Part shown: one piece after another, positions 1 through 40,889 of the stretch
Layout: every line of letters starts with the position of its first letter
Position numbering within the stretch: position 1 is the first letter of the stretch
Assembly (NCBI GenBank): GCA_000998025.1
Contig: LCJG01000015.1
Span: forward strand, 1 to 40,889
DNA: 40,889 nucleotides
Direction of reading: 5' to 3'
DNA from: Candidatus Collierbacteria bacterium GW2011_GWB1_44_6
GTDB taxonomy: Bacteria; Patescibacteriota; Microgenomatia; UBA1400; MFAQ01
Position numbers and translations under genes: made by a program
Notes under the pieces: model-generated
Database searches by the model: none
The model's input: the letters and a program-made list of their open reading frames with translations, nothing else
What the model was told of the DNA's origin: nothing

Positions 1-220
1 TTATTTCTCTGTCTCCGGTAAAGATGTGGTGATAAAAAGATTCCAGATTCCACTTCCAGTGGACCTGTCCTGAGCCCGTCGAAGGATTAAACCCGCTTGC
101 TAAACCTCCACACTTATCAGAAGCTTCAAAAATGACTACCTCAAAATCCTCATCCACCAAAGATACTCCGCAGGAAAGTCCAGTAAACCCTCCTCCTATT
201 ACAGCTATCCGCTTCCTCAC
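1..220 (-). CDS. FAD/NAD(P)-dependent oxidoreductase (amine oxidase/protoporphyrinogen-oxidase-like), 5' part; runs off the window
   Basis: Not in the ORF track. My translation from GTG at 220 gives MRKRIAVIGGGFTGLSCGVSLVDEDFEVVIFEASDKCGGLASGF...YHHIF, with a Rossmann GxGxxG, an acidic residue after beta-2 and a GG motif. Starts 3 nt after the stop of 224..1636. Confidence 0.85.
   Translation of the reverse strand, partial: MRKRIAVIGGGFTGLSCGVSLVDEDFEVVIFEASDKCGGLASGFNPSTGSGQVHWKWNLESFYHHIFTGDREI
66..86. repeat. Short palindromic repeat TGTCCTGAGCCCGTCGAAGGA, in frame within the oxidoreductase (encodes PSTGSGQ)
   Basis: Shares the pattern TCCYGAGC-N2/3-GTCGARGGA with the copies at 8629 and 12657. 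Confidence 0.65.
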
Positions 221-223
221 GCT

Positions 224-1636
224 TTATAGAGCTAATAGAATTCCAACTATGGCTAGAAGCAAGCCTCCTCCAAAGGCGGCCACTCCTGGGAAGTCAAGGA
301 TGCCAGTCTCCGGCAGTATTGTTGGCTCAACTGCTCCTGCGGCTACTCCTGCGGCACCCGCTGGAGCCTCTGTGGCCACTCTTACTGGGGCTACTGTTCT
401 TACCGCAGTTGGTTCTGCTGTTGGAGCCTCGGTAATTGCAACCGCTGAAGGGCAAACACAGGTATCATCTTCGCTGCATGCCTCCTTACGGCATTTACTG
501 GAAGCAGTGTCACAAACCAGGCCAGTTGAACACTCGGTGTCCGTGGTGCAAGTATTGTTACATCCCACAACAGTGCTCACTGTCACCGAGTAATCATCGC
601 TGATACTTGTGTCACCAATTACTGCAATAGCTGTATTTTTGATTATGTCTCCATTTACCGCGCCGCTATTTACCTTCACCCGGAAAGCATAGACGACTCT
701 TTCTCCCGCTGGAATGCTGATTCCGCTACATGTCACCTTCTTGTTACTTTGTGAGAATGTACATCCGCTATTTGCATCTAGGTAGGTCAAATCGTCTTGA
801 TGGTCTCCGTCAAGCGTGTCGGTTAATACTATGTTACCCACGCTTACCTCTCCGTTGTTTAGTAAATAAATCGCATAAATAAAAGTCTGGTCTTTGGACA
901 CTGTATCAATTGCTGTTTCATACTCATAGCTCCTGGAAGTGCTTAAGTCTTCATTTCTGTATGCGATTTTTGAAATATCTATATCCGTGGCACAAGCAGT
1001 TGTCGCGGGACACGCTTTTGTAGTTGCTACCCCACAAGAGTCCAAACAAGTAGATATTGTACCTGCAGGATTTCCACAAGCCGTAGGACAGTCGGGGGAA
1101 CAGGTGACCGCCTCCGAAGCAACACAAATACTAGTTGATGTCACCGTACATGCCGCTGACCCTTCGTAGCAAACAGACGTACCGTCCGTCTTCTTACATC
1201 TTCCATCCACCAGATCACAAGATAGACCAGCCGCGCAATTTGCTGTCGAAGTACAAGCAGAACATTCAACTCCTGTTCCTGCTATCGTCGGCGCTACCGT
1301 AACCGTTGCGGTCGGACAAGCAGTCATACTTGTGGTCCAGTTTCCACCCACAAATGGGCAACAATAATTTTGTCCTCCACAAGACTCTACCCTGCCGGCT
1401 CTGTTACATGAACTGACAAGCGACCCGTCTGCGGATGGAGTACAGCTATATAGCAATGTAGGATCACTTTCAGTTGGGCACTGGGCATCACAAGCCGAGG
1501 GACTACTTGCCGGGCCAGTTGGTGCCAACCCTTCCTGAGTGCTAAGTCGATAAGAAACAAACACCGCCGCTGCGGCCAGTAGGGCTATCAAGATTATCGA
1601 AACGATAGCTACAATTTTTTTTCTTGAGTTTTTCAT
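224..1636 (-). CDS. Cys-rich surface protein with DUF11-like Ig domain and C-terminal LPETG sorting signal
   Basis: N-terminal basic + hydrophobic segment; several Cys-rich modules; ISKIAY...YAIYLLNNG...LTDTL (DUF11-like); Ala/Pro/Thr linker; LPETG followed by a hydrophobic helix. Confidence 0.85.
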   Translation of the reverse strand: MKNSRKKIVAIVSIILIALLAAAAVFVSYRLSTQEGLAPTGPASSPSACDAQCPTESDPTLLYSCTPSADGSLVSSCNRAGRVESCGGQNYCCPFVGGNWTTSMTACPTATVTVAPTIAGTGVECSACTSTANCAAGLSCDLVDGRCKKTDGTSVCYEGSAACTVTSTSICVASEAVTCSPDCPTACGNPAGTISTCLDSCGVATTKACPATTACATDIDISKIAYRNEDLSTSRSYEYETAIDTVSKDQTFIYAIYLLNNGEVSVGNIVLTDTLDGDHQDDLTYLDANSGCTFSQSNKKVTCSGISIPAGERVVYAFRVKVNSGAVNGDIIKNTAIAVIGDTSISDDYSVTVSTVVGCNNTCTTDTECSTGLVCDTASSKCRKEACSEDDTCVCPSAVAITEAPTAEPTAVRTVAPVRVATEAPAGAAGVAAGAVEPTILPETGILDFPGVAAFGGGLLLAIVGILLAL

Positions 1637-1637
1637 T

Positions 1638-3254
1638 TTATGGCTTTGTGCTAACTAGTCCTTCAAATTTGTGAGCCCCAGTCTTGGTAATTGTAAAATC
1701 GAAATAAGAATTCTTGTTAGTGCTCGCATCCAAATAGCCCACACTATTGTTTTCTACTGGAGTATCGGTGCCAACGGTAATTCTGAATTTGGCTTTTAAA
1801 TTTGCCTTGCTCGCCACAATTACCAGCCTGATTTTGTCACCAATTTTTACGGCGTTTCTTTGGGCTACGGTCATTGCGGTCGTGTTGTATGTTCCATCTG
1901 CTTTCTGAGAGTAGAGTTTTATTTCCATACAAGCCCCTGCTACTCCCGGTGTCGGTGCCACTGTCACGGTAGCCGTTACCACTGGTGTAACATTTCCACC
2001 ACCCCCGCCTCCTCCACCACCACCCCCTCCATCAGTCGTTGTTGCAGGATAGCATCCGTTACCAGATCCACACACATAACCGGCCACGCAACACGTCATT
2101 CCAGTTCCACCTTGATTTTTACACCAAGACCGGCCTTGAGAGGTGCATACATTCGCAATGTAAGTATCAGAAACACACTCGTGGCCGGTACACGCATCCC
2201 CTCCGGTACAATGACAATTGTTGGGACTACATAGTATTCCTCCGCAATTTATTGTTGTTTCTCCGGGGTTCGCACATCTGCCGCCAATACATTGCTTACC
2301 ACTAGCGCAATCAGCATCAATTGTGCAGTACCCGGCGGGAACCGTGGGCTGGCATTTTAAGCCAGCACAAGTTTGTCCTGATGGACAATCTGCTGATGTT
2401 TGGCATGTCTTTTGAGGGGTTGTGGTAATTATAGTCCCTTGGCAAACATTCCCAACACAAGACTGTCCTGAAGGACAATCAGGAGTTGTCTGACATGTTC
2501 TTGATGCTCCGCACGACGAAGCCGTACAGTTTAGCGTATTTGAGCAGCCAACATAATCAGTTACAACACAACTTCCTGCAACACAGGACATGCAACCACC
2601 ACTGTAAGGTGTCACGGTCGGCTTAACATCTGTCTTTGTTGGCGTTGCTGACGGCTTAACATCAATCTTTGTCGGTATTGCCACGGGCGTCTCCTCAGGC
2701 TCTTTATCAGGTTTCTTTGTTGGCTTAACTGTTACCGGCGGCTTTGTCGTTGACCCGCCTAGACTCCCCGCCGCTTGTGGTTCACTTTCCGGCGCAGTCG
2801 GAGCAACGGCTTGACGCTGGGATACTCTAGTCGAAACAAAATAAGCCCCGGTCGCCGCCCCGACGACCAAAAGAACTGCTAACACTCCACCCAAAATCTT
2901 CGGCATCTGGCTCTTAGGTTTTGTTTCCGGCCACTTCGGTTCCTCGGAGATAGGAGGAGTCACGGTAGTGGTGGTAATTCCAGTCGGCGCCACTGTTGTC
3001 GTCGTTTCCGCAGACTCGGTGGCTGTCGTTGTCGTCGTTACTGGTACAGGGGGAACGGTCGCATCTGAAGTTGGCCCGGGAATCGGAGTTGTCGCTACCG
3101 GAGCAGACACCGTTGTCGTCGTAATCTGTGTGGGTTCGGCATAGGGAGCTATGGGTAGAGGTTCCGCGGACGCAGATGGCGGAGGAGTCATGCTCGGCTC
3201 AGGAGAGCTGTAGTTATCTTGCGCAGGAACAATAGGATTATTTTTGTCGTCCAT
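1638..3254 (-). CDS. Membrane-anchored Pro/Thr-rich, Cys-repeat surface protein
   Basis: About 115-aa Pro/Thr-rich N-terminus, one TM helix, DVKP(S/T)xTP repeats, three CxxxxDCxSGxxCxGxxC modules, ~12-Gly linker, beta-rich C-terminal domain. Confidence 0.8.
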   Translation of the reverse strand: MDDKNNPIVPAQDNYSSPEPSMTPPPSASAEPLPIAPYAEPTQITTTTVSAPVATTPIPGPTSDATVPPVPVTTTTTATESAETTTTVAPTGITTTTVTPPISEEPKWPETKPKSQMPKILGGVLAVLLVVGAATGAYFVSTRVSQRQAVAPTAPESEPQAAGSLGGSTTKPPVTVKPTKKPDKEPEETPVAIPTKIDVKPSATPTKTDVKPTVTPYSGGCMSCVAGSCVVTDYVGCSNTLNCTASSCGASRTCQTTPDCPSGQSCVGNVCQGTIITTTPQKTCQTSADCPSGQTCAGLKCQPTVPAGYCTIDADCASGKQCIGGRCANPGETTINCGGILCSPNNCHCTGGDACTGHECVSDTYIANVCTSQGRSWCKNQGGTGMTCCVAGYVCGSGNGCYPATTTDGGGGGGGGGGGGNVTPVVTATVTVAPTPGVAGACMEIKLYSQKADGTYNTTAMTVAQRNAVKIGDKIRLVIVASKANLKAKFRITVGTDTPVENNSVGYLDASTNKNSYFDFTITKTGAHKFEGLVSTKP

Positions 3255-3298
3255 CTATTTCACTATATCTATTTTTTTAATCACCGTCAACACGGTAT

Positions 3299-4648
3299 TT
3301 ATTTAAATCTATTTTTTGTAACTCTACCAAATACCAACAGGATAATTCCGAGTAATACCAAACCCATTGAAGTTGTGAGTCCTCCGGCATCTGTTAGTTC
3401 CTCTTCTGCGGGTGGCATGGTGGTAATAACGGTCGGAGTCGGCGTCAGTGTAGGTGTTTGTGTAGGAGTCTCTGTCACCGATGGTGTCGCAGATGGAGTG
3501 GCTGTAAACGCCGGGAGTGAACTGGATAAAACGGTAAACGTTCTAATAATTGATCTGAGTTGATTATTTGCATCTGTGTACTCTACGGTAAGTATGTGCT
3601 CTCCTTGCAGTAGTTTCTGTGGAGGGGTCCATGTCCAATTACCGTCAGAATCAGCTGTAACTACCTGAGTATTTAATGGATTATCAATTGTTAGTTTAAT
3701 GGTACTCTCTGCGGTATATTTTCCCATAAACTGCGGCAAGTCCGTCGCAATAATTTCTCCATTAATTGCAGGATTCAAAATCTTTGCCTCACCTGTTGCC
3801 TCTAGTTGTTCTGACAGTGAAAGCTGGGATTCCACAAGTTGGAAACCTGCTCGGGCAGTGGCAGATTCTGTAGCAACCAAGCTAGTTGCCAGCGAACCTG
3901 TCTCAATAAAACTCTGGTTTTTTCCCATCACAATATCCGGTACTGGTGTATCCTTGCTCGTGTCTGTCAATGCCGTAGCTGTACCGCTTGTTCCAGCCTG
4001 GACAAAGATTGATAATAAAGTTGATTGCGGATCATAAGTCAAGACCCGTCCATCTTTATCTCTAGAATTTGCCATATTAAGTCTCCAGGTACCATCTGTC
4101 CTGGTGATGGTTGATAGTGTTTCTCCGCCCTCGGCCTCCACGAAAGTAATTGCCCCGTTTACCGGTTCCCCGGCAGCCCCTATTATCTTTCCAAAAATCA
4201 CGTCTTCCGGGGGAACTACTGCTTGGGCTGCCGTTCGTACTTGAAAGGGTTTACCGTTTTCGTCATAGGTTCCTGACCCGGAAACAATTAAGAAATAATA
4301 AGTTTTATTTGCCCCCAAACCAGTCACGTTGACCAGATGATTTGTGTATCCCTGAGACGTCCCCGACACTTGATCTCTTGCGTCACCTGCCGGAGTGGTG
4401 ATTTTTGTTGGATCCTCTGAATATTTAATTAGGCCTGTCAGGGGAATGTCGGTTGTCCAGCTTACACTTAAGGTCGATGCACCTCTATTAGAAATTTTTA
4501 CATTCTTAGGGCTTTCAGTGGGGCCAGCTTGCGATTCTAGACCCTGGCGGCTATTTACGAGTATTACACCCGCTACCAAACCACCCAAAAGAATTAATAT
4601 CCCCAAGAAAGTCGGTATTCTCTTATTCATTAATCCTTTTGTTGCCAT
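3299..4648 (-). CDS. Surface protein with FN3-like and Ig-like domains, PT linker and C-terminal anchor (LTDAG + TM + basic tail)
   Basis: N-terminal TM; PKNVKISN...SVSWTT...HLVNVTGL...YYF (FN3-like); ADSDGNWTWTP...GEHILTV (Big-like); C-terminal LTDAG-hydrophobic-RVTKNRFK. Confidence 0.8.
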   Translation of the reverse strand: MATKGLMNKRIPTFLGILILLGGLVAGVILVNSRQGLESQAGPTESPKNVKISNRGASTLSVSWTTDIPLTGLIKYSEDPTKITTPAGDARDQVSGTSQGYTNHLVNVTGLGANKTYYFLIVSGSGTYDENGKPFQVRTAAQAVVPPEDVIFGKIIGAAGEPVNGAITFVEAEGGETLSTITRTDGTWRLNMANSRDKDGRVLTYDPQSTLLSIFVQAGTSGTATALTDTSKDTPVPDIVMGKNQSFIETGSLATSLVATESATARAGFQLVESQLSLSEQLEATGEAKILNPAINGEIIATDLPQFMGKYTAESTIKLTIDNPLNTQVVTADSDGNWTWTPPQKLLQGEHILTVEYTDANNQLRSIIRTFTVLSSSLPAFTATPSATPSVTETPTQTPTLTPTPTVITTMPPAEEELTDAGGLTTSMGLVLLGIILLVFGRVTKNRFK

Positions 4649-4653
4649 TTACT

Positions 4654-4980
4654 TTATTGTATAGGTATTGTTTCAATTGTCGGAGAGGCTGTTGCCGTCG
4701 CCACCGTAGCTGTCTGCACAGGTCCCAATGATTGGGTCGGCACCGGCACAGACACTGATATGAAATCTGATTCGGTTATGACAGATCTTTGCTGGAGGTT
4801 CTGCATCACCTCTTGACTGATAACACCATCTATTGGCTTTACTACTTCTGTTTGTGCTACCGTTAGCTGGCTTTTTACAGACGCGGAAAAAACCTGAAAT
4901 GCCAAAATACCCCCGACGATGGATAGTCCCATCACTCCTACCAATAATACATAAATTGAAAGTGTCTTTCTAGGTTTCAT
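4654..4980 (-). CDS. Small single-TM protein downstream of pilO
   Basis: Likely start is ATG 4980 (MKPRK...), overlapping the pilO end; one TM and a Thr/Pro tail. Confidence 0.65.
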   Translation of the reverse strand: MKPRKTLSIYVLLVGVMGLSIVGGILAFQVFSASVKSQLTVAQTEVVKPIDGVISQEVMQNLQQRSVITESDFISVSVPVPTQSLGPVQTATVATATASPTIETIPIQ

Positions 4981-5632
4981 TTTCGTCAAAGAAGTAAAAT
5001 GATATTTGTCCAGTAGCTCTCAAGCTGACGTTAGCCCCCCCAGGTCCCGTCTCAGTTGATAAAACAATCGTATTTAGGATGGTCACGCGATCCATGTTTT
5101 CAATCTCAGATAAAAACCCCCTAACATTTCTGGGTTCACCGGTAACGGTAAAGGTCAGATCGGTCTTTATTATTTTGGTTGCATCCGCCTTAATTAATTT
5201 GGTTGACCAGTCCCCGACGGCCTGCCCCGTTCCGAATAGCCGTACTCCCGGCATCTGGATAGTTTGTACGGTCAAATTTCTCCTCCTGGCCAACAGCTCT
5301 ATTCTTCCCGCCATACTTTGATAAGAAAATCCATCAGGTACAGCATCATCAAACAGCCGGAGTCTATCTTGATAAGTATTCAGCTGGTTTTGTGCATTGA
5401 AGACTTGAGCAATTTTATTGTCGGCTTTTTTATTTACGGATTCTAGATCCTCGATCCTTTTCTGCAAAGAGGCCACGTTTGTCAAGGTCGGTCTGATGGC
5501 AGCCAAGATAAGGATAGTCACCATAAAAACTGAGAGAATTATTTCTAGCGACGCCTTTACCTCTGGTCTTTGATAGATCAGATTTATCCTCTGGTAATAA
5601 AGAGAGTATTTTTCGTTATTAATTAGAGCCAT
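4970..5632 (-). CDS. pilO: Type IV pilus assembly protein PilO-like
   Basis: TM, coiled coil, then a ferredoxin-like domain with LTFTVTG...FLSEIENMDRV; directly follows the pilN-like gene. Confidence 0.7.
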   Translation of the reverse strand: MALINNEKYSLYYQRINLIYQRPEVKASLEIILSVFMVTILILAAIRPTLTNVASLQKRIEDLESVNKKADNKIAQVFNAQNQLNTYQDRLRLFDDAVPDGFSYQSMAGRIELLARRRNLTVQTIQMPGVRLFGTGQAVGDWSTKLIKADATKIIKTDLTFTVTGEPRNVRGFLSEIENMDRVTILNTIVLSTETGPGGANVSLRATGQISFYFFDENET

Positions 5633-6176
5633 TTTTAAAAGTTGCCTGAATATTAAATTTTACGGAGCCAGAAGTCTGTTCAAAAGTAGTATCCTTCATT
5701 GATAAATTCGCCACCCCTTCCATTCTTTTCAAACTTCGAAGTAATTGTGCAAATCCCAACTCTGACTCGGATTCTCCGACCATACCCATTCCCGTATCGT
5801 TGATAGTTAGTTTCTCCAGGTGTACTCCGCGGGGAATTGTCTTAGATAAATTGTCATATTTTTGACCGAAAGTAAGGTTTTCGGATAGATAGGTATTTAC
5901 AGGTGACTGCTTGGCCAGAATCTTTCTCATTTGTTTTTCCGTTTCTGCAAAAGTTTCGATTTGAACCTGTTTTTGTTCCACTTCCTCGGTCAAGTCATTA
6001 ACTCTTTTATCAAAATAAAATCTGGATCCAAATGCGAGCAGTACTACGAACTCAGTCAAAACCACCAGTACCCTTCCGGTGGTTGTTGCCCACGATAAGA
6101 ATCTTCCCAAAGGGGAAAACTCAAAACTATCTTTCGGTATTAAATTGATCTGAAAAACACCTTGCTGGGCAGCCAC
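5619..6176 (-). CDS. pilN: Type IV pilus assembly protein PilN-like
   Basis: N-terminal INLIP (PilM-binding INLLP-type motif), TM, coiled coil, LSKTIPRGVHLEKLTI, terminal VKFNIQA. Confidence 0.75.
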   Translation of the reverse strand: MAAQQGVFQINLIPKDSFEFSPLGRFLSWATTTGRVLVVLTEFVVLLAFGSRFYFDKRVNDLTEEVEQKQVQIETFAETEKQMRKILAKQSPVNTYLSENLTFGQKYDNLSKTIPRGVHLEKLTINDTGMGMVGESESELGFAQLLRSLKRMEGVANLSMKDTTFEQTSGSVKFNIQATFKNGSN

Positions 6177-6219
6177 ACTTCCAGTTTATCAAATGGAAAC
6201 CTCAAACACAAAGAACTTT

Positions 6220-6368
6220 TTATTTGACCTTCTTACTCAACCTGGCAGGGTAAGAAGACTCTTAAAATTATCAATAGCTGATTTGGCCTTCGTCTTGGTA
6301 GCTTTGTTGAAAGTGGCCTTTCTTTTGTCGGCCCTAAGTTTTTTGATTGCGGATTTGGTTATAGGCAT
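6220..6368 (-). pseudogene. rpsT: Ribosomal protein S20, internally deleted and frameshifted (real lesion or assembly error)
   Basis: ATG 6368 gives MPITKSAIKKLRADKRKATFNKATKTKAKSAIDNFKSLLTLPG* (TGA 6237-6239). An S20-like C-terminus ARLSKKVK* lies in another frame at 6246-6220. The central DKA..K..IHKN region is absent. Position divergent from murJ/lepA is typical of rpsT. Confidence 0.8.
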
Positions 6369-6432
6369 ACCTTTATTTTATCATGCTCGAGCTAGTCTGG
6401 CACAAGTTCGTCACTTGAATTAAAATAACCCA

Positions 6433-8082
6433 GTGGTAAACAAGATAATTTCCAAATCTCAGGAGTTTTTCAATCGTAAAAGCAATAGCATCCTTTCTGC
6501 GGCTGCCATTATTGGTGTCTCTTACCTTGGGTCAGCTCTCCTGGGTTTAGTCAAAAATCATCTACTTGCTGCCCGTTTTTTTGGTGGCATGGAGACTGAT
6601 CTGGATGTCTACTTTGCCGCTTTTGTCATTCCTGACACGGTATTTCAACTCTTGGTGGTCGGAGCGGTATCTGCGGCTTTTATTCCTGTCTATCAGGAGT
6701 ATTTTGAAAAATCCGAAGAAGAGGCACACCGGCTAGCCAATACAGCCCTAACCACGGTAGGGTTTTATCTACTGATTATCTCCACCCTGATTGCTATTTT
6801 TGCCCGCCCGTTAGCCGGCTTGTTGGCTCATTTTCCTGCAGAAAAACTTGACTTAATGGCTGGCCTTATCAGGCTCATGTCCCTGGCTCAAATTTTGTTT
6901 GCTGTCTCTGCTTTTCTTACTGGGGTGTTGCAATCACAGCGCCGATTCCTGATACCGGCCATTGCTCCTCTTCTCTACAATATTGGTACTATCTTGGGCA
7001 TATACTTTCTCTCTTCGCGATATGGCATTTACTCCGCCGCTATCGGTGTTGTCTTTGGAGCTTTTCTTCACATGGCCATCCAGCTTCCCACCGCCAAAGG
7101 CTTAGGATATTGGCCGGGTATTCGTTGGCAACCAAAACATCCAGGTGTTCTTTCGATGATAAGCCTAATGCCACCCCGGGCTCTGTCTCTGGGTCTAGAT
7201 CAAATTGAGCGGTGGGTCGCGGTAAATCTGAGCTCACTCCTAGCTGCGGGATCTCTCTCAATCTTCAATTTTGCTCGCCAGCTCTATGTTCTGCCTATTT
7301 CCTTATTTGGTGTTTCTTTGAGCCAGGCTTCTTTCCCCTCACTTGCCAGGGAGGCTTTATCTACCGACAAGACCCAATTTAAATCAACTCTATCAAAGGC
7401 CATCCTCCAAATCTTCTTCTTCGCTCTACCCGCCAGCGTCCTTGTCCTCGTCTTGCGCATTCCTTTGGTGCGTTTGGCTTTTGGTGCAAAGAACTTTCCT
7501 TGGGAAGCAACTTTGCTTACAGGCAAGGCCTTGGCCTTTCTTAGTTTATCTATTGCTCCTCAAGCCGTCACCAACTCACTTACCCGGGCACTTCACGCGT
7601 TAAAAGACACAAAAACTCCACTGGTTATTGGCTTTATCACCATGGTCTTCTTCATTGGCTCAGCCTATCTCCTTGGCTTGAGTACCGAAAAGAACGTCGC
7701 CGGCATCACCCTAGCCCTATCACTTGGCAATCTTCTCGATTTTGGTCTCTCTTACTGGGCTGTCCGCATCAAAGTAGGCCCCCTCGGCATTTCCACCCGC
7801 ATCTTCAAAATGGTCATCGTAAGTCTTTTTACCGCCGTTTCTCTCTGGCTACCCATGAGACTTCTCGATCAATTAGTTTTTGATACCACGAGGACTCTTC
7901 CTTTAATCATCTTAACTTTAGTAGTTAGTAGTGTTGGCTTCTGTGTTTATCTCTTTTTCTGTTGGTTGTTTGAGATAGAAGAGCTTAAGGATGTGATATA
8001 CATTGTGAAAAAGGTTGGTAATTGGCGTAAAATACTCGCCAGTAGCGATGAGGTTCTCGAAACCACTCCCAACAATATCTAA
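6433..8082 (+). CDS. murJ: Lipid II flippase MurJ (MviN)
   Basis: Polytopic membrane protein with DVYFAAFVIPD, SAAFIPV and QLYVLPISLFGVSL motifs. Confidence 0.9.
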   Translation: MVNKIISKSQEFFNRKSNSILSAAAIIGVSYLGSALLGLVKNHLLAARFFGGMETDLDVYFAAFVIPDTVFQLLVVGAVSAAFIPVYQEYFEKSEEEAHRLANTALTTVGFYLLIISTLIAIFARPLAGLLAHFPAEKLDLMAGLIRLMSLAQILFAVSAFLTGVLQSQRRFLIPAIAPLLYNIGTILGIYFLSSRYGIYSAAIGVVFGAFLHMAIQLPTAKGLGYWPGIRWQPKHPGVLSMISLMPPRALSLGLDQIERWVAVNLSSLLAAGSLSIFNFARQLYVLPISLFGVSLSQASFPSLAREALSTDKTQFKSTLSKAILQIFFFALPASVLVLVLRIPLVRLAFGAKNFPWEATLLTGKALAFLSLSIAPQAVTNSLTRALHALKDTKTPLVIGFITMVFFIGSAYLLGLSTEKNVAGITLALSLGNLLDFGLSYWAVRIKVGPLGISTRIFKMVIVSLFTAVSLWLPMRLLDQLVFDTTRTLPLIILTLVVSSVGFCVYLFFCWLFEIEELKDVIYIVKKVGNWRKILASSDEVLETTPNNI

Positions 8083-8085
8083 ATT

Positions 8086-9888
8086 ATGTCAAGTCTAATC
8101 AGAAATTTTTCTATCATTGCTCATATTGACGCCGGAAAATCTACGCTGGCGGATCGACTTATGGAAATTACCGGTGCGGTAAAGGGCGATAAAATGACCC
8201 CGCAATTGTTGGATAGTAATCCGATTGAGAGAGAACGGGGTATCACCATAAAACTTGCCCCCGTATCAATGACCTATCATGGCTACAGCTTAAACCTAAT
8301 TGACACTCCTGGCCACGTCGATTTCAACTACGAAGTTGAGCGAGCCCTCCAGGCCTGCGAAGGTGCCATATTATTAGTGGATGCCACTAAGGGAGTTCAG
8401 GCGCAAACGGTCGCCAATCTCCGCTTGGCAAAAAACCTTGGTCTGACCATCATTCCTGTGATCAACAAAATTGATGCTCCTTTGGCCGACGTCCCCGCCG
8501 CCACCCGCCAAATAAAACTTCTACTTGGATTACAGAGTGACCCTCTTTTTGTCTCCGCCAAAACAGGGGAGGGCGTCGAAAACTTATTGGAAAAAATTAT
8601 TTCTGACCTCCCCTCTCCAAAAACATCTGTCATCCCGAGCGTAGTCGAGGGATCCCACTCCACCGCACCATTTCAAGCCCTCGTCTTCAACTCCACCTTT
8701 GATACTCACCTGGGAGTCATTGCTTTTGTCAAAATAATCACCGGAAATTTAAATGCTGGTGACAAACTATCCTTCTTAAGTTCCGGCCAGTCTCTAACTT
8801 CTCAGGAAATAGGCATTTTTTCTCCAGGCAGAACAGAGAAAAAAATACTCACCTCTGGTAGTGTCGGATATATCATTACCGGGCTGAAGGACATCCGTAA
8901 TGTGCTCGTCGGAGATACCTTGTGTCTTTCCCATCAAGTCAAGCTGGTTTCCCCAATTCCTGGCTTTCGGAAAATTCACCCTAATGTCTTTCTGGATTTC
9001 TATCCCGCCGAAGGTTCTCAGTATAGAGACTTGCTCGATGCTCTGGAGAAATTGAAACTAAACGACTCATCTCTTACCACTCAAGGAATAAACTCTCCCA
9101 TTTTGGGGCAAGGGGTCAAGGTTGGCTTTCTGGGTATGCTTCACTCCGAGGTGGTCGGTGAAAGACTTGAGAGAGAATTTAATCTTCCGGTTATTTCCGT
9201 TTCTCCTTCAGTTGAATATAAGGTAGCAGTTCGCTCCGGTGATGAAAAAATATTTAGTTCACCAGCCGATTTTCCCGATCCTGCCACAATAGTCCAAGGC
9301 TACGAACCTATGGCGGCAGTCAATATCGTCGTTACTTCTCCTTACGTGGGCGCTGTCATGGAACTCTGCCAGGATCTTCGTGGCAATTTAGTTAACGTTT
9401 CCTATCTAGACCAGTTGGTAGAAATCGATTATTTTTTGCCTCTAATTGAAGTCATTACCGCACTTCACGACAGTCTCAAAAGCGTTTCACAGGGTTTTGC
9501 GTCCATGGACTACGAATTAGCCGGTTGGCAAGAAGCGGAGCTCGTTAAGCTCGACGTTTTACTCAATCACGAGCTCTTTGCACCCATGAGTGTCATTACG
9601 GTTAGAGAAAAAGCCTACCAAAAAGGTAAAAAGGTAGCCGAGAAGTTAAAAGAAGCTATACCTAGGCAACAATTCGAAATTCCTATTCAGGTTGCCATCG
9701 GCGGCCAGATCGTGGCCCGCGAAACCATCAAGGCCTACCGCAAAGATGTTGATGCCAAGCTTCATGGGGGAGACTTTACCCGGAATCTAAAACTCCTCAA
9801 TAAGCAGAAAAAAGGCAAAGCCCGCATGAAGCAGTTCGGCAAAGTCAGCGTGCCCCAGGAAGCCTTCCTGGCCATCGCCAAATCCTAG
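8086..9888 (+). CDS. lepA: Elongation factor 4 (LepA)
   Basis: IRNFSIIAHIDAGKSTLADR, ERERGITIK, DTPGHVDF, NKID, GFLGMLH, C-terminal KQKKGKARMKQFG. Confidence 0.97.
   Translation: MSSLIRNFSIIAHIDAGKSTLADRLMEITGAVKGDKMTPQLLDSNPIERERGITIKLAPVSMTYHGYSLNLIDTPGHVDFNYEVERALQACEGAILLVDATKGVQAQTVANLRLAKNLGLTIIPVINKIDAPLADVPAATRQIKLLLGLQSDPLFVSAKTGEGVENLLEKIISDLPSPKTSVIPSVVEGSHSTAPFQALVFNSTFDTHLGVIAFVKIITGNLNAGDKLSFLSSGQSLTSQEIGIFSPGRTEKKILTSGSVGYIITGLKDIRNVLVGDTLCLSHQVKLVSPIPGFRKIHPNVFLDFYPAEGSQYRDLLDALEKLKLNDSSLTTQGINSPILGQGVKVGFLGMLHSEVVGERLEREFNLPVISVSPSVEYKVAVRSGDEKIFSSPADFPDPATIVQGYEPMAAVNIVVTSPYVGAVMELCQDLRGNLVNVSYLDQLVEIDYFLPLIEVITALHDSLKSVSQGFASMDYELAGWQEAELVKLDVLLNHELFAPMSVITVREKAYQKGKKVAEKLKEAIPRQQFEIPIQVAIGGQIVARETIKAYRKDVDAKLHGGDFTRNLKLLNKQKKGKARMKQFGKVSVPQEAFLAIAKS
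8629..8654. repeat. Palindromic repeat GTCATCCCGAGCGTAGTCGAGGGATC in frame in lepA (VIPSVVEGS)
   Basis: 26/26 identical to 12657-12682; ATCCC/GGGAT stem. Confidence 0.9.
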
Positions 9889-9915
9889 GCGGAACTGATG
9901 CGGCGTGTCACGTCT

Positions 9916-11344
9916 TCAAAACTCTACGGTAAACATCGCAGCCGTGTTTGGGCCAAAAAACTCCGAAGTTTTCCAAGTCGCCGAGGTGGTCGCTACCGTA
10001 AGCGTCCGGCTTGCACCTAGAAAATCAGTCCTCGTAATCTTAAAGTTTAGTTTCGGTAAATTCTCAAAGGTCATCGGCACCGCTTCGGAGTGAATTCTCA
10101 AAGGTCATCGGCACCGCTTCGGAGTGAGAACCTTTTGGGTCATAATTAACCACCATAATTTTTAGATTTCCTTTATCGTCCGTGGAGGCAATACTTTTTA
10201 CCCAGCTTCCCTCCCCGGCCACACTCATCCGGTAAGGTCCCAAATTATTTAAAAATTGGAGCGCGAAGTATCTCGGTTTCTTTTCCGGAGCACCATATTT
10301 TTCATGAGTCAGAATTCCCCACCTACCCCAGTATTTTTCTGTACCGGGACCGTCTTTAATTTCAAAAAGGAAAGCTCTGTCCACGACCCCCATCATTGCC
10401 CGTGCGCCCGCCAGAGTGTGAATTGCACCAAATCTTCCGTCATAGCCCTTGTCAATTTCGCTATTATGTCCCCATTCGGTGACGTAAAATTTTAGATTGA
10501 CGAGGGCTGGAATATTTTCCGCCCACCTTTTCGCCTGTAGCACGTCTTTCTCATACTGTTCCAAATCGTAAGCGTACCGATGCCAGCTCAAAAAATCGAG
10601 TCGAAGGTTATTTGCGTCCACATACTTGATTAGTCTCTCTTCCCAGTTTTGATAGAGGCCAGTCGTTGCGGGTCCACCAATTTCAAATAGATTTGTCCCT
10701 CTCACTCTAGCCGCAGCTCGTGCCGAAACGGCATACATCTCTAGGTAATTCCTGTCACCATAGGTTTTGTATCCTCCAAACAAATCGGGCTCATTCCATA
10801 CTTCATAGATCACCCCATCAATATTTTTTTGACTTCGGCCGCTATAGTGTTCTATGGTCGCCTGGACTAGCTGCCCCCACTCACTCCAATCTTTTGCCGG
10901 AGATACTATATCGCTGGTCGCCATAACAGGCGGCATGTATGACAAAGATAAGAAGGGTTTTGCTCCTGTTGCCAAAATAACATCCACCGCTTGGTCCAGA
11001 CCTGACCAATCAAAGGTAAGTTGCCCATCGTCAGTTCTGGAGACCACCTTAAACGCGTCATATATATGATCGAGTCTAATATATTCCATCCTCAATGCTT
11101 TGACCGCATCCACTACGGGCGCAAGCATTTCTTTGGGCTCTTCCCCCCCTTGCCCTATGTTTCTCCATGGTTGAGGCATTTTCCCAAGTACGCCTTCATA
11201 ATTAAAGACCAAATTAGCAGGGAATCCAGCCGCCTTACCGACAAATTGAACTGCTGATGGAATTGCCACTACTACCACAATGATCACCAATAGTCCGACA
11301 ATCAGCGGGGTTAACCCCCTAAGAATTTTTTTTCGATTAGCCAT
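9916..11344 (-). pseudogene. Membrane-anchored GH39-like (clan GH-A) glycoside hydrolase, frameshifted near the 3' end by a 34-bp duplication
   Basis: N-terminal TM, YEVWNEPD (acid/base), DFLSWHRY, YVTEWG (nucleophile). ORFs 10064..11344 and 9916..10101 both contain HSEAVPMTFEN. Removing one repeat copy gives a single 464-aa ORF. Confidence 0.8.
10059..10126. repeat. Perfect 34-bp tandem duplication AATTCTCAAAGGTCATCGGCACCGCTTCGGAGTG x2
   Basis: Copies at 10059-10092 and 10093-10126. Confidence 0.95.
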
Positions 11345-11367
11345 TAATTAACTTTATCATGAGTCGC

Positions 11368-11397
11368 TTGACTGCCTCTTATCACTCATGCTATCAT
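11368..11397 (+). promoter_or_regulatory. Sigma70-type promoter of the hrcA operon
   Basis: TTGACT (11368-73), 18 bp, TGcTATCAT (-10 at 11392-97), 10 nt before ATG. Confidence 0.6.
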
Positions 11398-11405
11398 TCT
11401 GCTAA
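11379..11405. promoter_or_regulatory. CIRCE operator (HrcA site), degenerate
   Basis: TTATCACTC-N9-TTCTGCTAA versus consensus TTAGCACTC-N9-GAGTGCTAA, immediately upstream of hrcA. Confidence 0.8.
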
Positions 11406-11407
11406 CT

Positions 11408-12133
11408 ATGGATCTAACTGAGCGCCAGATTCTCATCATCAAGACTATTGTCGAAGAATTTACCGAGTCAGCTGAGCCCGTTGGTTCTGTTGCTTTGGAA
11501 AATAAATACAGGTTAGGGGTTTCTCCGGCTACTCTCAGAAACGAAATGGCGAGTCTTGAAGAAAAAGGATTCTTATCTCAACCTCACGCCTCTTCAGGTC
11601 GCATTCCCACTCCTCTTGCCATCAAATTCTATGTCAACGAGCTCATGAAAGAAAAGCAGCTTAGTGTGGCCGAAGAAGTTGGTGTCAAATCTCGGGTTTG
11701 GGATCACCGGTTTAATCGGGATGACTTGCTCCATGAAGCCACCAAAGTTTTGGCAGAAAGAACCAAGGCGCTTTGTGTCGCCGCTTTTGATGAGGGGCAA
11801 AGCTTCCATTCTGGTTATGCCAATATTTTTAATGCTATTGAATTCAAAGATCTGGACATCACTCGAGAAATCTTTTATCTTTTAGACGAGCAAGCACGTC
11901 TTATGGATATCTTTGGTCGCGCGGCCGGGAACAACCCTATACATATTTTGGTAGGGGATGAAATGGGAGTCAGTCTATTTCAACCTGTGAGTTGTGTTTT
12001 TGCCGACATTCACGTCAGTGGTCGCAGGGGTAGCCTTGGAATTATTGGTCCGAGCCGACAAGAATACGATCGCAATATACCCTTTGTTCGATATGTTGCC
12101 AATTTAGTAAATCAAATAGCCGGAGAATGGTAA
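11408..12133 (+). CDS. hrcA: Heat-inducible transcription repressor HrcA (short form)
   Basis: LTERQ..I, EPVGS, VSPATLRNEM, QPHASSGRIPT, GSLGIIGPSR; precedes grpE-dnaK-dnaJ. Confidence 0.93.
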   Translation: MDLTERQILIIKTIVEEFTESAEPVGSVALENKYRLGVSPATLRNEMASLEEKGFLSQPHASSGRIPTPLAIKFYVNELMKEKQLSVAEEVGVKSRVWDHRFNRDDLLHEATKVLAERTKALCVAAFDEGQSFHSGYANIFNAIEFKDLDITREIFYLLDEQARLMDIFGRAAGNNPIHILVGDEMGVSLFQPVSCVFADIHVSGRRGSLGIIGPSRQEYDRNIPFVRYVANLVNQIAGEW

Positions 12134-12672
12134 AAAAAGATAAAAAATCCAACGTCAATAACCCTGATCGCGTCGAAACAGCTCAGGAGATTCAGCTTAA
12201 TAATCTTTCCAGACTGATTGAGCTTGAAAAACGGTTCGAAGAAAATGAAGAGAAGCTCGCTTCTACAGAAGAAAAATACCTGAGAATACTGGCTGATTAT
12301 CAAAATCAACAGCGCCGCCATAAAGAGCAAGAGTCTCAAATAATCAAGATGGCTTCGGCCTCCCTACTCGAAAAACTTTTATTAAACATGGATTCCTTAC
12401 AACTAGCTCAGTCTCATCTCAAAGATAAGGGGCTGCAGATGGTCATCGAGCAATTTATGGTTGTATTCAAAGAAGAAGGCTTGGCTCTCATCGAGACAGA
12501 TGGTAATGACTTTGACCCAATCACCATGGACTGCACCGAAATAGTCCCGGGGAAAAAAGATCAAGTGGTCGAAACTGTTGCGCCTGGCTACTTTCTCTTT
12601 GACAAGGTTCTCCGACCTGCTAAAGTCAAAGTCGGCTCAGGAATTAATAACACACCGTCATCCCGAGCGTAG
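12127..12672 (+). CDS. grpE: Nucleotide exchange factor GrpE
   Basis: YLRILADYQN, FDP, GY...KVLRPAKVKV; operon context. Confidence 0.93.
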   Translation: MVKKDKKSNVNNPDRVETAQEIQLNNLSRLIELEKRFEENEEKLASTEEKYLRILADYQNQQRRHKEQESQIIKMASASLLEKLLLNMDSLQLAQSHLKDKGLQMVIEQFMVVFKEEGLALIETDGNDFDPITMDCTEIVPGKKDQVVETVAPGYFLFDKVLRPAKVKVGSGINNTPSSRA

Positions 12673-12682
12673 TCGAGGGATC
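12657..12682. repeat. CGTC-tagged palindromic repeat overlapping the grpE stop codon
   Basis: Identical to 8629-8654; supplies the last codons and TAG (12670-72) of grpE. Confidence 0.9.
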
Positions 12683-12729
12683 TCAAACAACTAATACGTT
12701 TTAAAAATTAATTAAAAAATAAAAATAAT

Positions 12730-14649
12730 ATGTCAAAAATAATCGGTATCGACCTGGGTACAACCAATTCCGCCATAGCCGTGATGGAGGGTGGCACTGC
12801 GAAAATTATCCCTACCGCTGAAGGCCGTAACACTTTTCCTTCCATCGTAGAGCCTATCAAGGGCTTGGTGGGAGATGTAGCCAAACGCCAGATGGTTCTT
12901 AATTCACAAAACACCATTTATAGTGTGAAACGCCTCATGGGTCAAAAATTCTCCGGGAAGCAAGCTCAAAAAACCAAGGAAATGGCACCATACGAAATAG
13001 CTGAAGGTAAAGACAGTATGGCCATCATAAATCTCGGAGGTAAATCTTTCACCCCCCAAGAAATTTCAGCCAAAATTCTTCAAAAAGCCAAGGCCGACGC
13101 TGAAGCCTATCTGGGGCAGCCGGTAACCGACGCTGTTATTACCGTCCCCGCCTATTTTGATGATTCTCAGAGACAAGCCACGAAGCAGGCAGGGGAAATT
13201 GCCGGACTCAACGTTCAAAGAATTGTCAACGAACCAACCGCAGCTGCTCTGGCGTATGGCCTAGACAAAGGCAAAAACGAGACTGTTGTTGTCTACGATC
13301 TAGGAGGAGGAACCTTTGACGTTTCCATTCTCGAGCTCGGTGATGGGGTCTTTGAGGTAAAGTCCACCAATGGTGATACCTTCCTTGGCGGTGATGATTT
13401 CGACCATCGCTTAATTGATTACATCGTTTCCGAATTCAAAAAAGAATCCGGCGTTGATCTGTCTCTAGACAAACAAGCGCTTCAACGTATTAAAGACGCC
13501 GCCGAAAAAGCCAAGATTGAACTCTCAAGTGCGACTGAAACAGAAATTAATCAACCCTTTATTACCCAGAAAGACGGCCAGCCCCTGCACCTCACCATGA
13601 AGATCACCCGGGCCAAACTGGAAGAATTGGTTGATGATCTGATTCAGAAAACCATCGAACCTTGTAAGAAAGCTTTGGTCGACGCTAAGATAGAAAAAGC
13701 CGCTATCGCGGAAGTTATTCTCGTTGGTGGTATGAGTCGTATGCCCAAAGTTCAGCAAGTGGTCAAAGATTTTTTTGGCAAAGAACCCAACAAATCAGTT
13801 AATCCAGACGAAGCCGTCGCACTCGGCGCCGCCATTCAAGGTGGTGTCATTTCCGGAGATGTCAAAGATGTTCTTCTACTCGACGTCACCCCATTAACTC
13901 TTGGAATTGAAACTATGGGGAGTGTGATGACCCCTCTCATCGAAAGAAATACCACCGTTCCGAGTAGTAAGTCACAAGTCTTCTCAACTGCCTCGGACAA
14001 CCAGCCCCAAGTCGAAATTCATATTCTTCAAGGCGAACGTCCTATGGCGAGTGACAACAAGACGCTTGGAAGTTTCATCCTCGATGGTATTCCTGCTGCC
14101 CCTCGAGGTATTCCTCAGATCGAAGTCACTTTCGACATCGATGCCAACGGAATTTTGAACGTCTCGGCGAAGGATAAAGCTACCGGCAAAGAGCAAAAGA
14201 TTACCATAAAAAACGCCACCAACCTTTCCGACGCTGAAGTCGAAAAAATGAAGCAAGATGCTCAGAAATTTGCTGAGGAGGATAAAAAGAAAAAAGAACT
14301 GGTCGACAAAAGAAACGAAGCGGACACTCTTATAATCCAAACTCGCAAAGTTCTAAAAGATGCCGGCGATAAATTCGGCGCCGATGCTGCCAAAGAGATG
14401 ACTGGGTCACTCGACGAACTTGAAAAAGAACTCAAGAACGAAGCTGCCACAGTCGAGTCTCTTGACGCCAAGCTAAAAGCTTCCACCGAACTTGTTCAAA
14501 AACACGCCGAAGCTCTCTACAAAGCGGCTAGCGAAAAAGACCAACCCGCCGGGGAGGGCAAACCAGCCGAGGACTCAAAAGCCGAAGGCGAAACATCAGA
14601 AACCAAAACTGACACAAAATCCGCAGAAGAAGGAGAGGTTGTCCAGTAA
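12730..14649 (+). CDS. dnaK: Chaperone DnaK (Hsp70)
   Basis: [34 protein letters not shown]. Confidence 0.98.
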
Positions 14650-14668
14650 AATATTAATGTAAACCAAT

Positions 14669-14745
14669 CGTCATTGCGAGACGCGTATAGAGTCGAAGCA
14701 ATCCATCCCCTGGATCGCCACGTCGGAGTACATCCTCGCGATGAC
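14669..14745. repeat. Inverted dimer of CGTC-tagged palindromic repeat (REPIN-like)
   Basis: CGTCATTGCGAG...GCAATCCA (14669-14705) followed by an inverted unit TGGATCGCCACGTCGGAGTACATCCTCGCGATGAC (14711-14745), which is 31/35 identical to 33475-33509. Confidence 0.85.
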
Positions 14746-14753
14746 AAAATAAC

Positions 14754-15614
14754 ATGGCTACCACACGAGACTTTTACGATATTTTGGGAGTATCAAAAAC
14801 CGCTTCTGCGGCGGAGATTAAATCTGCCTACAGGAAGCTGGCTCTCAAGTGGCACCCGGATCGCAACAAAGAAAAAGACGCCACCGAAAAGTTTAAGGAA
14901 ATAAACGAGGCCTACGAAGTCCTTAGTAGTCCGGAAAAGAAATCCAAATATGATCAATTCGGTCATGCGGCTTTCGGTGGTGGCACCGGCTACAATCCAT
15001 TTGGCCAACAATCTTCAGGCAATCCTTTCTCTTCTTATTACTCCACCGGAGGCAACATCAACTTCGAAGATCTCTTTGGCGGTCGAGGAGGCTTTTCCGA
15101 CCCCTTCGATATTTTTAGCTCCTTTTTTGGTGGAGCAGGAGCCGGCAGACGCCAAGCCAAACCCCGCTATACACTGAAACTTGATTTCATGGAAGCCGTG
15201 AATGGTACTGAAAAAACTATTGTTCACCAAGGAAAACAGTACACCGTCAAAGTTCCTGCCGGCATCGACGAAGGCAACCGTATCCGTTATGACGCATTTG
15301 ACGTTAGCTTTGAAATAAAAAATAGCCCCACCTTCAAGCGGGAAGGTAGCGACGTCATCGTCAATCACGAAATTCCTTTTACTCTAGCTATTTTGGGAGG
15401 CGAGACCAAGGTACAGACCCTTACTGGAGATTTAAAAATCCGTGTTGGTGCCGGCACTCAACCGGAAACTGTCCTCCGTCTTTCCGGCAAAGGCATCAAA
15501 CACCTCCAATCCAGCCGCCATGGCGATTTCTATATTCGGTTCGTTATCAAGTTCCCCACACGTCTTTCTGGTAAGCAAAAAGAACTTCTAAAAAAATTCG
15601 AGGACCTTTCTTAA
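14754..15614 (+). CDS. dnaJ: DnaJ-family co-chaperone lacking the zinc-finger region
   Basis: J-domain with HPD, G/F-rich region, C-terminal domain; no CxxCxGxG repeats. Confidence 0.9.
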   Translation: MATTRDFYDILGVSKTASAAEIKSAYRKLALKWHPDRNKEKDATEKFKEINEAYEVLSSPEKKSKYDQFGHAAFGGGTGYNPFGQQSSGNPFSSYYSTGGNINFEDLFGGRGGFSDPFDIFSSFFGGAGAGRRQAKPRYTLKLDFMEAVNGTEKTIVHQGKQYTVKVPAGIDEGNRIRYDAFDVSFEIKNSPTFKREGSDVIVNHEIPFTLAILGGETKVQTLTGDLKIRVGAGTQPETVLRLSGKGIKHLQSSRHGDFYIRFVIKFPTRLSGKQKELLKKFEDLS

Positions 15615-15618
15615 CGTC

Positions 15619-15666
15619 TGATATACTTTTCCTCGTTGTTCTTTAACTTTCTGCTACACCTGGAGG
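15619..15666 (+). promoter_or_regulatory. Extended -10 promoter, boxA-like motif and SD for the PLD gene
   Basis: TGaTATACT (15619-27), TGTTCTTTAAC (15637-47), GGAGG (15662-66). Confidence 0.55.
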
Positions 15667-15670
15667 TCAT

Positions 15671-16660
15671 GTGTGGAATAACCTATTTGGGAAATGGCAC
15701 ACCGTTTACTTCACTAGTCCAAAAATTCCCTTTGATAATATCTTTGAGGGTGGCATTGAAGAAGATTTGATAAGACTAATCGACAATACCAAAAAAACAC
15801 TTGATGTGGCTGTTTTTGAGTTTGACTTAGAAAACGTCGCTCAGTCTTTGATTAGAGCTCATAGAAGGGGAGTTCGGGTTCGTCTGGTCTATGACAATCA
15901 GTTTTCCGACTATCTCACCATCAAGTCCTTGGTCGACGCAGGGATAGCAACTGTCCCAGATAATCGCTCGGCCTATATGCACAACAAGTTCTTCATATTC
16001 GACCGTAAATATGTTTGGACAGGATCATTTAACATTTCGTTAAATTCAGCTTATCGAAATAACGAGAACGCTGTCGTAATATTCGATCGTTTGCTCGCCA
16101 GAAACTATTCTTTAGAATTTGAGGAAATGTTTGTCGGTAAGTTTGGTAAGACTTCTCCTGACAACACTGATGATATTTTTTCCATCAGAGGAGTCCGGGT
16201 TGAGAACTATTTCGCCCCAGAAGCCGAAGTCATTGGCCATATCATTAATCTGGTCAGGACGGCAAAGAGACACATTCATTTTCTCGCCTTTTCTTTTACG
16301 GATGATTCACTGGCAGATGCCTTAATCGAAATGATGTCCGCTGGCATTAGTGTCTCTGGAGTTTTTGAGAGTCGAGGATCGCATAGGTCGTCTTCAAAAT
16401 ATTCCAAACTTCTCCAAGCAGGCGCCGCCGTTATGAGGGACGCAAATCCGAGGACCATGCACCACAAAGTTTTTATTATTGATGGCCGTCTTGTGATCTT
16501 TGGTTCTTATAACTTCAGCAGTAATGCCGCTCAGGTGAATGACGAGAATCTGTTGGTGATTTTTGATCCTTTTCTGGCGGGGAAATACGAGACCGAATTT
16601 CAAAAGATATTTGCTCGGGCATCAAAACCAAAGGCAGCAAGAAAACCTAAACGGAGCTAA
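15671..16660 (+). CDS. Phospholipase D-superfamily protein with two HKD motifs (Nuc-like nuclease or phospholipase)
   Basis: HNKFFIFD...WTGSFN and HHKVFIID...FGSYN; no obvious signal peptide. Confidence 0.9.
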   Translation: MWNNLFGKWHTVYFTSPKIPFDNIFEGGIEEDLIRLIDNTKKTLDVAVFEFDLENVAQSLIRAHRRGVRVRLVYDNQFSDYLTIKSLVDAGIATVPDNRSAYMHNKFFIFDRKYVWTGSFNISLNSAYRNNENAVVIFDRLLARNYSLEFEEMFVGKFGKTSPDNTDDIFSIRGVRVENYFAPEAEVIGHIINLVRTAKRHIHFLAFSFTDDSLADALIEMMSAGISVSGVFESRGSHRSSSKYSKLLQAGAAVMRDANPRTMHHKVFIIDGRLVIFGSYNFSSNAAQVNDENLLVIFDPFLAGKYETEFQKIFARASKPKAARKPKRS

Positions 16661-17306
16661 CCCCTCCGTTTTTTTCTATTTCTTTAATTACTTTTATGTA
16701 GCTTTTCTTATCGACTGGATCGATTCCGTACAACTTTCCCAGTTTGATTTTCAGATTTGGCATTTGTGCCATACAGCCCAAAACTAATCCCAGATAAATC
16801 CTTTGCCATTCTTGATCAATGCCAGTCATCTCAATGTCCCAATCAATGATTACCTCACTCGACCTTCTTATCTCTTCCAGGGTAAACACGACTTCTCTAA
16901 GATGGGGTGAGTTGGCTAGATTTTTTGCCATTGCTTCTTTAATAATTTGAAGTCCCATTTGTGGGCCGGTAGGTGTTTCTTCGTTAAAGGTGTTTACTAG
17001 ATTAAAATCCAGTTCCAGAGCCAAAATCATTCCCAAATCCACTCTTGATCCTTCCGATGGTGTTCCCCCTGCATTCCACAAGATATCCACTCTTCCACCC
17101 TCCCGGGCCGCCCGGTGTAAAAAGCTCAACTCCGCCATCACAATGTTGAATCCAGTTTCATCATCTTGTGGCGCGTCTTCTACCGGATTAAACAGCCTGA
17201 CACCCTCATTATTCAATTTTTCCGCATGTTCGGCGATTTCTCTTGCCTGATTCGGTGTAACTTGTCTCACCGGCGAGAGTAGATAAACCAACTTTTCATT
17301 TTCCAT
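16647..17306 (-). CDS. Nucleoside 2-deoxyribosyltransferase (NDT)-like protein with partial internal duplication
   Basis: VYLLSPVR, LFNPVED, SEGSRVDLGMILAL resemble NDT-fold motifs. Start moved to ATG 17306, 7 nt after TAGAAT. Confidence 0.55.
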   Translation of the reverse strand: MENEKLVYLLSPVRQVTPNQAREIAEHAEKLNNEGVRLFNPVEDAPQDDETGFNIVMAELSFLHRAAREGGRVDILWNAGGTPSEGSRVDLGMILALELDFNLVNTFNEETPTGPQMGLQIIKEAMAKNLANSPHLREVVFTLEEIRRSSEVIIDWDIEMTGIDQEWQRIYLGLVLGCMAQMPNLKIKLGKLYGIDPVDKKSYIKVIKEIEKNGGVSSV

Positions 17307-17345
17307 AGCCCATATTCTACACCACACTGCTCATTAGCCTATAAC

Positions 17346-17396
17346 TTGCTTTTATCGCAAATAATGATACAATTAAACCCATCTCATTGACAGGAG
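17346..17396 (+). promoter_or_regulatory. Promoter and SD of the 81-aa gene
   Basis: TTGCTT (17346-51), 16 bp, TGaTACAAT (-10 at 17368-73), AGGAG at 17392-96. Confidence 0.6.
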
Positions 17397-17402
17397 TCAC
17401 AA

Positions 17403-17648
17403 ATGGACATTGAATTTGAATTCGAGGGTAAGAAATATAAGGTCAGCAATTTGGCTCGATACTCCAAAAAGATTGTCCTTCCGGACAAAAGAGTGCTCAA
17501 GGCAAAAAACTGGGATGCAATGGATCCCCAATCTAAGCCAGAGGGTCTGTACGACACCAAGAGCCTGTTTTCCACCCTTCCAAGTCTAACGGCCAAGGAA
17601 GTGGCTGTGGCTGAAGGGAAAATATACGTTGCAGAGATAGTTCTCTAA
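17403..17648 (+). CDS. Hypothetical 81-aa protein
   Basis: ORF with its own promoter, SD and terminator. Confidence 0.7.
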   Translation: MDIEFEFEGKKYKVSNLARYSKKIVLPDKRVLKAKNWDAMDPQSKPEGLYDTKSLFSTLPSLTAKEVAVAEGKIYVAEIVL

Positions 17649-17654
17649 ATCTCG

Positions 17655-17684
17655 AATCTCGGCCAGATGGCCGAGATTTTTTTT
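17655..17684 (+). terminator. Intrinsic terminator
   Basis: AATCTCGGCC-AGAT-GGCCGAGATT followed by a T run. Confidence 0.85.
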
Positions 17685-17695
17685 GGCAAATGCGC

Positions 17696-17750
17696 TATAA
17701 TCACCCATGGAATGTGGTTTTTAGTTTGAGCGGCTCGGGTCGCTCTTTTT
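17696..17750 (+). promoter_or_regulatory. nusA promoter and leader terminator/attenuator hairpin
   Basis: TATAAT 17696-17701; GAGCGGC-TCGG-GTCGCTC-TTTTT at 17728-17750, about 90 nt upstream of nusA. Confidence 0.6.
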
Positions 17751-17839
17751 AATAAAATCACACCCTAAATTAACTAAACTTATAAATTAAATACAAACTA
17801 TCTGAGATCTTAAACCTGAGATCTGAGACCTAAATCAAC

Positions 17840-19045
17840 ATGGACACCCAAACTTTATCAGCTAGGACCGAATTCGCCGCCGCTATCAACCAGATTTGTT
17901 CCGAGCGTGGAATCGCTCCGGAAACCGTGCTAAACGCGATCAACAGTGCTTTGGTGGCTTCTTTTAAGAAAGACTACCCCGAACAAGCCCTCAAATTTGA
18001 AGAAGAAGAGTTAATTGTTTCAGCAGACGTGGATTCTGACAACGGTCAGTTCAAGCTATTTGTCGGCAAAGAAGACGCCAAGAAAAAAGATCTCAAAGAA
18101 ATTACCCCTCCTGGATTTGGTCGCATCGCCGCCCAAGCCGCCAAACAAGTCATACTACAAACTATCCGTGAAGCCGAGAGAGACTCCGTCCTCGCCGACT
18201 ATCAGGAGCACATCGGTGAGGTTATGACAGGCATGGTTCAGAGAATGGACGGCCGTAATGTCGTCATAGATTTGGGTCGTGGCCAAGCAGTCATGCCCCC
18301 CGACGAACAGGTTCGCACCGAATATTACCGCTTAAATTCACGTCTTAGTGTCTACCTCAAAGAAATTGCTGAGACAGTTAAGGGAAAACAAATTATCGTT
18401 TCCCGCTCGGATGATCGTCTATTGGCCGGCCTTTTTGAGAGAGAAGTGCCCGAGGTCAGCTCCGGAGCCGTCCTTATCAAGGCCATCGCCCGTGAAGCCG
18501 GTTCACGATCAAAGGTGGCCGTGGAATCTACCCAAGCAGGCGTCGACCCGGTCGGTTCTTGTGTCGGCCAAAAAGGTGTTCGTGTCCAAGCAGTCATCAA
18601 CGAATTGAACAACGAAAAAATCGATATCATTCAGTACTCAGAGGAAAAAGACAAGTTTATAAAGTCAGCTTTAGCACCTGCCGAAGGACTTAATATTTCT
18701 TTCGACAAGCGGTCAGGTGAGACCACGGTCACCGTACCTTCCGATCAGCTTTCTCTGGCCATCGGTCGTGGTGGACAAAACGTCAAGCTCGCCGCTAAAC
18801 TCACGGGAACCAAGATTAGAATCATTTCTGATCAAGCTTCTCCAGAATCAGCCATTGTAGCTACTGGAACTGAAGAATATGAAATCGATCAGCTCAGCCT
18901 AGACACCAAAGCCAGGAACATCTTGGTTGAGTCAGGGCTCACACACATTGAAGATCTCACGGAAGACAAACTGGACACAGTCAAAGGCATTGGGCCCAAG
19001 ACTCTCGAGAAAATCAAAGTTCAGCTTGCCTCATACAAAAGCTAA
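17840..19045 (+). CDS. nusA: Transcription factor NusA with C-terminal HhH extension
   Basis: FGRIAAQAAKQ, S1, AREAGSRSKVAV, DPVGSCVGQKG, LAIGRGGQNVKLA. Confidence 0.96.
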   Translation: MDTQTLSARTEFAAAINQICSERGIAPETVLNAINSALVASFKKDYPEQALKFEEEELIVSADVDSDNGQFKLFVGKEDAKKKDLKEITPPGFGRIAAQAAKQVILQTIREAERDSVLADYQEHIGEVMTGMVQRMDGRNVVIDLGRGQAVMPPDEQVRTEYYRLNSRLSVYLKEIAETVKGKQIIVSRSDDRLLAGLFEREVPEVSSGAVLIKAIAREAGSRSKVAVESTQAGVDPVGSCVGQKGVRVQAVINELNNEKIDIIQYSEEKDKFIKSALAPAEGLNISFDKRSGETTVTVPSDQLSLAIGRGGQNVKLAAKLTGTKIRIISDQASPESAIVATGTEEYEIDQLSLDTKARNILVESGLTHIEDLTEDKLDTVKGIGPKTLEKIKVQLASYKS

Positions 19046-19054
19046 TTAAATCCT

Positions 19055-20485
19055 ATGCCAGATAACACTCTGTCCACGAGACCGCCCGTGGTTACTATTC
19101 TTGGACACGTTGATCACGGGAAAACCTCTCTTCTTGATCGTATTCGTCACGCCGAAGTTGCCGCAGGTGAGATAGGTGGTATTACTCAAGCCATTGGCGC
19201 ATATCAGATAGATTACAAAGGGAAGAAGATTACTTTCATTGACACTCCGGGACATGCGGCTTTTTCGGCCATGCGCCGCCGTGGTGGCCAGGCCGCTGAT
19301 GTTGCTGTTCTTATTGTTGCCGCCGATGATTCCGTCATGCCTCAGACCATAGAGTCCATCGAGCATATCAAGTCTGCAGGAATTCCCTTTGTCATAGCCG
19401 TCAACAAGGTGGACCTTCCTGGAGTAAACCCCGATAGGGTAAAAACCGATCTAGCAAATAACGGGGTCTACGTCGAGGGATATGGAGGTAATGTTCCGCT
19501 GGTCAATATTTCAGCCAAAAGCGGCGCCGGCATCGACGATCTTTTGGAAATTATTCTCCTCTTGGCCGAGCTGGAAGAGCTAAGAGACAACTCTCAAGAC
19601 ATTCCTGCCTCTAATTTAGTTATTGAATCTTTACTACATCCCCAAATAGGTCCTCTTGCCACTCTACTCGTCAAGCAAGGCACCTTCAAAAAAAATGATA
19701 GTTTATATTCCGGAAAGAAAAATATCGGCAAGATCCGTTCCATGATCGATTATCGTGGAAAATCGATATTAGAAGCCGGCCCCTCTACCCCTTTTCAAGT
19801 TATCGGTCTCTCCGATGTTCCTAGTGTCGGAGATATCCTCACGAGTTCTCCGGCTTCTCCCTCTTCTCTTGATAGAGGTAGTTCAGGAAAGGTAGTCAGT
19901 GCTACCGATGTCGAAAAACCCAACATTCTCCTTAAGGCAGACGTTCAAGGATCTTTGGAGGCAATTCTGGGAACCATAAAAGATCAGGCCAATATTATTG
20001 CGTCTTCTGTCGGCAATGTCTCTGACACCGATGTTCAAACAGCTTCTTCTGCTAGCGCCGAAATATTGGGTTTCAACGTCCGCTTGTCGAGCAGTGTCGT
20101 CAAGCTAGCAGAAATTGAAAAGGTAAAATTCACCAATTTCCGGATTATTTACCAACTCTTTGATTATTTAAAGGAGTTGCAAGAGAAAAAAACTGTTGCC
20201 ATGGGACCTAAGATAATTGAATCCGGAACCGCTACTGTTCTAAAAGTCTTCAATTTTGGTGGCACCATCGTGTACGGCTGTCTGGTAACTTCCGGAAAAT
20301 TTAAACTCGGAGACAAAATACAAAATTCCAAAATTGCATCCATTCAACTTGGCAAAGCAAATGTAGATGAAGTAAAAAAAGATCAGGAATTTGGTGTTAC
20401 CTTAGTACCGAATATTGAGCTCAAGCCTGGTGATATAATGACCGCAACGAATATCGAAGCCCTGCCTGCCAGTAAACAGATGTAA
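19055..20485 (+). CDS. infB: Translation initiation factor IF-2, minimal form without the N-terminal domain
   Basis: RPPVVTILGHVDHGKTSLLD, GGITQ, DTPGHAAF, NKVD, LKADVQGSLEA. Confidence 0.96.
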   Translation: MPDNTLSTRPPVVTILGHVDHGKTSLLDRIRHAEVAAGEIGGITQAIGAYQIDYKGKKITFIDTPGHAAFSAMRRRGGQAADVAVLIVAADDSVMPQTIESIEHIKSAGIPFVIAVNKVDLPGVNPDRVKTDLANNGVYVEGYGGNVPLVNISAKSGAGIDDLLEIILLLAELEELRDNSQDIPASNLVIESLLHPQIGPLATLLVKQGTFKKNDSLYSGKKNIGKIRSMIDYRGKSILEAGPSTPFQVIGLSDVPSVGDILTSSPASPSSLDRGSSGKVVSATDVEKPNILLKADVQGSLEAILGTIKDQANIIASSVGNVSDTDVQTASSASAEILGFNVRLSSSVVKLAEIEKVKFTNFRIIYQLFDYLKELQEKKTVAMGPKIIESGTATVLKVFNFGGTIVYGCLVTSGKFKLGDKIQNSKIASIQLGKANVDEVKKDQEFGVTLVPNIELKPGDIMTATNIEALPASKQM

Positions 20486-20487
20486 CT

Positions 20488-21372
20488 ATGGAAGCCCAAA
20501 ATCATTTTGCCCCAATCAAAAAACTCCTCGAGTCTGCCAGTTCATTCATCGTAGTTTTGCCTCCAGATCCTTCCGGAGATTTAGTCGCCGCCGGTCTCAG
20601 CCTCCATCTGGCCTTAGTCGCCTCCGGCAAAAAATCCCAAATTGGTTGCGGCAGTGAAATTCACGTTCCACCATCGCTATTGGGGGCCGGTGAGATCGCC
20701 GACAGTATTGGCGCCAAAAACTTAGTCATCTCTTTTGATTATCACGAAGACGACTTAGAGAAAGTAGATTATGATGTCCGTCCTGACGGCAAGTTTTACC
20801 TCATGATCAAACCGAAGCAGGGAGCTCCCATTCCCGATGTCTCCAATGTGAAATACTCTTATTCCGGTGCTTCAGCCGATTTGGTCATTACGCTTGGTGT
20901 TAACTCTTTCGAAGAGCTAGGCAAAATCTACGCCGACGAAAAATCATTTTTAGATGAAGCCAAAGTCCTAAGTTTGAATATTACCCCCCGCCCTGCCACT
21001 TTTACCCAAAATCTTCTTCATCTCACCTCTATTGCCTTTACGGAATTGGTGGCCAGACTTCTGGAGAACACTGATCTTAAACCCTCTCCGGACGCCGCCA
21101 AAAATCTTTTAACTTCACTCTACGAAGAAACAAAAAGCCTCACGAGCCCGAAGATGACCGCTGATACTTTTTCCGCTATCGCTTTTCTCATGCGCCACGG
21201 AGCCAGATTCCCGAACCAACAAGCCTATATCCCCAGATTTCCTCTCCCGACCGAAGAAAATTTATCCGCCGCAATGAACAAACCTTACGTAATTCCTCCG
21301 TCCAATCTTTCTGATCAAGAGGTTCCCAACGACTGGACCAAGCCAAAAATCTTCCGCGCCACCGACCTGTAG
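20488..21372 (+). CDS. Degenerate DHH-family (NrnA-like) protein
   Basis: DPSGDLVAAGLSL and ADLVITLG resemble DHH motifs I/II, but the DHH triad is replaced (LNITP). Position after infB is typical of nrnA. Confidence 0.6.
   Translation: MEAQNHFAPIKKLLESASSFIVVLPPDPSGDLVAAGLSLHLALVASGKKSQIGCGSEIHVPPSLLGAGEIADSIGAKNLVISFDYHEDDLEKVDYDVRPDGKFYLMIKPKQGAPIPDVSNVKYSYSGASADLVITLGVNSFEELGKIYADEKSFLDEAKVLSLNITPRPATFTQNLLHLTSIAFTELVARLLENTDLKPSPDAAKNLLTSLYEETKSLTSPKMTADTFSAIAFLMRHGARFPNQQAYIPRFPLPTEENLSAAMNKPYVIPPSNLSDQEVPNDWTKPKIFRATDL
21343..21372 (+). repeat. Left direct repeat (3' end of DHH-like gene, PKIFRATDL*)
   Basis: CCA AAA ATC TTC CGC GCC ACC GAC CTG TAG; the 20-bp core 21346-21365 is identical to 21801-21820. 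Confidence 0.9.
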
Positions 21373-21376
21373 TTAC

Positions 21377-21403
21377 AAAAAACCACCCCTCAATTTGGGG
21401 TGG
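21377..21403 (-). terminator. Intrinsic terminator of the cassette gene
   Basis: A6 then CCACCCC-7nt-GGGGTGG, about 10 nt downstream of the minus-strand stop. Confidence 0.8.
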
Positions 21404-21412
21404 CAGTTAGAC

Positions 21413-21739
21413 TTACACAATTTCCGTTATAGCCGGAATTCCGAGCCCTTGTGAGAGGTAATCGTGGAGCTGAGTGACCTTTACCGGCTTAGCCCAACCA
21501 GTAAATTCACACGGAAACTCCCAGACATCCTGCGGCCAGGCCACATCACAGGAGAAAACATTCAGTACAAACAAACTACCTTTTCCGGCCCAGATTCTCA
21601 CGGCCGAAATGCCATCCCCCCGAAGTCCAAAGACGGCACCTTCATGTAATGCCTCGCTTGATACTTCCAACACTCTCCCCGAGCCATCTATCCACACTCT
21701 TACTCTACCCTTATCTTCATGTATGGTAACCTCGAACAT
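21413..21739 (-). CDS. Hypothetical 108-aa beta-rich protein (cassette cargo)
   Basis: GGAGG 5 nt before ATG, TGaTATACT at 21787-21779, downstream terminator. Confidence 0.75.
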   Translation of the reverse strand: MFEVTIHEDKGRVRVWIDGSGRVLEVSSEALHEGAVFGLRGDGISAVRIWAGKGSLFVLNVFSCDVAWPQDVWEFPCEFTGWAKPVKVTQLHDYLSQGLGIPAITEIV

Positions 21740-21797
21740 AACTACCTCCAGCTTATTAGTGAACTGAGAATACCCCAGAGTATATCACACTACATAA

Positions 21798-21827
21798 CCC
21801 AAAATCTTCCGCGCCACCGATTTATAG
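21798..21827 (+). repeat. Right direct repeat (second copy of PKIFRATDL*)
   Basis: CCC AAA ATC TTC CGC GCC ACC GAT TTA TAG; 26/30 identical to the left copy, all differences synonymous. Confidence 0.9.
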
Positions 21828-21857
21828 AACGACTAGCCGAAGGTCGGAACATGCCTG

Positions 21858-21886
21858 TTGGCAAAAACAGATCTTTCTGCTACAAT
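21858..21886 (+). promoter_or_regulatory. rpsO promoter
   Basis: TTGGCA, 17 bp, TGcTACAAT; 10 nt before ATG 21897. Confidence 0.7.
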
Positions 21887-21896
21887 ACCCCTTGAT

Positions 21897-22184
21897 ATGG
21901 CCCTAAAATCAGACACCAAAATAGACATCATTAAGAAATTTGCCGCAAGTCCCAAGGACACCGGCTCGCCACGAGTGCAGATCGCTCTCCTCACCACTCA
22001 GATCGAGGAGCTCACCGGCCACCTCAAGGTCCACAAAAAAGACAATCACTCTCGCCGTGGCCTTCTCAAGATCATCTCCAAGCGCCGCCGTCTTCTCAAC
22101 TACCTTTCCAAATCCAACCCAAAAGACTATTTAGACATTACCAAGTCACTTAAAATTACTAGCCAGTTGCGCTCAGCCGAATAA
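21897..22184 (+). CDS. rpsO: 30S ribosomal protein S15
   Basis: [33 protein letters not shown]. Start reassigned to ATG 21897 because the longer ORF would begin inside the promoter. Confidence 0.96.
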
Positions 22185-22195
22185 GTTGGGTTTAG

Positions 22196-22254
22196 CTTGA
22201 GGAGTAAATAGAGAAAATCTGTTTTTCTTTGGTTCTTTCTGTTTTCTTCTCAAG
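22196..22254 (+). promoter_or_regulatory. Long imperfect hairpin between rpsO and pnp
   Basis: CTTGAGGAG-TAAATAGAGAA pairs with TTCTTTCTGTTT-TCTTCTCAAG. Confidence 0.55.
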
Positions 22255-22292
22255 ACCTGTGGTCGAGCGCGCAATATGAAAGGAAACCGGAT

Positions 22293-24506
22293 ATGACCTA
22301 TCCATCCACCACCATAGTTCTGAGTGGTAAAACAATTACTATCGAGACCGGCCGCTTTGGTGCCCAGGCTTCAGGTTCTGTCACTGTCCGTTGTGGTGAC
22401 ACCATGGTTAACGCCTCAGTCGTGGCCTCCAAAAAAATCAAAGAGGGGATCGACTATTTTCCACTCTCGCTTGATTACCAAGAAAAACTTTACGCCGGAG
22501 GACTAATTAGTTCTAGTCGCTTCATCAAGCGTGAAGGCAGACCAAATGAAAACGAAATTCTAACCGGCCGTGTCATCGACCGTTCCCTGCGCCCGCTTTT
22601 TGATCAAAGAAGCCGCAACGAAGTTCAAATCATGGTTTATCCTCTGTCCATCGATGGTTCAGAAGAACCAGAAATTTTGGCAGTTATCGCCGCTTCGGCT
22701 GCTGTTTCCATTTCTGATTATCCCTGGCTGGGTCCTGTTGGAGCTGTTAGAGTTGGTATGACTCCTGATGGTGAATATCTCGTCAATCCTACGGCCGAAC
22801 AAAAACTTCTTTCTCCTTTGGACCTCGTTGTTTCCGGTCCTAAAGGTGGAATCAGTATGGTTGAAGCCGGAGCCATTGAAGTATCCGAAGAAAAAATGAT
22901 CGGAGCTTTAAAATTCGCTCAAGAAAACACTGATATTATTTGTGAAGCGATCGACAAGTTTGCCAAAGAAAATGGAAAGAAAAAGAGAACTTTAGAATTC
23001 TCGGAAATCAGTCCCGAAGTGGTTAAGCTAGTAAAAGATGAAATCAAAAACATTGACGAAATTCTCGAAAATGAGGCCAAAAAAACTGGCACACAGATGT
23101 CTGAATACACCGCCGCTATCGCCTTGGCTCATCCAGAGATAAATCCTAATCAAATCAATGAAGTGGCCGATGGTATGCTGAGAGAGCTCGCTCGTGCCGG
23201 AATAGTTGATAAAAATATTCGGCCAGATGGTCGCAACATGGAAGAGATTAGGAAAATTAACATTGAGGTAGGCCTACTTCCTCGTACTCATGGTTCCGCT
23301 TTTTTCCAAAGAGGTCTTACACACGTTTTGTCTGTCGTGACTCTCGCGTCTCCCTCCAGAGAACAGTTGATCGATGGGATGAAGGGTGAGTCCACCAAGC
23401 GTTATATGCATCACTACAACATGCCCGGATATGCTTCCGGTGAGGTTAGTCGTCCCGGCACAGGACGCCGAGAAATTGGTCACGGTGCGCTTGCCGAAAG
23501 AGCTATTTTCCCGATGCTGCCATCAACTGATGTTTTTCCTTACACCATTCGTGTCGTTTCCGAAGTTATGTCCAGCAATGGTTCGACTTCTCAGGCTTCA
23601 GTCTGTGGATCTACTCTTTCTTTGATGGACGCCGGTGTTCCTCTCAAGAAGCCGGTCGCCGGAGTGGCTATGGGACTTATCACCGAAGGTGACAAATTCA
23701 TTACCCTCACCGACATCAGTGGTCTTGAGGATCATCTTGGAGATATGGATTTTAAAGTTGCTGGAACAGTTGATGGAATTACCGCTCTTCAAATGGATAT
23801 TAAAGTTACCGGGGTCAATGCAGACATCTTGGTCAAAGCCTTGGAGCAAGCTAGGCGAGGCCGTATGAAGCTTCTTGATATCATGAATGAGACTCTTGCA
23901 GCGCCCCGTCCCAAACTTTCTCAATATGCTCCAAGGATTTCTTCCACCAAAGTTCCACAGTTAAAGATTGGTGAAATTATTGGACCTGGTGGGAAGATGA
24001 TTCGTCAACTACAGGAAGATTTTACTTGTGAAATTGATATTCAAGAAGATGGCACTGTTACAGTTACCGGCAAGGACCAAGCTAAAGTTGACGGAGCTAT
24101 CGCTTACATCGACTCAATGGTCGCCGAAGCGGAAGTTGGCAAAGTTTACGAAGGTACGGTTGTCCGTATTGAGGCTTTTGGCGCTTTCGTCAACATTATT
24201 CCCGGCAAAGATGGTTTGGTGCACGTTAGCCAAGTCCACCCCGAGACCTTCAAGGCCATGAAAAATGGTGACAAAGTCACCGTCCGTTGCTACGAAATCG
24301 ATTCTATGGGTAGAGTAAATCTCACCATGCTTGACGAAGGCGAATCTCCCATCCGGGCAGAGCGTCCCGCCGGTACCGGCTTTGGTGGTGGCGACAGAGG
24401 TGGACGCAGCTTCGGTGGTGGAGGAGATCGCGGCGGAAGACCTGGTGGTCGCTCGGGAGGACCGGGCGGACGCCCCTCCTTCTCCAAGTTCCGCGACACT
24501 CGCTAA
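22293..24506 (+). CDS. pnp: Polyribonucleotide nucleotidyltransferase
   Basis: FIKREGRP, RTHGSAFFQRG, RREIGHG, SNGSTSQASVC, GDMDFKVAG, KH and S1 domains, RGG-rich tail. Confidence 0.97.
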   Translation: MTYPSTTIVLSGKTITIETGRFGAQASGSVTVRCGDTMVNASVVASKKIKEGIDYFPLSLDYQEKLYAGGLISSSRFIKREGRPNENEILTGRVIDRSLRPLFDQRSRNEVQIMVYPLSIDGSEEPEILAVIAASAAVSISDYPWLGPVGAVRVGMTPDGEYLVNPTAEQKLLSPLDLVVSGPKGGISMVEAGAIEVSEEKMIGALKFAQENTDIICEAIDKFAKENGKKKRTLEFSEISPEVVKLVKDEIKNIDEILENEAKKTGTQMSEYTAAIALAHPEINPNQINEVADGMLRELARAGIVDKNIRPDGRNMEEIRKINIEVGLLPRTHGSAFFQRGLTHVLSVVTLASPSREQLIDGMKGESTKRYMHHYNMPGYASGEVSRPGTGRREIGHGALAERAIFPMLPSTDVFPYTIRVVSEVMSSNGSTSQASVCGSTLSLMDAGVPLKKPVAGVAMGLITEGDKFITLTDISGLEDHLGDMDFKVAGTVDGITALQMDIKVTGVNADILVKALEQARRGRMKLLDIMNETLAAPRPKLSQYAPRISSTKVPQLKIGEIIGPGGKMIRQLQEDFTCEIDIQEDGTVTVTGKDQAKVDGAIAYIDSMVAEAEVGKVYEGTVVRIEAFGAFVNIIPGKDGLVHVSQVHPETFKAMKNGDKVTVRCYEIDSMGRVNLTMLDEGESPIRAERPAGTGFGGGDRGGRSFGGGGDRGGRPGGRSGGPGGRPSFSKFRDTR

Positions 24507-24523
24507 CTCTTGTCGTCATTCCG

Positions 24524-25129
24524 TTATTTATACACGCCTAACTCCGTGAGTCTATTTTTTAGATCTGCGGCGTCCCTAAAGAGTATTGGAGTAAATCCAA
24601 TTTCTGGAGCTTTTTCTAAGCTTTTTTCTGCGTCATCTATAAAGATAAATTCTTCTGCTTTTATTCCCAGCTTATTGATTATCATCTCAAACATTTCCTT
24701 TTGAGGTTTCATCATTCTCACTTCTGACGAAATCAATATTTCATCAAAATATTGAGCCACCTCGCTATCCTTTATCTTTTGTCCTCCTTCGATCGTTGCG
24801 TTACTGACTATACCGAGTTTATAGCCGTTATTTTTCAATTTTTTTATAATTTCGATGACATCTTTGTTGATTGTTCCTCCGGGAAAACTATTAATATAAT
24901 CTAAAAGTACTGGTAGTTTACTTTGTGCCTTCAGATCTTCCAACACCGCTTTCCAAAATACTTCATTAGAGGCTCCTTCCTTATTTCTTAAATAGTTATT
25001 GTCAAAATATGATCGTCTAAAAGCGGCAATATCTATTCCGACTGCTTCCGCCGCCCCTTGAGAAAAAACTGACCCTGGTAAACCAAAAATAACTCCATTC
25101 CAATCAAATCCAATCGCTTTATATTTCAT
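24524..25129 (-). CDS. HAD-superfamily hydrolase (YihX-like)
   Basis: FDWNGV, LGIVSN, KP, FIDD motifs I-IV. Confidence 0.88.
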   Translation of the reverse strand: MKYKAIGFDWNGVIFGLPGSVFSQGAAEAVGIDIAAFRRSYFDNNYLRNKEGASNEVFWKAVLEDLKAQSKLPVLLDYINSFPGGTINKDVIEIIKKLKNNGYKLGIVSNATIEGGQKIKDSEVAQYFDEILISSEVRMMKPQKEMFEMIINKLGIKAEEFIFIDDAEKSLEKAPEIGFTPILFRDAADLKNRLTELGVYK

Positions 25130-25175
25130 GATTATATTTTCTCATACAGCTGTCCAGCATATATAATGACTCTAG

Positions 25176-26243
25176 ATGGATAACTCTGCCCCTACTTCGA
25201 ACACAGCTGCCAAAAGAGATCTCGATGCCCTGACACAAAAGCTTCAAGCAGTCGAGCTCCCTCCCGAACTAAAGCTCAAAGCCGAAGACATGATCGCCAG
25301 GCTAGAGCGTATGTCTTCTCAGGGTTTTTATTCCGAAGAGTTTGAAAAAGTTACTCACTATGTCGACTGGATCATCAAAGTCCCCTGGACCAAACGTGTT
25401 GACCGCCCTATCGACCTCGCAGGCATCAAAGCCTCTATGGACAAGAGTCACTATGGTATGGACAGTGTCAAAGAAAGAATTCTGGAATATATGGCCGTCC
25501 TGAAACTCCGTGCTTCAAAAAATCTTGGCGTTGCCCGGGCACCCATTATTTGTTTAGTCGGCTTGGTCGGTACCGGAAAGACTACCTTTGCCTACGCCCT
25601 TTCAGAGGCGCTCGGTCGCCCCATTGCTCGCATTCCCTTCGGTGGTCTTGGCTCTGCCCGCGATCTTCGTGGAGAATCTCGTCTGCACATCGAAGCGGAA
25701 CCTGGCTACGTCGCCCGTGCCCTTTGTACCTCAGGAGTCAAAAACCCCATTATTCTTCTGGATGAAATCGATCGTGTCACCGAAGAAGCCCGCATGGATA
25801 TCATGGGTGTTTTGGTGGAGCTCTTGGACCCCAGCCAAAACGATCGTTTTTTGGATCACTTCATTGATTATCCGGTCGATCTTTCCGAAGTTCTTTTTAT
25901 AGCGACGGCGAACAACACCGGCAATCTAGCTACCGCTGTTATGGACCGTCTCGAACCCATTCAAATGCCCTCCTACACCGACGAAGAAAAAACTCACATT
26001 GCCCAAGAGTACCTCCTCCCCAAAGCGCTCGAAGCCGGAGGTATGGATCCATCCACTATTTCCATCGACCCCGCTCTTTGGCCGAGCATCATCCGCCCTC
26101 TGGGTTACGACGCCGGTATTCGCACGCTAAACCGCACCATCGAAGGCATTGTTCGTAAAGTCGCCGCCATGGTCGTCACCGGCCAGGCACAAACCGTTCA
26201 CCTCACGCCGGACAACATCAAATCCTTCCTCCCTAAGTGGTAA
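25176..26243 (+). CDS. Lon-type AAA+ ATPase module only (no N-domain, no protease domain)
   Basis: SHYGMDSVKERILEY, GLVGTGKTT, ILLDEIDR, FLDHF..PVDLSEVLFIATAN, DRLE, GIRTL; ends right after the lid subdomain. Confidence 0.85.
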   Translation: MDNSAPTSNTAAKRDLDALTQKLQAVELPPELKLKAEDMIARLERMSSQGFYSEEFEKVTHYVDWIIKVPWTKRVDRPIDLAGIKASMDKSHYGMDSVKERILEYMAVLKLRASKNLGVARAPIICLVGLVGTGKTTFAYALSEALGRPIARIPFGGLGSARDLRGESRLHIEAEPGYVARALCTSGVKNPIILLDEIDRVTEEARMDIMGVLVELLDPSQNDRFLDHFIDYPVDLSEVLFIATANNTGNLATAVMDRLEPIQMPSYTDEEKTHIAQEYLLPKALEAGGMDPSTISIDPALWPSIIRPLGYDAGIRTLNRTIEGIVRKVAAMVVTGQAQTVHLTPDNIKSFLPKW

Positions 26244-26253
26244 ATTCAAAAAT

Positions 26254-26883
26254 ATGAAGCAAAATATAAATAAAATATCTATTCTTCATCAACCAGCATT
26301 GTTTTTGCTGACAATTTCAGTTTCATTTAAGTATTTATTTGTTAAAGGTGAATCTGTTTTTGCAACGATTCAAATCGCTTTAACACTCTTATATGTGACG
26401 CTAAGTGTTTCCTTATTACGAAAGATTCTGCGTAATAGAAAAAACTACACCTTAATCTCTGAAGAGGGTTTAAAGATTTTTCATTCAAGAGGAATTGTAA
26501 ACTTAAATTGGGAAGATTTTTCCCTAACTTCACTACAAGCATCAGGGTCAACAAATATATTAGGTGATACTAAAATAATTCCTTATCTCAATCTAGTTTT
26601 TACCGAATCAGGAAAATCAAAAATATCAGCGATTAACACAAATAAATCTGGTGGACTTTACAAAAAACAAATAGACTTTGAGGGATATATGGGGGAAGTT
26701 TCTGGAGACTTATATATCAATTTATCCAAAACCACAGATAGGGACGCAAGTATTGTTGACACCTTATCTAAACACACAACATTTGTTAAGCACACTAAAC
26801 CTATTTTTAAAACTGTTGATCCTGCTCAATATAATGAGTTTGTAATTCAGAACTTCGAACCTCAGAATCAACCGATCAGATAA
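26254..26883 (+). CDS. AT-rich hypothetical membrane protein (2 TM + possible bacterial PH-like domain)
   Basis: Likely ATG 26254; two hydrophobic segments then ISEEGLKI...LNWEDF; visibly more AT-rich than its neighbours. Confidence 0.6.
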   Translation: MKQNINKISILHQPALFLLTISVSFKYLFVKGESVFATIQIALTLLYVTLSVSLLRKILRNRKNYTLISEEGLKIFHSRGIVNLNWEDFSLTSLQASGSTNILGDTKIIPYLNLVFTESGKSKISAINTNKSGGLYKKQIDFEGYMGEVSGDLYINLSKTTDRDASIVDTLSKHTTFVKHTKPIFKTVDPAQYNEFVIQNFEPQNQPIR

Positions 26884-26886
26884 TAT

Positions 26887-28290
26887 TTACAACTTCAACT
26901 TTTCCTTCATCTCCTCCTCAATCGCAATTACTCTCTTTTTATTTTTCCCAAAAATTATGTACGACATATATCCATCGTGAAGTAGATTTGACGAACAAAT
27001 CACCAAGCCCTCCCTTGTCTTTCTGGAAAAAAGAATTGGTGTCATAATTTTATGAAGTTTACTAAACGTAAATTTTTTCGGAGTAATTCCAAACATATTG
27101 TTTGAGAGGACAAAACTCTTTTTCGTAAAGTTCCTTCCGGCTAGTTCTTTCCCTGCTTCATAGACATGTGTTCCGCCCGTCACTCTCACGTTTGACTCGC
27201 TCACCCAAATAACTCCCCCCTTCTCGGCTATATAGTCCACGTCATAGTATCCTCGGTAGCCATCTTTCGAGTATTGCTCGCCAATGAGGTATCCAATGTC
27301 CGTAATTCTTGAAGCCACTCGTTTTGGTAGCACACCTTCTCCTATCTCTACTCCTCCAAATTCGCCCTTTTCATTCACCCTCATTCCACAGGCATACAAA
27401 AACTCTACCTCACCATCTCTCCTGATAAAGAATTCTGCGTTTGGGAAACCTCCTCCGATTTTTGGGTTTGGGTTAACAAGAGACTCCACTACAATGGGAA
27501 ATTTTTCCCAGTAGGCATCTTTGTTTAATATCTTAATAATTTTTTCTTCACACTCGGCAAACTTCTTCGGTAAATCACCCTTCCGGAAAATTAGTACCCC
27601 TGCCCCTGAGTGCCCTTTATTGGTTTTGATTACCACCCCGTTTTCTTTAATGTATTTATTTGCCGCTATTCCGGCCGTGTCTACTATCCCGGAACTAATT
27701 ACCCCGTCTGGCATTTTTAAGTCTGCCCTTATCGCACCATTTATTTGTGTTAGTTGTCTTATCCCGGACTTGCTTCCATAAAAGTTTACCGTCCAAGCGT
27801 CAGACCTGTCCGGTGCCTCAGGAGTTCGCACGTCCACCCCTTTAGATCTCAATATTTCAATCAAGTCCAGAAAATTTGGGGTTGTAGAGTATGCTGTGAT
27901 GTTTATTCGAGAGTACTCCCTTCCTAGTCGCAACAGTCGTTTCATTATCTTCCCGTCGTTCTTAATATCCTCACAAAGCTGACCAGTGTGTTTCTCTGGA
28001 ACCAATATTTCCAAGTCACGCACCTCACATAGTTTCTTATAGTACTCTACAAACAAGGGATCGAGCGGTTTGGCGGTTATAAAGGTAAACTCAAACTCTT
28101 CGGCCATCGAAAACAAGTCCTTGTCGGACAGATTAGCATTCTCATCTATTTCCCATTTTTGCAGTTTCTTGTCTCCATAGGCCTCAATAAACGGCCATAC
28201 GTCCTCCGATAAATTAAATATTCGAACCACGCGCTCTTTTTTACTTCCTCCAGGCTTATCTGACTGGGTAAGTTTCTTAGGTTTATTCAT
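26887..28290 (-). CDS. ATP-grasp fold protein (PGM1-like peptide ligase-related)
   Basis: VIKTNKGHSGAGV, IVVES, GYYDVDYI, ESNVRVTGGTH. Confidence 0.65.
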   Translation of the reverse strand: MNKPKKLTQSDKPGGSKKERVVRIFNLSEDVWPFIEAYGDKKLQKWEIDENANLSDKDLFSMAEEFEFTFITAKPLDPLFVEYYKKLCEVRDLEILVPEKHTGQLCEDIKNDGKIMKRLLRLGREYSRINITAYSTTPNFLDLIEILRSKGVDVRTPEAPDRSDAWTVNFYGSKSGIRQLTQINGAIRADLKMPDGVISSGIVDTAGIAANKYIKENGVVIKTNKGHSGAGVLIFRKGDLPKKFAECEEKIIKILNKDAYWEKFPIVVESLVNPNPKIGGGFPNAEFFIRRDGEVEFLYACGMRVNEKGEFGGVEIGEGVLPKRVASRITDIGYLIGEQYSKDGYRGYYDVDYIAEKGGVIWVSESNVRVTGGTHVYEAGKELAGRNFTKKSFVLSNNMFGITPKKFTFSKLHKIMTPILFSRKTREGLVICSSNLLHDGYMSYIIFGKNKKRVIAIEEEMKEKLKL

Positions 28291-28363
28291 TTCCTTTACA
28301 GTTTACTCGCCTCTCTCCATTTGTAAAGATATGGCTCATTTGGGCTTGTATCATGCGTAGCGG

Positions 28364-28392
28364 TTGCTTTAGCCTTATAAGTCTGCTATACT
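28364..28392 (+). promoter_or_regulatory. rnj promoter
   Basis: TTGCTT, 17 bp, TGcTATACT. Confidence 0.7.
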
Positions 28393-28398
28393 ACCCCT

Positions 28399-28581
28399 CA
28401 GTCCACGGAAACGTTGTCAACAGTGATTTGTGAGAAAGAAGAAGATCAGTTAGATTTTACCTCCCAGTCTGAGAAACTTACCCGTAAATTTTGGATCATT
28501 TAGCGTTTTTTCCGGCGCTCACCTTACTGTCATTAGACAGTGAGCTACAATATTATTTAGGAAAATAAATTATAAACAAAT
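28399..28581 (+). ncRNA. Candidate structured 5' leader of rnj (~180 nt)
   Basis: Long untranslated region after a strong promoter; bulged hairpin GCTCA-cctta-CTGTC-atta-GACAG-TGAGC (28517-28545). Confidence 0.35.
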
Positions 28582-30237
28582 ATGTCTCAGCTTAAGTTGA
28601 TTCCTCTTGGTGGTGTTGGTGGTGTTACTAAAAATATGTACGTCTATGAGTTCGGCGATGACCAAATGGTCGTCGACTGCGGAATGGGTTTCCCTTCTAG
28701 CAGTGACCTCGGCGTTGATTCCGTTATTCCCGATATTAGTTATCTGGAAAAACCCGGTAAGCGGCTTCACGGCATAGTTCTCACCCATCCTCACATGGAC
28801 CACATTGGTGGACTCCCATACATTCTCCCTCGATTGAAAGATGTCGAAGTTTTTGGTGGCAAACTAGCTATTGCCATGGCCGAAGTCCGCGTTCGTGAGT
28901 TTGGCATTCCCAATCGCATGACTCCGGTCGAAGGTAGTACTTTAGATCTCGGACCTTTTCATATTGAATTCATTCACTCAACTCACTCTGTTCCCAACTG
29001 TTTCCATTTGTTAATCAAAACTCCCGCCGGCACTGTCTATCATGGTGCTGACTTTAAGTTCGATCTTACCCCGGTCGACAATCTCCCGCCAGACATGGCC
29101 TCTATGGCCATCGCCGGGAAAAACGGAGTCGATCTTCTCCTCACCGATTGTTTGGGTATTGAGAAAGAAGGCTTCTGTCCGTCCGAAAGGTCTCTCAAAA
29201 AAGCGATCGACAACGAAATTCGCGACACTCAAGGTAAATTAATTTTTACTGGTATGTCTTCTTCCATTTCCCGTTTCCAAATGGCTATCGAATCTTGTAT
29301 CAAGTACCATCGCCGCGTCGCCATCATCGGCCGCTCGGTCGAACAGAATTTGGAAGCGGCTATGAAAACCGGTTTTATCAAAATCCCCGCCGGAGTCCTG
29401 ATCAAGCCTCAACAAATTACCAATCTCCCGGCCAACCAGGTGGCGATCATTGTCGCCGGCTCGCAGGGACAGTCCGGCTCTGCCATGCATAGGCTGGCTA
29501 ACAACGAACACCGTTTGGCAAGACTCAAAAAGGGTGACAAAGTCATCATTAGCTCCAACGCCATTCCTGGTACCGGCAATGATGCTGATATCTTTGACCT
29601 CATGGATACTCTTTACAAAAATGGAATCGACGTGACTTACTCCGGCACTTCCGAAAACCTTCATGTTTCCGGACATGGTTACCGCGGTGACATCGCTTTG
29701 CTTGCTCAGCTAGTCAAACCCAAACACATTATCCCGATCGGTGGCGATATCCGTCACATGATGCTTTACAAGAAGCTGGCGACTGACATGAACTTTGATC
29801 AGGAAAAAGTCATGATCCTTCCAGAAGGTCAATCGGTCATTCTCGAAGACCACGTGGTCAAAGAGGGTCCAAAATTCGAAACAAAAAATGTCTATGTCGA
29901 TGGTCTGGGTATTGGGGACGTCGGCACCGTCGTCCTTCGAGACCGTCAGGTTATGTCTGAAGATGGAATTCTAATTGCCATCGTACCTCTGCGAAGGGAC
30001 AATTCTCAGTCGACTGGTGATATCGAAATTATTTCAAGAGGCTTTGTCTACCAAAAAGAATCCCAGGATCTTATCCGAGACGCTCGCAAAGAGGTCCAGA
30101 AATGTCTCAAGGATATCAAAGGGCCGGTTACGGATTGGGGTTTCCTTCGCAAAAAGATCGAAGGCCAACTGGAAAAATTCGCCTTCACGCACACCCAGCG
30201 CCGCCCACTAGTCATCTCCATCTTGATTGAGGTATAA
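28582..30237 (+). CDS. rnj: Ribonuclease J
   Basis: PLGGVG..TKNM, THPHMDHIGG, HSVP, DFKFD, GSQG, HVSGH, GDVG..VLRDR. Confidence 0.96.
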   Translation: MSQLKLIPLGGVGGVTKNMYVYEFGDDQMVVDCGMGFPSSSDLGVDSVIPDISYLEKPGKRLHGIVLTHPHMDHIGGLPYILPRLKDVEVFGGKLAIAMAEVRVREFGIPNRMTPVEGSTLDLGPFHIEFIHSTHSVPNCFHLLIKTPAGTVYHGADFKFDLTPVDNLPPDMASMAIAGKNGVDLLLTDCLGIEKEGFCPSERSLKKAIDNEIRDTQGKLIFTGMSSSISRFQMAIESCIKYHRRVAIIGRSVEQNLEAAMKTGFIKIPAGVLIKPQQITNLPANQVAIIVAGSQGQSGSAMHRLANNEHRLARLKKGDKVIISSNAIPGTGNDADIFDLMDTLYKNGIDVTYSGTSENLHVSGHGYRGDIALLAQLVKPKHIIPIGGDIRHMMLYKKLATDMNFDQEKVMILPEGQSVILEDHVVKEGPKFETKNVYVDGLGIGDVGTVVLRDRQVMSEDGILIAIVPLRRDNSQSTGDIEIISRGFVYQKESQDLIRDARKEVQKCLKDIKGPVTDWGFLRKKIEGQLEKFAFTHTQRRPLVISILIEV

Positions 30238-30310
30238 CCTCACCCCGCTCGTCAGCGATACTGATTCGCTTCCCCTCTCCTTCAGAAGGAGAGGGGCCAG
30301 GGGCTGAGGT
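30237..30310. repeat. GC-rich nested palindromic element directly upstream of the DUF559 gene
   Basis: Outer arms ACCTCACCCC / GGGGcTGAGGT; inner 11-bp stem CCCCTCTCCTT-CAG-AAGGAGAGGGG (30272-30296). Confidence 0.8.
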
Positions 30311-30324
30311 AATAAAATAGTTGT

Positions 30325-30693
30325 GTGACCATCTACTTCAATAAATCTTCTCAGTTAGAAAAAAGGAAATTGCTTAGAAAGAGGCAAACCAGTTCGGAAA
30401 AAATACTTTGGACTCAGCTTCGAGATCGTCGTTTCCACAAAATTAAATTTCGGCGTCAATATAGCGTCGCTTCATATGTTATTGATTTCTACTGTCCCGA
30501 AACAAAGACGGCTGTTGAAATTGATGGTGGTATTCACCTACGTCCTGATCAAATTCAACACGATAAACTCCGTCAAGAACAAATCGAGGGTTTAGGTATA
30601 AAGTTTTTGAGATTCTCAGTCAAAGATGTTGAAACTAATTTGGAAATAATTCTAGAACTAATCGCCACCTTTTGTAAGTCTGATAATCTATAA
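30325..30693 (+). CDS. DUF559 / Vsr-like endonuclease
   Basis: LRKRQTSSEKILW..LR, KFRRQ, YVIDFYC, VEIDGGIH, D..R...E..G..FLRF. Confidence 0.9.
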   Translation: MTIYFNKSSQLEKRKLLRKRQTSSEKILWTQLRDRRFHKIKFRRQYSVASYVIDFYCPETKTAVEIDGGIHLRPDQIQHDKLRQEQIEGLGIKFLRFSVKDVETNLEIILELIATFCKSDNL

Positions 30694-30705
30694 TGATAAG
30701 TATCT

Positions 30706-32844
30706 ATGGCTCGTAAAAAAGGTCGCCGCTCCAAACCATATAAGCTAAATCTCAAGAAAGATACCATGAACTCCATTTTGGCGGTGGCTTTAATGGGTGT
30801 CGGCGGTCTGATTGCTATTTCTTTTTCTCAACAAGGCGAACTTCTGACGAAGATAAACGAAATCGGTCAGCAGTTCTTCGGCTGGCCATTGCTTTTCCTC
30901 CCCTTCATTTTTATTGTTGGTGGCCTGATTATCACTCACACGAAGCTGGCCATCGCATCCACTCACGTCCTTCTGGGAAGTGTCATCACTATGATTTCTC
31001 TTTCTGGTTTGTTCGGCACTGGCAGTCTTGGGTTTGGTATCAAGGAGTCGGTTGTCTCGCTCATCTCCGTCCCCGGAGCCATTCTCTTTTATCTTGTCGG
31101 CACCGTCATTGGCCTTTTCATTCTTTTCGAAACCTCCATCGAAGATCTCTTGGTTATTGTGCAAGACATCTTTGGCACTCTCACTGGTACCCTTGGCAAG
31201 TTTAAAGGCCTTCCGGGGATCAAAGGAAGAACTCCTGTTTTTTTAAGTAAAAGTAACACCGTCAAAATTACCGGAGGAGAAGAGACCCCAGTTATTTCTG
31301 CCCCACATCACGCAGCTGAGTCAATTAAAATTGTCACCAAAGAAACATCACAAATTCCACAGACCGCTATTGAAACCAAGAAACTTCCCGAAGGAGCTAC
31401 TGCTGGAGTTTGGCAATACCCCCCCCTTACTTTACTGAGTGATCAAAAATTAGGCAAAGCCGATCGTGGGGATATTAATAAGAACATAGAAATAATTCAA
31501 AACACCCTTGCCTCTTTTGGTATACAAGCCAAGGTGATGGAAGTCCACCAAGGTCCAGCTGTCTCCCAATATGCCCTCACCATTACCATGGGCACGAAGC
31601 TTTCCAAGATTAGCGCACTTCAGTCCGATTTGGCCCTAGCCCTTTCCGCCCCACAAGGACAAATCCGTATCGAAGCCCCCATCCCTGGGCGGGATCTGGT
31701 CGGTATCGAGATCCCAAACAGATCGCTAGAATTTGTCTCTCTCAGAGAAATGTTATCCAAGAAAATTATGCAGGAAAACCGCGCAAAAACAGCCTTCTCA
31801 CTAGGCTTAGATGTCTCAGGTCAGGAAGTGGTGGCCGATATAGCAAAAATGCCTCATTTGCTGATAGCCGGTACCACTGGTTCCGGAAAATCTGTCCTTA
31901 TCAACGCCATCATTTCATCCATATTATTCCGCGCATCCCCCGAAGAGGTCAAATTCATCATGGTCGACCCCAAAAGAGTTGAACTTACACCATATAACGA
32001 TATTCCTCATTTACTTACTCGGGTTATTACCGATGTTACCAAAGTCGGTAACGCTCTGGGGTGGTTAGTGGCAGAAATGGAAAGACGCTATCGTCTTTTT
32101 GAAGAAATGGGCGTCAAAAATATCGCGAGCTATAACGAAATGAGCGGTTTTCAGGCCATGCCTTTCATTATCGTTATAGTGGATGAAATGGCCGATATTA
32201 TGATGTCCAAGAATGCTGGGGAGATCGAAGAAAAAATTGTTCGCTTAGCTCAGATGGCTCGAGCCGTCGGTATTCACTTGATACTTGCGACCCAGCGTCC
32301 TTCCGTCAACATCCTCACGGGTATTATTAAAGCCAACATCCCCGCCCGTATTGCCTTCCAGGTAACTTCCATGATCGATTCTCGAGTTATTATCGACACC
32401 CCAGGAGCCGAAAAACTTCTGGGGAAGGGAGACATGCTCTATGTTCCCCCCGATATTGCCAAGCCCAAACGTATTCAAGGAGCCTTTGTGTCCGACAAAG
32501 AAATAAAAAACCTCATCGACTTTATCCGTCGTACTGGAGTCACTCCACAGCTAGATGAAAATATTATCAAGGCTAAAGAAGAAAAAGGCACCCTCTCTGC
32601 GAGTGGTCAAAACCTTGGCGATGTCGACGACAAATTTGAAGAAGCAGCTCATCTGGTCATTGCCGAAGGCAAAGGGTCTGCCTCATTGCTCCAGAGGCGT
32701 CTGGAAATTGGCTACGCTCGTGCTGCCAGGATATTAGATCAGTTAGAAGGAGCCGGGGTGCTTGCTCACGCTGAAGGTAACAAGCCCAGGGAAGTGATTG
32801 TTGGCAGCCTGAACGAGGTCTTTCCCGGCGAAGACAATATATAA
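30706..32844 (+). CDS. ftsK: DNA translocase FtsK/SpoIIIE
   Basis: N-terminal TMs, RIEAPIPG, PHLLIAGTTGSGKS, DPKRVEL, ATQRPS, GAEKLLGKGDML, gamma domain SLLQRRL.IGYARA. Confidence 0.96.
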   Translation: MARKKGRRSKPYKLNLKKDTMNSILAVALMGVGGLIAISFSQQGELLTKINEIGQQFFGWPLLFLPFIFIVGGLIITHTKLAIASTHVLLGSVITMISLSGLFGTGSLGFGIKESVVSLISVPGAILFYLVGTVIGLFILFETSIEDLLVIVQDIFGTLTGTLGKFKGLPGIKGRTPVFLSKSNTVKITGGEETPVISAPHHAAESIKIVTKETSQIPQTAIETKKLPEGATAGVWQYPPLTLLSDQKLGKADRGDINKNIEIIQNTLASFGIQAKVMEVHQGPAVSQYALTITMGTKLSKISALQSDLALALSAPQGQIRIEAPIPGRDLVGIEIPNRSLEFVSLREMLSKKIMQENRAKTAFSLGLDVSGQEVVADIAKMPHLLIAGTTGSGKSVLINAIISSILFRASPEEVKFIMVDPKRVELTPYNDIPHLLTRVITDVTKVGNALGWLVAEMERRYRLFEEMGVKNIASYNEMSGFQAMPFIIVIVDEMADIMMSKNAGEIEEKIVRLAQMARAVGIHLILATQRPSVNILTGIIKANIPARIAFQVTSMIDSRVIIDTPGAEKLLGKGDMLYVPPDIAKPKRIQGAFVSDKEIKNLIDFIRRTGVTPQLDENIIKAKEEKGTLSASGQNLGDVDDKFEEAAHLVIAEGKGSASLLQRRLEIGYARAARILDQLEGAGVLAHAEGNKPREVIVGSLNEVFPGEDNI

Positions 32845-32846
32845 GC

Positions 32847-33467
32847 ATGAAGACAGTCGGCCAAATTATCCGTACCGCTAGGCAAAAGAGAGGCCTCTCC
32901 ATTGATCAGCTATCATCTTTAACCAAGATTGATGGAAAATATATTAATGCTCTGGAACAAGATAACTACTCAAGTCTTCCCTCAGAGACTTTCGCAAAAG
33001 GGTTTATCAGAAACCTCAGTCTCAGGTTAGATCTTAACCCGAGCGAGTTAGTTGCCATTTTTCGTCGTGACTTCAAACATCCGGAACAAAAAGTACCGTC
33101 CAAGCGTCATCAAAGATTTGTTTTGCAAGGCATTACATCTCAGATTCTTCCCTTTGCTCTGGGATGCGTAGCCTTCATCGTTTATTTGATTTTTCAATTC
33201 CGTGCCATTGTCGTTCCTCCGAAACTAACCATCTCTCAACCTGGAGACGGCAGCGTCTTAGTCTCCCCGGTCGAGATATCGGGTGATACTGCAGTCGATG
33301 CTCTTGTCTACATAAACGAAGAAATTAAAGTCAAACCGGATTCTTCGGGACATTTTTTTACTCGCATCAATCTTCCCGTGGGTGAGACAGAAATAGGAAT
33401 AAAGGCCACCAACCGTTTTTCCCGCTCATCCTCGAAAATCCTTAAAATCACCATCATCTCTAAGTAA
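32847..33467 (+). CDS. RodZ-like HTH membrane protein with Ig-like C-terminus
   Basis: GQIIRTAR...TKI..KYINALE...LPS..FAKGFIRN, TM, beta-rich tail; follows ftsK. Confidence 0.8.
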   Translation: MKTVGQIIRTARQKRGLSIDQLSSLTKIDGKYINALEQDNYSSLPSETFAKGFIRNLSLRLDLNPSELVAIFRRDFKHPEQKVPSKRHQRFVLQGITSQILPFALGCVAFIVYLIFQFRAIVVPPKLTISQPGDGSVLVSPVEISGDTAVDALVYINEEIKVKPDSSGHFFTRINLPVGETEIGIKATNRFSRSSSKILKITIISK

Positions 33468-33473
33468 CCCAAT

Positions 33474-33509
33474 CGTCATTGCGAGAAGGTACTCCGACGT
33501 GGCAATCCA
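33474..33509. repeat. CGTC-tagged palindromic repeat monomer
   Basis: CGTCATTGCGAGAAGGTACTCCGACGTGGCAATCCA; the 18-bp CCAATCGTCATTGCGAGA is shared exactly with 14664-14681. Confidence 0.85.
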
Positions 33510-33529
33510 GAAAATGTTAATATAAATCA

Positions 33530-33832
33530 ATGACTCTTCCTCAAATTATTTCCATGATCTCCATAGTGTTATTGACCACTATGGCTATCTTCATCGGTAT
33601 TCAACTCATATATTTACTTAAGGAACTTCGAGACACACTTTCCAGGGTCAACCAAACAGTTGACACCATCTCAGACACTTTCGAAAAGATTTCCCAACCT
33701 GCACTGGGAATTTTTGCCATCTTAGAGGGCTTTAAAGAAAGTGGCAAAATTATCGAAACTATTTCTCATTTATTGGGCAGAGACAAACCCAAGCCACCAG
33801 TAGATATCGACGCTTATGACAACTCCCTCTGA
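33530..33832 (+). CDS. DUF948/YtxG-like membrane protein
   Basis: N-terminal TM followed by an amphipathic coiled coil; paired with a YtxH-like gene. Confidence 0.55.
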   Translation: MTLPQIISMISIVLLTTMAIFIGIQLIYLLKELRDTLSRVNQTVDTISDTFEKISQPALGIFAILEGFKESGKIIETISHLLGRDKPKPPVDIDAYDNSL

Positions 33833-34133
33833 GAAAACAGGCAACACCTCTTTCTCTTCCTTTGGTATCGGTGTTCTCTTTGGTGTTGCTGCCGCTTTTC
33901 TTTTTGGCACGGAAGAGGGCAGAAAAATAGTCAAAAAAATTGCGGAATCCGTTCCGGAAAAATACAAAAACCCCTTGAATCTTTCCCCCCTTCAGCCCGC
34001 CCACAGTTCACCTTCAACTATGCCCATAATCCAGCCAGAAGAGACCCAGCATCATGCCACCTACGAAGCCCCACCTCCACCTGCTCCCCACGTTCGCCCC
34101 ACCCGCCCCGAGCCCTTCACCCCCTCTCGCTAG
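33816..34133 (+). CDS. YtxH-like protein with Pro-rich tail
   Basis: FGIGVLFGVAAAFLF.TEEGRK motif. Confidence 0.55.
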   Translation: MTTPSEKTGNTSFSSFGIGVLFGVAAAFLFGTEEGRKIVKKIAESVPEKYKNPLNLSPLQPAHSSPSTMPIIQPEETQHHATYEAPPPPAPHVRPTRPEPFTPSR

Positions 34134-34190
34134 CCGAATTTTTTCCTTAATCACATAAGACACGTTAGGCTTGTTATAATTTGACTACAA

Positions 34191-36026
34191 ATGACCATAC
34201 ACGACATCAGGCAAAAGTATTTTGATTTTATGCAGGCTAGGGGACATCAAATTATTCCTTCCTCGTCTTTGGTTCCGGAAGGCGACGCCACTACTTTATT
34301 TACCTCTGCCGGCATGCAGCCCATGATGCCTTACCTCTTGGGACAAAAACATCCACTCGGTGCCAGACTCGCAGACAGTCAAAAATGTTTCCGGTCTCAA
34401 GATATTGATGAGGTGGGGGACAATCGCCACACTACTTTTTTTGAAATGCTGGGGAACTGGTCTCTAGGAGATTATTTCAAAAAAGAACAACTAAAATATT
34501 TTTTTACTTTTCTGACTGACAAAAAAGTAGGACTGGGTCTCGACCCACATCGCTTATCTGTTTCCGTCTTTGCTGGAGGATCGGGAGTAGACAAAGATGA
34601 GGAAGCTATTCAAATTTGGCAAAATCTTTTTGCCACTGTCGGCATTCAAGCTAAGGAAGGTGTTCATATCTTTCCCTACCCGGCCAAGAAAAATTGGTGG
34701 TCCCGCTCCGGCACCCCGGACCAGATGCCTACCGGAGAACCCGGTGGCCCAGATAGTGAAGTCTTCTTCGATTTTGGTGTGGAGAATAAGCTTCACGAAC
34801 TTTCCCCATGGAAAGACGAACCGTGTCACATAAACTGTGACTGTGGCCGTTTTATGGAAATCGGTAACTCTGTTTTTATGCAATATGTCAAACAAGCCGA
34901 TGGCTCTCTAAAAGAACTTCCTCAAAAAAATATCGACTTTGGTGGAGGGCTCACACGTCTCGAGGCCGCCGTCAGAGACGACCCCGACATGTTTAATATT
35001 TCTTCTTTGGCACCGGTTATTCAAGAGATCGAAAAATTATCAGAACATTCTTACTCAGTGGAAGAACACCGGTCCTCTATGCGGATTATCGCCGACCATC
35101 TAACTGCCGGTTCCTTTCTAATCAAAGACGGTGTCTTCCCAAGCAACAAAGGTCAGGGCTATGTCCTCCGCCGTTTGCTCCGTCGCGCTGCTATCAAGCT
35201 ATACTTCCTTACCTCAGACAGAGAATCAATTCTCAAGCTCCCCGAAATCGTCCGGGTGATTACCGATTTTTATGCTCATCCATATTTTGATCCACAGGAT
35301 TACCCTTCAATTCAGCACACGATCACTACCGAAATTTCCAAATTTAGTCACTCCTTAGATCGCGGTCTGAAGGAACTTGAAAAAAACCCACAAGTTGACG
35401 GCAAATTTGCCTTTGATCTATATCAAAACTACGGTTTCCCGCTGGAAATTACCGCTGAAATCTTGGCGCAAATGGGTAAGCAAGTTGATCTGAAAGAGTT
35501 CCAAGCAGAATTTGAAAAACACAAAGAACTCTCAAGGACTTCTTCTGCTGGTATGTTCAAGGGTGGTTTGGCCGATAAATCTCAAGTTGTCACCGCCTAT
35601 CACACCGCTACCCATCTACTACACGCTTCACTCCGCCGGATCCTGGGAAATCGTGTTGAGCAAAAAGGCAGTAATATAACGGCAGATAGACTAAGATTTG
35701 ATTTCTCCTATACGGAAAAAATCACCGATGAACAAATAAAGGCTATAGAAGATCTTATAAACAAAAAAATAGCCGAAAAACTCTCAGTTGTCCGCGAAGA
35801 GATGCCCAAAGAAGATGCTTTGAAGCAAGGAGCTCTCGCTTTCTTCGGTCAAAAATACCCCGAAATCGTCAGCGTTTATACCATTGGTCCAAAGAACAAT
35901 TTCTTCTCCAAAGAACTCTGTGGTGGTCCACATGTGGAAAGTCTTGCAGAACTTGCTAAGATAAATATAGTCAAACAAGAGTCCTTGGGCGCAACCACGC
36001 GTCGTCTCTACTTACAGTTTGTTTGA
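34191..36026 (+). CDS. alaS: Alanine--tRNA ligase, short form lacking C-Ala
   Basis: LFTSAGMQP, HTTFFEMLGNWSLGDYFK, GYVLRRLLRRA, editing HTATH and ELCGGPH. Confidence 0.96.
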   Translation: MTIHDIRQKYFDFMQARGHQIIPSSSLVPEGDATTLFTSAGMQPMMPYLLGQKHPLGARLADSQKCFRSQDIDEVGDNRHTTFFEMLGNWSLGDYFKKEQLKYFFTFLTDKKVGLGLDPHRLSVSVFAGGSGVDKDEEAIQIWQNLFATVGIQAKEGVHIFPYPAKKNWWSRSGTPDQMPTGEPGGPDSEVFFDFGVENKLHELSPWKDEPCHINCDCGRFMEIGNSVFMQYVKQADGSLKELPQKNIDFGGGLTRLEAAVRDDPDMFNISSLAPVIQEIEKLSEHSYSVEEHRSSMRIIADHLTAGSFLIKDGVFPSNKGQGYVLRRLLRRAAIKLYFLTSDRESILKLPEIVRVITDFYAHPYFDPQDYPSIQHTITTEISKFSHSLDRGLKELEKNPQVDGKFAFDLYQNYGFPLEITAEILAQMGKQVDLKEFQAEFEKHKELSRTSSAGMFKGGLADKSQVVTAYHTATHLLHASLRRILGNRVEQKGSNITADRLRFDFSYTEKITDEQIKAIEDLINKKIAEKLSVVREEMPKEDALKQGALAFFGQKYPEIVSVYTIGPKNNFFSKELCGGPHVESLAELAKINIVKQESLGATTRRLYLQFV

Positions 36027-36039
36027 CAATTAAGAATCT

Positions 36040-38184
36040 GTGAACTTAGTCAACCTATTTGGCAATAAATCAAAAAATCCCGAGCCGGAATATTTCTTGG
36101 CTATCGAAATTCACGAATCACTGATAAAAACTGCTCTGTGGGAGGTATTAGAAGGTCAGCCTGAGGTGGTGAACGTGGGCTCATATGAGTCGTGGACCGA
36201 AGAAGAATCTCTTATAAACGGCGTTGATTCCTCATTGGATCAGGCCATAAAAGTCATCAAAAGTCAGCCAAAGCGGACAATCATTGGCTTGCCCGACTCT
36301 TGGATGGAAAACGAAAAAATCCATTCTTCCAAAACTAAACTAATCAATCACTTATTCAAAGAGCTGGGGCTGGAACCTATTGGAGTAGTCACCATCAATA
36401 GGGCAATCGCGCATTACCTAAAAAAGAAAGAGGGTATGCCTCCCACTGTCATCCTTCTTGAGGTGTACACCAGTAAGGTGGCCGTTTCTTATGTGTATCT
36501 GGGTGTAGTAACCAAAACCGAAGAGGTGGCCAGGTCGGGCGATCTAGCGCACGATGTCGAGGAAGGGCTCACCCGAATGGACCTGCCCAATTACCCAGCA
36601 CGATTTATTTTGACCAATGGTGGAGGCTTGGAAGAAGAGTCCGAGCAACTCACCGCCTTCCCTTGGACAGACAGACTTCCCTTTAAGCACATACCCAAGG
36701 TGGAAATCCTTCCTGTTGATTTTTCCATCAAATCAATTGCTCTTACTGGGGGCATCGAAGCAGTCCAGTATTTAGGCTTGGAGGTCAAAGAAGATGAGGC
36801 CAATTTGGTTATACCAGAGGAACCCCCCTCTTCTATGGAGGAACTTGGATTTTCCTACGAGGAGACCTCTCCGCCATCGACAATTCCCCTGGCCGTACCA
36901 GTTAGTCCTCCGTTGGTAATGAGTGATGAGGGGTCTGAGACTTACGAAGAAAATGAGCCCGAATACGCCTTTAAGGAAGATAGCGACACTGTCTCGCCTA
37001 AAAAAATACCTCATTTCAAGCTCCCCGTTCCAACACTTCCAAAAATTACCCTACCAAAGTTACCACGTCTGAGTCTGGTTATCCTCATTACCCTACCGTT
37101 GCTTTTGATCTTGGGAGTTTTAAGCTATTTATATTTTGGAAAAGCTCAAATCACCATTCATTTCACTCCGCAGAAAATTACCAAACAAATTGGCATTGCC
37201 ATAGCTGAAACTCCACAAGAGGGGATACCAACGCTTATAGCCACCAAGAAAACTTTTTCAGGCACTGCAGTAGAGTCCGCCTCCACCACTGGTACGGCTA
37301 CTGTCGGTGACAAAGCTACGGGCAGCATCACGATTGGAAACAAATCAGTCGCGCCAATCATTCTCAAAGCAGGTACCACAATCACTAGCGATACTGGTAA
37401 ATATTCTTTCACTCTTCAGAATTCCGTCACAGTTGCCTCAGCCAGTGCCGATTCTCTGGATACCATTTCCGGAAAAGTTTCAGGAGTCTCGGTCACGGCA
37501 GCAAAAATTGGAGCAGAATTCAATCTTCCCAAAGACACGATCTTTACCGTCGACAATTTTTCAAAATCGATAGCCGCAGCCGTTGCCGAGGGAGACTTTA
37601 CCGGAGGCACTTCCCGCACAGTCAACGCTGTTTCCAAAGTTGATCAGGAAAAATTACTAGCTGCTTCAATCGAAAAGATAAAAGCCAAGGTCCAAACTGA
37701 CACTCAAACAGAAAACCCTGGGTTCAAAACTTTACCACTTTCCGAAATTCAATTTACCAAGAAGCAGTTTGATCATAATGTTTCAGAAGAGGCTACTACT
37801 CTTAGTCTGACTTTGGAAGGTTCGCTGGATGCCTTAGTCTATTCAGAAGACAGTCTTTACGAGTTGGCCGTCAAGGAGCTCAATGGCCAAATTCCTTCTG
37901 GTTCCGTCACGAAAAAAGAATCCACCAAAGTCAGCCTTGAAAATCCCAACAAATCAGACGGAAAATATTTATCGAAGCTAAATGTAGAAGCTTCACTTTA
38001 CCCGGAAATCGATAAAAACAAATTAACAGAATTTATTAAAGGCAAAGTGGCCGCTGGCACGCGCCACTTTTTTGAGCCCATCCCCGGCTTCACCGGTGTT
38101 GATGTAAGGATGACTCCTGCTGTACCCATGCTTACCAAGATATTTCCTCTTCGGAATATAAACTTTGAGTTAGTCAGTAATTGA
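36040..38184 (+). CDS. Bitopic protein: degenerate FtsA/PilM-like N-domain, TM, baseplate J-like C-domain
   Basis: FLAIEIHESLIKTALW N-terminus; acidic/Pro linker; TM near aa 346-366; KATGSITI.N...LKAGT...F.L...V.A..IG.EFN...FTGG motif. Confidence 0.6.
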   Translation: MNLVNLFGNKSKNPEPEYFLAIEIHESLIKTALWEVLEGQPEVVNVGSYESWTEEESLINGVDSSLDQAIKVIKSQPKRTIIGLPDSWMENEKIHSSKTKLINHLFKELGLEPIGVVTINRAIAHYLKKKEGMPPTVILLEVYTSKVAVSYVYLGVVTKTEEVARSGDLAHDVEEGLTRMDLPNYPARFILTNGGGLEEESEQLTAFPWTDRLPFKHIPKVEILPVDFSIKSIALTGGIEAVQYLGLEVKEDEANLVIPEEPPSSMEELGFSYEETSPPSTIPLAVPVSPPLVMSDEGSETYEENEPEYAFKEDSDTVSPKKIPHFKLPVPTLPKITLPKLPRLSLVILITLPLLLILGVLSYLYFGKAQITIHFTPQKITKQIGIAIAETPQEGIPTLIATKKTFSGTAVESASTTGTATVGDKATGSITIGNKSVAPIILKAGTTITSDTGKYSFTLQNSVTVASASADSLDTISGKVSGVSVTAAKIGAEFNLPKDTIFTVDNFSKSIAAAVAEGDFTGGTSRTVNAVSKVDQEKLLAASIEKIKAKVQTDTQTENPGFKTLPLSEIQFTKKQFDHNVSEEATTLSLTLEGSLDALVYSEDSLYELAVKELNGQIPSGSVTKKESTKVSLENPNKSDGKYLSKLNVEASLYPEIDKNKLTEFIKGKVAAGTRHFFEPIPGFTGVDVRMTPAVPMLTKIFPLRNINFELVSN

Positions 38185-38185
38185 C

Positions 38186-38938
38186 ATGCTCTATAGTTAC
38201 CGCAAAGCCACCAAAGACAATCCTCACCCTGGGCGGCGCATACCCCTGTATTTGAAAACCGTCCCCACTTTGGTGTCTGCCTTGGGACTAAGTATTCTTG
38301 CCGGAGTAGCCTACCCCGTAGTGAGCTATCAATTGAAAGGATTAAGTTTTTTTAGCATTGCTGATTCCGGTCTTCTTTCACCCATCTATTACGAATCTCA
38401 GGCAAACAATAACGGAGACCCTATCGTCATACAGGGTGCCGACTATACCAAGGCTAGCAGTTGGTTCCCTGGCACACCACAAAATGATCTATTTGCCTCA
38501 AAAAAAATCTTAGAGGCAGAGGTTCCTGACAATTATTCAATTTCCATTCCTTCTCTCGGGATTTTCGACGCCGAAGTCGCACTCAAAGATGAAGACTTAA
38601 CCAAGCACCTGGTCCAATATCCCCAAACCGCTCTACCGGGACAAATTGGAGCCCCTGTAATCTTTGGCCACTCGACGTTGCCTCAGCTCTTCGACCCAAA
38701 AAAGTACACCACGATTTTTTCCACCCTCCCCAAAGTTAAAATTGGTTCTGATATTATCGTCAAATACAGCGGTACCGAGTACACTTATCGGATTAATAAG
38801 ACCTATGAAGTCATGCCCAAAGAGCTTTGGGTTCTCCGTCAAGAATATTCGGACAAGACCTTAAAGCTCATTACTTGTGTCCCCCCCGGCACCACCCTCC
38901 GGCGTTTAGTTGTCGAAGGCGATCTCATTCAAAACTGA
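38186..38938 (+). CDS. Sortase
   Basis: N-terminal TM; ISIPSLGI, VIFGHS (His), LITC (Cys), RLVV (Arg). Confidence 0.9.
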   Translation: MLYSYRKATKDNPHPGRRIPLYLKTVPTLVSALGLSILAGVAYPVVSYQLKGLSFFSIADSGLLSPIYYESQANNNGDPIVIQGADYTKASSWFPGTPQNDLFASKKILEAEVPDNYSISIPSLGIFDAEVALKDEDLTKHLVQYPQTALPGQIGAPVIFGHSTLPQLFDPKKYTTIFSTLPKVKIGSDIIVKYSGTEYTYRINKTYEVMPKELWVLRQEYSDKTLKLITCVPPGTTLRRLVVEGDLIQN

Positions 38939-38966
38939 CGTACTCGTCATCCTCTATAATACCTCC

Positions 38967-39359
38967 ATGCCCATTATTCTTTGTCTTGACCCCGGTACTG
39001 CCCATACAGGTATTGCCGTATCATACGAGGGAGAACTCGCCAACCCACTTGATACTATTTATGAAAAAGATCTTGATAAGCTAGTAGTGGGTCTCCTTCC
39101 CTTTATCGTTCGCTTTAACCCAGACAAAGTCATCCTCGGCACTCCGGAACATGGTCCCCTAAAAAGTTTTGCTCAGGACCTTGGAGGCAGACTCAAAAAA
39201 GTATTTTCCGGAGAAATTATCTACTTTGAAGAAGATCTCAGCAGCCGCAAGGCCCGTCATCAAATGAAAGAAGTCGGGAAGACTCTCATAAAAAGGAAAC
39301 AGTTAGAGCATCAAACCGCCGCCGCCGTCATTCTTCAAGAGTATCTAGATTCCCTATAA
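38967..39359 (+). CDS. ruvX: YqgF/RuvX family RNase H-fold nuclease
   Basis: ILCLDPGTAHTGIAVS, EEDLSS, AAAVILQEYLD; start reassigned to ATG 38967, 6 nt after TATAAT. Confidence 0.88.
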   Translation: MPIILCLDPGTAHTGIAVSYEGELANPLDTIYEKDLDKLVVGLLPFIVRFNPDKVILGTPEHGPLKSFAQDLGGRLKKVFSGEIIYFEEDLSSRKARHQMKEVGKTLIKRKQLEHQTAAAVILQEYLDSL

Positions 39360-39404
39360 AACCGCGGCAATCCAAAGTAATAACCCATCGTATATAATCA
39401 AAAT

Positions 39405-39614
39405 ATGTTCAAGAATATTATCGCTCCTGTTCAAGCCTGGTTGTTGTCTCGAGGAATCTGTGTTGGCTGTGGTACACCTCTTGCAGAAGGCAACAAAAAA
39501 CCTTCTTCCAAGGTCAAAGATACCGACCAAGTTACCTGTAATAAGTGCGGCCGAATTTTTATCTACAATCCGAAGACAAACACCTATCGTCGTGCACTTC
39601 TCAGTGAAGTCTAA
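39405..39614 (+). CDS. Small zinc-ribbon protein
   Basis: CVGC...CNKC; TATAAT 6 nt upstream of ATG. Confidence 0.75.
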   Translation: MFKNIIAPVQAWLLSRGICVGCGTPLAEGNKKPSSKVKDTDQVTCNKCGRIFIYNPKTNTYRRALLSEV

Positions 39615-39620
39615 AAAAAC

Positions 39621-40601
39621 ATGTTAAAGCGTTTCTTTATTGCAATTACTCTTTTGGCCATGCTCGGCTTCGCCTGGTACTTTCAAGCCATCCAGCCTGT
39701 CACCCGAGAGCGTCTTCCCACGGTTGATTTTGAAATCAAGCCCGGTACCGGCATTGATCAAATAGCAAATGATCTAAGCGTCTCTCGTCTTATTCGCTCC
39801 CGGGTCGCCTTCAAAATCACCGTTATTCGCCTGGGAATAGCCAGCAAAATTCAAGCCGGCTATTTTAAGCTTACCCCAAGTATGGATGCCACCGACTTGG
39901 CCGAAGCTCTTACCCGTGCTTACGCCCGCCAGGTACGTGTGACCATTCCCGAAGGTTTGCGAAGTGAAGAAATCAATTTACTTCTTGAGAAAGCCTTTAG
40001 TCAAACTAAAGACAATCAGTATAACCCTAGTGAATTCACCTCTCTATCCAGAGGGAAAGAGGGACATCTGTTTCCCGATACCTACGATTTTATTCCCGAA
40101 GCTTCTGCCTCAGACATAATTCGTCGTATGACAGATCAGTTCGAAAAGGTTACCGTCGACATCTCAAAAAATAATCTAAAAGAAATAATTATCTTGGCCT
40201 CTTTACTCGAAAGAGAGGCCGCTTCGTCGCAAGAAATGCCAAAAGTGGCAGGAGTCATGATTAAAAGAATCGAAGCTGATTGGCCATTACAGATCGACGC
40301 CACCGTTCAATACGCTCTGGGATCTGTGCGTTGTAAGCAGTTAGATTGTGACTGGTGGAAGGACAATCTTTCCAAGGAAGACATTCGCTTCAATTCGCCT
40401 TACAACACTTATCTAAATACCGGTTTACCTCCTGCCCCCATTTCCAATCCAGGTCGGGATGCCCTAAAGGCGGCAGCTAGTCCAGAAAAAAGCTCAGCTT
40501 GGTTTTATCTTCACGATTTAAACGGCAACATTCACTATGCCGACACTATCGAACAGCACAATAAAAACATCTGCCTCTATCTGAAAAAAGACTGTAAATA
40601 A
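39621..40601 (+). CDS. mltG: Endolytic transglycosylase MltG
   Basis: IQAGYF, VTIPEG, EGHLFPDTY, ASLLERE, LQIDAT, SPYNTY...GLPPAPISNPG. Confidence 0.94.
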   Translation: MLKRFFIAITLLAMLGFAWYFQAIQPVTRERLPTVDFEIKPGTGIDQIANDLSVSRLIRSRVAFKITVIRLGIASKIQAGYFKLTPSMDATDLAEALTRAYARQVRVTIPEGLRSEEINLLLEKAFSQTKDNQYNPSEFTSLSRGKEGHLFPDTYDFIPEASASDIIRRMTDQFEKVTVDISKNNLKEIIILASLLEREAASSQEMPKVAGVMIKRIEADWPLQIDATVQYALGSVRCKQLDCDWWKDNLSKEDIRFNSPYNTYLNTGLPPAPISNPGRDALKAAASPEKSSAWFYLHDLNGNIHYADTIEQHNKNICLYLKKDCK

Positions 40602-40604
40602 TTT

Positions 40605-40644
40605 CGTCCTTGCGCGATTCGGTACTCCGAACCAAAGCAATCCA
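40605..40644. repeat. Diverged CGTC-tagged palindromic repeat
   Basis: CGTCcTTGCG...GGTACTCCGA...GCAATCCA, 3 nt after the mltG stop; shares core and end with 33474-33509. Confidence 0.7.
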
Positions 40645-40674
40645 AGGTCAAGTAAAATCCCATCGTCACTTCAC

Positions 40675-40704
40675 AAAAAACCGGTGGCCTTTCGGCTCAC
40701 CGGT
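40675..40704 (-). terminator. Intrinsic terminator for the minus-strand gene
   Basis: A run then ACCGGTG-GCC-TTTC-GGC-T-CACCGGT. Confidence 0.75.
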
Positions 40705-40719
40705 ATGTCAACCGTATAG

Positions 40720-40889
40720 TCATCTCTTGAACTTTTCACTAAAAATACGTGCGTTGAAGCTGAGAGCGTTCTGTTCGATATAACCTTTTTGCCACTTCAG
40801 CTCATTTCTGGCAAAGTAAACATCCTCAAGTTCTGCTCCGCAGATTTCAGCTAAACGGATATTCTCCCTATACTCAGCGATGATTCTTG
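40720..40889 (-). CDS. 3' end of a hypothetical protein entering from the right edge
   Basis: Open frame RIIAEYRENIRLAEICG...FSEKFKR* ending at TGA 40720-22, followed by a terminator. Confidence 0.55.
   Translation of the reverse strand, partial: RIIAEYRENIRLAEICGAELEDVYFARNELKWQKGYIEQNALSFNARIFSEKFKR

Follow-up and report, generated by a model that had tools for sequence, protein, structure and literature searches.

A single-gene insert between two synonymous copies of a gene tail upstream of rpsO in an uncultured CPR bacterium

Directly upstream of rpsO in the genome of an uncultured groundwater bacterium, an insert carrying one antisense gene is bracketed by two copies of the last codons of the preceding gene, and the copies differ at synonymous positions only. 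We read the locus, with about even confidence, as a recombination scar in a variable slot, probably left when the host recombined DNA from a related lineage, and not as the product of an autonomous or trans-mobilised element. That level of confidence covers three paths jointly (import of the upstream tail with the cargo, the mirror image of this import, and a single crossover), all of which yield the same map. The locus is a one-off recombination footprint of an already known type rather than a new kind of mobile element.

The duplicated tail and its insert

The window, i.e. the whole stretch of 40,889 nt that was analysed, contains the following features at the locus.

20488..21372, forward strand: DHH-like gene, an ORF downstream of infB (294 aa in the window)
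21343..21372, forward strand: R1, the working last nine codons and stop of the DHH-like gene (PKIFRATDL-stop), at the true end of the ORF
21373..21404, reverse strand: intrinsic terminator of the cargo gene, an 8-bp stem followed by a U-run (hairpin with U-run at 21404-21382, -15.5 kcal/mol, z -2.44)
21413..21739, reverse strand: cargo gene, an ORF of 108 aa belonging to a rare unnamed family
21745..21749, reverse strand: ribosome-binding site GGAGG of the cargo gene, read from the sequence
21779..21787, reverse strand: extended -10-like motif TGATATACT, a consensus match only
21798..21827, forward strand: R2, the displaced dead copy of the tail (PKIFRATDL-stop), with an in-frame TAA just before it (21795-21797)
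21828..21896, forward strand: native-type spacer including the rpsO promoter, resembling the empty-slot spacers of congeners
21858-21886, forward strand: rpsO promoter from the promoter scan, TTGGCA, 17 nt, TACAAT with TG
21897..22184, forward strand: rpsO, ribosomal protein S15 (Pfam Ribosomal_S15, E 2.8e-32), its ATG position set by alignment with relatives

R1 and R2 lie 455 bp apart from start to start and are identical at 26 of 30 bases, with an exact common core of 20 bp (21346-21365 and 21801-21820). Their four mismatches, in the codon pairs CCA/CCC, GAC/GAT and CTG/TTA, are synonymous in all four cases. The 12 bp upstream of R1 and R2 agree at 5 of 12 positions, which is the chance level, and the repeat is exactly 30 bp long. 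Because the in-frame TAA directly precedes R2, this copy lies outside any ORF in its frame.

A 26/30 match is expected by chance at about 2e-12 per offset and about 3.5e-5 across 1824 ORF ends × 10 kb. The 20-bp core occurs only twice in the whole 964,574-bp assembly. A scan of the same genome at ≥24/30 gave five matches at the 1824 ORF ends and three at random control positions; the four matches other than R1/R2 are tandem repeats or tandem paralogs (two on contig C4, one each on C12 and C27). No Rfam family was found in 21200-22300, where the best match had E 0.67.

Of the 425 bp between the repeats, the 108-aa gene is the sole ORF with homologs. Its terminator abuts the stop codon of the DHH-like gene, directly 3' of R1, and the motif TGATATACT has no entry in the promoter scan because that scan needs a -35 hexamer. 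The initial annotation had described 30-bp tail copies with a 20-bp core, four synonymous differences and a 455-bp offset, enclosing exactly one antisense unit with a -10-like motif, GGAGG, a 108-aa ORF and a terminator, and both parts of this description hold, the -10-like motif as a match to consensus. The G+C content of the insert (0.475) resembles that of the flanks (0.47), which fits a donor within the same group.

The initial annotation had also proposed a structure prediction for the cargo, and this yielded an all-beta fold (pLDDT 86.6, pTM 0.80), while folding from the single sequence was of no use (pLDDT 47.7). Searches of Pfam, NCBIfam, PHROGs and PADLOC gave no match to the protein, and when the model was compared with PDB and BFVD by Foldseek, no hit reached E ≤ 0.001; ranked by TM, the leading BFVD entry was an uncharacterised protein of a Bacillus phage (TM 0.58/0.64, E 0.17). 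ESM Atlas scores were ≤0.82, and ESM Atlas's own model was poor. Rhs beta-sheet segments, considered as possible kin after a wide VIA-align search, were rejected, since their best Z of 7.2 falls within the tool's stated noise range. Our guess is that the cargo is a small accessory beta protein, possibly related to phage.

The gene that supplies the tail is conserved in 61 of 61 relatives, and its product is 336 aa long in other assemblies of the same population (L036, L037). The label DHH-like, carried over from the initial annotation, is tentative: the protein has no Pfam match, and the hits of a 13-sequence profile were PDB 4ls9_A ("DHH family protein", E 4.5e-4) and a RecJ-like protein (E 0.056).

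An assembly artefact, in which two strain alleles were wrongly joined, is scarcely credible as the source of the two tails. The genome was assembled from a metagenome in 67 contigs, and at ~21239 there is a 126-bp difference between the window and other assemblies, as such an error might have it. Against this, Logan contigs of two runs (X1 and X3, from different samples of a single study) show 0 differences over 21239-22256, and JGI contigs (L036, L037) are identical over R1, cargo, R2 and spacer, although the Logan and JGI assemblies may share site or data with the window and are not fully independent of it. Nor can the core itself cause a false join, because its 20 bp fall below the 31-letter word length used in those assemblies. 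Misassembly had been named at the outset as grounds for discarding the locus; contigs of other assemblies span both repeats with the same structure.

The slot between the DHH-like gene and rpsO in relatives

Among 25 loci of relatives with both genes, the slot is empty in 11 (gap 22-99 bp) and filled in 14 (gap 308-1205 bp) with other small genes, a comparison made between species only. Both the empty sites and the different cargo that the initial annotation had proposed to look for at this junction thus exist. The ORFs of the filled slots fall into a dozen or more groups without blastp similarity at 1e-4 and include Fic, SET and Germane domains, and on contigs of relatives from the same samples the slot is either empty or holds 1337 other letters. 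The native-type spacer downstream of R2 matches the empty-slot spacer of L004 at 53 of 61 aligned bases and that of L005 at 47 of 57. Between the DHH-like gene and the rpsO promoter there is a variable slot, a hot spot where small genes keep being gained and lost in this family (Candidatus Collierbacteria relatives).

The duplicated tail is peculiar to the present genome (G000), the only one of 44 family genomes with two adjacent copies. In relatives, all 14 filled slots lack a second copy of the tail (best matches 14-19 of 30), and an integrase-bearing insert was found in none of the 25 slots.

The cargo family occurs in two of the 286 genomes of the order, this one and G460 (locus L039), which belongs to another genus and has the cargo in this slot too, again antisense and adjacent to rpsO. 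The two proteins are 44% identical (blastp, 111 columns; 49% in the HMMER listing), the DHH-like protein neighbouring the G460 cargo is 57% identical to that of the window, and a similar terminator stem follows the homolog in L039. The G460 cargo sits behind a different gene and without a repeat (best 16/30), so the cargo is not tied to the gene tail as an att site; this argues against the tail of the DHH-like gene being a dedicated attachment site. One gene of G460, orf93, is found in one of 44 family genomes, and G460 is thus left with no close empty-site comparator. A relationship between orf93 and the slot genes of 80-85 aa in L018 and L020 was considered and is unsupported by blastp at 1e-4.

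A sensitive search returned further cargo homologs (P0003, P0005, P0007-P0010, P0014 and P0015), and the profile-guided locus search for the family used a 6-sequence alignment. Four large proteins of 942-2972 aa (P0006, P0012, P0013 and P0016) were dropped from the family, as they match short stretches of the query only; P0006, the one of these that was inspected, is a tandem-repeat protein.

Origin of the two tails

If the changes between R1 and R2 were random, four synonymous differences out of four would arise with P 0.0036, and under in-place duplication, with R1 selected and R2 neutral, with P 0.02, an argument built on four sites. Tails of 11 congeners, again compared between species only, differ at 1 to 12 positions (median 5), and the R1/R2 count of 4 lies within this range. 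Synonymy and count together suggest that one tail copy most likely came from a related allele, in agreement with the initial annotation. Across infB and the DHH-like gene, sliding-window DNA identity to each of 12 congeners stays within 65-80%, with no informative neighbour among them. At this distance a mosaic test has no power, and neither a donor nor a mosaic boundary nor microhomology came to light.

We propose that DNA of a related lineage was recombined into the locus by host machinery, most likely after natural DNA uptake. On the likeliest path, the donor DNA would have run from the last part of a DHH-like gene straight into the terminator-cargo-promoter unit. One side would have been anchored by homology within the DHH-like gene, and the far end joined illegitimately or via short homology, 30 bp ahead of the resident stop codon. 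The donor tail (R1) would then terminate the gene, with the resident tail (R2) shifted 455 bp downstream and still attached to the native spacer and rpsO promoter. Alternatively, R2, spacer and rpsO may have been imported into a cargo-bearing ancestor, as a mirror image, or a circularised fragment may have entered by single crossover, a route by which duplications are known to arise (PMC3240628). Selection would have favoured survival of this event because the conserved C-terminus and the rpsO promoter were both kept intact. The structure, the allelic nature of the two tails, the variability of the slot and the recurrence of the cargo family in it are observed, whereas the source lineage, which way the DNA moved and which enzymes acted are inferred. 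As the event is single, it allows no statistics on junction preference.

Displaced 3' ends have a precedent in the "orphaned" ends of rhs, CDI and T6SS effector-immunity loci, which are attributed to homology-facilitated illegitimate recombination (PMC5361080). There, incoming DNA anchored by homology in the conserved 5' part of a gene brings a new 3' end with a downstream gene, the resident end is displaced and dead, and no recombinase gene is involved. The same course is proposed here, where R2, with native-type spacer and promoter, lies downstream of R1 and the cargo and no recombinase gene is present. The hosts of those loci are naturally transformable, and we infer the mechanism here, as it was inferred there. 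The rhs, CDI and T6SS ends are unrelated and belong to different toxins, whereas the tails here are synonymous alleles of the same ten codons, with a remnant of only 30 bp and an antisense cargo that is no immunity gene. Classical homology-facilitated illegitimate recombination couples insertion with deletion (PMC3240628), so that the 30-bp remnant must, on our assumption, be what a deletion left over.

The host has DNA-uptake genes (a ComEC domain and DprA); RecA was not found in the 78%-complete assembly and is present in 4/4 relatives checked. The initial annotation had suggested either a minimal cassette moved in trans or short-homology recombination after DNA uptake. Movement in trans fares poorly: a further scar of this type turned up neither elsewhere in the genome, nor in a complete congener, nor across 44 family genomes, so that the anticipated further stop-proximal repeats bracketing genes did not appear; the G460 cargo has no repeat; and neither an excised circle nor an empty-site junction skipping 455 bp, both suggested as things to look for, was seen in the contigs of four runs (≤3 samples, two studies), which drop rare variants. 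Host recombination after uptake fits better, and is put forward here as a conditional reading. An apparent second scar in congener G002 proved to be a 77-bp exact repeat, 6.2 kb apart, of a multi-copy ~400-nt repeat family, which is not tRNA and has no Rfam match.

No integrase lies in or beside the insert. Orphan recombinases, whose presence in the genome had been conjectured, do exist in the form of a Xer-like tyrosine recombinase (contig C20) and one large serine recombinase, both off this contig; a phage-type integrase was not found in the assembly.

These findings bear on the main competing explanation, a decayed integrative element resembling a CIME, which we regard as possible but unlikely. 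Here the tail would be an attB site, a replacement tail would have resided in attP, and the tyrosine integrase of a phage or integrative element would have made R1 and R2 as attL and attR by crossover within the 20-bp core, with internal deletion leaving one accessory gene. CIMEs, which measure 1.2-13 kb, are described as integrase-less, cis-mobilizable remnants of ICEs or IMEs in streptococci, and microCIMEs, which contain no genes, span 130-220 bp; the sites are the 3' ends of fda, rpsI, rpmG and rplL (PMC7563491; PMC6323972). The map at our locus has the order attL-cargo-attR at the 3' end of a gene, with the frame restored. The exact 20-bp core with diverged arms would also be expected from an att crossover, an observation that stands against the host-recombination reading. 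A crossover in the core would make the incoming tail the genus consensus, with one difference from L005, L009 and L010. A viral contig of 411,618 bp in IMG/VR encodes a distant homolog of the cargo (35% identity), and congener G002 has a third tyrosine recombinase, around which a search for att-like repeats gave nothing convincing.

The likeness to CIMEs extends to the direct repeats at the 3' end of a conserved gene (26/30, candidate att sites), the cargo that some CIMEs carry, and the lack of integrase, relaxase and transfer genes. CIMEs are, however, defined in those accounts by descent from an ICE or IME with shared att sites, and are mobilised when such an element lands adjacent (PMC7563491; PMC6323972), whereas for this site the searches found neither an element of that sort nor an integrase or conjugation system. 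The degenerate pattern of the whole tail had 0 matches in IMG/VR, and the cargo had none in 50,697 phage and 72,556 plasmid records. The absence of a second tail in the 14 filled slots, the confinement of adjacent copies to G000, the repeat-free G460 cargo and the lack of a phage-type integrase in the 78%-complete assembly all weigh against a decayed element. Neither R1 nor R2 has dyad symmetry, an inverted-repeat arm pair or a hairpin (fold of 21798-21860, z 0.20).

A slimmer chance attaches to insertion with long target duplication (ILTD), in which foreign DNA would have entered where a break was staggered or processed, or by a process linked to replication, doubling the resident 30 bp, after which the copies diverged. 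Nobusato et al. reportedly described such ILTD of restriction-modification units in 2000. In the cases set out by Furuta, Abe and Kobayashi (2010, PMC2853133), a unit without mobility genes is flanked by direct repeats, some overlapping gene 3' ends, with the target single elsewhere and most cases in naturally competent species. At the present locus the target is single in the 11 empty loci among the 25 of relatives, no mobility gene is present and the repeat is unique in the genome. The published repeats are >30 bp by criterion and near-identical (e.g. 44/46, 417/423), enclose restriction-modification cargo and come from within-species comparisons (PMC2853133). In contrast, our repeat is exactly 30 bp, just short of that length, and 13% diverged at synonymous sites, with small-protein cargo and comparisons between species. 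A neutral R2 that diverged in place should also show frame-breaking or non-synonymous changes, yet every difference looks synonymous (P ~0.02). The cargo and terminator are, moreover, homologous to a same-slot unit in another genus, which suggests a donor from inside the family that would have carried its own tail along. The initial annotation had rejected a simple duplication; in-place duplication is indeed disfavoured, yet we keep it as a rival.

Other known systems and significance for CPR genomes

At the repeats there is no attC-type palindrome and nearby no integrase, as would mark an integron cassette, and R1 and R2 contain no dif-like arms (two inverted 11-bp arms around a 6-bp spacer), as would mark a Xer-dependent (IMEX or dif-flanked) element. 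Synonymous replacement ends are familiar from the 3' end of E. coli icd, where prophages e14 and phage 21 supply a replacement end whose differences are mainly synonymous. Unlike the insert described here, e14 and phage 21 are complete prophages that encode an integrase and replace a far longer segment.

The genomes of CPR bacteria are tiny and contain few recognisable mobile elements, so how these bacteria gain accessory genes is an open practical question. The locus offers a clean, well-bounded example, in which a single gene with its own putative promoter and terminator lies in a slot that varies across the family. The scar indicates that at least one flank came from another lineage, with the neighbour's C-terminus and the rpsO promoter preserved, and its value lies in adding one case to a systematic census of comparable scars among CPR bacteria. 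The insert also brings to light an unannotated family of small proteins with a confidently predicted fold.

More broadly, conserved gene tails beside strong promoters in the ultra-small CPR/Patescibacteria might serve as integrase-free landing pads for single-gene cassettes passed between related lineages, a reading that we consider doubtful. If it were true, competence-driven uptake together with host recombination would shuttle one-gene units, complete from promoter to terminator, between corresponding slots of related lineages, the incoming tail acting as a homology arm and the displaced tail as a ready-made route to precise loss, and the DHH-like/rpsO slot would be one platform, like an integron without an integrase. 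The occurrence of one cassette family in this slot in two genera is compatible with such traffic.

Duplicated gene tail between a DHH-like gene and rpsO

The final 30 bases of a conserved 294-aa gene, R1, recur as R2 upstream of rpsO, with a 108-aa antisense gene, the cargo, between the two copies.

Features of the locus (window coordinates, strand)
17840–19045, plus: nusA, window ORF
19055–20485, plus: infB, window ORF
20488–21372, plus: DHH-like gene, conserved, 294 aa, window ORF
21343–21372, plus: R1, final 30 bases of the 294-aa gene
21404–21373, minus: hairpin and U-run, abutting the stop codon of the DHH-like gene
21413–21739, minus: cargo ORF, 108 aa
21745–21749, minus: GGAGG, cargo unit
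21779–21787, minus: TGATATACT motif, cargo unit
21798–21827, plus: R2, recurrence of R1
21897 (ATG), plus: rpsO
22293–24506, plus: pnp, window ORF

R1 and R2 are identical at 26 of 30 bases, including a 20-bp exact core (by our own arithmetic, a match expected by chance at ∼2e-12 per offset). Both encode PKIFRATDL-stop; none of the four differences changes the peptide. Because an in-frame TAA lies directly ahead of R2, this copy is untranslated in that frame. Exactly one minus-strand unit separates the copies, its terminator immediately 3′ of R1. Re-measurement of the repeats, their synonymy and the antisense unit bore out the initial annotation's description in every detail.

The host gene was found in all 61 relatives searched, and its C-terminal PKIFR motif is conserved family-wide. 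Its protein has no Pfam match, and the label "DHH-like" is a weakly supported one, the evidence being a match of a 13-sequence profile to a PDB "DHH family protein" at E 4.5e-4.

Misassembly of two strain alleles had been raised as a possible source of the repeat pair. Positions 21239–22256 are covered without any difference by Logan contigs from runs X1 and X3, which represent two samples (X2 shares its sample with X1), and two JGI contigs (L036 and L037) are identical across R1, cargo, R2, and spacer. These assemblies, possibly sampled where the window was, are not fully independent of it, but a 20-bp core is unable to mislead 31-mer assemblers, which argues against an artefact. Neither a 455-bp skip nor a circle joint occurs in the contigs examined, from which rare forms can escape.

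L036, L037 and the Logan contigs of X1 and X3 carry 126 bp at ∼21239 that are missing from the window (42 codons of a Ser/Pro/Glu-rich linker), giving a DHH-like protein of 336 aa rather than 294 aa. Both ends of the deletion lie in short similar motifs (ATT|CTCC... and TAT|TCCTCTCC...); it reflects either variation in the population or a difference between assemblies.

Occupancy of the slot and the cargo family

We compared the slot between the DHH-like gene and rpsO across 30 relatives' loci, 25 of which contain both genes. The slot is empty in 11 (gap of 22–99 bp, little beyond the rpsO promoter) and filled in 14 (308–1205 bp) by different, exclusively plus-strand ORFs, among them some with Fic (L015, L016), SET (L010), or Germane domains (L019, L021; membrane proteins). 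Only five related pairs were detected among these ORFs (blastp, 1e-4), and many of those in loci L003–L029 belong to no family. In contigs of relatives from the same metagenomes, the slot is either empty, as in L024, or occupied by 1337 other letters separating tail and rpsO. Empty sites and different cargo at this junction, which the initial annotation had suggested seeking, thus both exist.

In none of the relatives' filled slots is the local gene tail repeated (14–19 of 30 in the best ungapped alignments), and a degenerate tail pattern recovered two adjacent copies only in the window's own assembly among 44 family genomes; the duplicated tail is unique to it among the genomes compared. R2 and the stretch downstream look like the undisturbed original junction, as the 69 bp 3′ of R2 align to congeners' empty-slot spacers (53/61 aligned bases identical to L004, 47/57 to L005) and hold the rpsO promoter (TTGGCA, 17 nt, TACAAT with TG). 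The rpsO-pnp spacer (22184–22294) is likewise lineage-variable, given its 109 bp in the window versus 6 letters in same-sample contigs of relatives.

The cargo belongs to a clearly conserved but unnamed family. A word-based search returned the query only, whereas a full HMMER search of 1.84 billion representatives recovered ten small homologs (102–116 aa, 30–49% identity), with W50, W68, P69, G98, G100, and P102 invariant. Four long proteins from that search were dropped, as they match short stretches of the query only; the one inspected (P0006) is a tandem repeat. Structure prediction, another proposed check, gave a confident all-beta model from the alignment (pLDDT 86.6, pTM 0.80); neither structural nor family searches supplied a usable name.

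The family was not found in 60 relatives (single-protein query) or in 400 other sampled genomes of the phylum (profile), and occurs in 2 of 286 genomes of the order. The second, G460, is likewise assigned to Candidatus Collierbacteria but to a different genus, with the order infB, DHH-like gene, 93-aa ORF, terminator, antisense cargo homolog, 144 bp, rpsO (contig L039). The homolog thus occupies the same slot in the same orientation with a similar terminator stem, but behind a different gene and with no duplicated tail (best match 16/30). The two cargo proteins are 44% (blastp) or 49% (HMMER listing) identical, compared with 57% for the DHH-like protein, 69% for IF-2, and 87% for S15, values compatible both with long residence followed by many losses and with transfer within the family.

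A further homolog, 35% identical (L038 8001–8312; L097 5001–5312), lies on a 411,618-bp contig listed as viral by IMG/VR among small ORFs, 5 of 18 matching PHROG families. The contig is of huge-phage size, and the small ORFs include HicB-like, AAA_21, and GmrSD_N-domain proteins.

Origin of the second tail

Of the 90 single changes open to R1, 22 are synonymous. The probability that all of four differences are synonymous is 0.0036 if they are random, or ∼0.02 under in-place duplication with R1 selected and R2 drifting. Tails of 11 congeners differ between species at 1–12 positions (median 5), making four differences typical of such divergence, and the perfectly encoded R2 peptide means that R2 cannot have drifted long. 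The proposal that one copy arrived from a related lineage is supported by these points taken together, although with four sites the case is suggestive, not conclusive.

A scan for an orphan recombinase, likewise proposed, found none inside the insert or close to it; one Xer-like tyrosine recombinase and one large serine recombinase lie on other contigs of the 78%-complete assembly. The latter (555 aa; contig C17 23970–25637, L034 1438–3105) is XisF/Ccr-like by NCBIfam, below cut-offs, and is the sole non-Xer recombinase found in the assembly. Large serine recombinases are not known to leave long direct repeats. No dyad symmetry or hairpin was found in the repeat, which argues against dif-like or attC-like sites. 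G+C of the insert (0.475) equals that of the flanks. ComEC and DprA are present in the assembly; RecA was not found in its 78% and is present in all four relatives checked.

Comparable stop-proximal junctions did not turn up elsewhere in this assembly or in one congener. In the 964,574-bp assembly, a scan of 1824 ORF ends gave five stop-proximal repeats versus three at random control positions, and all but R1/R2 are tandem repeats or tandem paralogs. The complete congener G002 has no such scar (2241 ORF ends, 11 matches versus 8 at control positions); all 11 matches are paralogs, hairpins, or a multi-copy repeat.

Since no nearby recombinase, site symmetry, or further scar was found, G+C is flank-like, and uptake genes are present, we interpret the locus as the mark of a single host recombination event involving a relative's DNA. 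Most likely, a donor gene end and cassette would have entered by way of homology within the DHH-like gene, the far end of the donor DNA joining illegitimately 30 bp ahead of the resident stop and thereby displacing the resident tail. The DHH-like gene is 65–80% identical in DNA to congeners throughout, too divergent for a mosaic test. The same topology has been proposed in PMC5361080 for T6SS and rhs loci with orphaned 3′ ends. Alternatively, a single crossover of a circularised fragment may have occurred, also leaving a duplication, as PMC3240628 describes for a circular molecule.

Chief among the alternatives is a decayed element flanked by att sites, of the cis-mobilizable (CIME) type (PMC7563491, PMC6323972), for which the locus map is right but no parent element or integrase was found, and which fits poorly with the repeat-free cargo copy in G460. 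The footprint also resembles the insertions with long target duplication of PMC2853133; the repeats described there are longer and nearly identical, unlike the 30-bp R1/R2 with its 26/30 match. The locus is a real, tidy recombination scar of known kind in a variable gene slot: the initial observation is confirmed and its interpretation partly supported, with no evidence here for a new mobile-element class.

Other repeats in the window and congeners

Congeners share a multi-copy non-coding repeat family of ∼400 nt (74–82% identity) with no Rfam match and not tRNA.

Copies of the ∼400-nt repeat
G002 (complete congener), C1: 391139–391600, 397311–397762, 402413–402515, 438646–439142
G000 (assembly of the window): contigs C32 (8703–9033), C40, C8, C60

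In G002, two copies (77-bp exact stretch) flank a 6.1-kb glycosyltransferase segment with a GC of 0.373 versus 0.45. In the window itself, two exact 26-bp copies of a sequence with palindromic, GC-rich arms lie 4 kb apart as a direct repeat (8629–8654 and 12657–12682).
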